From contig CAWFQB010000010.1 in the NCBI GenBank assembly GCA_963817895.1, positions 32,001 to 96,000 of the forward strand: a stretch of DNA of 64,000 nt, in the 5' to 3' direction. The stretch is from an uncultured Chthonomonadaceae bacterium (lineage in GTDB: Bacteria; Armatimonadota; Chthonomonadetes; Chthonomonadales; Chthonomonadaceae). The stretch's first letter is position 1. Each line of letters opens with the position of its first letter. Of the stretch, positions 1 to 64,000 are shown one piece after another. Position numbers and translations under genes: made by a program. Below the pieces are notes generated by a model. That model was not told where the DNA came from, did no database searches, and was given only the letters and a program-made list of their open reading frames with translations.

Positions 1-301
1 GGGCGAATTTGGTTCCGGTCGCTTTCAGGGTTTGCAGGCAAAGCGCGTGCATGGTGGAAATCTGCGTTCGCGCCAGTTGCTCTTTGGAAAGCAGTTGGGC
101 AAGACGGGCGCGCATCTCTTCCGTCGCGTCGTTGGTAAATGTGGTGACAAGCAGGCGCTTGCCCTGACTTGCCAGTCGCGCCGCCCGTAGGGTGACCACG
201 CGCGTTTTGCCGCTGCCCGGTCCCGCGTAAACGGCAGCAGGGCCGTCGTCATGCAGGACGGCGGCCTTCTGGCTGTCACTCAAATGCTCCAAACTGGTCA
301 A
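1..301 (-). CDS. UvrD/PcrA-family ATP-dependent DNA helicase, N-terminal part (runs off window)
   Basis: Manual translation from TTG at 301: LTSLEHLSDSQKAAVLHDDGPAAVYAGPGSGKTRVVTLR...LVTTFTNDATEEMRARL...STMHALC. Contains the Q motif, Walker A and motifs Ia/Ib of SF1 helicases. Not in the ORF track. Confidence 0.9.
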   Translation of the reverse strand, partial: MTSLEHLSDSQKAAVLHDDGPAAVYAGPGSGKTRVVTLRAARLASQGKRLLVTTFTNDATEEMRARLAQLLSKEQLARTQISTMHALCLQTLKATGTKFA

Positions 302-310
302 GGCGATTTC

Positions 311-2341
311 CTATTTGCTGGCGGTTGGCTTCCCCGTGTCCTTTTTGTCGGGGGCGGGTTTGTCTTCCGCTTTTTTGGGCGCGTCAGAGGGAGTCGTTTG
401 GGGCTTCTCTGCCGGGTTGGCGGGCGCGTCGGGGATTGCGCCGCCGCTCGGTGTCGCGCCGCCCGGTATCGCGCCGGGAGTGGGCTTCTTATCCACGCCG
501 GTCTTTTTGTCTTGTCCGGCGTTTGCGGGATTGTCGTCTTCGGGAGTTTCTTTCACATGGGAAATCACCTTGCCGTGCGCGCCGGTTATTGACTCCTCAC
601 CTGATTTGGTGGTGATAATCACTTTTTTATCGTTGGAATAGAACTGGGTCTCATCGCTGTCATGTCCAAGCACGGGGGGGAACAGGGTCAGCACCTCGTT
701 CTTGTCGTCGTATTCGGCGTGTTCCGCCGTGCCGGTGCGATCCAGCGGCTCCTGCCCCGCGCGCAGAATATGCTGCTTGAATACCAGATGGCCGCGCAGG
801 ACGGTGAACTTCTTCTTGTAGTAGCTGTCTACCTGATCGCACGTCACGACCGCGCCCTGATTTTTTCCGGCGGAAATGTCGTTGGGATTGTCCCCTGCGG
901 CGGGTGTTTGCGGCTTCAGCGTGAGAACCACGTCGCCCGTGAGGACAGCCAGCGCCTTCGTCTCTTCCACATGCGCCTTCTGGCAGATTCCGTGATGCTC
1001 CGGGTCGTCCATAACCATGTGGCCGTCCGCATCCAAAACGCCGTTCTTCTTATCATAGCGGCCGTTGTCACCCGTAATCACGCGACTGCCTCTTGTATAC
1101 GTGAAATGGTGGGCCGTTGTCGTCTGGCTTTTGTTGACGCTCTTGAAATCTTCCCCTTCGAATTCGGACAGGTCATTGCCACCCTGCGCGGTGGCTGTGG
1201 CGTTGGCGGACGGGGTTTTCGCGCCGGGGGGTGTCTGCCCGTTCGATACCAGTCCCGTTGTCATTACTAAACCGAGACTGCCTGCGACGAGTTTGGAAGC
1301 ATTTTTTCCATTGAGTTGCATGCGGAACCTCTTTCCCTGATAGACCTGCTGAGTGGCGTCAATGAGAATGTCCGAGGCGGTATACGCGCAGCCCTGCCAC
1401 ACGCCGGAAACCTGATCGGGCGAGCGTAGCGCGTTGTCTTTCAAAGCCCAGTAAAAATGTTCGCCCTGTACGCTGTCCTGCTGCAATTGCGCGTGGACGC
1501 CGCCAAGACACTCGACGGTCTGATTCTTTTCGTCGTAGCGGGCCTGATTCGCCTGCACGGTCGCGCCTTTGGCCTTGATTTCGCCGCCCTGATTGCACAG
1601 CATGTGCCGCTCGGCCTTGCCTGTCTTGCGGTTGTACAGTTCCAGTATCAGGATGGCGGGCGCGTGGAACTGATGCCCCTCCCGCGTCCTTATTTTTACA
1701 TCGCCCGTTAGCTGAAACTGCCACTGTACGGAATATGTGAACTGCATTTCCGTCGGAAGCCCCTCCGCGCTCCCCACCAGATAACGCCCATGCTGCGCCG
1801 AAAACGTTGCGGCAGGAAGTCCGGGGTCGCTGTCGCTGCCCGACTGGCTGGTGGCTGGTGGCTGGTGGTTGGTGGTTGGTTGGGATAATACGGACGGCTG
1901 AACACGGAGTGATGAATGGGAATTGACTTCATCCTTCATCCTTCCGCCTTCATCCTTTGTTTTCCCTAACGGGCTGGAAAACAGTTTGCCGTCTCGAATA
2001 TCGTCAATGGTGGCGGCTTGCAGGCTGTTGGGGACGCCGCCGTTTTGCCGTTCGATGGCGATGCGCCTGGCCCACAGGGACCAGTTCTTTTTGCCTTCGG
2101 CGTAGTTCTCGAAAGTGGCCTCTTCCAGTTCCAGACTGACGTTGCTGACGGCGGACGGCGACAGGACCGCCGCAATACTGGAGGAGGAGGGTTCGGCCCA
2201 ACGGTACACCCGATAGATGCCGAACAAAACCGCCGTTCCGGCCAGCCATGCCACCGCCTGCCGCCGCAAACGCGCCACACGCAAATTTTGGTTGGACATT
2301 CCCATAGTTTGAAGTGTACCACGTTCGCGCCAAACTGACAA
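311..2341 (-). CDS. LptA/OstA-like (LptC+LptA-like) beta-jellyroll envelope protein
   Basis: N-terminal TM, then repeated OstA-like motifs (ANQARYDEKNQTV, GDNGRYDKKNGVL, AEHAEYDDKNEVLTL) and a Pro/Lys-rich tail. True start probably near 2299. Confidence 0.6.
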   Translation of the reverse strand: MSVWRERGTLQTMGMSNQNLRVARLRRQAVAWLAGTAVLFGIYRVYRWAEPSSSSIAAVLSPSAVSNVSLELEEATFENYAEGKKNWSLWARRIAIERQNGGVPNSLQAATIDDIRDGKLFSSPLGKTKDEGGRMKDEVNSHSSLRVQPSVLSQPTTNHQPPATSQSGSDSDPGLPAATFSAQHGRYLVGSAEGLPTEMQFTYSVQWQFQLTGDVKIRTREGHQFHAPAILILELYNRKTGKAERHMLCNQGGEIKAKGATVQANQARYDEKNQTVECLGGVHAQLQQDSVQGEHFYWALKDNALRSPDQVSGVWQGCAYTASDILIDATQQVYQGKRFRMQLNGKNASKLVAGSLGLVMTTGLVSNGQTPPGAKTPSANATATAQGGNDLSEFEGEDFKSVNKSQTTTAHHFTYTRGSRVITGDNGRYDKKNGVLDADGHMVMDDPEHHGICQKAHVEETKALAVLTGDVVLTLKPQTPAAGDNPNDISAGKNQGAVVTCDQVDSYYKKKFTVLRGHLVFKQHILRAGQEPLDRTGTAEHAEYDDKNEVLTLFPPVLGHDSDETQFYSNDKKVIITTKSGEESITGAHGKVISHVKETPEDDNPANAGQDKKTGVDKKPTPGAIPGGATPSGGAIPDAPANPAEKPQTTPSDAPKKAEDKPAPDKKDTGKPTASK

Positions 2342-2383
2342 GGGAAAGGTATTCTTCCTCTGATAGCCAATTTCGGTTCGCCG

Positions 2384-3571
2384 CTAACGCTGTACCGGCT
2401 GCATCAATGTCCAGTCCTGGTTTGCGCCGATGGAAGGGTTGAAGAACGGGTCGTCGGAGTGTTGGTAGTTGCCCTGCCCGTCCGTCCAATGGTACAGGTA
2501 GTTCGCGTCCTGCTGCGACTGGCCCCAATAGGGATCGTACACCGTTTCCACGCCGCGCATCATGTCGCTGAAGTCGTCGTTCGTTGTTCGTCCCGAAGCG
2601 TTGGCTTCCACTTGACGGCGCTCGGCGCTGGTGATGCGCGCCGCGCGCCGCTGATGCTCGAAACCGGCCAGCATCGCGTCGTTGTTGGCGCTGATGGCAT
2701 GACTGAGTTGCCCTGCCGCCTGAATCTGCGAGTAGCCTAACTGCGTGTAATACTCAAATACCTCCTGTAACTGCCCCATGATCTGCTTCAGCAGTTGCTC
2801 CCACACGGGATTACGCCGCAGGGAGGTGGCGATCTGCCAGAACAGCAGTCGGTTCGCGTCCAGTTGGCCTTTTTCCGCCCGAAAGCCGAACAGGACAGGA
2901 AAGCCCCAGTTCGTCTGTACCATCATGCCCTGCGGTCCATAAAAAGGCACTTGCAGCAGCGACCGGACGCCATATATCTCCTCCTCCACCGGTTTGCCGT
3001 TCAGGACGTACTCCAGCGTGATACAGCCCTCTTCTCCCTGCGTACTCTGCGCGGACGGGCCAAACCGGGACAGGAAGGACACATTGCCCCGGCGCGTCAC
3101 GCGCAGACCGGGCAGCCCCTTCCGAAACTTCGGCACAACCCACGTTGTCAGCGCGTCCACGCACGACATCGGCGGCATGAACGCCTGTCCCATCACGTTT
3201 TGTCCCTGCTGATACCATCCCCTGGCTTCGGGCATCCAGAAGAACATTTCGTTGGGCAGGAACTCTACGCCCTCCGCGCCCTGTGGATTGTAGAGTTGGG
3301 CATAGGCTTTTACAGGCAGGCTCATGTCCTGGTAGTTCCACATCACATCGCTGCTCGCCTGCCAGGTGGGTGGATGTCTCATGACGCAGGCGACCACGTT
3401 GCCATGCTGCCGATCACGCATCTGATACAGCGCCAATCGTTGTAGCAGGGCATCGGACGCCTGCGCGGTTGACGGTTCTGTCGCATTTTTAATCGTCAGC
3501 GAGTTCATAAAGGCGTAAGGGTCCATAAGAAATCTCCGTATTCCTGGGATGACAGAACTGGACTTTACCAC
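2384..3571 (-). CDS. hypothetical protein
   Basis: 395-aa ORF with coding-like composition. Start uncertain because it overlaps the upstream ORF. Confidence 0.6.
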   Translation of the reverse strand: MVKSSSVIPGIRRFLMDPYAFMNSLTIKNATEPSTAQASDALLQRLALYQMRDRQHGNVVACVMRHPPTWQASSDVMWNYQDMSLPVKAYAQLYNPQGAEGVEFLPNEMFFWMPEARGWYQQGQNVMGQAFMPPMSCVDALTTWVVPKFRKGLPGLRVTRRGNVSFLSRFGPSAQSTQGEEGCITLEYVLNGKPVEEEIYGVRSLLQVPFYGPQGMMVQTNWGFPVLFGFRAEKGQLDANRLLFWQIATSLRRNPVWEQLLKQIMGQLQEVFEYYTQLGYSQIQAAGQLSHAISANNDAMLAGFEHQRRAARITSAERRQVEANASGRTTNDDFSDMMRGVETVYDPYWGQSQQDANYLYHWTDGQGNYQHSDDPFFNPSIGANQDWTLMQPVQR

Positions 3572-4148
3572 AGCGCGTATTTACGCGCCCCTCTTCGATG
3601 GGGGCTTCAACGGCTTTATCTCTCGTCACTTGCATCGCCGCTTCTAATATTTCCAGCTCATTGAGCAAATACAAGACGGCATCTCGGCATCGGCTGATAT
3701 CGCAGGTCAGATCGTGGCCGGGATAATTTTGCCAGTGCAGCGCCGTTGTCAGATAGCCGACTAAAGGGATATGTTCGGCAGCATCGCGGAACATGGCGCG
3801 TTGCTCAGAGGTTGTTTTCACATACACGCCAGAGGCTTGCGCGGCATTGTTTTGTTTATGCCACTCTATGATCGTTGCAAGGGTGGTTTCGCGCGGTAAT
3901 GGGGATGACAGGGGAGCAGCAGCCTGGATTTCAGCGCGCGCCATCCGTTCTGCCTCCTGTTCTGCTTCAAACTCCAACTCCTGCAAACACTCCGGGCAAA
4001 CGTCTTCATCGGGTAACTTGGCGGTGATGTCGTAGCCGTTGGCGGTTTCCGCTTGGGTGTGCCATTGTCCGCAAATGGCGTCAGGTGGAGAGTATAGCGA
4101 CGGGACATGCCAAAGGTGGGAACCTGCGCGTAATTTAATCCACATCAT
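3489..4148 (-). CDS. hypothetical protein, phage-like (H..C..CxxC motif)
   Basis: 219-aa ORF, lower GC than neighbours, N-terminal WHV...ICG...CPEC possible Zn site. Confidence 0.45.
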   Translation of the reverse strand: MMWIKLRAGSHLWHVPSLYSPPDAICGQWHTQAETANGYDITAKLPDEDVCPECLQELEFEAEQEAERMARAEIQAAAPLSSPLPRETTLATIIEWHKQNNAAQASGVYVKTTSEQRAMFRDAAEHIPLVGYLTTALHWQNYPGHDLTCDISRCRDAVLYLLNELEILEAAMQVTRDKAVEAPIEEGRVNTRCGKVQFCHPRNTEISYGPLRLYELADD

Positions 4149-4325
4149 GCGCTAACCTGCTGCCCTTTCGTTGTCTTGCCTCGCGCTATCCGCAACGGTT
4201 CCCATCATTTCCATCTGTTTTCACCCGATAGAACTCTTTCATAAGCCTTTGCAAGCGCGGCAAGCCTTATCTCATTCGATAGACTTATGAAAGAGCTTTA
4301 ATGCGCTGTTGCAGGCCGCTGGATT

Positions 4326-5072
4326 TTATTGCCGGATATAGGCGTCGCAGTCTTCTGCTGCCGCTTCGGCGACCTTGCGGCGATGGGCAGTCACTTCGTT
4401 CCTGGCTCCGACCACGTCTATCTCGCCCAGCGCGGTGGCGGCATCTTGCAAGCGCTTGCGGATTACGGCGTCGCTGAGCGACCAGGAGTGCCACATTGCC
4501 ATCATCGTCGGAAGCGCTTTGCCATAAGTGTCTTTGCTCGCGCAAACTATCGAGTAGAACAACATCCCCTGTGTCGCGTCAATCGGCAGGAGGGTGTACA
4601 GGCCGAAGGCTTCTGACGGGACACCGTTGAGCGTCACGGAATAGCGTATGAACGCGGCCTTCCCTTTTTCCACCGGGACATACTCGACCGCTTTGATCTT
4701 GATATTGCGGAGCGAACCGGGCGTTTTGCGATTGATAGCGAGCATCATGTCAATGGCGGCATGGGCGGGATCGGTCAAGTCCACGCGCAGGCTGCCGGGA
4801 AACAGAGCGGCGTTGGGAATGCTGGGAAATTGGGCCGCGACATTGCGGGAGACTACCGGGAGCGGAATGCCCAGCGAGATCGCGCCCTTCGCGCCTTTGG
4901 CAGCGACGGCTCCATTACCGGCGTTGAGGATTTTCCAGCCGGAGGCAAGGCCGATAGTACCGCTGCCATCCGGGAACTGGTAGCGAGAGAGGGTTTGGGT
5001 TCTGCCGCATAGAGGAGCTGCGAACAGCAAGGCAAGCGCTAGCAGGAGCGCGTGTGCGCAAGAACGGTTCAT
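4326..5072 (-). CDS. secreted hypothetical protein
   Basis: Signal peptide MNRSCAHALLLALALLFAAPLCG; a purine-rich RBS precedes ATG 5072. Confidence 0.7.
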   Translation of the reverse strand: MNRSCAHALLLALALLFAAPLCGRTQTLSRYQFPDGSGTIGLASGWKILNAGNGAVAAKGAKGAISLGIPLPVVSRNVAAQFPSIPNAALFPGSLRVDLTDPAHAAIDMMLAINRKTPGSLRNIKIKAVEYVPVEKGKAAFIRYSVTLNGVPSEAFGLYTLLPIDATQGMLFYSIVCASKDTYGKALPTMMAMWHSWSLSDAVIRKRLQDAATALGEIDVVGARNEVTAHRRKVAEAAAEDCDAYIRQ

Positions 5073-5293
5073 TTCTGTCTTCCTTTCGGGTCCGTCCTCA
5101 TAGACATAAAGGACGAAGGTATACAGAGAATAACAGAGCGGCATTAGCCAGCCATTAGCGATTGACAGGGAATCAATGTAAGCCGTAGGATTTTCAGAAC
5201 ACTCCCTGCTCCGGGTAAGCGCCGAAACCAATTCGCCCCTGCGCAAACCCTAAAGGTTTGCGCAAGGGCGGAATAGTAAGGCGGACGCGCGAA

Positions 5294-5809
5294 TTATTTC
5301 GGGCAGCCTACGCCGGTATAAGGGGGCGGGGGCGGATTGGTTCCGCTGGGGAATAGCTGGATGGTTCCGGCAGAGGACGTGCCTTTGGAACTGGCCTGCG
5401 TGGTCACGCTGAGAGGACAGGTGCTGAAATCGTTGTAGATGTTGGAATGATACAAAACCACGTTGTAGTACACGGTGGGATCGGGCGAGGTCACAATCAG
5501 ACCGACAGTTCCCACCGGGGCATTGATGATGGAGAACTTGCCGTCCGCGCCTGTTTTGGCGGAAAGGCTCGTGCCGGCAACGGAAACCGTCGCGCCCACG
5601 ACGGGCGCTGCCGATGTGGTGGTATCTACGACGACGCCGGTAATAGCCGCTTTGGTCGGATCGCCTGTGGTGGTCTGCGGGGGTTTCGGGGTGGGACTGC
5701 CGCCGCCACCGCCACCGCAGCCGGAGATCGAGAGAGAACCCATCAGCGCGAATAGCAGCGCGAACGAGAGTCGGACGTGGGGAAGGTTCCACAACACGCT
5801 TTTCCTCAT
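5294..5809 (-). CDS. lipoprotein with carboxypeptidase-regulatory-like domain
   Basis: Lipobox LSISGC, then ITGVVVD...PVVGATVSV...TGADGKFSI. Confidence 0.75.
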   Translation of the reverse strand: MRKSVLWNLPHVRLSFALLFALMGSLSISGCGGGGGGSPTPKPPQTTTGDPTKAAITGVVVDTTTSAAPVVGATVSVAGTSLSAKTGADGKFSIINAPVGTVGLIVTSPDPTVYYNVVLYHSNIYNDFSTCPLSVTTQASSKGTSSAGTIQLFPSGTNPPPPPYTGVGCPK

Positions 5810-6157
5810 AATAGTTTCCTGCCTTCTGGAGCGCGTCGAACACGCCGAACGTGTCGAGCGCGGAGAGTTCCTGCCTGCCGTTCCTGCGCGTAAAAAGCCG
5901 CCGAAATCGGGCGCAATCAGGAGAAAAATGTCATGGCAAAAATTGCCTGCTTAAAATACTCGTTCGCCGGAGGGGGAGCGGAACGCAATTCGGGGGTATC
6001 TGCGCTATTATATCAACTATTAGACGGTTCGCGCAAGTCTTTTGGCGCACTTTCTTACCGGGAGAGGCGAAGAAAATGATAAAATTAATTCAAATCGTTC
6101 GTAAACCGTCTAAATGCGCCTCTATGGACGGGAGAACGCCCGATTTCCGGCAACTCC

Positions 6158-6814
6158 ATGCGCTCCGGCGCACATGACATAACAGCCCAACCGATGAAAA
6201 TAGAAACGCGAACTTTTAATTTGCAGACAGCCGAGGCCCGCGATGCGCTGTTCGATCAACTGTGCGTGGAAGCGCAGGCGTGTACGCGCTGCCCACGACT
6301 GGCTGAACGTATTGCCGTGTTGAGCCGCGAAAACGGAACCCGAACTCCAAAAGTCGTGTTTGTCGCGGAAGCGCCCGGACGGAAGGGCGGCGACCGAACC
6401 CGCGTTCCCATGCAGGGCGATGCGTCCGGCAGGCATTTCAACTGGCTGCTGGAACAGGCCGGACTGGAACGCGAACACGTATTCATCACCAACGCCGCGC
6501 TGTGCAATCCGCGCAAACTCAGCGGCGCGAATGACAGGCCGACTGCCCGTGAAATCGCCAACTGCGGCCAATTTCTGCGCCGCCAACTGGATTTACTTCA
6601 GCCGCCGCTTGTGGTCAGCGTGGGCGCGACGGCCCTCCGCGCCCTGCACCTGCTGGAACCGCACGGCCTGACACTGGCTTCGGGCGTAGGACGCTGCATT
6701 GACTGGCGCGGCACACGCTTGATTCCCGTTTATCACCCCAGCCCGCAAGTCGTGATTTCCACCCGCCCCCTGCGCGGCAGGCAGAGGATTGGCAGGAAAT
6801 TAGGAAGGAGGTAG
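6158..6814 (+). CDS. uracil-DNA glycosylase (family 4/5, Fe-S type)
   Basis: CTRCPRL, VAEAPG, ITNAALC and YHPSP motifs. The C-terminus may be frameshifted. Confidence 0.85.
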   Translation: MRSGAHDITAQPMKIETRTFNLQTAEARDALFDQLCVEAQACTRCPRLAERIAVLSRENGTRTPKVVFVAEAPGRKGGDRTRVPMQGDASGRHFNWLLEQAGLEREHVFITNAALCNPRKLSGANDRPTAREIANCGQFLRRQLDLLQPPLVVSVGATALRALHLLEPHGLTLASGVGRCIDWRGTRLIPVYHPSPQVVISTRPLRGRQRIGRKLGRR

Positions 6815-6888
6815 ATACGAGATAGGAGATACGAGATACGAGTACAATGCAGTCTCCACTTGTATCTCGTATCTCCTATCTCGTATCT
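6813..6888. repeat. heptamer tandem-repeat hairpin (GAGATAC/GAGATAG)
   Basis: agatacgagataggagatac...gtatctcgtatctcctatctcgtatct, between convergent genes. Confidence 0.85.
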
Positions 6889-7934
6889 TACTCCCCACTC
6901 CCTACTGCCTTTCTCACTATTTCCGCTTCCACGCCCGCTTCGGACAGTTTGGCTTTGGCTTTTTCCGCGTTGGAACGGTTGCGGTATACGCCCTGCTGAA
7001 CGCGGTACACGGTTGTGCCGTCTTCGCTGGTAACGGGTACAACGGTCGCGTCTAATCCCACATCCGTAATGCGGCGGGCTTCGCGCTCGGCGGCTTCGCG
7101 GCGCGAGTACGCGCTGCCGCGCACACTGTAGCGGACGCGCTTCACGGGTTTGGGAGTTTTGGCGGTTTCATCCCCCGCGCTGTCCGCGTGTTCCGCGCGA
7201 GAGGCCGTTGAAGCCGCCTCGTCGCGCCGCGCCGGTTTGTCGGAAGTATCGCCCGATGTGTCGCGATCAATACGGGACGGCTTCTGGTCATCCTGACTGA
7301 AGCCGCCATTATCCGACTTGTCGCTCGAAGCGGAGGGGGTATCGGACGCGCCGGCGCGCGTGTGCCGTCTTGCGCGCGGCGTTGTGGCGGACCCGCCCCC
7401 GGTTTCCGAAGTCGCTCCCCCTGTGGATTTTGTACCCGCAGCCGGGATTGCGCCGGTTGCCGGGGTTGTGTCTGTTGTTGTGGCAGACGTGTCGGCTTCC
7501 GCCGCGCTTTTGGCGGTTTCGGACGTGTCGGATTTGGGCGTATGCTCAAGACTGCCGGGTTTCTGCGTGGCAGAATCCGTGTCCGGTAACAGGATCGGCT
7601 CTTTGTTGTCCCGTTTGGGCGTTGCGGCAGAAGCGGAAGCGACGGCATCACTGCGACCGGGTTCGGGTGTGGGTTCGGGCGTTTGCGCCGGACGGGCGGG
7701 GGCGTTGTGGGTGGTGGCAGCGGCGGCAGGGGCAATCCCGCTCTCATCATGCTTGTCGGGAACCATGCGCGACAGGACAAAGAAGCCCAGAAAGAAACTT
7801 AGCCCGCCCAATCCCAACACCACGCCGATATTACGCGCGGCCTCGGTTCCCGCGTTGCGGGCATTGTTGGTGGAATAATTGCTGCGCTTGCTTGCGGCCA
7901 TAAAACTAACCTCGTATTTCCAAACGCCTGTCAA
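6888..7934 (-). CDS. SPOR domain protein
   Basis: N-terminal TM, low-complexity linker, C-terminal YRVQQGVYRNRSNAEKAKAKL SPOR repeat. Confidence 0.85.
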   Translation of the reverse strand: MTGVWKYEVSFMAASKRSNYSTNNARNAGTEAARNIGVVLGLGGLSFFLGFFVLSRMVPDKHDESGIAPAAAATTHNAPARPAQTPEPTPEPGRSDAVASASAATPKRDNKEPILLPDTDSATQKPGSLEHTPKSDTSETAKSAAEADTSATTTDTTPATGAIPAAGTKSTGGATSETGGGSATTPRARRHTRAGASDTPSASSDKSDNGGFSQDDQKPSRIDRDTSGDTSDKPARRDEAASTASRAEHADSAGDETAKTPKPVKRVRYSVRGSAYSRREAAEREARRITDVGLDATVVPVTSEDGTTVYRVQQGVYRNRSNAEKAKAKLSEAGVEAEIVRKAVGSGE

Positions 7935-8111
7935 GCCATCGGAACAATTTATGGATGGCTGCGGCGGGGTTGCGCTGACGAATACAGATCAAACAGGAGA
8001 TGAAACAAAACAAGCAAAAGAGATCATTTGCAGGAACTTTTGTTGATGATTAGTGTACCCGGAAAAACGGGGAATTAGTCAAGCGATTTTTGCGGTTCCT
8101 TCAAACAGCCA

Positions 8112-8157
8112 AAAGCGCGTAATCCTGCTCTTGTTGAAGAGAGAATTACGCGCTGTT
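8112..8157 (-). terminator. hairpin terminator after tRNA-Gln
   Basis: agcgcgtaat...attacgcgct stem with an adjacent A-run (U-tract on the minus strand). Confidence 0.6.
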
Positions 8158-8198
8158 GAGAATTGTTGACTTGCGAACAGACTTAATTGTGAATCGAA

Positions 8199-8269
8199 CT
8201 CCCCGTGATAGATTCGAACTACCCCTACCTCGTCCAGAGCGAGGCGTTCTGCCGCTAAACTAACGGGGA
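8199..8269 (-). tRNA. tRNA-Gln(CTG)
   Basis: Reverse complement TCCCCGTTAGTTTAGCGGCAGAACGCCTCGCT-CTG-GACGAGGTAGGGGTAGTTCGAATCTATCACGGGGAG folds as a cloverleaf. No encoded CCA. Confidence 0.93.
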
Positions 8270-8330
8270 ACAAACCAGATTCAATTGATTACCGCGAAAA
8301 CGTGTTGATTTGCGCTTGTATCCGCCAAAC

Positions 8331-8359
8331 AGTATACGGCAGACGGGGCGATTTGTCAA
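8331..8359 (-). promoter_or_regulatory. sigma70 promoter for tRNA-Gln
   Basis: TTGACA-N17-TATACT on the minus strand. Confidence 0.75.
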
Positions 8360-8514
8360 GGCGCGATTAGAATCGGTGTTGGGTATTCGGGCGCAATCGT
8401 CTGCTATGTTACAGGCAAATGCTGCACAAACAATTTTTCGCAAGCGTTTGTTCATTCGGGTACACTTCTCACCAACATTCTTAGCCAACAAGTCAGCCCT
8501 CATCGGAGAGACAC

Positions 8515-9934
8515 ATGCTTCGCGCGCGCCCATACCAGACTATCTCCACAAACGCCAATACCGGACAGAGTATTCGCCTGCCCCGGCGCGTTTCGGGCGT
8601 GTTGGGCGTGATTTTATTCGTTATCGGAATCATTGTGCTTTACCGCTCGGCAAGTCCTAATGGACAGGATTTTCGAGTGTGCTACTATCCGCTCGCGGCG
8701 CGGTTTGCGCGGGGGCAGTCTCCCTATGTCCTTGAAGGCAATCCACTCCGCGTTGCTGAAGCGGCGCGGGGCGAAGCACAACGGATTGTTCTGAACCCCA
8801 ACCCCTACCCACCGTTTACCGCTATTGCCCTGTCCCCCTTCGCGCTTTTCCCCGAACCGATAGCCCGCCATATCTGGCTGACGCTCTCGCTAATCGTGTT
8901 CTTTGCGGGCATCTGGCTGGCGTTAAAGGTTATTGGCCCGGAATGGCCGGTGGAATCGCGCCTGCTGCTGTTGGGAATCACGGCCTGTTCGGGAAGCGCG
9001 CGCTGGTGCGCGGGGCAGTATCAGGCCGCGCTTCTGGTCGCCGGAACTCCTCGGCATTTTCCTGTATGCGGAGATGCGGGGGCGCAAGGGACTGGCCCTC
9101 GCCTGCGCCGTTCTGATGACGCTCAAAGTCAGCCTGCTTGTTCCGGTTGTGCTGTTGTGGGCTTTCCGCAAACGGTATCGGCAGCTGGCGGCCTTTGTGG
9201 TACTGACATTGGTTCTGAATCTTGCGGGACTGGCGCGAACGGGCGTGGCGCAGACCTTTGCGGGCTGGCGGCTGAACATGGCGAACTACGCGGTTCGCGG
9301 CTCCAACAACTACCCGGACACGCGCCAGCATGTGAAGTTCTGGCGCGGCGAACCCTACGACATCGAGATGATGCCGGGAGTGGCGCCCTACGAAAATTTC
9401 AATTATACGAGCCAGTTCACGCACTGGGTATTTCTGTTGAGCGCGTACACGCCCAACATGGTATTCGCCAATCGCCTTGCCGGTCTATGTTCCCTCGCCG
9501 CGCTTTTGTTCCTGTGGCTGCTGTGGCGTCATGCGCGTCCCCATTCTGAGGAGGAGGGATTTTTGCTGGAATTCTTTGCCGTTGGCGTGGCGTTGACCCC
9601 ACTAATTTTCACCCACCTCAAGTACGATGCCGTTGTTTTGATTTTCCCGTTTTTCATCGGCCTGCGATCCCTGTCGACACGCCGTACTAAAGGAAGGACT
9701 GCGATTGTCGTATTGCTGGCGTCGTGCTTTCTGGTCGCGTTTGTCGCGTTTTCTAAAATCGAGGCAATCAGCGAACGGCTTGTCCTCGCAACCAACTTTC
9801 GCGGATTTATCCCCATCTATTCCTATGGCTGCACGCTGGCGTTTCTGGCGGCAGACGTAAGCGCGTGGCATTATAAAAACAACACACAGACGGACGTTAC
9901 AGGCGCAGAGGCCGATGCCGCAGCCGTCTCATAA
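8515..9934 (+). CDS. GT87/DUF2029 glycosyltransferase, frameshifted near 9045
   Basis: DFRVCY...GQSPY...PYPPFTA motif in the first ORF. The multi-TM body continues in ORF 8933-9934. Confidence 0.8.
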
Positions 9935-9951
9935 TTTCAAAGCTGTTTGCG

Positions 9952-11427
9952 TTATAAAAAGCGTTTCACATACGCGGCTTCCGGGGCCGTGAAGACAAAG
10001 CCGAGTTTGCGATTTACGGCAAGCATGGCCGCATTGTCGCCATGATTTTCCGTTTCCATCTGCGCAAGGCCGCGCTTCTTTGCTTCTGTAATGCACAATA
10101 CCTTCAACGCCGTCGCCAGTCCAAGCCCGCGCCAGTCGGGATGAACACCCGTAAAGTACCATTCCAATCCTGTCACGACGCCTGCCCAAACTTCCTCTGA
10201 GTTTTTTGCATCTTCCGATGCTTCCACTGATTGTGCAAGGGCAAGGAAGATTGTTTGCGGGTCGCGATTCGCGAATTCCTGCTCCCACTTCGCATACGGT
10301 TCGGGAATGTAGGGTTCCACTTCGCAAAACGGCTGGGTGGCATGGGCCAGTTGCTCCAGTTCGTACAACTTGCGCCGGTTGTCTGTATTGTCTCCCACTT
10401 CGGCATACGTCACCAACCGGATACCCTGCGCGTGAACCCGTTGGATTGCCGACTCAAATCGCGTTGGATCAAAATTGTTCAGATCAAGGCAGGAGGGATA
10501 AAATCGCTCCAGTAGCTCGAACCCGCGCCTTGCGAGAAACGCGGCGGCGGGCGCGTCCTCTGTTTCGATATAGGCGGCGTACAGCAATTGCGCGTTTCTG
10601 CCCCGCGCAAACGTTTCGGCCTGAACGTACAACGCCCCGCCAATCCCCCGTTGCCGATGTTCGGGCGCGACTTCTAAAATGAGATGGCACTGTCTCGGCC
10701 TGCGGCTTGGTTCAGGAAGACTGCGATCCACAACCTGCAATTGGCCTACGGTCTCCCCGGTTGCTACCGTTTCCGCAATGAGACGCAGGGCGGTTCCCGG
10801 CCCGTTGGCGTACCACCAGTCAATAACATGCGTTCCCAACGCGCTTATCCCGGCGCGGTCTTCCTCCCGGAACGGGCGGAGAGTGTAGATGGTAAGGGGA
10901 TTGTTCAGAATGGCGTTTACTCCGGTTCCGTCCGAGGAGGAGAATGTGTGGAAACCAAGCCGTCGGTGCAGGCGAATGGATGGGAGGTTGTTCGCGTTTG
11001 CGCCGCCGACCAATCGTTTCAAGCGCAGATGCGTAAAGGCGTAACGGATTACAGCGCAGCAGGCTTCAGTAGCATAGCCGTTGCCCCAAAACCGCTTCCC
11101 GAAAGCAAAGCCTAAATGAACTTCCACACTTTGGAATGGCGAAGGGGCATCTTCGGGAACATCGTACCAACCCGCGTTGACATACGCATCCAGATGAACC
11201 TGCCCCAACAACTGCCCGTCGTCTTTGCGCGTCACAGCCCAATAGCCGAACTGATGGCCGCCGAAACGTTTTGGCAGACGGCGTTGCACCTCCTCAAGCG
11301 TCAGGACTTTCCCGCCGTTGTAGTGAAAAAGAACGTCGTAGTCGGAGTAGATTTCGCGATGAAGCGCGGGCGCATCTTCGGCAGTAAAATCGCGCAAAAT
11401 CAGCCGTTCCGTCTCTAAAGTGAGCAT
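9952..11427 (-). CDS. multi-domain GNAT acetyltransferase (RimJ-like plus two GNAT domains)
   Basis: LETERLILRDF, FWGNGYATEA, HRQRGIGGAL and WRGLGLATAL acetyl-CoA motifs. Confidence 0.85.
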   Translation of the reverse strand: MLTLETERLILRDFTAEDAPALHREIYSDYDVLFHYNGGKVLTLEEVQRRLPKRFGGHQFGYWAVTRKDDGQLLGQVHLDAYVNAGWYDVPEDAPSPFQSVEVHLGFAFGKRFWGNGYATEACCAVIRYAFTHLRLKRLVGGANANNLPSIRLHRRLGFHTFSSSDGTGVNAILNNPLTIYTLRPFREEDRAGISALGTHVIDWWYANGPGTALRLIAETVATGETVGQLQVVDRSLPEPSRRPRQCHLILEVAPEHRQRGIGGALYVQAETFARGRNAQLLYAAYIETEDAPAAAFLARRGFELLERFYPSCLDLNNFDPTRFESAIQRVHAQGIRLVTYAEVGDNTDNRRKLYELEQLAHATQPFCEVEPYIPEPYAKWEQEFANRDPQTIFLALAQSVEASEDAKNSEEVWAGVVTGLEWYFTGVHPDWRGLGLATALKVLCITEAKKRGLAQMETENHGDNAAMLAVNRKLGFVFTAPEAAYVKRFL

Positions 11428-11443
11428 ACAAACTGCTTTCTTC

Positions 11444-11797
11444 CTACGAGTGGATAATCAAGGCTGTTTTGGAGAGTTCAAGGAAGTGTGCCGTGCTAAA
11501 AGCTGAAACAATGGAGGGCAACCCAGGAACAAGCAAGGCTTCAAGCGCCGCATTGGTAATGTTCCCTGTTGAGATCAGCAACAGTCGCTCCGGCTGCTGT
11601 TTGACCTGATACGAATTGACAAAATCCGCATCTTTTGTAACCACTACGCGCTGCTCCTGCGCGGCGACTTTCAGTATAAATACGTCTGTCGTCTTGTTCC
11701 CATCCGGCAAGTTAAGCGTATGTATGGCGTCGTGTCCTGCGCTTGCCAACAGGATTACAAGACGGCGCGGCAAATGGGCGTCAATCAGGAATCTCAT
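11444..11797 (-). CDS. DUF5615 PIN-like toxin
   Basis: MRFLIDAHLP...VVVTKDADF; coupled to the upstream DUF433 gene. Confidence 0.85.
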   Translation of the reverse strand: MRFLIDAHLPRRLVILLASAGHDAIHTLNLPDGNKTTDVFILKVAAQEQRVVVTKDADFVNSYQVKQQPERLLLISTGNITNAALEALLVPGLPSIVSAFSTAHFLELSKTALIIHS

Positions 11798-12018
11798 ACC
11801 GGCAGCATCTCAATGCGTTTAATCTGCATCACTCGCGTGGCGTAGGCGAGTACAGCGAGAATGTCTTCAGGCTCAAGGTCCTCGTAGTCGGCTAAAATTT
11901 CCTCATGACTCATTCCTGCCGCGAGAAGCTCCATAATCATTTCGACGGGATAGCGCAAGCCACGAATTACCGGCTTGCCATGACAGATATTCGCGTCCAT
12001 CGTAATCCGTTCCAGCAT
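11794..12018 (-). CDS. DUF433 antitoxin
   Basis: RITMDANICHGKPVIRGLRYPV...EILADYEDLEPEDI. Confidence 0.9.
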   Translation of the reverse strand: MLERITMDANICHGKPVIRGLRYPVEMIMELLAAGMSHEEILADYEDLEPEDILAVLAYATRVMQIKRIEMLPV

Positions 12019-12052
12019 GTTCTCACCTCCTTATACCAGATTGATTGCTGAA

Positions 12053-12337
12053 TCAGCCTTGCGCGTCGCGCCGAAACAAGAGGGGCAAAATTCGTTCCTG
12101 TACGAACTCATAGACAGCATCATTTTCTGCGTCCGCGTCTTCAGTGGTCGCAACCAGCGCGCCCGCCTCCTGATACAACGCGCCGAGTTCGTCCGCCGAA
12201 AGGGCACCATCCGGTAAGCCTGCTTCTTCATCACTGCTGACGTAACGCTCCCATCCCGCCAGCAGGTCGAGCAGGCGCGTACCCGATGTTTTGGCGATTG
12301 GCTTTGTTTGTGTCGCTTCGTTTGACGCAGTGTTCAT
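12053..12337 (-). CDS. hypothetical protein
   Basis: Acidic ORF starting MNTASNEATQ. Confidence 0.45.
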   Translation of the reverse strand: MNTASNEATQTKPIAKTSGTRLLDLLAGWERYVSSDEEAGLPDGALSADELGALYQEAGALVATTEDADAENDAVYEFVQERILPLLFRRDAQG

Positions 12338-12949
12338 TATACGCTGACAAACTCCCTTGCCACAGCAGGAACCACCCCCTGTTTGACAACCTCGCATAAC
12401 GTTTCAGTCCACCACTGTTGCCGCCAAATGGCAAAATCCCACGAGTAGATGTCCATATCTGGCGGCGTTTCGCGGACGGGCGGAAGATACACGAACGTAT
12501 CCGGCCCAAGCCGCAATGCTTCTCGGATGCTTTGCGTGGTGATTTCCTCTAAGTTGCGAAATTCCAATTGCCGGGAAACGCCGTGTTGAGAATAGAACAA
12601 CACTTTCACCCTCGGCAATGACCGTCGGCACAGGCGGCGGGGGCGTTCCTGCGGGTAAACCGCTGGTGGGTAGTGTAAACAATAAACGAGTTTTCACGGT
12701 AAAACTTGCCTCCGACGAACAGCATTCCAAACTTCTGTGGCAGCATCCAAATCTTCTTGTGTTGGATCAGGCCATCCTTCGCGTGTCTGTAATGTTTTGA
12801 CGAACTGATGATAGTTTGGGTTCAAAGACCTGTTGATTGGGTGCTGCAAGTTTGGCAGGCGAAATGTACAGAATGTTACCATGCAATTTCAGGAAACGAG
12901 CGCTGAACACGCCGAAGAACCGTTGCGATGTCTACGTGTCACGCAAAAT

Positions 12950-13180
12950 TTAACCAGCAACTTTGGCAGTTAAAGGTTTCAATTCACGGGAGTTTTCTTG
13001 ATTATCCTTCTGCCTTCGTTTCTGTTGGACGTACTCTTCATCGCTGTACTGTTCGTCCCAACATTCTTCGCATGTTCTAAATTGAACGTGTTCGCATCCA
13101 AAATACACTTGCTGTTCTATGTGTTCGCAAGTGAGCGGTTTCCTGCAACACTTACAGATATTATTGCATGGGTTAGACAT
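12950..13180 (-). CDS. small Cys-rich hypothetical protein
   Basis: Strong RBS GGGAGG before MSNPCNNICKCCRK...CEH...CEEC. Confidence 0.5.
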   Translation of the reverse strand: MSNPCNNICKCCRKPLTCEHIEQQVYFGCEHVQFRTCEECWDEQYSDEEYVQQKRRQKDNQENSRELKPLTAKVAG

Positions 13181-13199
13181 ATCGCCTCCCTTCATGGCA

Positions 13200-13649
13200 C
13201 TACTTCGAGCGCACGGTGTCGGCATATTCAAACTGTATGAAACGCAGGACACGCGCTTTGGATTTATCCGATAGGCGCGAATACTCAATACGACGCTCCA
13301 TAGGGAGTTCGTCGAGTTGCAGATACTCGTCGCTAGGCAGATACCCCGCTTGCATGAATACCTCATTCACATCCAAATTCAGGCCGAGCGCCAGAGCACG
13401 GCAGGTGTCGCGTCGTACCGTTTCCAGTTCTTCAGGCCGATCTTCCATTCGACGGATAGCGGTAGCGCCAATCGTCGCCTCGCCCTCATCGCGTTGTGAA
13501 TTGTAATTATCCGCAACCTGCTGATAAGTCCAACCCCGCGCCTCACGTTGCTCCTTCACCCATTTCTGAAAGCGTTGTACCCGCGCTACGTCTTCAGGGT
13601 TCTTCCCCGCTTTTCGTCTCATATCTACTCCTAGCACAGAGTTGTGCAA
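13200..13649 (-). CDS. XRE-family HTH regulator (phage-repressor-like)
   Basis: WVKEQREARGWTYQQVAD...AIRRME...ALALGLNLDVNEVFMQAGY. Confidence 0.75.
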   Translation of the reverse strand: MHNSVLGVDMRRKAGKNPEDVARVQRFQKWVKEQREARGWTYQQVADNYNSQRDEGEATIGATAIRRMEDRPEELETVRRDTCRALALGLNLDVNEVFMQAGYLPSDEYLQLDELPMERRIEYSRLSDKSKARVLRFIQFEYADTVRSK

Positions 13650-13726
13650 AAAACTGACCGGTTGCTTCGCATCAGTCCTACTTATCTAAATCCCACGCAT
13701 GATGATATGCTTGAGAGAACAGTTCA

Positions 13727-13756
13727 ATTGTACTCTATCTAGGATTGACATGTCAA
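13727..13756 (-). promoter_or_regulatory. sigma70 promoter for the XRE gene, inside a TTGACATGTCAA palindrome
   Basis: TTGACA(13756-13751)-N18-TACAAT(13732-13727). Confidence 0.6.
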
Positions 13757-13922
13757 CTCTCATGCGACTTAGTTTACACAATGTTGTGCCAATAAGAGTA
13801 GAGGCAATAGTGTATGTAGCGGCGGCGACATGCTGGCATCTGTTTTTCGTAGTCCTTGTGCATGAACCGGATTTTCAATAATTCGTGTACAGCTACAGCA
13901 CAAGGACTAACACTACAAACTA

Positions 13923-14800
13923 TCAAGCATCTTCGTTGCCGAGGGCGGCGGGGGGAGTGGCACGGCCTACCACGCTGACGAGGGCGGCTAAAGTCATTAA
14001 ATACGGCAGGCCGTCGAGGAGGAAGGGGCTTGTCCATTCGATGCCTAGAAAGACAATGTGCTTGCCCATGAGTTGCAGTTGGGTTTGCAGGGCGTAGAAG
14101 AAGCCGAAGAACAAGGCTCCCAATGCGGCTCCTCCCGGCGTCCATTTGCCGAAAATGACCGCTGCCAGCGCGATGTAACCCTTGCCTGCCGACATGTTGC
14201 TGGAAAAGCCGTGCGCGTCCGATTGCGACAGGTACGCGCCCGCCAATGCCGCCAACATTCCCGACAGCATCACCGCTGCATAGCGGGGCGGACCGGGCGC
14301 GATTCCCGCCATGCGCGCGCTTTCCGGGTTTTCCCCGACCGCCCGTAACCGCAGCCCGAATGTGGTGCGCGACAGCAGCCAGTACACAGCAAACGGCAGG
14401 ACAATCGCCAGTCCCAAAAACAGATTTCCCGGCAGGCCGTTGACGTGGATGCCGGACGGGAACAGGCGCAGACTTAAATACCGCGTCGCGCCCGCCGCCA
14501 GCAGATTGATGCCAAGCCCGCTGACAACGTGGTTCATGCGCAGTTTTTGCGTCAGGGTGGCGTGAAGCAGGCCGACAAGCCCGCCCGCGAATACCGCCAT
14601 TGCAAGCCCGAAGAGGGGCGCGTTTCCGCCCATCGTTTGCGCGCTCTGTTCCGCCACCACGCCCACAAACGCGCCCGTCAGGATCAGGCCTTCCAGCGCG
14701 ATATTGACCACGCCCGCCCGCTCGGACAGAATCCCGCCCATCGCGGCCAAAACAAGTGGCGTCGCGCTGAACAGGGTTGCGGAAACAAAGGCGGCAAGGG
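13923..14800 (-). CDS. nucleoside/sugar ABC transporter permease (5' end frameshifted)
   Basis: LSERAGVVNIALEG, LRAVGENPESA and GYIALAAVIFGKW motifs. Confidence 0.85.
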
Positions 14801-15974
14801 CGTTAGAGGGGCATTTTGCGTGGTTGAACCTTCCTGTGGGGTCGTCGGAACAGCCGGGGACGAGTCGCGCTTTGGGCTGCGCGTCAGCCGGATGCCGACA
14901 AATAGAATCACCAATGCCTGCACGATAATGGCGACGGAATTCGGCACATTGGTCAGGGTTTCCATGTAATCGGCCCCGGCTGCCAGAAAGCCGAAGAAGA
15001 ACGCGCTCAGGGTGACAGCCACGCCGCCTAACCCGCCTAGCAGCGCGACCGCAATGCCGTCAAATCCGTAATTACCCGCCACGCCCTGCACGTAGCGATG
15101 ATGAATTCCCGCCACTTCAATCGCGCCCGCAATTCCCGCAAGAGCGCCCGACAAAAACATGGTTGTCACCAGAACCCGGGCGGTTGGGATTCCCGCCGCC
15201 CGCGCCGCTTCCGCGCCCATGCCCACCGCCCGTATCTGATACCCCGCGCTGGTACGCCGTATCAGAAACGTCACGGCAACCGCGCAAACAAGGGCCACAA
15301 TAAACCCCGCTGTCAGATTGCTGCCCGGAACCCAGGGCGACAGCATAGCCGAATGGGAAATCAGCGCGGTTTGCGTGGCCGCGCTTTTCGGGTCTTTCAG
15401 GTTATGCGTAACCAGATACGTGACGATGTTCAGGCCGAGATAATTGAGCATGATCGTGGAAATCACCTCATGGACGCCCCGGTACGCTTTCAGCAGTCCC
15501 GGCAATGCCCCCCACAATCCGCCCGCAACCGCGCCCGCCAGCAGCACAAGCGGCACATGAACAAACGGCGGCAATCCGCCACTCGCGCCCGCTTTGCCGT
15601 CTCGCGCCCCACGTGCCCACAACCGCAGCGGCCAAAGCCCCGACCGTCATTTGCCCCTGCGCCCCGATATTGAACAATCCCGCCCGCAATGCCAGCGCAA
15701 TCGCCAGTCCCGCCAGCAGCAGGGGCGTGACCCGCGACAGGGATTGCGCCAGTTGGTACAAATTGACATGCGCGTTCAACGAGCCAATCGCAATCTGACT
15801 GGTTCCCCGCGCATGTCCCGACTCCAGCCCCGTCGCGCCGCTCCACAACGCGCCATAGGCCGCCCGAACGTCGTACCCCGACAACTGCATCAGGAACGCG
15901 GCCAGCATCAGCCCCGCCAGAATACTCAGCAGGGGACGCGCCCACCCACCGGATTGGGCAATACGGCTATTCAT
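14800..15974 (-). CDS. nucleoside/sugar ABC transporter permease, frameshifted near 15610
   Basis: GLFNIGAQGQ in ORF 15468-15974; HEVISTIMLN and GFDGIAVALLG in ORF 14684-15622. The boundary with the next gene is approximate. Confidence 0.8.
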
Positions 15975-17574
15975 ACGCGGCTCCCGTCATCAATGCTCCG
16001 ATCCGTTCCGGCGTGGCCTGGGCGCGAGTGAGGATGCCCGCGATGCGCCCGTTGAACATCACGGCGATACGATCCGAAAGGCGCAGCACTTCATCCAAAT
16101 CCAGCGAAAACAGCAGGACGCCCAATCCGTCCGCTTTGGCGCGTTCCAGCGTTTTGTACACAAAGCGGCCCGCTTCCACATCCAGACCCCGCGTGGGCTG
16201 ACAGGCGACGAGCAAACGCGGCCCGGAATCCATGGCGCGGGCAAACACCACTTTCTGCTGATTGCCGCCCGACAACGCCCCGCCCGGAGCCAGTCCGCCC
16301 CGTGTGCCGCCGCGCACGTCGTATTGCTGCACCATCGCCTGCGCGTGTGACAGCAGTACCCGCTCATCAAATGTGACGCCGCCGCCCCAACTCGCTTCGC
16401 GCTCATGGCCGAGCAGATAGTTTTCCGCAATGGAAAAATCCAAAATCATGCCCGCCCGGTGTCGGTCTTCGGGAATATAGGCGATACCCGACTGCTGCCG
16501 CTGACGCACATTCAGCCGCGTAATGTCCACTCCCTCCAGAAACAAACGCCCCGTTTCCATGCGCCGCAACCCCACAAGCGACTCGGAAAGTTCGCGCTGC
16601 CCGCTGCCGTCCACGCCCGCAATTCCTAATATCTCGCTTCTGCCCACGCTCAGGGATACGCTTTGTACCGCTTCCGCCCCCCGCGCGTTTCTCACCGTGA
16701 CATTTTCAACTTGAAGCAGAGGGGAAGCGTCAAAAGCGGCCTGCGAGTTGGCGGAAGGAATTGTTCCGGCATGGCTCCATTCGGCAGTCCCATCTCCTGT
16801 CCCCTGTTCTCTGTTTCCCTGCTCCACATTCAGCGTGGTGGCGCGAATTGGTTCGCGCGCCGATCATGGCGCGAAGCAATTCGGCTTCGCTGGTTTGCGT
16901 TGTGACGAAATCGCCCACGCTTTGCCCTGCCCGCAGGACGCTGACATTCTGGCTGTGCGTCATGACTTCACGCAGTTTGTGGGTGACGAACAGAATGGTG
17001 GAACCCTGCGCGGCAAGCGTATGCAGCAGGGCAAAAAGCGCGTCTACTTCCTGCGGCGCAAGGGTTGCCGTCGGCTCGTCCAGCAGCAGAATACGCGCGC
17101 CCCGGTACAAGCGCTTTGAGAATCTCTACTTTTTGCTGCGCGGCAACGGAAAGCCGTTCCGCGCGCGCATTCAGGTCGAGATTGGCAAGACCAAGCTGTG
17201 TCCGCAAGCTGCCGAACTCGCGCGCCCGCTTTGCGCGGCTGCAAAATTCCGCCCGGCAATCCGCCCTCCGCGCCAAGCATCACGTTTTCCAGAACCGTTA
17301 GCGCGGGAATCAGCGCGTAGTGCTGGCTGACAAGGCCGATGCCGCGCCGAATCGCGTCGGCGGGACTGCGCAGGGCCCCGCTGACTTCCTCGCCCGCCAC
17401 AAAAATACGCCCCGCGTCCGGGCGATACCGCCCGTACAGGATGTTGAGCAGCGTGGATTTGCCCGCGCCATTTTCACCAATCACGGCATGAAACGTGCCG
17501 GACGCGACCCGCAGATGAACGTTCTGGTTGGCGACCACGCCCGGAAACCGCTTGGTGATGTTTTCCATCTTCAC
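15967..17574 (-). CDS. nucleoside/sugar ABC transporter ATP-binding protein (two ABC domains), multiple frameshifts
   Basis: GENGAGKST, LLLDEPT and LSGGNQQK spread over four consecutive ORFs. Confidence 0.85.
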
Positions 17575-17925
17575 GATGTAACTCGGAAGCGGGCGGCGTA
17601 TCCAGCGGTATGGGCGTTTAAAATGGGTTCAGGCATGTCGTCATCAGGCCGCGAATGGCCCGCCTTTGCAGCAAATTTGCAGTGAACGCGAAATAATATC
17701 CGCTATTGTAGCCAACACGTGCGCCGGGTGTCAACTTTTGCGAACAAGCCCGCGTAGATAGGCGTCATTCTGTAAGTAGCCGGTGCGTATAAGAGGGTAG
17801 GAGGCAGCAACTGCACGGGGTTGTGAAGTTCCCCTCATACTGCCGATAATGAAGAACACGAACAAGCAACGGATGGAAACCCCGAGGCGCCATGCCTGGT
17901 CTCGGAACCACAAAGGGGACAACCG

Positions 17926-18201
17926 ATGTCACATAACAATGCAGAACGCGCGAATAAAGACAAAACCGGAACCGATGCGGCAAGCAAACCCAAAGCAAGC
18001 CCGACTCTTGTTGTGGAAGTAAATGCCGCGTACAACCGCGACCGTCTGCCGATGCCCCGCCCCAACGGACCAAACGGGCGCCGCGTATTAAATCTCGAAA
18101 TGCTTCTCAATCATCCCATGTACTGGGACTTTCTCAACGAGCGGGAAACCGAAGAGGTTCTCATGGAACTCTACATCGCCCGCACCCGCCGGATGCAGTA
18201 A
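17926..18201 (+). CDS. hypothetical protein
   Basis: RBS AAGGGG, 91-aa ORF, followed by a hairpin. Confidence 0.55.
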   Translation: MSHNNAERANKDKTGTDAASKPKASPTLVVEVNAAYNRDRLPMPRPNGPNGRRVLNLEMLLNHPMYWDFLNERETEEVLMELYIARTRRMQ

Positions 18202-18240
18202 TTTTGTATGTTTGAAGTTGAGACGTTATAAAATGATTTG

Positions 18241-18266
18241 GGGAGCGCAGAGTATTCTGCGCTCCC
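18241..18266 (+). terminator. REP-like/terminator hairpin
   Basis: gggagcgcaga gtat tctgcgctccc followed by ttt. Confidence 0.65.
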
Positions 18267-18366
18267 TTTATCTTTCATGATTGTCCGCATTTTGGGCAGG
18301 AAAACCAACAGGCAAGCGCGTACTTATCCGTAGATATAAAATGCAGGAAGCGGGATAAGGGCCGGT

Positions 18367-18783
18367 ATGCCGAAGATATATCGTGGAATGAAGCAGGATC
18401 AGGGCAAACCTGCGCTTGGACCAACATCAACGACACTCGGAGCGCGCGTACCGGATGATATTGACGCGGACGCAAGCGGGCTTGTTCATCCCGGCCTCGG
18501 TGGCATGTCTGTTGCGCCCTCTTTACTCGCGTTGCCTGCGCATCGTGTTCCTGAACGTTTGAAGTTCCTGCATCCTAACGCTCGTGGCAGCGCCAATTTA
18601 CACGTCTGGAGTATGGGAACGGGTGAGTTTGCAGATGGCGCATTGACGCAGCAATTATATCTGCGTCTTGATCCAAACAACGTTGACCACGGGTTGGTTG
18701 AACCCGTAGTAAGCATGGTCTTGGCGAGTTATCAGGATGCGTTAGCGGCCACACAAGATTTGTGGACGATTGATGAGAAGTGA
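18367..18783 (+). CDS. Tse2-like ADP-ribosyltransferase-fold toxin
   Basis: IYRGM...LGARVPDDI...GGMSVAP...HGLVEP...YQDALAATQDLW resembles the Tse2 ART family (recognised by eye). Confidence 0.65.
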   Translation: MPKIYRGMKQDQGKPALGPTSTTLGARVPDDIDADASGLVHPGLGGMSVAPSLLALPAHRVPERLKFLHPNARGSANLHVWSMGTGEFADGALTQQLYLRLDPNNVDHGLVEPVVSMVLASYQDALAATQDLWTIDEK

Positions 18784-18789
18784 ACAAAC

Positions 18790-19641
18790 ATGGGCGACCT
18801 ATTTGCGAATAATCCCTATTACGTTGAGTACGAATCGCGCCTGAAGCAGCTTAACAGCCTGATGGCTGAAGGCAAAAGCGACACGGACGAAGCGGAAGCC
18901 GTTCGTGACGCAATGGACACGCCTTGGATGCGCTTGACACAAGCGGAGCAAGCGCGTCTCAATGGCCTTTCTGCCGACCTCTACATGCTGCAAGACGATG
19001 AAACGTTTGAGCCTGCCGGTGGGCGTACCAAAATCCAAATTGGACAGGCCATTTTTGCAGCAATGAAGCAGGAAAATTGGGAAGAGGCTCTTGCATTGAT
19101 GCGCAAACCTAACTTAATTCCCAAAGATCGTGTTGCTACGTTTCGCGCAAAAGTTTACGATGAGTTGGGACATCACGATACCGCTCTTTTATTTCTAAAC
19201 TATGCCATAGAAAACACCAAAAACCCGCAGGGACACTTGGTTGTCAAGCTATTTCTTATGCTTGATCTTGGATATACCCATGAAATTGTTCCAGAAGCCG
19301 AACAGTTGCTGGCGCAAGAGTCATTGCCTGATTTTCAGAAGGCAACAGTAGCTATTGTACTGGCGCTTATTGCAAAACACTTGCCTGAACTACAGGCGCG
19401 TTCAATCTACACACATGTAGCCAGTATACTGGAGCGAATCTTGGAGGGTAAAACTCTGCATCCAAGTGATAACGAGATATTGGCAACTATTTATATCTCC
19501 ATCGGCTACTGTTACTTTGTGAGCGGAGATGTTGCTCATGCTTATACGGCTTATGACAATGCCCTAAAACTTGATTATGATAGCAAACTAGAACAAATTG
19601 TCAACCGTTTAGCCCAGATGAACCCTGAACTCGCTAGATGA
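18790..19641 (+). CDS. TPR-containing protein
   Basis: Helical protein with TPR-like IGYCYFVSGDVAHAYTAYDNALKL, 6 bp after the toxin gene. Confidence 0.6.
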   Translation: MGDLFANNPYYVEYESRLKQLNSLMAEGKSDTDEAEAVRDAMDTPWMRLTQAEQARLNGLSADLYMLQDDETFEPAGGRTKIQIGQAIFAAMKQENWEEALALMRKPNLIPKDRVATFRAKVYDELGHHDTALLFLNYAIENTKNPQGHLVVKLFLMLDLGYTHEIVPEAEQLLAQESLPDFQKATVAIVLALIAKHLPELQARSIYTHVASILERILEGKTLHPSDNEILATIYISIGYCYFVSGDVAHAYTAYDNALKLDYDSKLEQIVNRLAQMNPELAR

Positions 19642-19789
19642 CAGGGACAGTTTCGCCAGCATCCTTGATGCGAGGATTAATTCCCTGAGAAGTGGGGAAA
19701 TTAGAAAATTTGCTGCTGTTGCGGCATAGCTTTAGACTACAATAACATACTTCCATTTTGGAAAATATAATGACAAAATCAGAGACTAA

Positions 19790-20339
19790 GCCGAAAATTC
19801 GGTCAACAACCATTGTGGCGGTGAAGCGGGAGAATCAGGTGGCGCTTGCGGGGGATGGGCAGGTGACGCTGGAAAATACCGTGATGAAGCACAACGCGCG
19901 CAAAGTGCGCCGCCTGTACCAGAACCGCGTAATTGCCGGGTTCGCGGGCAGCGTGGCGGACGCGCAATCGCTGGCGGACAAGTTCGAGAGCAAACTGGAA
20001 TCGTCGAGCGGCAACCTGACGCGGGCAGCCATAGAATTTGCCAAAGAATGGCGCACGGATCGCATTCTGCGCAAACTGGAAGCCATGATGATCGTCACGG
20101 ACGGCGAACGCATCTACATTCTGGCCGGAGATGGCAACGTGGTGGAACCGGATGATGGCGTGGCGGCTATCGGGTCGGGCGGCATGTTCGCCGCGTCTGC
20201 CGCCAAAGCGCTGGTCAAGAACACCGAAATGAGCGCGCGCGACATTGCTCTGGAAGCCATGCGTATCGCTTCGGAAATTTGCATCTACACCAACGACAAA
20301 GTGACAGTGGATGTGTTGCCGGAAGGAGTTGATAGTTGA
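19790..20339 (+). CDS. hslV: ATP-dependent protease peptidase subunit HslV
   Basis: STTIVAV...AGDGQVT...[10 protein letters not shown]...AIGSGG...ICIYTN. Start approximate (the ORF extends to 19758). Confidence 0.95.
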
Positions 20340-20436
20340 TAGTTGAGAGTTGAGAGTCAAATGCGCTGAACGTCAAGTTCAACAGGATTGACAGCCAACC
20401 GACCTTTACTATCAACTATCAACTGTCTACTTTCTA
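20328..20436. repeat. heptamer tandem-repeat hairpin (TTGATAG/TTGAGAG)
   Basis: gttgatagttgatagttgagag...ctatcaactatcaac. Confidence 0.75.
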
Positions 20437-21153
20437 CTTCGTCAACGGCGAAGTCTCGACAGTGATATTCACTTTGTCGGCAGCGGCGTTGATGGCGGCG
20501 TCAGCCGCGCGCTGATGCGCCAATGCCTCCTGCTGCTGGGCGATTTCCAGTTGCTGAACCGCCTGTTGCCGCGCCGCTTCCGCCTGCAAACGCGCGGATT
20601 CAGCGTAGAAGTAGGTTGGATAGCCGGAATTTTGTACGCGCAGGGTCTGGCCTGCGTACAAATCTACCGTGCCGTGATAGCTCTGCACGTAGCGGCCATT
20701 ACACAGGTCTTCATCCTGAATGTTGATATAAGCGGCCTCCGGGCGGGTGCGATTTTCCATGTGTCCGACGCCGTTGGCGTCAAACGTTACAAAGGTGGGC
20801 TGCATGTCGTTGAGCGTGAAGCCCACAACGGATTTGAGATTCCCCTCCCCGTTGTACAGGCGCAGGCTCGGCACGTCGTCTTTGTTCAGGCGCAGTTGCG
20901 CGCGCTGCGCTCCCGCCGCGTCGAACAACTGGACGCTGGGCGCATTGGTCTTGTCCATCATGCCGATGCGGGCGCGGGTGACGCCGTTATCGTCCACAAG
21001 CATAAACTCTTTGGTGACAACCCGGTCGCTGACCGATGTTCCGACTCCGCTCCCCGGATGGCGGAGGGAAATGTCATGCAGCACCAGCCCGGACAGCGCG
21101 ACCCACATCACGGCGAAAATAGCCGCATTGTTGAGATGAAAACGATCCCTCAT
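20434..21153 (-). CDS. membrane-anchored hypothetical protein
   Basis: N-terminal TM, beta-repeat segment (LVDDNGVTRARI/LFDAAGAQRAQL), coiled-coil tail. Confidence 0.65.
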   Translation of the reverse strand: MRDRFHLNNAAIFAVMWVALSGLVLHDISLRHPGSGVGTSVSDRVVTKEFMLVDDNGVTRARIGMMDKTNAPSVQLFDAAGAQRAQLRLNKDDVPSLRLYNGEGNLKSVVGFTLNDMQPTFVTFDANGVGHMENRTRPEAAYINIQDEDLCNGRYVQSYHGTVDLYAGQTLRVQNSGYPTYFYAESARLQAEAARQQAVQQLEIAQQQEALAHQRAADAAINAAADKVNITVETSPLTK

Positions 21154-21180
21154 CCTGTCAACCCCCTTGCTTGAAGAGCA

Positions 21181-21290
21181 GGTTGTTAGTTGTTAGGCAA
21201 TTAGGTTGTCAGGAAAAACTCTTCCAAGTCCCTGCCAACATAATAAACCTGACCTCCTAACACCCTAATTACCTAACAACTAACAACCTA
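21181..21290. repeat. heptamer tandem-repeat hairpin (TTGTTAG)
   Basis: ggttgttagttgttagg...cctaacaactaacaacc. Confidence 0.8.
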
Positions 21291-21567
21291 CTTAGACGCT
21301 GCTGATGCGCGTCGGTAACGTATCATTCCTCACGAAACGAACGCTACTTTTGTTGGCGGACGGGCAACACATAGTTTTATCGCCTACAAGCGCCAATGTC
21401 CGCCGAAGATGCCGGAGACATAATCTCTATTCCATCATTCGCGCTGTCAATAGAGGATTCCTGCCGCCGAAAATTTCACAGCAAATATTTTTCAGACTGA
21501 TCTTTCCTTTATCATCGTCCCAAGTTTCTACTCGCTGATTTCTGAATCCATTCGCGTGTATTCGCAT

Positions 21568-22644
21568 TCATTCGCGGCTAAATTTCAAATCCTGACGGCT
21601 GGCGGATTGCGCATTGGTATCGCAGGTGGCGGTCAGGGTCACATCGCCAAGCACAGCGGCTTCCGGGTACAACGCCCAGAACACTTCGCCGTTGACATCA
21701 TCCCGTTCGCCGTTCGCGGCGGTAATCCGCCCCGGCAGCTTGACCGCGATAAACAGGGACGCGCTCGGCGTCGTATCCTCCTTATCGGCCTTGTCGTTCC
21801 CCGGTTCGGGTTGCGCGCCCATCGGCCCCGCGTTTTTGGTTTGTGAGGTCAGGCTGAACAACGAACTGTGGATGATGCTTCGCGCCATGCTCCGCCGCTG
21901 CTCGGCTGTCATTTGTGCGCCAAACTTCGCTTCGATATGTTGCTCAAGCGTGGCCCCAATTCGCTGCTGGACGCGCCGTTCCACAAGTTCCGGGCTGGAC
22001 ATCAGGGAGGACAACTGCGAAATCAGCGGATCGCCCGGCCCGAACATCACATGCCACAAATCGCGTATGGATTGGGCAGCAAGGCTGCGGGCGTTAGCTT
22101 CGGTAGCGAGGGCAGGCGGCAGCGCCTTTTTGAACGCGACGATCATGTCGGCATCCGGCGTTAAACTTTTGGGAACCGGCCCCTTCCAGTGGATGGTTTC
22201 CGTGTATTTGAAAACACCCGGCGCGGTTTTTTGCACCGTTACCTCGTTGACGGCAGTAGGCATGGGTTGCTTTTTGCCGCCCTTCACCGTAATGTCGCCG
22301 CGCAGGGTTTCGCCCGGTTCCAAGGCGCGTTCCGCGACAACTACGGCCTCGTCTTTGGTATCTTCGTGTGTTACTTTCCAGCCCGCCCCGGTCGGCAGCA
22401 CAAACGCCTCGCTGATGGTCGTACCCATCGCGCTTCCATCTTTCTCCGGCTTGCTACCGTGAAAGGTCACTTTGCGCGTCCACGAACCGTTCGGGCGCAC
22501 GGTAGTTGTCGCCACGCCCCGCGCGCAGCCGCCGAGCAGTCCGCCGACGCCTGCCGCCAACGTTATGCCTGCCAACATCCGGCCCATGCGCCGCGTCCGG
22601 TTATAGCAAATCTCATTCCGAGTTCCTGCCGCTATCCATGTCAT
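21568..22644 (-). CDS. hypothetical lipoprotein
   Basis: Lipobox LLGGC after a hydrophobic leader. Confidence 0.65.
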   Translation of the reverse strand: MTWIAAGTRNEICYNRTRRMGRMLAGITLAAGVGGLLGGCARGVATTTVRPNGSWTRKVTFHGSKPEKDGSAMGTTISEAFVLPTGAGWKVTHEDTKDEAVVVAERALEPGETLRGDITVKGGKKQPMPTAVNEVTVQKTAPGVFKYTETIHWKGPVPKSLTPDADMIVAFKKALPPALATEANARSLAAQSIRDLWHVMFGPGDPLISQLSSLMSSPELVERRVQQRIGATLEQHIEAKFGAQMTAEQRRSMARSIIHSSLFSLTSQTKNAGPMGAQPEPGNDKADKEDTTPSASLFIAVKLPGRITAANGERDDVNGEVFWALYPEAAVLGDVTLTATCDTNAQSASRQDLKFSRE

Positions 22645-22951
22645 TTTTCATCCTCCTGAACATCAAACAGAAATCGTCACTGGTTCGCAACAGAGCTAAG
22701 GATGCTGTTGGAGCAGGATTGGCTTATTATTGCCGGTATTTATGCCTGAACACAGGTGTTGAGGGCATGTTTCTTTCGCCGCGCTGTCGGCAAGGTTCGC
22801 GCTAAGAGCGGCATTTCCCTGCTGAAAATTCCGCTAACTTTCACGTTGTTTAATGCGTCTTAACTATTGTGCGGCCTGTGTGGGTTGGCACGTAATGGCT
22901 CGCGCAATTCCGTCTGCGCCCGCTTCCATATTGTAATTTGCATGGAGGAGT

Positions 22952-23857
22952 TTGACGATGAGACGATTTAAGAGTTTGGTTACAACCGGGGTGGCATTTG
23001 CGGCATTGTCAAGTATTGGGCTGTACGCCGAAACAGCAGCGCAGGCGCAGGACGGCGGCTATCAGGTGGGCGAAAAGACGCAGGACAAGACCATAGACGC
23101 GCCCCGTAAAGATACCGCTATGCCGGACAACGCGCGCCGAACAGAAGAAAAACGTCTGGCGCGTATCGAATATGTGAGCGGCAAGGTGACGTGGCGGGCT
23201 GATGACGCGGCGAAGTGGAACAAGGCCACCACGCATCTCGCGCTACGGGAGGGGGCGCAAATATGGGCCGAAGAGGGCGGTCGGGCGGAAGTCCGCTTTG
23301 ACGACGGCAGCCTGCTGCGTTTGGGAAACGATGCGGTCGCGACGCTGCAAACTTTTTCCAGTGACGACAAGGGCGAGTACACGCGGATCAAACTGCTTTC
23401 CGGCGTGGCGACGCTGGTTCCCAAAGTGGAATATTCCGTCTATCAGATAGACACGCCGTTCAATTCCGTTACGGCAAGCGGGCCGGGGCGAATACGTATC
23501 GGCGTCGGCAACGCCGTAGAAGTGGGCGTTCGATCCGGCAGAGCGGTTGTGGAGGGCGGCAGCGCGGGTAGGAGTACGCTGTACGCCGGAGATTTTGTTG
23601 CCACGCGGGCGGCGGATACCTCCTATACCGTCCGCAATCTGCCTTCTGAAGACAGTTGGGAACGCTGGAACAACGACCGCGACCATATTGTAAACCGCGA
23701 TCCAGTGTACGTGGGACGTCCCGCGCCGGTTTATGTGCCTGCCTATCCAGCGTATGAGCCGTCGTTCTGGTTCTCGCTGAATTTCCCTTTCGGCGGCGGC
23801 TATTACCGACCTCACTATTACGGCTATGGCCGGGGCGCTCACGGCTACCGCCGCTAA
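22952..23857 (+). CDS. FecR-domain secreted protein
   Basis: Signal peptide; LREGAQIWAEEGGRAEVRFDDGSLLRLG FecR motif. A terminator hairpin follows at about 23885-23912. Confidence 0.75.
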   Translation: MTMRRFKSLVTTGVAFAALSSIGLYAETAAQAQDGGYQVGEKTQDKTIDAPRKDTAMPDNARRTEEKRLARIEYVSGKVTWRADDAAKWNKATTHLALREGAQIWAEEGGRAEVRFDDGSLLRLGNDAVATLQTFSSDDKGEYTRIKLLSGVATLVPKVEYSVYQIDTPFNSVTASGPGRIRIGVGNAVEVGVRSGRAVVEGGSAGRSTLYAGDFVATRAADTSYTVRNLPSEDSWERWNNDRDHIVNRDPVYVGRPAPVYVPAYPAYEPSFWFSLNFPFGGGYYRPHYYGYGRGAHGYRR

Positions 23858-24049
23858 AACATGTTGCGGCTTTAATGACCTCATGAGGGCGTCCACAAGT
23901 GGACGCCCCCTCTGTTTCACAAAACCTATCAAGATTGAAGTAAAAGAGCAAAGCAGAAGTACGGAACATGGAAAAGGGGCTAATCTCGAACTTTGCGTTG
24001 GGAGTGAAAGGGACAGCAAATGCTTGTTCAGTCCTTTTCACTCTCCGCC

Positions 24050-24616
24050 TCAATACGCTGCCGTTCCTGCTGCATTGCGGTACATTATCAGGCCGGACGG
24101 CTGAAAAATCTCGTTGCCCTGTTCCGCCAGTTGCAGCAGTCCGGCTTTGTCGCGCGACAGAGCCAGCCGCTCATATAGCAGGGAAGCGATCTGCCGTTCC
24201 AACTCCCGCGTAGACCAGTTCGCTTTGACACATTCCGCCTCGTAAAAGCTACGCGATTTGGCTTTCGCTTTCCGCGCAATAATGCGATAATGCGTCCAAC
24301 TCAATTCGAGACGCAGTGCTTCTCGGATTGGAAAGGCGATATAAAATACGCGCATGTGTTGCAAATTAGTGCGGTCGAAGCCCTTGCCAAACTCTTTCGT
24401 CAACCGCGTGGCAAGTTCTTCGAGCAGGTAGGTTCCATACTCAGCCTTTGTCTTTCCGCGTTGTTCTTCCTCAACAATCTCGCGCCCAATCTCCCAATAC
24501 GCGCGTACCATCTCGGCATTAACCGCCTGTAACGCCTGATGACGCCCGCGTTTGAGGATGTCACGGATACGCTGATAAACCGGATCAAAGTTGTCTGGTT
24601 TGGATAGGTTTGACAT
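24050..24616 (-). pseudogene. YhcG/DUF1016 N-terminal domain only (C-terminal nuclease missing)
   Basis: AYWEIGREIVEEEQRG...LSWTHYRII...NWSTRELERQIASLLYER, then similarity ends. Confidence 0.8.
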
Positions 24617-25128
24617 GGTGCGCAGACTTTCATATAATTTACAATTGCATTATTTAACATACTGATATTACCAGTATCGAAGATTTTACACGCGCAAAAT
24701 ATGCGAACCCTACTGACACGGAATTTTAGCATCAAGTGACGATTTCGAGAAATGCCCAAAAGCAAGGATTTATTTCGTATCGGGCAATCCCTCCAACTCT
24801 ATTTGTATATTTACGCGCAAGTGCCTGTAATCGCTTATACTCTTGCGGATCATCTGCGAAACGAAAGTCATTGGTATTAACTTCAATTCCCAAAAAAGAT
24901 AGGGTGCAAAGTTGCTCGATTGTTGCCTGCATATCCCCTGTTGCAACGCCAGCGTCAGCCAAAAACTGTTCGGTTTGTGGATGAGAAACGTGTATGTCAC
25001 TTCCCATAAACTGATAAACGATATCGTCTAATGCAGAAATTTTTGGTTGCATTTCAACCTTCAAACTCTCCCATGCGTAACTCGAGTATTGAACCTCGGC
25101 AGCAAAAATATCTGCTTGTTCTACCTTA

Positions 25129-26257
25129 TGGACAAATCAGTTAAACATGGTACACTGAGGTATGAGCCAACGAACTTTTCACCTCAATGAAGCCGACGCC
25201 AACGCATTGAACGCTGCATACCTGCATTGCAAGGATGCTAACACTAAAAGCCGCTACCAAGCTGTTCGTCTGTATGGCTTGGGCTACTCTGTTGCCGAAA
25301 TCCAAGACATCTGCGGGTGTAGCCGTACTCGCCTATTCTGCTGGACACGCGCCTATCAGGAACACGGCCTCACCGCGCTCGTGGATGCCCGACGCGGCGG
25401 CAACCGGGCGCGTCTATCGGGCGAACAACTCGAAGCCTTGCAGAACCAGTTGCATCGCTACACTCCCACTCAGTTGTTGGGCAAGGAGAAATGTCAGGGG
25501 GACGGGCAGTTTTGGAGTGTCTCCGATCTTGTCACCCTCTTAGCCCGTGACTACAACGTTGTATACCAGAGCCGGACGTCCTTACGCACCCTGCTGCGTA
25601 CCTGCGAGATGAGCTACCAGCGTCCTGAGAAACAATATAAGAGCCACAACGCGACCAAGCTCATGGAATTCGAGAAACACCTGGAAAAAAAATCCTCGAT
25701 GTGGCGTTAAACGCGCCCAAGACGATCTTACTCGCGGGCGACGAAGCCAGCGCGTACCTGCAAGCCACCTTGATGCGCGTGTGGGCCAAGAAAGGCCACA
25801 CGCCGGTTGTGCCCGTAAGTGCCAGTCGGGACAACACGCACTTCTACGGAGCACTCAATATGGCAACCGGCAAGGAAACCCTGTTGCGCTCCGCCTTGAT
25901 GAACAGCGAGGTATCCGCCTTGTTCTTGCAGAAGTTGCTCGACGCCTACCCGAACTTACCTCTTCTGCTGTTATGGGATCGCGCTCCCTGGCACAAAGGC
26001 GAAGCGGTTCGCGCGGTTCTGGAAGCGAACCCGCGCTTGGAAGTCCTGTGGTTTCCACCCGGTTGCCCGGAGTTGAACCCGCAGGAACATGTCTGGAAAG
26101 CCGCCAGAAAAGCGGTCGGACACAACCATCAATGTGCGACGCTTGCCGTTTTAGCTGAAGAGTTCGAAACCTACTTGAAGACAGCAGAATTTCCTTGCTC
26201 GCTTCTGGAACAGCACAACTTTCCAGTGCTATGTACCATGTTTAACTGATTAGTCCA
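25129..26257 (+). mobile_element. IS630-family insertion sequence
   Basis: 26-bp terminal inverted repeats tggac(a/t)aatcagttaaacatggtaca with one mismatch, enclosing HTH and DDE ORFs. Confidence 0.92.
25162..26249 (+). CDS. IS630 transposase (two ORFs, -1 frameshift at A8 tract 25685-25692)
   Basis: HTH ORF 25162-25710 and DDE ORF (GDEA, WDRAPWH, PELNPQE) in the -1 frame. Confidence 0.9.
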
Positions 26258-27637
26258 TGAGTATGTTTTCGGTTTACAGCAGTACCTATGGCTTCCTTGA
26301 CAAGGTATACTAAATCGCGGGGGCGCGGTAGTACACGCTGGAGAAGGTAATCCTTTACAGGTATGCCTGAAACATCGCTGCAAAAGTATTGTTTCCAAAC
26401 TTGCTCAGGTAGCAAACCATCTCTGGACGATACAGTAAGCCTTTCTTCTATTACTCGTAGTAGTAGTTCGTTGTCACTCCAATTGATTCTTTCAAAATCA
26501 ATTTTATCTGCCTCTCGTGCTACCTCGCGCACTTTGTAAAATATGTCTGACCTAAGAAAAAGGGCGAGGCTAAAGTTGATGCTTTTGTTGAAGGCATTCG
26601 CGGAACGCAACTCCAGCGTAATACGACCTGCAACACTCAGGAGTCCAAGGAGAAACTGAGCAACACCATTTATATCAGTGTTACTATCCCAAGCTTTGTC
26701 CAAGTTGTCAATCAACAAAGCTACCCGTGTTTTACGTACTAACACGTCACCTAAAACCTGCCGCAATTCATTAAGCAATTCATTGTGTAAAGCTTCAGAG
26801 ATTGCAATTCGATTGCGCTCCACGACAGAAAAATTTATTGTGCTTGTTGTTGCAAGCAGTTGACTGATGCAACGCTCGAGACGTACCGCGAAATCTTCCG
26901 CTAACATCCCATTGTCACGATCTAGAAGATCGAACAACCGTTGCTCATATTTGTCTTGTGGGTAAAGTGAGCGCTCACGAAGTTGAGCGCCTACTGTTCT
27001 GGCAATTTCCGAGTATAACAGAAATTTCCACAAACTTTCGACTGCATACCCTTTTGTGTCTTGCTGTGTATACTGAGATAAAAGTTTAACTAAACTTTGA
27101 ATCTCGTAGGCTACAGGCTTAATAAGACACACTACGTTGCGTTTATCACTTTGAAGTTGAGAAGCAAGTTTGATGCAATTAGCTGATTTCCCACTACCCT
27201 TTCGCCCGACAAAGATAGTGTGCGTACCTAACAAAGCATCTTGATAGGCAGAAGTCTCAACAAAGTAACTATCAAGAGTTTCCACCTCGTTCTCAGCAAA
27301 AGGATCACCAACATGCAACTTCTTGAGCTGCGTAGCCAGCCTCACTGTATCAGAGTAGATTTTGTGGGCATTCTGATCTTGCGAGGACGATTCTTCAACA
27401 GGTACAATCCACTCATTGAAATAGTTTACTAATTCATTTGCCTGATGATAGTGTTTCAGTAATTCCCTATAATCTATAGGAGAAACGTAATCACCTTCTG
27501 AAAGCATTAAGAGAGGCTTACCCATACCATAAGCTAGACCAGCAGCCAAGGCATATCCCTGTGTGCCACAATAGGTTGAGACAAAATCCCGTACACGAAA
27601 TAGTGTAGATCGCCAGGGCGGAGAATGGATTTCTCAG

Positions 27638-28084
27638 ATGAATACGCCGTTGACAGACAGCCCAACCACTCGCCTCACCAACAATGGACACCACAGCGCG
27701 CCCTCCCCCGCGCTGCGCCCGGAGGCGCAGGTGCAAACGCGCCCCACGCGCCGCCGCTTTACCGCTGCGTACAAGCTGCGCATCCTTAAAGAAGCCGACG
27801 CCTGCGTCAAGCCGGGAGAGTTGGGGGCGCTGCTTCGCCGCGAAGGGCTGTACTCCTCCACGCTTGCCAACTTCCGCAAACTGCGCGAGGCGGGTCAGTT
27901 GGGCGAGAAGAACTCTGCCCAGGCGCAGAAGCAGCGCAAAGACAAAGAAGCCGCCCGCCAACGCGATGCCCGCAGGATGGCCGCTCTGGAAACCGAGAAC
28001 CAGAAACTGCGCGTTCTGCTGGAACTCCAAAAAAAAGTAGCGGCCTTGCTCGACCTGACACTGGAAGAAACGCCGCCCGAATAA
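27638..28084 (+). CDS. IS3 transposase OrfA
   Basis: RRRFTAAYKLRILKEADAC...GALLRREGLYSS. Confidence 0.9.
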   Translation: MNTPLTDSPTTRLTNNGHHSAPSPALRPEAQVQTRPTRRRFTAAYKLRILKEADACVKPGELGALLRREGLYSSTLANFRKLREAGQLGEKNSAQAQKQRKDKEAARQRDARRMAALETENQKLRVLLELQKKVAALLDLTLEETPPE

Positions 28085-29112
28085 GCCTGGTTGCCGAAGC
28101 GGGCGCAACGACCGGGATTGGCCGCGCCTGTGATGCGGTGCAACTGAGCCGCGCCCGCTTCTACCGGGAGCAACACGCTGGTACGGGCACAATCCAAGAA
28201 GGCGTCCTTGTTCCCAAAGCACAACGGGGTTCTCCTCGCCGCTTGTCGGAAGAGGAACGCGCCCTGTTGCTCAATCTACTCTTGTCGGAACGCTTTGTAG
28301 ACGCTTCGCCCCGGCAGGTGTATGCGCAATTGCTGCAAGAAGGCGTGTATCACGCTTCCTATCGCACGATGTATCGCCTGCTGCACGAACACCAAGCCAT
28401 CTGTGAGCGTCGGCGGGTTCGCAGGCATCCGGCGTATAGCAAACCTGAACTTAAGGCAACCGGCCCTAATCAGGTGTGGACATGGGACATCACCTACTTG
28501 AAGACGCCCATTCGGGGTCGCTTCTATTACTTATATGTGGTTATGGACATCTACAGTCGTTATGTGGTCGGCTGGATGCTCGCAGACCGGGAGTGTCAAT
28601 ACCTGGCGCACAAGCTGCTGCAAGAAACCTGTCGTAAATACAACATCGCGCCTAACCAACTCACCCTCCATGCGGATCGCGGCGGGCCGATGAAAAGCCA
28701 GTCGGTAGCGCAGCTCTTACTTTCGTTGCAGGTGACCCGTTCGCACAGCCGCCCGCGTGTCAGCAACGACAACCCGTACTCGGAAGCCGGGTTCAAAACG
28801 ATGAAGTACAGCGCCTACTTCCCGGAGCGCTTTAGCAGCCAGGAAGACGCGCAGACGTTCTGCCAGGACTACTTTGTCGGGTACAATACGTGCCACCACC
28901 ATACCGGCTTGGTGTTGCTTACGCCCGAACAGGTGCATTTCGGCGAAGCAACGCAGGTATTGGCGCAGCGGCAAGTCACGTTAGATAACGCCTATGCCGC
29001 GCATCCGCAACGCTTTCGAGAGCGTCCGCAGGCGGGGCAGTTACCCAACGTCGTCTGGATCAATGCGCCTGCGTTGCCCGTTGGCGAAGGCACAGCACCG
29101 GTTGCCGGTTGA
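28081..29112 (+). CDS. IS3 transposase OrfB (rve integrase)
   Basis: WTWDITY, LHADRG and SNDNPYSEA DDE motifs. Start approximate. Confidence 0.9.
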   Translation: MSLVAEAGATTGIGRACDAVQLSRARFYREQHAGTGTIQEGVLVPKAQRGSPRRLSEEERALLLNLLLSERFVDASPRQVYAQLLQEGVYHASYRTMYRLLHEHQAICERRRVRRHPAYSKPELKATGPNQVWTWDITYLKTPIRGRFYYLYVVMDIYSRYVVGWMLADRECQYLAHKLLQETCRKYNIAPNQLTLHADRGGPMKSQSVAQLLLSLQVTRSHSRPRVSNDNPYSEAGFKTMKYSAYFPERFSSQEDAQTFCQDYFVGYNTCHHHTGLVLLTPEQVHFGEATQVLAQRQVTLDNAYAAHPQRFRERPQAGQLPNVVWINAPALPVGEGTAPVAG

Positions 29113-29189
29113 GTGGCGAGGAATGACTGCTCGCTACATAAAAATACTTTCGCTTTTTGTCTCAAAATCCTTGACACATTCCGGGCTTG

Positions 29190-29266
29190 GGCGAAGCAGT
29201 TGAAGGCGTCGTTTAAGTCTTCGCGGGGGTGCATCGCGCTTGGCATGGGGCGAATGCGAGATTTGC
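29190..29266 (-). repeat. degenerate duplicate of the kbl 3' end
   Basis: 66/77 nt identical to 31041-31117 (manual count). Encodes KSRIRPMPSAMHPREDLNDAFNCFA. Confidence 0.9.
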
Positions 29267-29466
29267 TGCGTCCCGTATGTTACAATGATAATGTAGTCCC
29301 TGATGGAGTCCCATCTTGCGGCAACTCGGTGCATGATGTCAGGGCCAGAAGGTCAATTGTGAGGCGTTCCCATCTAGGAACGCCTCACATAATTGGTGTG
29401 GCATAGCCACACCATTTGCTTACACGAACTTCATCTTGTTCAAGATGGAAGAACATAGCTGTCACC

Positions 29467-30183
29467 CTAGACCATTGTTCTTTCGCGTAGGAAGGTGATA
29501 GCTCGATGGCGAAGTAGAAACACGAAAATACTTGTCGCAGCACTAACAAGAAGTGCAACACCATCAGCTTCTGGCACTGTCGCAGGTTCAAGCGTTACAC
29601 TGATGTCATCGAAAAAGGTCAGATGCTCCTCGTTGGGCAATGCGAACACAGAAAACTCCAACTTTGTGCTGCTTGAGGCAGCAAGTAGATGGCTAAAGAT
29701 ATACTGGCGATAGGCCGCGCCACCAGAGCCTGTAAAGGAAATTACGATTGGTGTTGGGGTTACAGGTTGGTCGCCAAATGTCACTGTCAACGGGCCGTCA
29801 AACGTTATTCCGTTTCCCGTATAGTTGAATGTGTTGTCGGTATAAAAACTCAGTTCATAAGTGCGGCCGGGAATCGTGTTCAGAGTTTGGGCAATAGCAC
29901 TGGAATCAGGAATAGCCTCCATGCTATTCAATAGGTACGCCGACTTTTGCCCTGAGTGGGCATAACCAACTGAATAGTAAGCCACGGCAATGCCACTGGT
30001 TGTTGTCCAGGCGCTGTCTCCAAAATCTGCTTGGTCTGGATAGTTGCTTGCATAATGAAAGGTGGGTACAGCTTGCTCAAATCCTGGATCAACTACGAGG
30101 TTCTGGGCTTGCACAGTAGATGCTAAAGTAAGATAGCAAAGTAAGAGGACAAAAGTGCTGTAACGCATCAGAATATTCTCCAA
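29467..30183 (-). CDS. PEP-CTERM-like surface protein with carbohydrate-binding-like domain
   Basis: Signal peptide, NLVVDPGFE, IAQTLNTIPGRTYELSF, FDDISV, then VPEADG-TM-basic tail. Confidence 0.75.
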   Translation of the reverse strand: MENILMRYSTFVLLLCYLTLASTVQAQNLVVDPGFEQAVPTFHYASNYPDQADFGDSAWTTTSGIAVAYYSVGYAHSGQKSAYLLNSMEAIPDSSAIAQTLNTIPGRTYELSFYTDNTFNYTGNGITFDGPLTVTFGDQPVTPTPIVISFTGSGGAAYRQYIFSHLLAASSSTKLEFSVFALPNEEHLTFFDDISVTLEPATVPEADGVALLVSAATSIFVFLLRHRAITFLRERTMV

Positions 30184-30301
30184 AAGTCAGCGACCCAGAA
30201 GCGAGAGAAGTTATAAGGTAACTTTTGCTCCTGCTCCAACAAGTATACGTACAATATCAGCATGTCCTCTGTTTAATGCGTTGGATAAAGGAGTCACGCC
30301 T

Positions 30302-30508
30302 TTACACAAACAGCAGGCGTCCGGCACCACCGAATCGGGCTTCCCACACCGCTACACCATGAATTTTCTTAACGCGCAAGCCACTGTCGTATTGCTCCTA
30401 CTCCAATTTACGCAGAGCCTCGAAAACCTCCCCTGCTCGCGCAGAGTCGGTTGCGGCAAGATCGCAATAGGATTTTAGAAACGCACTGGAAAAGAGGAGG
30501 GTAGCCAT
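30302..30508 (-). pseudogene. RelE/ParE-like toxin remnant with internal TAG
   Basis: Manual translation MATLLFSSAFLKSY...LRKLE*EQYDSGLRVKKIHGVAVWEARFGGAGRLLFV*. Confidence 0.55.
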
Positions 30509-30581
30509 GTTTGCTGCTCAACATAAGGATGGGAAGATTTTGCAACCAATCGAACAGGGATTTTACTGTTGAAGTGCGTTC

Positions 30582-30610
30582 ATTATAAACAATCGGCGCG
30601 GTTATGTCAA
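30582..30610 (-). promoter_or_regulatory. consensus sigma70 promoter
   Basis: TTGACA-N17-TATAAT exact match. Confidence 0.8.
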
Positions 30611-30661
30611 GCCGTTCACTGTTATTTTCTTATGACGTAACTAGTTCATTGTGGTAATTCG

Positions 30662-30910
30662 TCAAATACGACCGACTGCGCAATGTCCCACGCGCACAGA
30701 CCATATCTGTGCATCATCATTACTGTCGAAAAGTTGTTGCGCGGCGGAGAGTATATCCTGCCCCATCGCGTAATTACCAGTCTCAATGTCAATAGCGACA
30801 ATTTTGCCTTTGCTATCCGCTTCAACATGCGGGCGAATATCGCGCTCGTAGAGTTCCGTACCCCGGCGGGCAAACTCTTCCTTACTGTAACGAGGTTGTC
30901 TGACTTCCAT
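30662..30910 (-). CDS. small conserved hypothetical protein
   Basis: PRYSKEEFARRG...GKIVAIDIETG, recognised as a family common in cyanobacteria. Confidence 0.7.
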   Translation of the reverse strand: MEVRQPRYSKEEFARRGTELYERDIRPHVEADSKGKIVAIDIETGNYAMGQDILSAAQQLFDSNDDAQIWSVRVGHCAVGRI

Positions 30911-31010
30911 AGCCTACTTCCTGTATTCTTGCCAACTTATTTAGCGCGACTTCTGCTGTCAGTGCAGATTGCCCGGAAAGCGTCTAGACAATCTGCATTT
31001 TACGTGTCAG

Positions 31011-32192
31011 TTAGATAATGCCTAGCTTCTTGCCAGCTGTGGCGAAGGCGTTGAGGGCGTCGTCTAAGTCTTCGCGGGTGTGCATGGCGCTTGGCATGGT
31101 GCGGATACGGGCTTTGCCCCTGCCGACGGTGGGGAACACGATTGCCAGCGCGAGGACGCCCTCCTCAAACAAATCGCGCTGTAATTGCTGCGCTTTGCCC
31201 TCGTCGCCCACCATGACCGGCGTAATCGGCGTTTCCGATATGCCCGTATCGAAGCCCAATGCCCCCAACCCCTGTTTCCAGTAGCGCGCGTTTTCCCACA
31301 GCCGTTCAGTAAACGTGGGGTCGGTCTCCATCAGGTCAATGGCGGCGATGATCGCGCCTACAGCGGCGGGGGGTTGCGCGGTGCTGAACAGGAACGGACG
31401 GGCGCGTTGGACGAGCCAGTCTATGAGGTTCGCGCTGCCCGCGATGTAGCCGCCCATCACGCCTACCGCTTTCGAGAGGGTTCCCAACTGCACGTCTATT
31501 TTGTCGTGGACGCCGAAGTGAAAGGCGGTTCCCCGCCCGCCGCCCAGTACGCCTGAACCGTGCGCGTCGTCCACCATCGTTGCCGCATCATACCGTTCGG
31601 CCAGTTTCACGATGTCGGGCAGGGGCGCGATGTCGCCGTCCATTGAAAACACGCCGTCCGTGATAATCAAGCGCTTTTTGGCGTCCTGTGTGGCTTTAAG
31701 AGCGTCTTCCAAACTGTCCATGTCGTTGTGCTTGTAGATTTTGCGGGCGGCTTTGGACAGGCGAACGCCGTCAATGATGCTGGCATGGTTGAGTTCGTCC
31801 GTAATAATCGCGTCGTCGCCGTCCGTAATCGTCGGGATCACGCCCGCGTTGGCCGTAAAGCCGCTTTGAAACACCAGCGTCGCTTCGACATGCTTGAAGG
31901 CGGCCAATCGCTCTTCCAGTTCTTTGTGCAGGCGCATCGTGCCGATAATGGGGCGTACCGCGCCCGCGCCCGCGCCCCACTCCTCGACTGCCTTTATCGC
32001 GGCTGCCTTCAACTTCGGATGGTTCGCCAGTCCGAGATAGTTGTTGCTCGATAGGTTGATGATGTTAGGCTTGCCATTGACGGTAATGCGCGCCCCGGAC
32101 GGCCCCTCCATAATCGTGGGCGTTTTATATAGATGCTGATCTTTGAGCGTATCAATCTGCCCGCACAGCCAAGTTTGCAGCGTATCGTTCAT
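31011..32192 (-). CDS. kbl: glycine C-acetyltransferase / 8-amino-7-oxononanoate synthase family
   Basis: [24 protein letters not shown] and GTLSKA PLP-lysine motifs. Confidence 0.88.
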
Positions 32193-32229
32193 AATATTTC
32201 CCTTTAGTTTAATATTTGTCTTTTTTCGT

Positions 32230-33114
32230 CTACTTCGCGTCTTTCGCGGTTTGTTTCTCCCCTTCTCCTTTTCTCCTCTTCTCCTTGTCTTCTGCTTTCG
32301 CGGTCAGCCGGGTCAGCGTCACTTCCGTTTTGGCGGTTTCGTTGTCGGGCAGATGCTCCACGCCACCCCCGGTCAGTTGCAGTATCTGAAAATTCTTCGC
32401 GTCCATGTCGGCAAGCCCGTTGAAGTGGAAAACCACATCGGTTTTGTTGCCCGTGCGCGGGTCCGTCGCGTTTACTTTGGCGTCGTACTCCACCTTTACT
32501 CTCCACGTCGGCTGCCCGTTCCACGTTCCCGGCCCGACAAGGACGCCTTTGCCCTCCGTGTTGCCGACTACAAGGCCGGTATCCTGCCAGTTGAATTTCC
32601 ACGATTCGCCCACGCGAACGGGGGCAGGCGGCGTAAACCCGCGCTGCATCCGGGCGGTCAGGCGAAATAGCTGCGCAATCGGTTCGCGCACGAGGTCTAC
32701 GCCCCCCTCGGCTTTCACCGCAGCCTCGCCGGTTTTGTCGCGAGTGAGGGTCATTTTCGGAATGGCGCTGGTCAGTTCCATCTCCCTGCCGTCGAAATCG
32801 CCGTCCGCTTTTTCCGTAACGTCCTCCATGACAACGGTTCCGTCCGGCTTCACGTCTCGAATGGTTTGCAGCAGCGTGATGTTGAACAGCGAGTCGACAA
32901 TATCCAGATCGTACCGCTTTTTATCCGCCGTCCGATGCACCATCATTTTATAACGCGCGGTTTCGCCGGACTTCCAAATGGGGCGCAGAGCATACGTGGC
33001 CGACGGGCTGCCGGAAGGGACAGAAACGGCGGTTTGCGCCACGCTCGTTACAGGCGCGGCTAAAAGACCAAGCAGCAATGCGCCGCCAACCAAAGCAAAG
33101 TTGTTGTTTTTCAT
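32230..33114 (-). CDS. secreted hypothetical protein
   Basis: Signal peptide; [12 protein letters not shown] beta-rich body. Confidence 0.7.
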
Positions 33115-33482
33115 TTCAGGGTTCTTTTCTCAAATTCAAGCGCAGGTTCAGGGGAAAAGAAACGCCGTAAACTCTCGTAAATCTACCGAAACGGCGCGGG
33201 CAGAAGCGCGTCTGCCCATAATGGAACCGCGTTTCCCTATCTAAACTTTTTACGTAGATGCGCCTGCCGACGTTACGGATGATTTCAACGATGCTGTTGC
33301 CGTTTTCGGTCCCATTTCACCGGCATATCTACGCGCAGGGTGGTATGATAGTATATACCGCGCTCAGCGCAGAGCCATTCTTCATCTGAAACACACTCTT
33401 TTATCCCGATTGTGTTCTCACCGGTGTACCCATTCGTTTCATTCTCGTCTCGTTCTCGTCGTACAGGAGAGGTTCATTTCCC

Positions 33483-36203
33483 ATGTTTGTATCCCTATCC
33501 AAAACACGCCTGCTGTTGCTGCCGTGTCTGATTGCCGCTTCCCTCGGCCCTATCGCGGCGCAGGCGCAAAACCCGCTGCCGCAAAACCCGCTGCCGCAAA
33601 CGCCGCAACCCCAAACCCCGCGTCGGACGCCGCGCGCTCCACGAACACCCAATCCTAACCCGATGCCCGACCCACAGGGTCCCGATCCGCAAACTCCCGC
33701 GCCGACCCCGGCCCCCGGCCCACAAACTCCCACGCCCGGACAGCCCGGCGGTGGCGGCGGATTTGGCGGGCGTTTCGGCGGCGGCGCCGGCGGCGGACAG
33801 CAGGCTCGTCCCGCCGCGCCCCGGCCCTACAAGGACGTGATTACCGCCGAGGCGAAGTCCGACCCCGGCCTTTTCACCGTGCATCGCATTGATGACCGCA
33901 TTTTGTTCGAGATTCCTGTAAAGCAGTTAGGCAAAGAGATGCTGCTGTCTACGGAGATTGAAAAAGTCCCGGCGGGAAGCAATGGCTACGGCGGCACGGC
34001 GGCGGGCGACAAAGTGGTTCGGTTTACGCGCCGCAACAACACCGTTTTTCTGCGCACCGTAGACTACTCTTCCCGCGCCGAAGGCAAGGGCGCGATTGCC
34101 CGCGCAGTCGAGGCCGCCAATGTGGAACCCATCGTGATGGCGTTCAATGTCGAGGCCGAAGGTACGGACAAGTCTGCCGTGATTGATGTCACGCGCCTGT
34201 TTACCACCGACCCGGCGGAATTTGCCGTGAAACAGGCGTTGGGCGGCTCCGCCGTAGACCCGACCCGCAGTTTTCTGGAAAAATCCAAATCGTTTCCCAC
34301 CAACATCGAAGTAAAGTCCAACCTGACCTTCATCGGCGGCGGCGGGGCGGGCGCGGGCGCATTGGGCGCTCCGGGCGGACGCGGACGGCGCGGCGGGGGA
34401 GCCAGCAGCCTGACGGCTCTTGTCCACTACAGCCTTGTGCTGCTGCCGGAAAAGCCGATGATGCCGCGCCTGTACGACTCGCGCGTCGGCTACTTCACCG
34501 AACGCTTCGAGGATTATGGCACGCCTGAAAACCGGGTGGCCGAGCGGCAGTATATTGCCCGCTACCGGCTGGAAAAGAAAGACCCCAAAGCCGCCCTTTC
34601 CGAACCCGTGAAGCCGATTGTCTATTACATCAGCCGCGAAGTGCCGGAAGAGTGGCATCCGTACCTGAAAAAAGCCATTGAAGATTGGAACGTCGCTTTC
34701 GAGGCGGCTGGCTTCAAAAACGCCATTGTCTGCAAGGAACCGCCGACTTCCAAAGAAGACCCGGATTGGGACCCGGAAGATGTTCGCTATTCCGTGATCC
34801 GGTGGGCGCCCACGCCGACGGAAAACGCGATGGGGCCGAACATCCACGACCCGCGCACGGGCGAAATTCTGTCTGCGCACATCATTGTGTGGCACAACGT
34901 CCTGAAACTCGGCCAGACATGGTACTTCACGCAGGTCGGCAACATGGATCCGCGCGCGCAGAAACTGCCGCTGCCGCAGGACTTGATGGGCCAGATTTTG
35001 CAGTACGTTGTCAGCCATGAAGTCGGGCATACGCTCGGCCTGCGCCACAACCACAAGGCGAGTTCGTCCTACACCGCCGCGCAGTTGCGCGATAAAACCT
35101 TCACAGACCAGTACGGCGACGAAGCCTCCATTATGGACTACGGGCGCTTTAACTACGTGGCGCAGCCGGGTGACAATGCCCGCCTGATACCCATTATCGG
35201 CCCGTATGACAAGTTCGCCATCGAGTGGGGCTACAAGCCACTGGGCATGAACCGCCCCGACGACGAGAAGCCGGAACTGGACAAACTGGCCTCGCAGCAG
35301 GTCAGCAATCCCATGCTCCGCTTTGGCGGCGAAGACCTCAACGCGCAATCCGACCCGAGCGTGGAAACGGAAGATTTGGGCAGCGATCCTGTGGAAGCCA
35401 CGAGCTACGGCCTGAAAAACATCAATCAGATCGCGCGGATGCTGGTTCCCGCCACCACCAAATACGGCGAGGATTATCAGGACCTGAGTGAGATGTACAC
35501 GCAGTTATTGGCGCAGCGGCAGCGCGAACTCGGCCATGTTGTCAAAGTCGTGGGCGGCGTGGTGCAGACCGACTACCATGCCGGACGCGGCGGCGAAGTG
35601 TACAGCCCGGTTCCCCCGGCAAAGCAGGCGCAGGCCGTGAAGTTTCTGGTGGACAACGCCTTTACCACGCCGCGCAGTCTGCTGCTGACCGATATTCTCA
35701 ACCGCGTTCAAGCGTCGGGCGTACAGGATGAGGTTCTGAACGGGCAGCGCTCAATTCTGACCAGCCTGCTCAGTGACGCGCGCGTGAAGCGGATGCTCGA
35801 CATTCAGGCCACATCAACCGGCACGGCGTACACCGTGGGCAATCTGGTGCGCGATGTGCAAAACGGCATCTGGAGCGAACTGTACAAGCCCGCCCCCGTT
35901 GTGGATTTGTACCGCCGCAACCTGCAGCGCGCGTATCTGGAAACCCTGCGCGGCAAATTGCAGGGCGACAGCGCGACGCCGACCGATCTGCGGCCCGTCG
36001 CGACCGGCAGCCTGATGGACTTGCAGCGCGCCATTGACCGCGCCCTCGTGAAAACCACGGACGCCGATACGCGCCTGCACCTGATGGACAGCCGCGTCAC
36101 GATTGAGCGCATCCTCAAAGCGCCCGTTGTGGTCACGCAACCCGCCCCCGCCGTCGCCGCCTTCCCGTTCGGGCGTGGCGGAATCGAGGACAACGACAAG
36201 TAG
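33483..36203 (+). CDS. secreted zinc-dependent metalloprotease (DUF5117/DUF4953 type)
   Basis: HEVGHTLGLRHN zinc motif, SIMDY Met-turn and GPYDKFAIEWGY. Confidence 0.92.
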   Translation: MFVSLSKTRLLLLPCLIAASLGPIAAQAQNPLPQNPLPQTPQPQTPRRTPRAPRTPNPNPMPDPQGPDPQTPAPTPAPGPQTPTPGQPGGGGGFGGRFGGGAGGGQQARPAAPRPYKDVITAEAKSDPGLFTVHRIDDRILFEIPVKQLGKEMLLSTEIEKVPAGSNGYGGTAAGDKVVRFTRRNNTVFLRTVDYSSRAEGKGAIARAVEAANVEPIVMAFNVEAEGTDKSAVIDVTRLFTTDPAEFAVKQALGGSAVDPTRSFLEKSKSFPTNIEVKSNLTFIGGGGAGAGALGAPGGRGRRGGGASSLTALVHYSLVLLPEKPMMPRLYDSRVGYFTERFEDYGTPENRVAERQYIARYRLEKKDPKAALSEPVKPIVYYISREVPEEWHPYLKKAIEDWNVAFEAAGFKNAIVCKEPPTSKEDPDWDPEDVRYSVIRWAPTPTENAMGPNIHDPRTGEILSAHIIVWHNVLKLGQTWYFTQVGNMDPRAQKLPLPQDLMGQILQYVVSHEVGHTLGLRHNHKASSSYTAAQLRDKTFTDQYGDEASIMDYGRFNYVAQPGDNARLIPIIGPYDKFAIEWGYKPLGMNRPDDEKPELDKLASQQVSNPMLRFGGEDLNAQSDPSVETEDLGSDPVEATSYGLKNINQIARMLVPATTKYGEDYQDLSEMYTQLLAQRQRELGHVVKVVGGVVQTDYHAGRGGEVYSPVPPAKQAQAVKFLVDNAFTTPRSLLLTDILNRVQASGVQDEVLNGQRSILTSLLSDARVKRMLDIQATSTGTAYTVGNLVRDVQNGIWSELYKPAPVVDLYRRNLQRAYLETLRGKLQGDSATPTDLRPVATGSLMDLQRAIDRALVKTTDADTRLHLMDSRVTIERILKAPVVVTQPAPAVAAFPFGRGGIEDNDK

Positions 36204-36254
36204 CTTAAACCACCTGCCGTGTCACGCCGCCGCAAGCGCGGCAGGGGAATTGCC

Positions 36255-36320
36255 TGTACAAATCGCGTCAACTTTGCTATAATACAGCCGTATCCTGCTC
36301 GATCAGGATACGGCTGTATT
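36255..36320 (+). promoter_or_regulatory. promoter with 17-bp perfect inverted repeat
   Basis: TGTACA-N17-TATAAT overlapped by aatacagccgtatcctg-N6-caggatacggctgtatt. Confidence 0.65.
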
Positions 36321-36344
36321 GCTGGCTCTGGCTGGAGGAAAAAC

Positions 36345-36638
36345 ATGGTTACACTGGATAGGCCCGCCGAAATCGCATTGGACACGCTGAAAGCGGAAGA
36401 CCGCATATTGGCGGAACGCGCGTTTGCCATTATCGAACGTTTTTCCGAAAACGATACGGCGCAGAAAATTCGCAAAGTGTCTATGCCTGATCCCTCCGAA
36501 GATTTTTATATTGTGGAACAGGGCCATCTGAGTTTTCTGTTTGAAGCGCATGGAGAGCGCAAATTGGTAGTAGACATCACGGCTACCGCCCGCCTCCGGT
36601 TTTTTCAAAAATTGCGCGAAGCGGAGACAGCGGCTTGA
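36345..36638 (+). CDS. small protein, possible RelE/ParE fold
   Basis: RBS GGAGG. Pattern AEIALDTL...KIRKV...FYIV...LSFLF...VVDI resembles RelE-like proteins. Confidence 0.45.
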   Translation: MVTLDRPAEIALDTLKAEDRILAERAFAIIERFSENDTAQKIRKVSMPDPSEDFYIVEQGHLSFLFEAHGERKLVVDITATARLRFFQKLREAETAA

Positions 36639-36689
36639 AAACTTTTCGCAGTCACCAATTCAACTATGCCGCGTGTCGGAATGAACTGA

Positions 36690-36966
36690 ATACCTTCAAC
36701 ATGGTTTCAGTCAAGTCGTAGATTGGTTCTACAAACTGGATGATACGCGGCACACAAAACAGTTTGAGGCTATGTTCGGCAGCAACGTTGAATACAGTGG
36801 TTTACTGGTAATCGGGCGCAACAGCGCTCTTAAACCCGGCGAACGGGATCGTTTGCGCTGGCGACAGCAAAATGTGCTTGTGAACTCGCGCAAGGTGGAA
36901 TGTGTCACCTTCGACGATTTGCATAGCGATCTGACAAGAAAGTTGAAACGATACTATCCCGTGTAA
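36690..36966 (+). pseudogene. Shedu (DUF4263) nuclease C-terminal fragment
   Basis: HGFSQVVDWFYKLDD...GLLVIGR...VECVTFDDL. No N-terminal part upstream. Confidence 0.7.
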
Positions 36967-37145
36967 TTTCTTATCGGAACACGAAGGACACGGAGAGGAA
37001 AACAGAGAGTGGAGAGGGAACTGTAGCGTTTCCTTTCTTCTCCTCTGTTCTCTCCGTGTCCTCCTTGGTTTTTTGTTCTTCCGGTTTATTCGCAGGGCGC
37101 AGAGCGCAGGAAAACAGGTTTTGCCCACGCTGCATCATGCAAAGT

Positions 37146-37855
37146 TCACGGCACAGGCAGGTATGTGATTTTGGAGAGGTTTTCCAGTTTCGTCCATTTG
37201 ACGTGCGAATCCACATACGCCATTTCAATGCCGCCGTTGTGACGGGCGATGCACAGCCGCCCCATGTTACTGCTGCTGTTCGCGCCGGTCTGCGTGTTGT
37301 ATTGCGAAGGGCAGGAGGTATCGCCATTGTAAATCCAGGCGTCAATCCAGATGGCGTCGGCCAACAGCATGGTCGAGGAGGGTTCCGGTACCTGGCTCAG
37401 ACTGCATACGCATCCCGGGTCTGAACTGCAGTACAGCCAGCCATTGTAGGCGTAACTGCCGTAGTATTTGTAGCCATTCCACGCCTGCGCACTGCTTCCC
37501 TATCCGGCGTAAGGACTGACAGCGTTGGTGCCGGGCCGGGCGTCCGGGCATATATGCACCTGTTTGTTTTTGATGTATGGCTCAAAGGCGACGTTCCAGA
37601 GGTAGCCGCTGTATGCAACGTGATAGTCCAGCAGTTGCTCGTCATAGTCCTGTGAGTACATCGTGGCTCCGTAGGATAGTTGCTTGAGGTTGCTGGCGCA
37701 GCTTGCCTGCCTCGCCTTTTCCCGCGCCTGCGCGAAAACGGGGAACAGAATGGCGGCGAGAATCGCGATGATGGCGATCACCACGAGCAGTTCGATCAAA
37801 GTAAAAGCGTTGCGCGTTGCGCGTTGCGTACTCGGATTTGGGAGATGCGTTTCAT
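37146..37855 (-). pseudogene. DUF1559 prepilin-type protein (out-of-frame leader, in-frame TAG near 37500)
   Basis: [43 protein letters not shown] at the N-terminus and RHNGGIEMAYVDSHVKW (H-X9-DG-like) at the C-terminus. Confidence 0.85.
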
Positions 37856-37958
37856 GGGCGAGAACTCCTTTTTCTATTTCTCTCTGCCTCCGGGAAGGTG
37901 AAGCGGAGGCAGAGAGTTTGCGTCCCGTCAGGGGGAGCAAAGCAGCAAACGCGACAAA

Positions 37959-39011
37959 TCAGCGGATGCGGTTTTTGCGACGGCGCAGAAAGCCCGCGCC
38001 CGCTACGCCCATGCCCACAAGCAAGGCGACGCTGCCGGGTTCGGGTACGACGGTGACGAGGAGATTGTGATACATGCCATTAGCGTCGATGTAATAGCCG
38101 ACGAACTGCGTGGCGTTGTTGGTGCGGCCCAGTTCCGTATCAACAGCGCCGGGAACCGCTATCGAGGTATAGCTGCCGTTGCTGGTGTCGTAAATGTAAG
38201 CATTACGATTGTCTGGGGTGTGCGCTTGAGGCTCATAGTTGCCAAAAATCAGCCCGGTGGTGGTGATGCCGTCGGAAGATGTACTGTAGGCGCCGGGAAC
38301 GTTCAGATACGTCGTCATCCCGTTTTGGGTAATGGAGCCCTCGTAGGTATCGTCAGTGAGAGAAGCAAGCGTGACCAGATTTTCGCCATTGGGGCCAATC
38401 GCCTGGAGTTCATTGTTCCGGGGCTGGCCGTTTTGGTCTTTAATGTCCGCGATGGGCGTGAACGTGTCGGTCGCGATGTTGTAGCTGGCAATGCGGTTAT
38501 CACCAATGTAGCCATATTGAACGGCGACGATACCGGCCTCATTGACATTCTCGAGGTTTGTGTAGCCGAAACTCAGGCCCGTCATCGGGTCTGTAACCTT
38601 TGGGGCGGTGAAAGCGGCGGGGTTGCTGGTGCCGAGGTTGCTGTTGTAGATGAAATCCGTGGTGTAGTTGAAGCTGGAGTCAAGGGTCTGACCAGTCACA
38701 TACCCGGCGTTGTTGATGCCGTTATAGTACAGGATTTGCGTGTTGGCAGCACCGGGATAGTCAATGGGGAGGGTAAAGGTGCCGTCGGGACTGCGAATGT
38801 AGCCGTGATTGACGCCGCTGGGGTCCACATAGGTTCCGGTGATGCTGCCCGACGCGCTGATGCCCGATGCGCCCGAACCAATTGGCCCCTGTCCAGGCAC
38901 ATCAAACGTGTCCAGGCGGAAGGACAACTGCGCATTGGCGGGACGGGCGGCAAACAGGGCCAGAGTGGACAGGGCGATCAGGCCGGCTTGCAGGAAAAGA
39001 GTGCGAGGCAT
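37959..39011 (-). CDS. PEP-CTERM surface protein with HAF-like beta repeats
   Basis: Signal peptide, GINNAGYVTG-type repeats, VPEPGSVALLVGMGVAGAGFLRRRK. Confidence 0.9.
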   Translation of the reverse strand: MPRTLFLQAGLIALSTLALFAARPANAQLSFRLDTFDVPGQGPIGSGASGISASGSITGTYVDPSGVNHGYIRSPDGTFTLPIDYPGAANTQILYYNGINNAGYVTGQTLDSSFNYTTDFIYNSNLGTSNPAAFTAPKVTDPMTGLSFGYTNLENVNEAGIVAVQYGYIGDNRIASYNIATDTFTPIADIKDQNGQPRNNELQAIGPNGENLVTLASLTDDTYEGSITQNGMTTYLNVPGAYSTSSDGITTTGLIFGNYEPQAHTPDNRNAYIYDTSNGSYTSIAVPGAVDTELGRTNNATQFVGYYIDANGMYHNLLVTVVPEPGSVALLVGMGVAGAGFLRRRKNRIR

Positions 39012-39097
39012 AGAGTTCTCCTTTTTGTGATAACAGACGTAAAACTAAACGCTGGGTGTATTTGTGGAAGCGACGATGGTTCATTTCCGACACTCTC

Positions 39098-39151
39098 AGA
39101 ATAACGTTATTTTCGTGACCGCTCCGTGACCGTTACAGGCATTTTCGTGAC
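39098..39151 (-). promoter_or_regulatory. SARP-type direct-repeat promoter
   Basis: GTCACG-N5-GTCACG-N10-TATTCT, plus a third GTCACG upstream. Confidence 0.7.
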
Positions 39152-39270
39152 GCTTTTTCCCGGTATCGTTACGGAGGAATTTTGCGCGGAAACGGCGAAC
39201 TGTTTGCCATCTTTGAAAAGCGCTTTGCTTTTGTTATTGCTTTCTTGAACCGGCAGGAAATCAGCCTTTT

Positions 39271-41239
39271 ATGTCCTCCCCACTCGCCATTCATCTGTTT
39301 GAAACATTCCGCGCCGAGCGCGGCCCTATCGCCCTGTCCGGCCTGCATCTGCGGGAGGGTGAGCGGCTGCTGGCCTATTTCGCGTTGCGGAACAGCGAAC
39401 CGGTGGCGGCGCGGGAACTGGCAAAGCATTTCTGGCCCACCGAAGCCGAAGTCAGCCCGGGGAGCGAGGGCAATTTCCCCAGCGTCCGTCAGGCGTTGAG
39501 CGCGCTGCGACAGGCGCTCGGCGCGGACGCGCGCAGGATCACTCGCCCCACGCGGGCAACCGTGCGGTTCGACGTTACAGGCATTGAATGTGATGTTCTG
39601 GCGTTCGACGCGCTGACGCAGGTTGGGGCAGGGGAGAGTTCCGGGAGTGGGGAGAAGGAGGCCGCGCGCATTGCCTGTGAAGCCTGGACGGAGGCGGCAG
39701 CATTGTATCGCGGCCCGCTGCTGGCGGCGTGGGACGATGCCTGGGTGAAAGAAGCGCGAACCCGCCGTCAGCGTACCTATGAGCGAACATTGCGCCGCCT
39801 GATTGAATATGCGCGGCTTCAGGGCGAATGGGGGGAAGTGGAACGCTGGACGCGCCGCCTGGTGGCCGCGGGCCCACCGATGAGGAAGCAAGGCGCGACC
39901 TGCTCCGCCTGTTAAGCGCGTCGGGACGACATGCCGAGGCGGGGGAGATGCTGGACAGTCTGGCGGACGCGGCAAAGGCGGCAGGGCAGGCGCTGCAGCC
40001 GGAAACGCTCGCGCTGGCCGGGGAACTAAGGCAGGCGCGCGAGCGCGTTCCTCTGTCCGCAGGAGCGATTACGCCGCCTGTGGCTGTGACCGGATTGGCA
40101 GCCGCTCCGCCGCAGAACAAAACATCGGCAACAATCGCGCGTACCGCTAATCAGGAGAACAGCGTTCCTCCTCCTCCGGTCAACAGCGATGCCACACAGG
40201 AGTTTGCCGCCCTGCCCATAGAACCGGCGGGGGGCGCGGTTCCCGTGCAGTTGCCCTACTATATTGAGCGCGAGGGAGATGCGGAGTTTCACGCCGCGCT
40301 TGCGCGGAGCGACAGCATCCTCGTGATTTGGGGGGCGCGGCAGGTGGGCAAAACCAGCCTGATGGCGCGGGGACTGCACAGGGCGCGGCAGGCCGGGATG
40401 CGCGTGGTCGTAACGGATTTCCAGAAAATCAATGCGGAGCAGCTTGTCTCGGCTAATACGCTGTATCTCGCCCTCGCCGAGTCGCTTGCGATACAGCTCG
40501 ATCTCGACGTTCTGCCCGGCGAGGACTGGAATCTGGCGTTCGGGCCGAACATGAATTTGGAACGGTATCTGCGGCGGCGCGCGCTGCGCGCTTTTCCCGA
40601 ACCCCTCGTCTGGTGTCTGGATGAGGTAGACCGGCTGTTTACCTGTTCGTTCGGCCAGGAAGTGTTCGGCCTGTTTCGCTCCTGGCACAACGAACGCGCT
40701 CTGGACCCTGCGTGTCCCTGGTCGCGGCGTTTCGCTGGCCCTCGCCTGCGCGACGGAAGTGAGCCTGTTCATTACCGACATCAACCTGTCGCCTTTCAAC
40801 GTTGGGACGCGGCTGATCCTGGAAGATTTCACGCTCGCGCAGGTGGAGGAACTGAACCGGCGCTATGGCGGAGTTCTGTCGGAAGAAGAGTGCGCGCGTT
40901 TTCACGTCCTGACGGGCGGCCACCCGTACCTGACGCGGCGGGGATTGGATGCCGCGCGGCGGGGGCTGTTCCTGGAACGCATGGAGCGGGAGGGACACCA
41001 CGCTGACGGTCCCTTTGGGGAGCATCTGCGCCGCCTGTCCTCCTTCCCTGTCGCCGGAACTGCTGGAAGTAGTGCGCGAAATGCTTGCCGGACGCCCCTG
41101 CTCCGACCCGAAAGCGTTCTATCGCCTGCGCACGGGCGGCATACTGACCGGCGCGTCGTGTGGGGAAGCTCGGTGGCGCTGCCGCCTGTACGCCGCGTTT
41201 CTGAGCAGCCAGTTTGCCCCTTTCCCGCCCATCGCGTAA
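39271..41239 (+). CDS. SARP/BTAD transcriptional activator fused to AAA_35 ATPase (about 3 frameshifts)
   Basis: LLAYFALR...ELAKHFWP winged HTH, CDVLAF...[19 protein letters not shown], then [27 protein letters not shown] and TGGHPYL AAA_35 motifs. Confidence 0.85.
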
Positions 41240-41256
41240 CGATTGGCGCCCATTTC

Positions 41257-41289
41257 GTCACGCAGTCGTCACGAAAGACAGCGTATACT
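41257..41289 (+). promoter_or_regulatory. SARP-type direct-repeat promoter
   Basis: GTCACG-N5-GTCACG-N10-TATACT. Confidence 0.7.
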
Positions 41290-41330
41290 ATCCTGAAAAT
41301 GCGGGTGTTGGGACAGCAGGACAACCAGAT

Positions 41331-44300
41331 ATGACGACGCAGGCAAACAATTTCTATATCACGGGGGAACTCTGCCCCTGGACTCCGGCTCGTATGTGAC
41401 GCGGCAGGCGGACACGGAACTGCTGGAAGGACTGAAGCGCGGCGAGTTCTGCTATGTGCTGAACACGCGGCAGATGGGCAAGTCGTCGCTCATGGTGCGA
41501 ACGGCGCGCGACCTGCGAAAGATGGGCTGCCGCATCATTATCCTGGACCTGACGGCCATCGGCCAGAATTTGACTATCGAATAGTGGTACTCCGGGCTGG
41601 TGGGACGCATCGCGCAGCAAACCGACCGGGAGGACGAACTGCTCGACTTCTGGGAAGCGCATGCAACTCTGGGGCCGATGCAGCGATTTGTCGAAACCCT
41701 GCGCCGCGTTCTGTTGACGCGCAAGCCGTCCGGCGAGACAGGCAACGCGGCGGGAGTGGCGGAGGACGGCAGGCTTGTTTTGTTCATAGACGAGATTGAC
41801 GCGGTGCGCAGCCTGCCGTTTTCCACCGACGAGTTTTTCGCCGGCATCCGCGAGTGTTACAATCACAAGGCGACCGAGTTTGCGTTCAACAATCTTACCT
41901 TCTGTCTGCTGGGCATGGCGACGCCGAGCGATCTGATCCGCGATACCCGCGTCACTCCCTTCAACATCGGACAGCGTATCGAACTGCGCGACTTTACCCG
42001 CGAAGAAGCCCTGCCGCGAGCGGCAGGGCTGAAAATACAGCGCAGTGAACCGGAAGCGGAACTGCTGCTCGAGCGCGTTCTTTACTGGACGGGCGGGTAT
42101 CCCTACATGACGCAGCGCCTTTGCCGCGCCGTTGCCGACAGCCTGACCGCGCAGAGTGAAAGTCCGAATGTTTCGAGTTGGAGCGGCAAGCGGGACGGGA
42201 TCGAAGACGCCGCTCTGGTGGACAGCCTGTGTCAGCGTTTGTTTTTAACCCGAACGGCGCAGGAGACGGATGACAACCTGGCGTTCCGCGCGCGCGCCTG
42301 CTGCACAGCGAGGAAGACCGCGCGGCCCTGCTGGATTTGTACGGGCAGGTGCGGCGTGGTAAGCGGGTACGGGATGATGAAACGAACCCCCTGTGTCCCA
42401 TACTGCGGCTGTCGGGCGTGGTGAAGGCGTCGGGCGGCGCGCTGCTCCTGCGCAACGCGATTTACGCGCGCGTGTTCGATGCCGCCTGGATTGCCGAGTA
42501 CATGCCGGATGCCGAAGTGAGGCGGCAGAAACGCGCGTTTCGGCGGGGCGTTTTGCGAACCGCAGCCGTGTTCGGCAGCCTGACCCTTGTGATTGGCGCG
42601 TTGCTGTTCGTCGCCGTTGTGAACGCGAAGCGCGCCCACGTTGCCGAAGCCGACGCGCAGAAGCAGGCGGCGTATGCCCGCGAACAGGCGGATTATGCCC
42701 GCGAGCAAGCGCAGGCCGCTTCCCAATTGCTCTACGACGCGAACATGAACCAGGTACAGCATGATTGGGAACTGGGAAATTTAACAGTCGCGAACGGCCT
42801 GCTGCAAGAGACGAAAGACAGCCCGGCGTGCGGTTTCGAGTGGGAGTATTGGAACCGCCTGCAAAACGAGTACGCCGCGCCCCTCCCCACGACAAACTTG
42901 TTCTGGGCATTGATCGCGCCGGACAATCGCACACTGGGGGTAATCACGCGGGAGGAACAATCCCCGGAAAAAGGCCGCTTTACCGCGCGGGATTTGTTCA
43001 CCGGAATTGCGCGGTTTTCCACTCCGGCGCGTTGTCTTGTATCGCCGTCCCTGGCGTATTCGCCGGACGGCAGCCGCCTGCTGCTGTGCGTCGGCAAAAC
43101 CGTGGAAGTGAGGGACGCGCAGAACGGACGGCTGCTGCAAATGGTTCCCGCGCGACAGGAGGACGTTCTCACCTTCCAGTTCACGAGGGACGGCGCGGCG
43201 ATTCTGGTGGCGCGAACCGGGGGATTGCTGACGCTTTGGGATTGTCACACGGAAAGAACGCTATGGGAACGCAAAATACCTGTAACAGATAGGGTCTGCA
43301 TTGTCACGAGTGATAAGAGCGCGGCTACAATTATAGCAACAGGCGAATATACAGGCGTGATGCAGATTTGGGATATTGCAGCCGGCGACGAATTGTACCG
43401 TAATGACCGGAATTTCAATTGCGGGCCGCTTGCCTTTTCGCCCGATGGCCGCTTTCTTGTGGGAAGGCAAGCGGAGATGGGATTGAAATCCTTGAACTGT
43501 CAACGCGCGCGCTGCGAAATCTCTTCGACCCTCCCGGCCCCGCCTATTCCTACCACTTTTCCCGGATAAACGTCGGCTGACAGTGGGCTATGCGGGGCGC
43601 ATTTGTACCTATGATATGTCGTCAGGCCGCCTTCTGAGCGACCCTCCCAAGTCCAGTACCGGCTGTGACGAGGTATGTATTTCCCCGAATGGCCGCTTCG
43701 CGCTTCGCGCCGAGAGAGATGACAAATTTCACTTTGTCCGAACCACGCCCCGCGCCGCTTCCCTGCGCCTGATTCCGCCTTCCGCGCCGCAAGTCCTGCC
43801 TGATGGCAAATCGCGTCGCGCTCCGCTGTGGAGAAGTCGTTACTCGCCCGACGGCCGGCGGCTGGCGACCCCCTGTGGGGATGGCAACGTGTATCTATGG
43901 GACACCGGCACGGGGAAATTGCTTCAAACGCTGCGAGGCGACGGGGTACGGGCGAATGTCGCCGCGTTTTCCCACGATGGCAGCCGCCTTGCCGTAGGCG
44001 ACGATGCGGGCCGGATCAGCCTGTGGGATTTGCAAGCCGGGAAGCGCCTGATTCAATTTCGCGCCCACATCAGGCTGAACACCCATATACCGGACCAAAC
44101 AGGACTGGTCAACGATATACGCTTCACTTTGGATGATCGGCAGTTACTCACAGCCGGCGACGACTTCACCGCGAAAATATGGGACTTGGCGGCGGGAAGC
44201 GGAACCGCGCCACGCCTGCATATCGCGCTGCAAGGGCATACCTATGCCGTGGAGTGTTTCCTACTTGCTCCTGACGGCGCCACTCTGCTGACGGGCAGTG

Positions 44301-44716
44301 ATGATGGAACGGCAAAACTGTGGGAGCGCCGTACCGGGCGTCTGCTGGCTACCTTCAAGTCGTCGGCGGAAATCTGGAGCGCGGCGTTTTCGCCGGATGG
44401 CAGGCAGATTGCCCTTGCCACGCTGTATAAAACCGCTGAAGTATGGGACATCGGCACACATCGGAAACTTCACACCCTCAGCGGGCATCTGGATTGGGTG
44501 ACGGATGTGGCCTACTCGCCGGACGGCAAGCGCATCATAACGAGCAGCAGAGACAAAACGGTGAAACTGTGGGACGCGCAAACGGGCCGGGAACTGCTCA
44601 CGCTGCGCGGGCATACCAAACAGGTTATCAGCGTCGCCTTTTCTCCGAACGGGCGTCAAATCGCCACATCCGGTTCCGATGGAATCGCGCGTCTGTGGAA
44701 TACCGATACCAACTAA
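41331..44716 (+). CDS. AAA_35 ATPase-TM-WD40 protein (frameshifts and in-frame TAG at 41582)
   Basis: YVTRQAD...[57 protein letters not shown] linker; many WD40 repeats. Confidence 0.85.
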
Positions 44717-44821
44717 TACAGGCTGCTTGAAGTTGGACGCGCACGTCATCTGGCGCGCTGTGTCCCGTTCATGGCTAAAGACAGGAAAAATCAGGTTCTT
44801 CCCCGTGTTCCCTGTGGTCTA

Positions 44822-45817
44822 TCATTCCCCTGGTTGCGCGAAGTGGCAGGCGGCGAACTGTCCATCACCCATTGCGCGTAGCGCGGGAACTTCCTGTGCG
44901 CAAATCTCCTGCGCGAGGGGACAGCGGGTTCGGAAACGGCAGCCGGAAGGCACATCAACGGGGGAAGGCACGTCGCCTTCCAGTAGCGGTCGGTCGTGGC
45001 GCAACGCGGGATCGGCAATGGGCGCGGATGCAAGCAGCAGTTGCGTATACGGGTGTTTGGGCAGGGAAAAGACGCGCTCGCTCGGCCCCTCTTCCACAAT
45101 CACGCCAAGATACATTACGCACACGCGGTCACAGAAATGCCGCACGATAGACAGGTCATGCGCGATAAACAGGTACGCCAATCCGCGCTCCGCCTGAATG
45201 TCGGACAGCAAATTCAGTATCTGCGCCCGAATCGAGACATCGAGGGCGGAAATCGGCTCGTCCAGTATCAGCAGTTTGGGATTGGTGGCGAGGGCGCGGG
45301 CAATCCCGATGCGCTGCCGCTGTCCGCCCGAAAATTCATGCCCGTAGCGCGTGGCGAATTCGGGACGCAGCCCGACATTTTGCAGCAGTTCGCGGGCGCG
45401 TTCCAATCCCTCCTGCCGCGAAGTCACCAGTTTGTGGGCGCGTAACGGCTCGGCTACAATGTCGCCGATCATCATGCGCGGGTCCAGAGCGGCATACGGG
45501 TCCTGAAAGACGATGTTCATGCGCTGCCGCATCCGGCGCAAACCTTCGCCCTGCAACGCCAGCACGTTTTCGCCCTCCAGGTGTACCTGCCCGCCTGTCG
45601 GCTGCAACAGCCGCAGAATGGCCCGTCCCGCCGTGCTTTTGCCACAGCCGCTTTCCCCCACCAGTCCAACCGTCTCTTTCGCGCCAACGGTCAGATCAAT
45701 GCCATCCACTGCCCGCACGGTTTTTATCGCCATGCGCCAGCCCTGCCGCTGATGTATATGAAAGTGCTTGACCAATCCCTGTACCGTCAGCAGCGTTCCC
45801 GCTTCAGCATGTCTCAC
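44822..45817 (-). CDS. oppF: oligopeptide/dipeptide ABC transporter ATP-binding protein (OppF-like)
   Basis: GESGCGKST, FSGGQRQR, HPYT and GCRFRTRCP. Confidence 0.9.
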   Translation of the reverse strand: MRHAEAGTLLTVQGLVKHFHIHQRQGWRMAIKTVRAVDGIDLTVGAKETVGLVGESGCGKSTAGRAILRLLQPTGGQVHLEGENVLALQGEGLRRMRQRMNIVFQDPYAALDPRMMIGDIVAEPLRAHKLVTSRQEGLERARELLQNVGLRPEFATRYGHEFSGGQRQRIGIARALATNPKLLILDEPISALDVSIRAQILNLLSDIQAERGLAYLFIAHDLSIVRHFCDRVCVMYLGVIVEEGPSERVFSLPKHPYTQLLLASAPIADPALRHDRPLLEGDVPSPVDVPSGCRFRTRCPLAQEICAQEVPALRAMGDGQFAACHFAQPGE

Positions 45818-45893
45818 GTTTCTGCTCCTCGATTCAAAAACTTGTCGTTTGGCCTCTCACCTGAAACCTTAAAACCATAGAACCCTGAAAACT

Positions 45894-46865
45894 TTACCCG
45901 CCGTACAAATAACAGCGTGTGGTTTGCCCCGGTTCGGGTTCGGTGTATTCGGGTTCTCGCGTGGGACAAATAGCCATACGATGCGGGCAACGGGGCGTGA
46001 AGGGGCAGCCGGGGGGAAGATGCGCGAGATCGGGCGGCTGTCCGGCGATTGTGGACAGGCGGCGCGAACCGGCCTGCTGGAACTGCGGCAGGCTGGCAAG
46101 CAGTCCCTGCGTATACGGGTGTTTGGGCGCGCGGAATATCTGCTCCACGCTGCCGCTTTCCACCAGCATACCCGCGTACATCACCAAAACGCGATCACAC
46201 ACTTCGGCCACAACCCCTAAATCGTGCGTAATCAGCACAATGCCCGTATCGGTCTGCTTTTGCATCCCGGCCATCAGCGCCAGCACCTGCGCCTGAACGG
46301 TCACGTCCAGCGCGGTTGTCGGCTCGTCGGCTATAAGAAGTTCGGGGTTGCAGGCAAAGGCCATCGCGATCATCACGCGCTGCCGCTGCCCGCCCGAAAT
46401 TTCGTGCGGGTACTGCCGCAAACGCAGTTCCGGGTTGGGAATACGCATATCGCGGAATAGCTGCAACACGCGGTCACGCGCTTCACTCCTGCTTGCGCCC
46501 CGATGCAGACGGATAGGTTCCGCAACCTGCGTCCCCAGTGTCATAGTCGGGTTCAGGCACGAAAACGGGTCCTGAAACACCATTGCCATGCGCGAACCGC
46601 GCAATTTCTGCATCTCCCGCGCCGATTTGTCGACAAGTTCCACGCCATCTAATTTGACTGAGCCACCCGTGATTTTGCCCGGCGGTGAGGGGATCAGCCC
46701 CATAATGGACAGCGACGTAACGCTTTTGCCCGATCCCGACTCGCCCACAATGCCAACGGTTTCGCCCCGCGCCACCTGAAACGTCACGCCGCGAACGGCC
46801 TGCACCTTCCCCCCGGGCGTTTGAAACTCCGTGCGTAGATTTTCCACTTCCAGTAACGCGCTCAT
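45894..46865 (-). CDS. oppD: oligopeptide/dipeptide ABC transporter ATP-binding protein (OppD-like)
   Basis: GESGSGKS, YPHEISGGQRQR and ADEPTTALD. Confidence 0.9.
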   Translation of the reverse strand: MSALLEVENLRTEFQTPGGKVQAVRGVTFQVARGETVGIVGESGSGKSVTSLSIMGLIPSPPGKITGGSVKLDGVELVDKSAREMQKLRGSRMAMVFQDPFSCLNPTMTLGTQVAEPIRLHRGASRSEARDRVLQLFRDMRIPNPELRLRQYPHEISGGQRQRVMIAMAFACNPELLIADEPTTALDVTVQAQVLALMAGMQKQTDTGIVLITHDLGVVAEVCDRVLVMYAGMLVESGSVEQIFRAPKHPYTQGLLASLPQFQQAGSRRLSTIAGQPPDLAHLPPGCPFTPRCPHRMAICPTREPEYTEPEPGQTTRCYLYGG

Positions 46866-46988
46866 GCGGTTTCCCTCTTTACAGCATACGCCTTATTTAA
46901 CAACACGCCTTCAGGGTCTGTAAATCTAAATCTTTCCGGCAGACACAACATGTTGTGTCCCTACATTGGGGAACTTGCTCTTTATCGC

Positions 46989-47022
46989 AAAACGCCCCCA
47001 TTGCAGTTGCAAATGAGGGCGC
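46989..47022 (-). terminator. terminator after rplA
   Basis: aaaa-cgccccca ttgcagttgc aaatgagggcg hairpin. Confidence 0.6.
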
Positions 47023-47058
47023 TCGGCTTGTTCAGGTTAAAACGATTGCACACGATGA

Positions 47059-47835
47059 TTACTGGCGTTCGAGCAATTTTGCCATGACCGCTGTATCAAT
47101 TTGCAGGCTCGGCCCCATCGTGGACGTGAGCGTGATTTTCTTCACGTACTTGCCTTTCGCGGCGGCAGGCTTGGCCTTTATCAGCGCGTTCAGCAGGGCG
47201 GTGAAGTTGGCATGAAGGTGTTCGACCGGATAGCTGGCTTTGCCAATCGGCGCGTGAACGATGCCGTTTTTATCCACGCGGAACTCGGCTCGCGTCGCGC
47301 CTTTAATGTCGCGCACAACCTGTCCGATGTTGGGGCTGACCGTTCCGGCTTTGGGGTTGGGCATTTTCTGCTTCAGAATCTGACCCAGGCGACCCACGAG
47401 CGGCATCATGTCCGGGGAAGCGACCAGAATATCGCACGACGCGCCGCCCTCTTTCTGGATGCGCTCCACCAAATCTTCCGCGCCCACGAAGTCCGCGCCC
47501 GCCGCCTGCGCATCGGCGGCTTTTTCGCCCCGCGCAAACACCCACACTACGCGCGTTTTGCCCGTGCCATGCGGCAGGTTGGTTGTGCCGCGCACCATCT
47601 GATCGCCATGCCGGGGATCAACGCCCAGGTTAATAGCCGTTTCCACCGTTTCATCGAACTTGGCCGTCGCCAGTTCCTTGACGCGGGCAAAGGCCGCATC
47701 CGGTTCCATCAACTCCGTTACATCTACGCCTTTGGCAATCGCCAGAAATCGCTTGCTGTGCTTGGCGCGATTATGTTTCGCCTGACGCCGCGCTGCGGTC
47801 GAAAGTCCATGCTTTTCCGCTTTGCCGTCATCCAT
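47059..47835 (-). CDS. rplA: 50S ribosomal protein L1
   Basis: AKFDETVE, VRGTTNLPHGTGK, MPNPKAGTV and STMGP. An RBS-linked ATG at 47872 is out of frame, probably an indel. Confidence 0.97.
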   Translation of the reverse strand: MDDGKAEKHGLSTAARRQAKHNRAKHSKRFLAIAKGVDVTELMEPDAAFARVKELATAKFDETVETAINLGVDPRHGDQMVRGTTNLPHGTGKTRVVWVFARGEKAADAQAAGADFVGAEDLVERIQKEGGASCDILVASPDMMPLVGRLGQILKQKMPNPKAGTVSPNIGQVVRDIKGATRAEFRVDKNGIVHAPIGKASYPVEHLHANFTALLNALIKAKPAAAKGKYVKKITLTSTMGPSLQIDTAVMAKLLERQ

Positions 47836-47986
47836 CGTTGCGTTGCGGGGCGGTTGTTTCTACATCTGCCATTGTGTTTGTTCTCCTGTGGTAGTAGCGG
47901 AGCCGAAGAGACTCCTTCCACGAGTGGGAAGATAAGAGATACAGAGGGAAGAGCAGTTTGTGCATTTTACTCGTATCTCGTATCTC

Positions 47987-48388
47987 CTATCTCTTATCTT
48001 TCTTTTCTTCTTTCGTCGGTGTCAGCATCTGCCGATCCGAATTGGGTTCCAGAGTGCGCTGTCCGATTTGGGACCAGACGAGGGTGATAATCAGCAATCC
48101 CCATAGCCCCAGGCCATACGCCACGCCGTTGACAACATTGCGCGTATTGTTCGCGTTGAACAGCACGTTCGCCATCACTTGCAGACACGCCATGCCCGCA
48201 AATGCGGCCAGCAAACCTGTCCATACCGATTTGAAATAAAAGCGACCTTTGCGCCGATCCTGCTGCTGCGTGGCGACGTGGTAAGGCAGCGATCCATCAA
48301 GGCGCGTAACGCGCTCACGTAACGCCATCCATAACATCGCGAACAGACTGAGTATAAACAAACTCACCGCAGCAGAGGAAACAACCAT
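47987..48388 (-). CDS. small 3-TM membrane protein between rplK and rplA
   Basis: RBS AAGGAG, three hydrophobic segments. Confidence 0.6.
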   Translation of the reverse strand: MVVSSAAVSLFILSLFAMLWMALRERVTRLDGSLPYHVATQQQDRRKGRFYFKSVWTGLLAAFAGMACLQVMANVLFNANNTRNVVNGVAYGLGLWGLLIITLVWSQIGQRTLEPNSDRQMLTPTKEEKKDKR

Positions 48389-48410
48389 CGTGTCGCTCCT
48401 TTTCAGATCA

Positions 48411-48518
48411 GGTTGTTAGTTGTTAGGTTGTTAGGTTGTTAGGTTAAAACACTTCAGTTCCTATCAAACTACCGTATCTCGGCAACCTGATAACCTAACA
48501 ACTAACAACCTAACAACC
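48411..48518. repeat. heptamer/octamer tandem-repeat hairpin (TTGTTAG[G])
   Basis: ggttgttagttgttaggttgttagg...cctaacaactaacaacctaacaacc. Confidence 0.85.
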
Positions 48519-48940
48519 TATGCCACATCTACTCCCATTGAACGGGCTGTGCCGGCAATGATTTTCATCGCGCCCTCAATGTCGTTGGCGTTCAGGTCGG
48601 GCATTTTCTGCTCGGCGATCTGACGGATTTGCTCCTGTGTCAGGCTGCCGACCTTTTCGCGGTTGGGACGCCCGGAGCCTTTGGCGGCAGCCGCCATTTT
48701 CTTGATCAGGTCGGCGGCGGGCGGCGTTTTGGTAACAAAGGTGAATGAGCGGTCTTCATAAATGGTGATTTCAACCGGGATAATAGACCCGGCCTGCGCC
48801 GCTGTCTTTTCGTTGTATCCCTTGATGAACTCCATCATGTTGATGCCGTAGGGTCCAAGCGTGGAACCGACGGGCGGCGCGGGAGTCGCTTTGCCCGCGG
48901 CAATCTGAAGCTTGACAACAGCGGTAATTTTTTTTGCCAT
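48518..48940 (-). CDS. rplK: 50S ribosomal protein L11
   Basis: [11 protein letters not shown]...KTPPAA...GTARSMG. Confidence 0.98.
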
Positions 48941-48949
48941 GAGAGTCCT

Positions 48950-49504
48950 CTAAACTACTTTCTCCACCTGCGAGAAATCCAGTTCCACAGGCGTATCGCG
49001 TCCAAAGATGGAAATCAGCACTTTCAATTTTTCTTTGGCCGCTTCCACGTTTTCAATCTTGCCGGTAAATTCGGTGAAGGGGCCAGCCGTAACGCGCACG
49101 GTTTCGCCCTTTTCGTATTTGATGACCGCAACCGGAACCGTACCCTCCATCGCGCTGAGAATTTCTTTCACTTCATGCTGCGGCAGGGGGGTGGGGCGGT
49201 TGCCTGGTGGCGGGGGCGGAATAAAGCCGGTGACGCCGATTGTGGATTTGACCAGATACCAGGTGGTATCGTCCATTTCCATTTCAATCAGCACATAGCC
49301 GGGGTACAGCTTGCGCTTTACCTCGACTTTGGTGGACGGCTTGCCTGCTTTTCCCGCCCGCGACTTTACTTCCGTTTCGGTCGGCACAAGAATACGGTTG
49401 ATCTTTTCGCCCAGCTTCATTGTCCGAGCGCGTTGTTCGATGTTGGTCTTGACCTTGTTCTCGTGGCCCGAATAGGTATGGATAGCATACCACTGTCGTT
49501 GCAT
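48950..49504 (-). CDS. nusG: transcription termination/antitermination factor NusG
   Basis: WYAIHTYSGHENKV...YPGYVLIEM...IFGRDTPVELDF. Confidence 0.98.
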   Translation of the reverse strand: MQRQWYAIHTYSGHENKVKTNIEQRARTMKLGEKINRILVPTETEVKSRAGKAGKPSTKVEVKRKLYPGYVLIEMEMDDTTWYLVKSTIGVTGFIPPPPPGNRPTPLPQHEVKEILSAMEGTVPVAVIKYEKGETVRVTAGPFTEFTGKIENVEAAKEKLKVLISIFGRDTPVELDFSQVEKVV

Positions 49505-49560
49505 GTTTCCTCCACCTTTAGCGCGCGGCGGGTTCCGGCGCAGTGATTGCGTCGGGCGAA

Positions 49561-49788
49561 TTACCCCCGGTGCAGGATGCGAGCAAAAATAGCTCCCAGT
49601 ATCACATCCATAATGCCCATATAAATGCCCAGCACAATAATGACGCCGATCACGATATAGGTCAATTTGAGGGCTTCAGGGCGCGTGGGCCACGTTGTTT
49701 TTTGCAGTTCCGTCAGCACTTCCTGCAAATAACTCGTCTTCTGCGGAGCCGCTTCTGCGACAATGGGACCGGGTTGTTCTACCGACAT
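49561..49788 (-). CDS. secE: preprotein translocase subunit SecE
   Basis: ELQKTTWPTR plus TM, located before nusG. Confidence 0.92.
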   Translation of the reverse strand: MSVEQPGPIVAEAAPQKTSYLQEVLTELQKTTWPTRPEALKLTYIVIGVIIVLGIYMGIMDVILGAIFARILHRG

Positions 49789-49809
49789 GGCTGCACCTGT
49801 AAATTCAGG

Positions 49810-49880
49810 GGGTAGGGAGTGGGGAGTAGGGAGTAGGACAATTGTTTTTCCTACTCCCTACTCTCTACCATCTACTTCCT
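49810..49880. repeat. heptamer tandem-repeat hairpin (TAGGGAG)
   Basis: gtagggagtggggagtagggagtagg...cctactccctac. Confidence 0.8.
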
Positions 49881-49959
49881 ATAACGTGGGCGGGAAATCG
49901 TACGGAAATCTTCCTGTAGCGACTTCCCGCCCGGTTTGTGTGGCGCGACGCGCCGAAAA

Positions 49960-50035
<76 letters not shown>

Positions 50036-50046
50036 AGGAAGAGGCA

Positions 50047-50121
50047 AGAGATACGAGATACGAGATACGAGAAGCATGCAGCTTCTCTTACCTTGTATCT
50101 CCTATCTCCTATCTCGTATCT
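50047..50121. repeat. heptamer tandem-repeat hairpin (GAGATAC)
   Basis: gagatacgagatacgagatacgag...gtatctcctatctcctatctcgtatct. Confidence 0.85.
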
Positions 50122-50290
50122 ACTTCGCTTCCCGATGAAGCGTATGTTTGCGACAGGTGGGACGCGGGCAATATTTGTTGAGTTCCATGCGCGCCTGATG
50201 CTTGATACGGTTCTTGGAAGTCGTATAGTTTCGTGAACGACAGACGGTGCATGCCATATTGATGACGATGCGTGTGTCTTTCTGTGCCAT
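50120..50290 (-). CDS. rpmG: 50S ribosomal protein L33 (Zn-binding form)
   Basis: Manual translation MAQKDTRIVINMACTVCRSRNYTTSKNRIKHQARMELNKYCPRPTCRKHTLHREAK. Below the ORF-track cutoff. Confidence 0.95.
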   Translation of the reverse strand: MAQKDTRIVINMACTVCRSRNYTTSKNRIKHQARMELNKYCPRPTCRKHTLHREAK

Positions 50291-50354
50291 GTTGGGTTAT
50301 CCAATAAAGCGTAACCGTCAGGACTGGCCCGGCGATTACGCGGAAACGCGCCGA

Positions 50355-51554
<1,200 letters not shown>

Positions 51555-51681
51555 TTTCTCAAATTTCTCCCATTTCAATACTCAGCCGACCTTGCGACCG
51601 ACTGCAACAACCTGACAATGCGCTCAACCTAAAACGTTTGTAACACTTACGAGCGAAGACAACATTGTCAGTAGTTAGACC

Positions 51682-51753
51682 GGCCCACAATGGGAATCGG
51701 ACCCATGACCTCTTCTTTACCAAAGAAGTGCTCTGCCTCTGAGCTATGTGGGC
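51682..51753 (-). tRNA. tRNA-Thr(GGT)
   Basis: GCCCACATAGCTCAGAGGCAGAGCACTTCTTT-GGT-AAAGAAGAGGTCATGGGTCCGATTCCCATTGTGGGC. No encoded CCA. Confidence 0.93.
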
Positions 51754-51765
51754 GGGGTGTTGGCA

Positions 51766-51830
51766 GGGAGTAGGTTGTAGGGAGTGGGGAGTAGAAAACG
51801 AACTTCCTACTCCCTACAACCTACTCCCTG
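51766..51830. repeat. heptamer tandem-repeat hairpin between tRNAs
   Basis: agggagtaggttgtagggagt...actccctacaacctactccct. Confidence 0.8.
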
Positions 51831-51833
51831 CGC

Positions 51834-51918
51834 TGGTGGCGAGAAGAGGATTCGAACCTCTGAAGTTAAAAACAACTGATTTACAGTCAGTCCCCGTTGG
51901 CCGCTTGGGTATCTCGCC
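51834..51918 (-). tRNA. tRNA-Tyr(GTA)
   Basis: GGCGAGATACCCAAGCGGCCAACGGGGACTGACT-GTA-AATCAGT...GGTTCGAATCCTCTTCTCGCCACCA, with a long variable arm. Confidence 0.97.
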
Positions 51919-51930
51919 ACGTCTTGAAAT

Positions 51931-51997
51931 AGTGAGAGTGGAGAGTGAGAGTGAAAGAACAAGATTTTACTCTCACTCTCACTCTCCACTCTCACTA
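51931..51997. repeat. tandem-repeat hairpin (AGTGAG-based)
   Basis: agtgagagtggagagtgagagtga...tcactctcactctccactctcact. Confidence 0.8.
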
Positions 51998-52091
51998 CAA
52001 TTTGTATGACAGTTGCCCTCCTGTAAATGGTTGCACTGTCGCCACACAAAGTTTTACTCGGAGAACGAAAGTTCTACCGAGTGTATGATGA

Positions 52092-52120
52092 ATTATAGCA
52101 CAGGGTTTGGGGAAAGTCAA
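52092..52120 (-). promoter_or_regulatory. sigma70 promoter of the tRNA-tuf operon
   Basis: TTGACT-N17-TATAAT. Confidence 0.75.
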
Positions 52121-52641
52121 GGCGGAAGCGGAAGGTTGACCGCGCGACTTTTCACGGATTTCTGTGTAAGATGATAGTTCTTCATTCTTAAGGCAGAAGT
52201 TTTCTTCACTGACAGCAATTGTCAGATGCGGAACGGAAAAAGATTGCTGCGTTTTCAGCGCGATAAAATAAATACGATTATTTTTGAAACTGGTAAAATT
52301 TTCCTCATTTTTCTGTCGAATTAGCCCGAATGTACGTTATAATGAACCATTGCCGCGTTGCAGTTCTAAACGCTCCGCAACGCAGCGTTGCCCCGATGCT
52401 CCTGCTTGGAACACCTCGCCGTTTTCCCAATTTCTAATTTCATTGTTTGTTATTGTTTGTTGTTGCCCCGCGACCGGCAACAACGCTCATCGTGAGCGTT
52501 GTTTTGCCTGCCCACGCCTCCGAACGCCTGCCCGCGTTCAATGAGGTTGACACGTTCACTCTTGTTGTGTGACGCGCTTCACGGCGGCAAAGGATTCGAC
52601 CGGGATATACTGTTCCTGTCGAACATACCGACAATCAAGCA

Positions 52642-53475
52642 ATGATAATCTCCTGTATTGAAAGGCGAAACCGGCTCATGCGCGTGCGATCATTTACCCT
52701 GCTGATAATTTTCTCTCTGTTGTGCTGCGGTTTGGCGGCGATGGCGCAGAAAACCGCGCGTTCTTCTCAGACGCTCTCTTCAAGCGCAATGGATGCGCAG
52801 AAAGCGCGCTTCATGGATCGCGTGATTGAACTGACCAATATCGAGCGGGTGAAGGCGGGCGTGGCCCCGTTGAAGCGCGAAGAGAGCCTGACCAAATCCG
52901 CGGGCTGGCTGGCCGAGGATATGGCGACGAACAACTATTTCGATCATAAAGATCGTCAGGGCCGGCATATCGAACCGCGCCTGCCGGACTTCGGTTATAC
53001 GGGCTATGCGATGATCGGCGAGAATATCGCGGGCGGTCAGCAGACGCCGGAGCAGGTGGTTGCCGAATGGATGCGTAGCCCCGGTCATCGCGCCAACCTG
53101 CTGAACCCGGATTTCCGCGAACTGGGCGTGGCGTATGTCCACGCGCCCAACAGCGAATTGCAGGACTACTGGGTACAGGACTTCGGAACCCGCCGCGACA
53201 TCTTCCCGCTGATCATCAACAACGATGTGCCGCAAACCAATTCTCCGACCATTCACCTGTACGCGCATGGCGACAAATGGGCGCAACAGGCCCGCTACAG
53301 CACGGACGGCGCGCATTGGACCGAATGGGAACCGTTTCAGCCAACCCGCACCCTGAAACTGGATGCCATGAACGGCAAGCAGACGGTGTACGAGGAACTG
53401 AGCAACGGCAAAGACACCCGCCGCGCCGCCGCCACCGTGGAACTCACCATCATGCAGCGCGTCGCCTCGAACTAA
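52642..53475 (+). CDS. CAP/SCP domain secreted protein
   Basis: LTNIERVKAG...GENIAGGQ...WMRSPGHRANLL...YWVQDFG. Confidence 0.9.
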   Translation: MIISCIERRNRLMRVRSFTLLIIFSLLCCGLAAMAQKTARSSQTLSSSAMDAQKARFMDRVIELTNIERVKAGVAPLKREESLTKSAGWLAEDMATNNYFDHKDRQGRHIEPRLPDFGYTGYAMIGENIAGGQQTPEQVVAEWMRSPGHRANLLNPDFRELGVAYVHAPNSELQDYWVQDFGTRRDIFPLIINNDVPQTNSPTIHLYAHGDKWAQQARYSTDGAHWTEWEPFQPTRTLKLDAMNGKQTVYEELSNGKDTRRAAATVELTIMQRVASN

Positions 53476-53521
53476 TCTCCTCCGCAGCCGTTTACGCGCC
53501 AATCAGCAATATCAACTTTGT

Positions 53522-53555
53522 ATTCCCTTCCTCGGAACGTTCCGAGGAAGGGAAT
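53522..53555 (+). terminator. perfect 34-bp palindrome / terminator
   Basis: attcccttcctcggaacgttccgaggaagggaat followed by T residues. Confidence 0.7.
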
Positions 53556-53736
53556 TTTAATTTTGGAAGGTTTACGCGCAGCCGCTCACGAGTATTACCA
53601 AACGACAATTTCCAAAAAAGCTTGGGAGAAGGGGAACCTGATGCAGTTGCCAAACCGCAATAGGGGAGAAAGCGGCAAGACAAGGCCCTCATGGTATAAT
53701 ACACATACTTGGACAATCTCGAAAGGACAACTTTTC

Positions 53737-55104
53737 ATGGAAGACATCCTGAAAAATCTCTATAACGACTGCGACCCGCTGAAACCTGCGCAGCCGAAAT
53801 TTTATACCGACCTTTCCACGGTGCGCGGGGGCGAAACGTTCATCAAGACGCTGTGCGAAGAGTTGGAGCGTTCTACGGGGAATGTGTGCGTCTTGTTTAC
53901 CGGGCATAGCGGGTGCGGTAAGTCCTCCTAACTGCAAAAACTAACCCATGAACTGCGGACAGTCCGCGAAAAGCCGTCCCACAACCGCTACTTCCCCGTG
54001 TATATTGACGCGCTGGAATATATTGATGTTTTCGATGCCTCGCTTCAAGAGATACTGCTGTCCATTGTTTCCGAGTTGGCGGCTGCGGTTTTGAAGGAGG
54101 GCATTGAACTGAAAAACACCGTCCTGCAAAGTATGTTCAATGAGATCGCAGGATATGTTACCGGCTCGAAACCCACAAAAATCACCCTGCCTTTCGGGGA
54201 AGCGAAACTTGAAATCGCGCTGAATCGGGCGGACCCCAGTATTCGGGAACAGGTTCGCCAGTATCTTAAGCCGCGCACTTCCAGCTTGGTCACGGAAATC
54301 AATAATGTCCTGATTGATGCGCGGACACAACTGAAGGCGAAAATGCCGAGGGATGGCGGCCCCATTTACCGGGATATTGTGATCGTCGTGGACAATCTGG
54401 AAAAGATACAAACGCTGGCGGGACACGAAATGGGAGAAAATTCGGCCCATGCGCTGTTCATCGAGGGTGCGCCCCAACTCTCCGCGCTCAAAGCGCACGT
54501 TATCTACACGGTACACCTTTCCCTGGCGCGCGCGAACGGACATGAATTACTGATTGCTTACGGCAAGGAACCCGTCGTCCTATCCAATGTGAAGACGGAG
54601 GAGCGTACCAGTCACGCGCCCTGGCAGCCGGGACGCGAGGCTTTGCGCGAACTTCTCGCAAAGCGCGTCCACCCGTTGCGGTTGGAGCAGGTTTTTGATG
54701 AGGATGCCCTTGCGTTCATCCTGACGTACTGCGGCGGACATGCGCGACAGTACCTGAACTTTGCGCGCGAGTCCACGCTGTACACGGACACGACGCCGAT
54801 TTCCCTGCAAGCGGTGCAACGAGCGGTAACGCAGTCGGTTCCCTTCTTCAGCACGGAAATGGATGACAACGACTGGAAATTGCTGGCCGAACTGGAGCAT
54901 AACGGCAAACAACGCTGGAACACGAAAACCCCGGAAAGACGCCTGTTAATGGATAGGCTGTGCGTTCTGGAATATATCAACGGCGACCGCGCGCAGGATA
55001 TGTTCAATAAGGCGATGCCTTGGTACGCCGTACACCCGATTGCGCGCGAACTTGACCCCTTCCGGGAGGCGTTGGACGCTTTGCAGCAGGGAGAAACCTC
55101 ATGA
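53737..55104 (+). pseudogene. P-loop/AAA ATPase with in-frame TAA just after Walker A
   Basis: FTGHSGCGKSS*LQKL, continuing in frame to VVDNLEK and YCGGHARQ. Confidence 0.75.
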
Positions 55105-56309
55105 ACGCAGTTTCCGAAAATAACGCGATCCTGTTCAACAGTAAGCCGCCTGACAACGCCACACGGCGGGCAACACTGGCACGCGAACTCCGTGTCGCGC
55201 AGGGTTTCACGCTGATTTTCGCTTTGTGCAATACGGCTGACGAACGCGCCCGCCAAATTGCCGCGCTGAAAGCGGAACTCCCCGACTTAAACATACAGGA
55301 AATTCCGGTTCGCAAACAGATACCGCATCTGCTGGATGTCCTGCGGGCCACATTGGAGGAGCCACTCCCCGATGCCGTGTTCGTATACGGCATGGAAAAC
55401 TGGCTGCGGGGCGATAGTAACCCACGTTCCAATCCCTTTGTCCTCAATCTGAACGCGGCCCGCAACCATTTCAGCGCAGATTGTCCCTGTCCCCTCGTCT
55501 TCTGGATACCCGAATTCCTGTTTCGGCTCCTTATCGGCGGCGCGCCCGACTTCGTTTCGGTACGCAGCGGCCTTTATGTCTTTACAGCCTCTTTGTCGGA
55601 GACAAGAGAAACTACACAAACGTTACAGACACCCGGCTTGACGGAAGTATCAGGACTGTCACTAAGCGAAAAGCAACAACGCTTGGAAGAGTTGAAGGAA
55701 TTACTAATCCGTGTGCAAAGCCTACCGAAGAAAAGCCGCTATTGGCAAGATGAGGTAGCTGTCTTAGACCAACTAGCCATGGCCTATTATGTGCTGGGAT
55801 ACTACCGTGAAGCCGAACCGCTGTATCAGCAGGCATTGGATATTCGGCGCTATTTCTTTCCAAAAGGGCATCCCATCATTGCTCAAACCCTCAATAATCA
55901 GGCGGTGTTGTACGTATCACAAGGCAAGTACGAGCAAGCCGAACCGCTATATCAGCAAGCATTGGACATTTGGCGTAAGGCAGTTGGGGAACGCCATCCT
56001 GATTATGCCACTTGTCTCAACAGTCTGGCGGCATTGTATCAGCAACAAGGTAGGTATGAGCAAGCCGAACCGCTGTATCAGCAGGCATTGGATATTCGGC
56101 GCAAGTTCTTGTCATCAGGGCATCCTGACTTTGCCATTAGCCTCAACGATCTGGCGGAGTTGTACAAGGCACAAGGTCGCTATGAGGAGGCCGAATCGCT
56201 TTACGACGAGGCGTTGAAGATATTAGAACAAGCATTGGAACCGGAACACCCAAATACCGTAATTGTGCGTGAAAACTTGAAAAGATTTCGTCAGCAACGA
56301 CTAAAATAA
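55101..56309 (+). CDS. TPR protein coupled to the ATPase
   Basis: ATGA overlap; LVFWIP...APDF N-domain; 42-aa repeats AEPLYQQALDI. Confidence 0.88.
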   Translation: MNAVSENNAILFNSKPPDNATRRATLARELRVAQGFTLIFALCNTADERARQIAALKAELPDLNIQEIPVRKQIPHLLDVLRATLEEPLPDAVFVYGMENWLRGDSNPRSNPFVLNLNAARNHFSADCPCPLVFWIPEFLFRLLIGGAPDFVSVRSGLYVFTASLSETRETTQTLQTPGLTEVSGLSLSEKQQRLEELKELLIRVQSLPKKSRYWQDEVAVLDQLAMAYYVLGYYREAEPLYQQALDIRRYFFPKGHPIIAQTLNNQAVLYVSQGKYEQAEPLYQQALDIWRKAVGERHPDYATCLNSLAALYQQQGRYEQAEPLYQQALDIRRKFLSSGHPDFAISLNDLAELYKAQGRYEEAESLYDEALKILEQALEPEHPNTVIVRENLKRFRQQRLK

Positions 56310-56334
56310 CGGCCTGTGCCGACAGCGTGACAGG

Positions 56335-56419
56335 ACAAGCTGACGGGCATAAGCGGAGGCACGAACAAGACGTATGGCTACAACAGCAACGGCAACTGCG
56401 CGTCCGTTACCGCTGGCAG
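56335..56419 (+). repeat. Rhs/YD-repeat core fragment, copy 1
   Basis: Translates DKLTGISGGTNKTYGYNSNGNCASVTAG; 78/85 identical to 61536-61620. Confidence 0.8.
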
Positions 56420-56449
56420 TTCTATTGCCGCGTTCGCATCGTGGATTTA

Positions 56450-57214
56450 TTAGACGGAGATCGGTTCGTTAGGGAGGGCAAGGCGCATGGACGAGGCGGC
56501 AAGCTGCTGCTGCCAGTCCGCCTGTTCCCGCTTTTCGCGGATGTCATCATCGTAATGCACCAGGTACGCGCGTTCGCGGAAATGGGCGGGGTATTCACAT
56601 AGCTGCTCGAAATGCGCGTGGACGGTGCTGGCGAACGGGGGCTTGAAACTGCAATCGTGGAACACGCAGGCCGTGTCCTCGAAGAACCAGGGGTCTTCAT
56701 TGGCGTCGGCAAGGCTGTCGCAGGTAAATCCAACTGCCGAATTCCCCTCCGCTATCTTAATGCCATACGAGCGGGCATGGGGAACGTGGCGCACGGGATG
56801 AATCTCCAGCGTCAACCCCTCCCACGTATGTGGCTGCCCGACATGCAGCGGGATCACCTCGAAATAGTCATCCAACTTGCAGGCGCAATCGCATACCTGC
56901 GCCATCGTGCCGGACAGCACATTGCGCCACAGCAGGCCGGGCAGGGTATCGGCAATGAACAGGGGCGGGCGGATTTTCCATTGCAGCATGTTCCGAAAGC
57001 CCCACTCTTCCAGTCCGTAGATGTGGTCGCCGTGCAGATGGCTGATGAAAACCGCGTCCATGTCACGCAGGGAAAGCCCCATCGCCTGCAATCGCGCCGG
57101 AACCGTATGCCCGCAGTCAATCAGCAGGCGCTTGCCCCCGCTCTCCACCACTGCCGACGAATTGCCCCAGTGCGCAGACCAAGCCGACCCCGTTCCATTC
57201 CAGGTTATCTTCAT
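56450..57214 (-). CDS. MBL-fold hydrolase (RNase Z-like)
   Basis: GTGSA...LLIDCG...ISHLHGDH. Confidence 0.88.
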   Translation of the reverse strand: MKITWNGTGSAWSAHWGNSSAVVESGGKRLLIDCGHTVPARLQAMGLSLRDMDAVFISHLHGDHIYGLEEWGFRNMLQWKIRPPLFIADTLPGLLWRNVLSGTMAQVCDCACKLDDYFEVIPLHVGQPHTWEGLTLEIHPVRHVPHARSYGIKIAEGNSAVGFTCDSLADANEDPWFFEDTACVFHDCSFKPPFASTVHAHFEQLCEYPAHFRERAYLVHYDDDIREKREQADWQQQLAASSMRLALPNEPISV

Positions 57215-57340
57215 GGCGGTTACTCCCTCGCGAAAAATGTAGTGAATGATAAACGGCGCAGGCGTCTTTTACCGGTACATACCATTGTACACGAGAAGAC
57301 GGCTGCGCCGATTGGTTTCCGCGATTCTGCGAACTAAAAT

Positions 57341-58015
57341 TTAGTTGTCCGCGCCTACCGCATCGGCGCGTTCGCGCTTAGTCGTCAGCGAATGAACCAG
57401 TTCCGCCGCCTGACTTGTGGGCGTAGCGGATACAGACGGCGCGGGTGGCGTTGTCGTTGTGGGCGGCGCGCTCGCGTTTTTGTTCAGGCTGGCCGCGCTG
57501 CGGAACGTGCCGAGGCACTTGTCGGCAAGCGGGAAGAACACGTTCAGGTTTTGCAGCATGTACTTGTGGTGGATGCGGTGATGCTCCTTCACAAAGCGGT
57601 ACACGCCCACTTTTTCAAACCAGCGTCCGGCGGGAACGTGCATGCAGTAGTGGAAATACTCGTAAACGGTGTAGTAAGCCACGACGGAGGCAACCCCGCC
57701 CCACATACTGGGAATGTGCGTGACGCGCTCGATGAGCCAGAAAAAGGGCAGATGAAAGCCGACAAACAGCGGAAGGGCGAACCAGTCCATGGCGATGTGG
57801 TCTTTTTCCTGACCCTCCTGCCACTCGTAGGAGGAGTGTTCAAACTTGTAGCGCTGATGGTGAACAATGGTATGCGCGTTGAAAGTCTGCTTGATGAACT
57901 TCGGCGAATGGAACAGATGCTTGTGGAACGCCCACTCGAAAAAACTCTCATACAGGAAGTAAAAGACAAACGCGGCCGCCTCGCAGCCGATCACAGTCCA
58001 TGTCATGTCGAACAA
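57341..58015 (-). CDS. fatty acid hydroxylase / sterol desaturase family protein
   Basis: His boxes HKHLFH, HTIVHH, HYCMH and HHRIHH. Confidence 0.85.
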   Translation of the reverse strand: MFDMTWTVIGCEAAAFVFYFLYESFFEWAFHKHLFHSPKFIKQTFNAHTIVHHQRYKFEHSSYEWQEGQEKDHIAMDWFALPLFVGFHLPFFWLIERVTHIPSMWGGVASVVAYYTVYEYFHYCMHVPAGRWFEKVGVYRFVKEHHRIHHKYMLQNLNVFFPLADKCLGTFRSAASLNKNASAPPTTTTPPAPSVSATPTSQAAELVHSLTTKRERADAVGADN

Positions 58016-58187
58016 ATTCCCTTCTCGTATCCGCTATTCGGACGCGACCCTATAACAATGTACAGGCCCGCAATGAGCCTGAAGTCGCGCTCTACACTAC
58101 GAGTCCGCGTGTCGCGTGGTTTCTAAATTTCGCAATGCCTGCGAATAGCTTTCGATTACGAACCTGCCGCGCCAATCGCCGGGTATG

Positions 58188-58309
58188 AAAAACGGCCTGA
58201 ACACATGCGTGTCGCGGGCCGTTCCGTGGAAAACTTACCGGAGACAACCAGAACGCTTGACCCTATCGCGCCGCTCAGGTAAAAATGCCTGTAGGCGCAA
58301 GGGCAGGAT
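58188..58309 (-). ncRNA. candidate ~120-nt small RNA or terminated leader
   Basis: Bounded by a near-consensus promoter and an intrinsic terminator, with a long 5' hairpin. Confidence 0.5.
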
Positions 58310-58344
58310 TAAGCCATTGTACCTGCTTAATCCCTTAGTGTCAA
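58306..58344 (-). promoter_or_regulatory. sigma70 promoter with operator-like inverted repeat
   Basis: TTGACA-N17-TACAAT; GGATTAAGC-N10-GCTTAATCC straddles the -10. Confidence 0.75.
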
Positions 58345-58352
58345 GCCAGAAA

Positions 58353-58447
58353 TTAGGTTGTTAGTTGTTAGTTGCTGGGTTGTTAGGTTTCAGCTGGCGC
58401 ATCCACAACCTGAAAACCTAACAACTAACAACCTAACAACTAACAAC
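58353..58447. repeat. heptamer tandem-repeat hairpin (TTGTTAG)
   Basis: ttaggttgttagttgttag...ctaacaactaacaacctaacaac. Confidence 0.85.
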
Positions 58448-58448
58448 T

Positions 58449-58748
58449 CTATCTCTGCCGGAAGACGAAGAAATAAAGCAGCAGGGCAATCAGCAGCAGG
58501 ATCAGCGTAAGGATGACCGGCGTGGCGGAATTGGCGCGGCGCGTGGCAAGGCGTTCCTCCTTGCGCTGCGCGACGCGCTCTTCCAGCGTTGGCTGCGCTT
58601 TCATCTTTTGACCGCCCGCTTCTGTCTCGAATACCGCTGTCGTCACGGCAACGGAAGCGGAAAGCGGCTTATGGCACTGCCAGCAACTGTCTTTTTCCGT
58701 AACATCCTGATTGATGGCCCCGCAATGAGGGCATTTGATCTTGTCCAT
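58449..58748 (-). CDS. zinc-ribbon membrane protein
   Basis: MDKIKCPHCG...CWQC and a C-terminal TM. Confidence 0.7.
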   Translation of the reverse strand: MDKIKCPHCGAINQDVTEKDSCWQCHKPLSASVAVTTAVFETEAGGQKMKAQPTLEERVAQRKEERLATRRANSATPVILTLILLLIALLLYFFVFRQR

Positions 58749-59024
58749 CCCGTTTCTTTCTGGCTTCCCGGCCCGACGCGGATGTTCGCGTTTCCACCGG
58801 CGGCAACGTGAGCGTCGGGGAGAAGCGGAAAAAATTTGTGTAATTAAAGAGGGTTTTGCGCGAAGATAGCAGGCATATTCGGGCAAACTTGCGGTACAAT
58901 TCCCTACAGACATCGGCGCAGAAACATTATACTCTTACTTTTCTCACTTGCAGCCTCTTTTGTTCGCGCGCCGACTGCAAACGCTATTTTAGCCCGTACC
59001 GCCATTGATGGAGTTCCCCACACT

Positions 59025-59840
59025 ATGCTTGAATTAGCGCTGGCGCTGCCGCCTTTGCTTGCCTGCCTGCCCCCGCAAGCCTCTTCCTCTTCCCTGCGCC
59101 TGCTGAAGCGCGCGCAAAAACATATTGCCCACAGGCATTATGAGGAGGCCGTGACAGATTTGCGCCGCGCCATTGCTTCGGGGGCGGACGCTTACGCCTG
59201 TACGCTGCACATCGCCGATCTGGAATCCCGCCGTCAAAACTGGATGCGCGCGCTATGCGCGGCGGAACAGGCTGTTGCCCTCGCGCCCGAACGCCTGACC
59301 GCGTATGAAGTTCTGATGACCATTGCGCTGAATGCCGGCGATTTTGAGCGCGCGATTGCGGCCTGCCAAACCCTGCTGAAACGCGCCCCCCGCCACCTGA
59401 CCGCGCACGAAACGCTGGGCATGATTTACATGCAGGCGGGCGATGTGGATGCCGCCCTGCGCGTTCTGAACGCCCTGCTGCGCTTCACGCCCGACAATCC
59501 CGCGTGTCACTTCCGCAAGGGGTTGCTGTGCCAGCACAAGGGCGAAATCGGCGCGGCCATTGAAGCGTTTTGCGCCACGCTGTATCTCGACCCGGACGGC
59601 CCATTCGCGGAAGAGGCGCGAGAAGCCATAGAAGCCCTGGACGCCTTTCAGCTTAACCAGATTTTGACGCTCGGCATGGATGACATGGTATTTCGCGCGC
59701 AATTGCGGCGCGGCGCGGGCGCGGCGGCTTCGGCGCGCGGCTTCGTCTTGAGCGAACAGGGCAAGCATATCCTCTCGGACCTGTGCGTCCACCTGCTGCC
59801 CGACGCCCTGGAACACTGCCGTTCGTTGCGAGTGAATTAG
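59025..59840 (+). CDS. TPR protein
   Basis: Tandem TPR motifs (AHETLGMIYMQAGDVDAAL...). Confidence 0.8.
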   Translation: MLELALALPPLLACLPPQASSSSLRLLKRAQKHIAHRHYEEAVTDLRRAIASGADAYACTLHIADLESRRQNWMRALCAAEQAVALAPERLTAYEVLMTIALNAGDFERAIAACQTLLKRAPRHLTAHETLGMIYMQAGDVDAALRVLNALLRFTPDNPACHFRKGLLCQHKGEIGAAIEAFCATLYLDPDGPFAEEAREAIEALDAFQLNQILTLGMDDMVFRAQLRRGAGAAASARGFVLSEQGKHILSDLCVHLLPDALEHCRSLRVN

Positions 59841-59841
59841 G

Positions 59842-60705
59842 TTGGAAGCTCTGCTGAATATTGCCCGTCAGGGACAGCGTACCCTTATCATGGGCATTCT
59901 CAATGTCACGCCCGATAGTTTTTCCGATGGCGGGCTGTACTCCGACGTGGAAACGGCGGTTGCCCGCGCCCGACAGATGGTGGAGGAGGGCGCGGATATT
60001 CTCGACATTGGCGGCGAATCCACGCGCCCCGCCACGTTTGCCAGCCACAAGCCCCTGTCCGTTGACGAAGAACTGCGCCGTATCCTGCCCGTTGTGGAAG
60101 CTCTTTCCGCCTGCCTCCCCGATGTTCCCCTTTCCGTTGACACCTACAAGGCCGTTGTCGCGCAACGCGCAATGGAAGCCGGGGCCGCAATGATTAACGA
60201 CATCAGCGCCCTTCGCGCCGATCCCGACATGGCCGCAACCCTTGCCGAACTAGACGTTCCCGTCTGCCTGATGCACCTGCCCGGACTGCCGACCGCTCTT
60301 TCTCCCAGCCCTGATTATGGCGACGTGGTACAGGACGTGGCCGAACATTTGCGCGAACGGGCGGAAGCCGCGATTCGGGCGGGCATTGCGCCCCGCAATA
60401 TTGTGCTTGATCCGGGCATCGGGTTCGGGAAAACCGTTGGGCAAAATCTGGAACTGCTGCGGCGTTTGCGCGAACTGACCACGCTCGGCTATCCCCTGTT
60501 GCTCGGCACATCGCGCAAATCCACGATTGGCAAAGTGCTGGGCGGCCTGCCTCCCGAAGAGCGTTTGGAGGGTACGGCGGCAACCGTCGCCCTGTGCATC
60601 GCCAATGGCGCGGCGATTGTGCGCGTCCACGATGTGAAAGCCATGACTCGCGTGGCTCGCATGAGCGACGCTATTGTTCGGGGGTGGCCTCCGCCAGCAA
60701 TTTGA
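59842..60705 (+). CDS. folP: dihydropteroate synthase
   Basis: MGILNVTPDSFSDGG, IGGESTRP, DPGIGFGK, SRKS and VRVHDV. Confidence 0.97.
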   Translation: MEALLNIARQGQRTLIMGILNVTPDSFSDGGLYSDVETAVARARQMVEEGADILDIGGESTRPATFASHKPLSVDEELRRILPVVEALSACLPDVPLSVDTYKAVVAQRAMEAGAAMINDISALRADPDMAATLAELDVPVCLMHLPGLPTALSPSPDYGDVVQDVAEHLRERAEAAIRAGIAPRNIVLDPGIGFGKTVGQNLELLRRLRELTTLGYPLLLGTSRKSTIGKVLGGLPPEERLEGTAATVALCIANGAAIVRVHDVKAMTRVARMSDAIVRGWPPPAI

Positions 60706-60723
60706 TGTGCCGCATCACGCGCA
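60690..60723. repeat. direct repeat, left copy (pairs with 61657-61690)
   Basis: 31/34 identity with a 22-bp perfect core ttgatgtgccgcatcacgcgca. Confidence 0.85.
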
Positions 60724-60807
60724 CTTGTATGAAGTGAACTTTACAAGCCGAGTTGCAAAGACATTCTTTAAGGATAGAAGATTTCTCACGAAAGAACGGT
60801 GACACCC

Positions 60808-61528
60808 ATGCGGGCGCAACAGCGAACCTCCGGTTTTTCCCTGACGGAACTGATTGTCGTTCTTGGCATCTGTGCCCTTCTTGCCGCTGTGTTGTTTCCT
60901 GTCTTCAACTCTGCGGCGCAAGGCGCAGGAAAGCGCCTGCGTGACCAACTTACAACAACTCAGCCATGCGTTCTCGCTGTACATGATGGATAATGATGGC
61001 GCGTACCCGCCGCTTGTCGCGGCACCTTTCTCCAATGGAAGAACCTCCAACGGCGTTTCTGATTGGCGCGATGCTCTCCAACCCTATCTTGGCGCGCAAT
61101 CCTTCCCGGCTTGTCCCTTCACCGAGTCGTTGCCGGTAAGTACCCCGCCGCATGATAATCGCGTTTGTGGGTATGCCTGTAACGCCTACTTGAGCGCAAC
61201 GATAGGAACCTCCCACAACCATCAGATGCTTGGGCTTCAAGGAACGACGCTCTCCCCTCCCTCGCTCACGGTAGTTGTCTGTGATTCGCGCGCGGAGCTA
61301 CTGGGACTAAGAAAGCCGGATAATGGGCGCGCTCCTGGGGATGTGGGAAAATACAGCGTCTTCAATCTTGGGTTGCTCGACCTTATTGCGTCTCAGGTTC
61401 CCGCCGCCATAAGGCATCATGGTGGGGCTAACTATGCGTTTGCCAATGGACATGTCAAGTGGCTCAAGCCAGAACAACTCGGTACTGACAAGAAGAGCGA
61501 TGGTATCAATCCCGGTTTCGGTTTATGA
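60808..61528 (+). CDS. DUF1559 prepilin-type protein, frameshifted near 60910
   Basis: GFSLTELIVVLGICALLAAVLFPVF, ACVTNLQQL and RHHGGANYAFANGHVKW. Confidence 0.85.
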
Positions 61529-61535
61529 CCGCGCA

Positions 61536-61620
61536 ACAAGCTGACGGGCATAACGGGAGGCACGAACAAGACCTATGGCTACGACAGCAACGGCAACTGC
61601 ACATCCGTTACCGTTGGCAG
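61536..61620 (+). repeat. Rhs/YD-repeat core fragment, copy 2
   Basis: Translates NKLTGITGGTNKTYGYDSNGNCTSVTVG. Confidence 0.8.
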
Positions 61621-61646
61621 CAGCGTCACCAGCCACCAACTATCCG

Positions 61647-62822
61647 TCACCTGTCTTCCGCCAGCCGCTTGATGTGCCGCATCACGCGCAGATGGACGTT
61701 GCGAATGATGTCCTGCGTCCACCAGTCGTAATAGCAGATGGGGTACACGTTCAGTTTGTACCACGTCGTACCCACCAGCGTTGTCGTGCCATTGCCGTTG
61801 TCTTCCAGCGTAAACTGCCCCTTTTGCAATTCAAAATGCCCGATCACTTCGGGATGGTTGGGCTGCGTGGTCACGTCAAACGCCAGTTCCCGCCCCGGCT
61901 TAACAACGGTCAGTTTCTCCTCGAAAGCGATATTGCCCGTAAACAGACATTTCCGGTTCGCGCCCACCTGATGGCCGTTCGCCGTAGACTGTATGGGCGC
62001 GGGCAGGCCGACACGCCACAGCCAGTAATCCGGCGGCGCGGTGTTGGCGGGATACGCGATGATGTATTGCCACACGCGGGCAGGCGGCGCGTTGATGACG
62101 ATCCGGTCGGTCTCCTCATTGGCGAAATGGTGCGGCGACAGCGGAATCCAGAATGAACAGGGTCAGCATAAGCGGGCGCGAGCGTGGCGTTCAATTGCTT
62201 GTGGTTGGCCGCGAAGATTTTGCGCCCGATGAAACTGCCGAGCAAAACGAAAACCAGCAGCAGGGGCGACGCCATCAGCAGGCAAATGGCCCCCTCGCTG
62301 TAAAAACACGTAACTGAGCAGCAGGGCGAGGCTGACATTTATCAGGCCGTACAGCAGATATACCGCAGTGCTGAGTTTCGCCTCCTGCCAGAAGTACGCG
62401 CACACGCCGCCCATCGCGAGGGGCAGCAGCACAAACTCTCCCATCGTAAAAACGCCGCCCGCGTTCTGATCGAGCGAGAACAGCCAGCGCGTGAGCAGCA
62501 TCACGACCAGCGCCATGCCGTTGGAGGCCAAAATCCCGGTCAGCGCGGCGCGGTGTGGGTTGGTGTGCAGAACCCGCCATTTGCGCCCCTGACGCTTCTC
62601 CTTCAGCCGTGTTTTTACCTGTGTCTGCCCTGTTACGGACGGCTCGATTCCAGTTGCAAATTGTGAAGCATTGGTTTGCGCGTCCGCCTCAGTTCGCGTT
62701 TCGCCGTCCCCGGTTCCATCCGCGTGAAGCGAAAAATCCATCGGCAGCGGAGTCGGCTGGATTGGATTGGATTGTAAAGAGTTCTGCTGTGGCTCTTCCT
62801 GTTCTTCGTGCTGCTGTCGCAT
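61647..62822 (-). CDS. membrane protein with C-terminal SRPBCC-like domain, frameshifted
   Basis: TM N-terminus, EGAICLLMASPL, then VIN(APPARV)WQYI...IHLRVMRHIK-like C-terminus across three ORFs. Confidence 0.7.
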
Positions 62823-62896
62823 ATCGTTTTATGCCGCCTTGTTTTGTGTTCCCTGCCCCGCCCGTCACCCCGCCCGCAAATTTGGTACAATAGACT

Positions 62897-63709
62897 ATGA
62901 TTCAAAGCGTATTGGAACCGGTTCTGGTTCCACAACCAACAAAAGAACCGACAACGCGGCTGGTGGAGGTGTTTTCGTCCATACAGGGCGAGGGGATGCT
63001 GGTCGGGCATCGGCAGATATTTGTGCGGACGTATGGCTGCAACCTGCGCTGCACGTACTGCGACAGCCCCGAAACGCTCAAAGAATCGCCCATCCCGTCC
63101 GCCTGCCGCGTGGAGCAGACGCCCGGTTCGTGGACGTTTCGCCCGGTTGCCAACCCCATCTCCGGCGACACGCTGACCCGAATTGTGCAGGATTATCTCG
63201 CGGAACCGCACCATTCGCTTTCCATCACGGGCGGCGAACCCCTGCTTCACGCCCGGTTTCTGGGAGCAATGGCTGCCGGACGCCCGCAAACTGGGCCTGA
63301 AAATCTTTGTGGAAACCAACGGCCTGCTGCCCGACCATCTGGCGCGGATTATTCGGCGCTGGTGGATTATGTTTCGATGGACTTCAAAGCGCCGAGCGCG
63401 ACGGGACTGAGCGAAGCGGAAACGTGGAACAAGCATCGCGCCTTCCTGCAAGTGGCGCGGCAAACGAACGTGTACGGCAAACTGGTGATCACGCCCGCCA
63501 CAACCGACGCGGAACTGGACGCGGTAACGGATACCATTGCCGCTGTTGACGCCGCCATTCCTCTGATTTTGCAGCCGGTCACGCCGATGGGAACAGAAAC
63601 GCAGCCGGTATCGCCCGTCCGCATGATCGCGCTTCATGCCCGCGCCGCCCGCCGCCTGTCCGAAGTCCGCGTCATTCCCCAAACCCACAAAATGATGCAA
63701 CTGCTTTGA
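62897..63709 (+). CDS. queE: 7-carboxy-7-deazaguanine synthase (radical SAM)
   Basis: EVFSSIQGEG, CNLRCTYCD, ITGGEPLL and IPQTHK. The ETNG motif lies in another frame between compensating indels. Confidence 0.9.
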   Translation: MIQSVLEPVLVPQPTKEPTTRLVEVFSSIQGEGMLVGHRQIFVRTYGCNLRCTYCDSPETLKESPIPSACRVEQTPGSWTFRPVANPISGDTLTRIVQDYLAEPHHSLSITGGEPLLHARFLGAMAAGRPQTGPENLCGNQRPAARPSGADYSALVDYVSMDFKAPSATGLSEAETWNKHRAFLQVARQTNVYGKLVITPATTDAELDAVTDTIAAVDAAIPLILQPVTPMGTETQPVSPVRMIALHARAARRLSEVRVIPQTHKMMQLL

Positions 63710-63808
63710 TAGCTATTACACAAATTCTGTTAAACGTGTTGACTATTTCGCCTGAACCAGCCATAAGTAGGCTGTGTCTTATCCAACACGCGAGAGTACC
63801 AAAAGGAG

Positions 63809-64000
63809 ATGAAGACAATGAACGCAACCGCTACGGACGTAAAGAACCGTTTTGGGGAGTTCATGGACAAGGCGCAACGTGAACCGGTGACTGTAGATAA
63901 GTCCGGCAGAAGTTACGCAGTGCTGATCGGCTACGACGAATACCAGCGACTGCTGGCAGCCGAAGACGCTCTATGGGCGGCAAGGGCTGACGAGGCGAAG
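63809..64000 (+). CDS. Phd/YefM-family antitoxin (runs off window)
   Basis: Manual translation MNATATDVKNRFGEFMDKAQREPVTVDKSGRSYAVLIGYDEYQRL. Confidence 0.85.
   Translation, partial: MKTMNATATDVKNRFGEFMDKAQREPVTVDKSGRSYAVLIGYDEYQRLLAAEDALWAARADEAK

Follow-up and report, generated by a model that had tools for sequence, protein, structure and literature searches.

Paired STAND ATPase genes with predicted operators suggest a kinase-free membrane-to-promoter route in an uncultured Chthonomonadaceae bacterium

In a 64,000-nucleotide stretch of DNA from an uncultured Chthonomonadaceae bacterium (the window), we found a four-gene locus whose forward-strand genes, A and B, may form a kinase-free transmembrane signaling pair of two paralogous MNS-like STAND ATPases, with B relaying to A at GTCACG promoters (probability, roughly 0.58). 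This organization hints at the conversion of an immune-type receptor pair to signaling without a kinase. Profile searches and sequence reading located every named part, including a PEP-CTERM gene and a prepilin gene transcribed divergently on the reverse strand (Table 1).

Table 1. Coordinates of the features of the locus, as positions in the window
Feature	Positions	Strand	Remarks
Prepilin-type (N-methyl, DUF1559-like) gene	37146..37855	-	Second gene of divergent operon
PEP-CTERM surface protein gene	37959..39011	-	Intact; 350 aa, with signal peptide and variable mature domain
Predicted SARP operator and promoter of PEP-CTERM/pilin operon	39098..39172	-	Hexamer repeats and -10 box
Gene A: wHTH-BTAD (SARP), Pro/Ala linker, type-A AAA_35 STAND module	39271..41239	+	
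Predicted SARP operator and internal promoter of gene B	41236..41289	+	Hexamer repeats and -10 box
Gene B, cytoplasmic part: type-B AAA_35 STAND module and 10-residue juxtamembrane basic motif	41331..42564	+	
Gene B, whole extent	41331..44716	+	
Gene B, single predicted transmembrane helix	42565..42621	+	Kyte-Doolittle 2.6
Gene B, predicted coiled coil and LYDANMN..GFEWEYW linker	42622..42870	+	Coiled coil judged by eye from sequence
Gene B, WD40 propellers	42871..44716	+	About two by length; divergent blades; WD40 E = 2.8e-57

Domain organization of genes A and B

In Pfam searches, a broken piece of gene A matched BTAD (PF03704; E = 3.6e-5; 24.6 bits against a cutoff of 22.1), with a weak, below-cutoff match to Trans_reg_C (E = 0.006). 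Its AAA_35 domain (PF14516; curated cutoff, 27 bits) was recovered in two pieces covering profile positions 4 to 161 (E = 2.2e-30) and 183 to 271 (E = 2.3e-17), which scored 106 and 63.3 bits. Intact SARP-A homologs reach E = 3e-24 for BTAD and carry Trans_reg_C, and the order of an OmpR-type winged helix-turn-helix (wHTH) followed by BTAD identifies gene A as a predicted SARP activator. If whole, the protein would have ∼655 residues, and intact homologs occur in L039, a genome of the same genus, and as P0271 (655 aa; 82 to 88% identical per piece). The AAA_35 module, with Walker A GARQVGKT and Walker B LDEVD, forms the end of the protein, sensor repeats are absent, and a segment with hydropathy of at least 1.8 was present in 3 of 120 SARP-A homologs.

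The largest piece of gene B matched AAA_35 (E = 1.7e-11; 44 bits), with Walker A NTRQMGKS and Walker B IDEID. Gene B contains one hydrophobic 19-mer, the predicted helix of Table 1, and the other seven A/B pieces scored 1.36 or less. These domain matches, together with the linker and WD40 matches, bear out the sequence-only reading of a SARP-AAA_35 activator gene followed by an AAA_35-TM-WD40 gene. Both modules fit STAND NTPases in their predicted Walker A, hhhhDE Walker B, GxP helical domain, and winged helix, and they align with each other at 29% (P=100). Across homologs, the Walker A lysine is kept in 58/58 and 52/52 sequences and the Walker B aspartate in 56/58 and 52/52, and an invariant arginine occurs in both A and B. 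Structure models (pLDDT, 94.8 and 92.0) had archaeal STANDs as their best matches and also matched Orc1/Cdc6 and CED-4.

A helix with a Kyte-Doolittle value of at least 1.6 directly follows the module in 100 of 105 B proteins, 83 of which have more K/R before the helix. The remaining 5 lack such a helix, as do both B-WD40 proteins of L206, and P0265 and P0266 carry whole B and A modules in a single chain with no helix between them; because some B proteins lack the helix, the family probably also works wholly in the cytoplasm. Among 31 scanned B tails, 5 carry PEGA and CarboxypepD_reg domains, which are presumably located outside the cell, in place of WD40. Some B proteins have caspase or GUN4 domains after the helix, which are not typical outside sensors. 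The cytoplasmic part of gene B is 82% identical at the nucleotide level to L039 up to position 42569, inside the helix, where homology stops; the L039 locus is intact and has another sensor joined at this point.

A search with the LYDANMN..GFEWEYW linker matched 140 new proteins, 78 of them too short to class and 62 with at least 300 residues before the linker. The latter comprised 28 type-B ATPases and 34 Ser/Thr kinases, each of the kinases having a hydrophobic helix ahead of the linker; these counts uphold the earlier suggestion that the linker resembles that of transmembrane Ser/Thr kinase-WD40 receptors. Sensors show less internal repetition in SARP pairs than in other pairs (median self-identity, 38% versus 48%; p=0.007; 37.5% in the last open reading frame of gene B). 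Their propellers thus appear, from sequence, to be old and divergent, unlike fast-turnover immune propellers.

Breaks in this copy

Compared with the intact L039 ortholog, the locus has nine breaks: single-base indels in gene A (39871, 40728, and 41044) and gene B (41366 and 42287), a TAG in gene B (41582), a frame change in its WD40 part (between ∼43465 and ∼43560), a TAG in the prepilin gene (37500-37502), and a prepilin ribosome-binding site and ATG (37855) that are out of frame, unlike those of the 44/46 pilin genes in the genome with such a start. The indels and stops noted from the sequence are therefore present, but the damage they were taken to imply is more likely an assembly artifact, and most breaks are probably assembly errors rather than decay.

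The alternative, for this copy only, that all nine are genuine and mark a cluster of decaying pseudogenes in this strain, strikes us as rather unlikely. It would account for the density of ∼1.2 breaks/kb, versus 0.34/kb in 50 other genes compared with same-genus orthologs (12/50 broken), and for the two breaks that are stop codons, and disrupted WD40 genes are common in this family according to the available part of PMC9218822. However, breaks are frequent and clustered throughout this assembly, and three of the indels (40729, 41042, and 41365) are missing from run X2 contigs that belong to a related strain. In run X1, which has a depth of ∼2 and may be the source sample, three listed pieces over no break are identical to the window, and both pieces over a break differ from it by exactly one gap or one letter, positions not given. 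Both operators and the PEP-CTERM gene are intact in this copy.

Pairing of A and B across genomes

All 33 complete SARP-A genes in this genome and its relatives have B in the same fetched region, 29 of them directly upstream of it and 4 with B nearby but not in tandem; a truncated SARP-A on contig C14 of G000 (no B within 14 kb) was dropped because its C-terminal part is lacking. Among named GTDB loci, B accompanies SARP-A in 6 of 7, in tandem in 5. We picked the loci from 150 listed of 183 matches. The neighborhood survey proposed in the sequence-only reading thus found the pair recurring far beyond this genome. For non-SARP A genes, B is in tandem in 42/62, and B is absent for 9/32 in relatives and 23/70 in named loci, some on short contigs.

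The pairing extends to every output type and to no fewer than five phyla. A-type genes elsewhere carry TIR (also in this genome), CHAT, trypsin, cyclase, kinase, or plain wHTH; the sensors on B include WD40, TPR, PEGA, and others. Distances within A and within B co-vary (Spearman, 0.78 for 31 pairs and 0.83 for 11 pairs within one genome); the genes therefore appear to duplicate as a unit, and joint duplication alone suffices for the co-variation.

Predicted operators

The predicted PEP-CTERM operator has GTAACG/GTCACG hexamers at 39172, 39151, 39136, 39130, and 39119, the last two at an 11-bp period, followed after 10 nt by TATTCT. Before gene B, GTAACG at 41236 and GTCACG at 41257 and 41268 (11-bp period) precede TATACT, again by 10 nt. 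These direct repeats just before the -10 box at both predicted targets fit SARP activator sites, as judged from their layout. The PEP-CTERM geometry is identical in L039, and the gene B operator is conserved before B in L039, L040, and contig C9 of G000. The pattern matched twice in the window and never in 100 shuffles, the pattern itself having been drawn partly from these two sites.

Genome-wide (G000), 8 sites have the 10-nt spacing, 5 of which were not used in drawing the pattern; most other spacings gave 0 to 2, and matches at 12 and 15 nt were mostly the same sites re-read. All 8 precede prepilin, secreted, or B genes: 7 lie in three SARP-A/PEP-CTERM loci and the eighth before another prepilin. 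All four sites of the C9 locus read GTAACG, and the C5 and C10 loci use GTCACG. Exact hexamer repeats at period 11 occur upstream of 16/38 SARP-A genes (2 to 6 at other periods) and 8/79 other A genes (5 to 13 at other periods), and the strict geometry precedes the divergent gene in only 2/38 SARP-A loci. Over the whole genome, the repeat pair by itself shows no enrichment (24 at the 5-nt spacer versus 10 to 43 at others). Another SARP could read the operator, because the pattern is also found next to SARPs that lack AAA_35, as well as in G013 and G032, both genomes without an AAA_35 match.

Divergent surface-protein genes

The PEP-CTERM protein ends in a plain VPEPGS-hydrophobic-RRRK tail; PF07589 scored 20.4 bits, just below the cutoff of 20.7, and no NCBIfam match was found at E = 1e-4. 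Its alignment with L039 is limited to the signal region and tail. The prepilin gene matched N_methyl (Pfam; E = 4.4e-8), TIGR02532 (over cutoff), and DUF1559 (E = 2.4e-6; profile positions 2 to 31 only), in keeping with the earlier recognition of a divergent PEP-CTERM and DUF1559 pseudopilin pair. It has a 72% identical paralog on contig C9 and an intact ortholog (225 aa) in L039.

Among the divergent neighbors of 38 SARP-A genes, 14 were identifiable, including 3 PEP-CTERM genes and 1 pilin gene, and the PEP-CTERM/pilin output appears specific to one clade. The proposal of a surface-protein output is thus retained for this locus, where the predicted operator links the activator to the PEP-CTERM gene, and not as a general output. 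The genome has 89 PEP-CTERM and 71 prepilin motif matches.

Proposed mechanism and alternatives

We propose that B spans the membrane once as a receptor, the ATPase facing the cytoplasm and the exchangeable WD40 sensor lying on the outer side, as hydropathy and charge suggest. A signal at the propellers would pass through the coiled coil and helix to the B ATPase, which would nucleate joint oligomerization with the soluble ATPase of A, with the invariant arginines working in trans. This assembly would cluster the SARP domains of A; these could then occupy the GTCACG direct repeats that overlap the -35 region and, in the manner of AfsR, recruit RNA polymerase. The predicted targets, the PEP-CTERM/prepilin operon and gene B itself, would create a feedback loop. 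With outputs on A and sensors on B varying elsewhere, the pair resembles a modular chassis. More tentatively, and at somewhat less than even odds, the AAA_35 A/B pair may represent an unrecognized general class of bacterial transmembrane signaling, a heteromeric NLR-like relay with freely exchanged sensors on the outside (WD40, TPR, PEGA) and outputs on the inside (SARP, wHTH, kinase, cyclase, TIR), expanded in Armatimonadota into many parallel circuits, each with its own operator, that choose PEP-CTERM/prepilin display.

B could instead act like an anti-sigma factor, keeping A inactive at the membrane and releasing it on signal, so that A-driven B would be negative feedback. The STAND activator MalT is sequestered by a membrane-bound ATPase, and a SARP operator is predicted ahead of B in four loci, as expected for an induced inhibitor. 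We nevertheless consider this improbable: B has lost neither its catalytic motifs nor the arginine, and TIR, cyclase, and protease outputs, which usually need oligomerization, are also found paired with the same B.

Paired STANDs have so far been read as immunity, and the locus might accordingly sense an invader or non-self cell and alter the surface coat via transcription, with no killing. Innate immunity is the published reading of the cyanobacterial TIR-STAND/STAND-WD40 operon (PMC9218822, available part), and the TIR, CHAT, trypsin, and cyclase partners of the A module, EAD1 on P0266, and swaps of sensors and PEP-CTERM mature domains between close relatives would agree with it. So would the A tree, which requires 14 changes of the SARP label, 6 or more of them on branches with good support, some truncated genes being mislabeled. 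Against it, the locus has no toxic effector and lies among genes for a zinc protease, ABC transporters, and translation, the A module had no match in 50,697 phage records, and the SARP-pair propellers are of the divergent kind. Catalogued anti-phage STAND systems (Avs and others; PADLOC library dated 2023) were rejected, with only short repeat or TIR matches for 3/7 proteins and none for SARP-A. An immune role for this pair therefore seems about as improbable as the inhibitor role.

Least probable is that A, like AfsR, works alone as a one-component activator responding to an internal ligand, with B just one of its target genes and the ATPases not touching; the predicted promoter of B, the four nontandem loci, and the non-SARP A genes that lack B would suit it, but the chain of A stops at its ATPase and lacks sensor repeats, the pairing spans phyla and output types, and B-A fusions exist.

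If the preferred reading of a B-to-A relay is true, STAND-STAND contact between a membrane receptor and an activator would be a further way for outside signals to reach promoters, needing neither phosphotransfer nor proteolysis, and gene control would have recruited an immune-type chassis. Direct tests of the system can start from the predicted operator, the feedback promoter of B, and the natural exchange of sensors at the helix, and the system may offer a first handle on control of the large PEP-CTERM and prepilin families in these bacteria.

Comparison with known systems

A histidine-kinase two-component system was ruled out, with no Pfam match to HisKA/HATPase kinase or receiver domains in the 9 locus pieces scanned. 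To our knowledge, the characterized STAND transcription activators (AfsR and MalT) are single cytoplasmic chains. Gene A resembles AfsR-type large SARPs (SARP-NB-ARC-TPR) and MalT in fusing wHTH-BTAD to a STAND ATPase, and its operators resemble AfsR sites, where direct repeats lie 8 nt before the -10 box (PMC11301090, available part). AfsR is described as tripartite (10.64898/2026.09.02.748808, available part), whereas the chain of gene A ends with AAA_35, without NB-ARC or a C-terminal TPR sensor, which rules it out as an AfsR-type large SARP; here the sensor belongs to a second protein, a membrane protein that has a STAND module of its own. The helix-linker-WD40 unit of B is shared with transmembrane Ser/Thr kinase-WD40 receptors, with a cytoplasmic STAND ATPase in place of the kinase.

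SSO1545 presumably typifies the MNS clade, the Npun2340 and Npun2341 genes are presumably adjacent, and we take AAA_35 to be the Npun2340/2341 family of this clade. That MNS-clade family (Leipe 2004) is named in PMC8195603, and the best structural matches of A and B are the archaeal ATPases PabY2304 (2qen) and SSO1545 (2fna). The nSTAND2 two-gene operon (PMC8195603) likewise has two STAND modules, both with an arginine finger, and a proposed hetero-multimer; there, one partner is inactive and carries GT4 or HEPN, whereas here both keep Walker motifs and belong to AAA_35.

The sequence-only reading knew of no characterized system of this design, but the paired-STAND core has already been published for cyanobacteria: the available part of PMC9218822 describes a coupled TIR-STAND and STAND-WD40 operon as putative innate immunity (Npun_R6612/WRAP and partner; Dunin-Horkawicz 2014 as summarized there). 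We found no published description of the SARP-output, membrane-anchored form. Cyanobacterial pairs fitting the published description group with A and B, the name Npun_R6612 being absent among the 120 matches listed, and Nostoc and Leptolyngbya plasmid pairs (CHAT-TIR-A with B; HTH-A with B-TM-WD40) fall in the same clades. As in the cyanobacterial operon, two STAND genes are coupled, with an effector on the first and WD40 propellers on the second. Here, however, the output is SARP with a predicted operator and regulon rather than TIR or caspase, B is almost always membrane anchored right after its ATPase (the available part of PMC9218822 mentions no helix or transcriptional output), and the propeller blades are divergent rather than recently amplified and near-identical.

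Locus organization and assembly breaks

The assembly comprises 7.48 Mb in 14 contigs and is 81% complete; the nearest homologues carry labels that suggest a placement in Armatimonadota. Using Pfam domain matches and reading of the sequence, we observed all four parts of the locus where the sequence-only reading had placed them: gene A (SARP activator plus type-A AAA_35 module), gene B (type-B module plus sensor), the PEP-CTERM gene, and the pilin gene. An HMM scan recovered BTAD (E value, 3.6e-5) and an AAA_35 match split over two pieces in gene A, as well as AAA_35 and WD40 repeats (E value, 2.8e-57) in gene B. Gene B also carries the LYDANMN..GFEWEYW linker and a single strongly hydrophobic 19-mer, preceded by a 10-residue basic motif. 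The PEP-CTERM gene is whole, with a Pfam score slightly below the cutoff, and the pilin does match DUF1559 as proposed, but only over the first 30 profile positions. Zinc protease, ABC transporter, and translation genes flank the locus.

Features of the locus and of its surroundings in the window
Position	Strand	Feature	Remarks
28138-29112	+	IS3-like transposase	Apparently identical copy at C1:512352, next to another B gene
29467-30183	-	Second PEP-CTERM-like gene	Tail VPEADG; strict operator absent; distance to the locus, 7 kb
36345-36638	+	97-aa ORF between protease and pilin genes	No Pfam matches; short, RelE-like by eye only
37146-37855	-	Pilin gene	
37808-37830	-	7-nt unit CGCAACG at pilin 5' end	~3 tandem copies between RBS-ATG and N-methyl motif
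37959-39011	-	PEP-CTERM gene	
39098-39172		Predicted operator	Ahead of PEP-CTERM gene
39271-41239	+	Gene A	
41236-41289		Predicted operator	In gap ahead of gene B
41331-44716	+	Gene B	
42565-42621	+	Hydrophobic 19-mer of gene B	
53998-56309	+	P-loop-like gene, then degenerate-ATPase-TPR gene	Resembles another two-gene NTPase pair (by eye)

Nine breaks were counted at the locus, three in A, four in B, and two in the pilin gene. The indels and stops previously read as possible damage are present in the assembly, but most of these breaks are probably assembly error. Comparison of 50 other genes with orthologues from the same genus found 12 of them broken, with 14 frameshifts and 6 stops in 59 kb, a background that takes in errors of the query genomes; the rate at the locus is ∼3 times higher. 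In contigs from a related strain (run X2), the indels at 40729, 41042, and 41365 were absent. Run X1, possibly the source sample, has low depth; its three listed pieces without break coverage were identical to the window, and the two break-covering pieces each showed one gap or one other letter somewhere within the piece. The CGCAACG repeat is the place where the pilin frame is lost, through either an assembly slip or phase variation.

The locus is intact in another genome of the same genus (L039). Its nucleotide identity to the window is 78 to 82% across the promoter, A, and the portion of B ending at position 42569, and the pilin gene is 79% identical. Beyond the helix, the linker and sensor of its B gene are unrelated to those in the window, and the mature domain of its PEP-CTERM protein also differs, indicating that the ATPase core stays fixed while the sensor and output change.

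Membrane topology

We observed a helix right after the ATPase module in 100 of 105 full B genes, and 83 of these 100 have more K/R before the helix than after it. A comparable segment was found in 3 of 120 SARP-A homologues (type-A proteins with a SARP effector). The B linker is common to transmembrane kinases, which made up 34 of 62 classed matches. Based on computed hydropathy, the K/R bias, and the linker shared with transmembrane kinases, a topology with the ATPase inside and the sensor outside is favored. Two cyanobacterial B-WD40 proteins have no helix, which argues against a universal rule.

Two AAA_35 subfamilies and their pairing

AAA_35 matches numbered 25 in this genome and 0 in 14 control genomes, and they were found in 22 of 41 genomes among relatives. 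They fall into type A, with the effector first and the ATPase last, and type B, with the ATPase first, followed by the helix and sensor. The two modules share 29% identity in alignment and form separate clades (16 B rows at support 100), each with cyanobacterial members, in a FastTree-only phylogeny; that tree did not support a single origin of SARP-A. The nucleotide-binding motifs are intact: the Walker A lysine is kept in 58/58 A and 52/52 B modules, and the Walker B aspartate is kept in 56/58 and 52/52. An arginine invariant in both types appears to sit where an arginine finger would be expected. Confident models of A and B best match the archaeal STANDs 2qen and 2fna, followed by Orc1/Cdc6 and CED-4.

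Effectors of type A include SARP, cyclase-TIR, cyclase, trypsin, kinase-TIR, and TIR, with plain wHTH in acidobacterial loci. Type-B sensors are mostly WD40 (28/32); TPR, PEGA, CarboxypepD_reg, caspase, and GUN4 also occur. A type-B protein (P0011) is encoded by Capsulimonas corticalis, a cultured host. Six loci (L112, L120, L161, L166, L167, and L168; five labeled Acidobacteriota) have a plain wHTH (Trans_reg_C)-A gene adjacent to B-TM-WD40, which amounts to a second transcriptional form of the pair, one that lacks BTAD. Elsewhere in the source genome (G000), L027 (C10:186313-195257) consists of two B genes in tandem, their WD40 highly repetitive (75 to 79% self-identity), and then a cyclase-TIR-A gene; the WD40 best matches WRAP in the PDB (2ymu; E value, 3.6e-224), making this a WRAP-like, immune-looking array. 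At L026 (C2:628253-633002), a TIR-A gene is followed by two B-type genes, one lacking a helix and the other with two hydrophobic segments at its end.

Co-occurrence was counted in 71 regions around AAA_35 matches (those of relatives from 150 listed of 183 matches) and in 78 named GTDB loci from the best 80 of 185 confirmed, leaving out six duplicates and A genes without the C-terminal part. All 33 SARP-A genes among the fetched regions had B in the same region, 29 of them in tandem, as did 6 of 7 in the named loci (best 80 of 185), 5 in tandem. For other A genes, tandem B was observed in 42 of the 62 named loci with room downstream (best 80 of 185) and in 8 of 31 among relatives. One truncated SARP-A on contig C14 had no B nearby. 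Pair distances of A and B co-vary, which is evidence of joint duplication, not of contact. Whole B and A modules occur in one chain in two proteins. We rejected P0262 and P0264 as A-B fusions: in both, the A module is truncated and what follows it is out of frame, which suggests frameshift read-through.

Predicted operator and outputs

Direct repeats with an 11-bp period were observed upstream of SARP-A genes. The derived pattern, GTMACV-N5-GTMACV-N10-TANNNT, has exactly 2 matches in the window, versus 0 in 100 shuffles, ahead of the PEP-CTERM gene and gene B. Genome-wide there are 8 sites, of which 3 helped define the pattern; the remaining five precede one B gene, two prepilin genes, and two genes for signal-peptide proteins (one rich in Ig-like domains). 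All four sites at the C9 locus read GTAACG and those at C5 and C10 read GTCACG; these activators have a distinct recognition region in common. A sigma-70 consensus scan of 36900-45000 returned no promoters (shuffles, 2.4), as expected if the activator site replaces the -35 box, and is therefore uninformative. Over 41 genomes, the pattern matched 28 times, versus 7 for the reversed control. Outside the source genome there were 20 matches, 10 of which had a SARP or AAA_35 gene no more than 1.5 kb away. Other SARPs also have the pattern next to them, and two genomes that lack AAA_35 contain it as well.

Two back-to-back GTAACG operators (L196/L198; G000:C9:79937-80062) lie between divergent genes for secreted proteins, one of them carrying Ig-like and choice-of-anchor Q domains, and extend the predicted regulon of the C9 SARP-A to four promoters. 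In three same-genus genomes (G000:C4:748821, L190, and L194), the operator is flanked by a SARP gene that gave no AAA_35 match and by a conserved gene of 267 aa, isochorismatase/nicotinamidase-like by eye. At G000:C1:1629438, an orphan operator stands ahead of a prepilin gene; no SARP gene lies within 1.5 kb, and the site may be a target in trans.

Of 38 SARP-A loci, only 2 have the strict operator ahead of the divergent gene, and 16 have some exact period-11 hexamer there. Among 14 identifiable divergent neighbors, PEP-CTERM genes account for 3 and a pilin gene for 1, and 11 start with a hydrophobic segment. Based on these counts, surface or secreted outputs are common, the PEP-CTERM/pilin pair is clade specific, and a universal PEP-CTERM/pilin output was rejected. 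The neighborhood survey bears out the recurrence of the A-B pair and limits its proposed output to one clade. Of the 5 complete SARP-A genes in this genome, 3 are accompanied by a divergent PEP-CTERM gene no more than 1.3 kb away; for random points, with a 2-kb limit, the figure is 4%.

Proposed signaling and comparison with known systems

In our preferred reading (probability, roughly 0.6), a signal at the outside propellers would switch the ATPase of B, which would then co-oligomerize with A; the clustered SARP domains may bind the repeats and activate both the surface-protein operon and B. That B instead sequesters A seems unlikely, and we regard an immune-type pair that answers by changing the coat as similarly improbable. 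Least likely is that A acts alone.

The system is real and recurrent, and its paired-STAND core is already in print. As described in PMC9218822, the gene for the STAND-WD40 protein Npun_R6612 is coupled to a TIR-STAND gene, in a pair conserved in cyanobacteria with a proposed role in innate immunity (Dunin-Horkawicz 2014, via PMC9218822). The earlier statement that no characterized system of this design was known is thus overtaken for the paired core. On a Nostoc plasmid, a pair made up of CHAT-TIR-A and B matches the Npun_R6612-type description and falls in the same A and B clades as the genes here. Available portions of PMC6805158 add nothing on this architecture. For a SARP-AAA_35 gene paired with a membrane STAND, we found no paper in the full-text literature searched, which mostly excludes subscription papers; there was no mention in the accessible parts of PMC7159879 and PMC5587647, and in the survey PMC13581612, seven supplements gave no matches for pfam14516, AAA_35, or BTAD. 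AfsR-like activators are described as single tripartite chains (10.64898/2026.09.02.748808). For AfsR, the gap between the repeats and the -10 box is reported as 8 nt (PMC11301090), and the operator predicted here has this geometry. The system is less new than first thought, the paired core being published, and better supported, because the predicted operator ties the activator to both its targets and the receptor.
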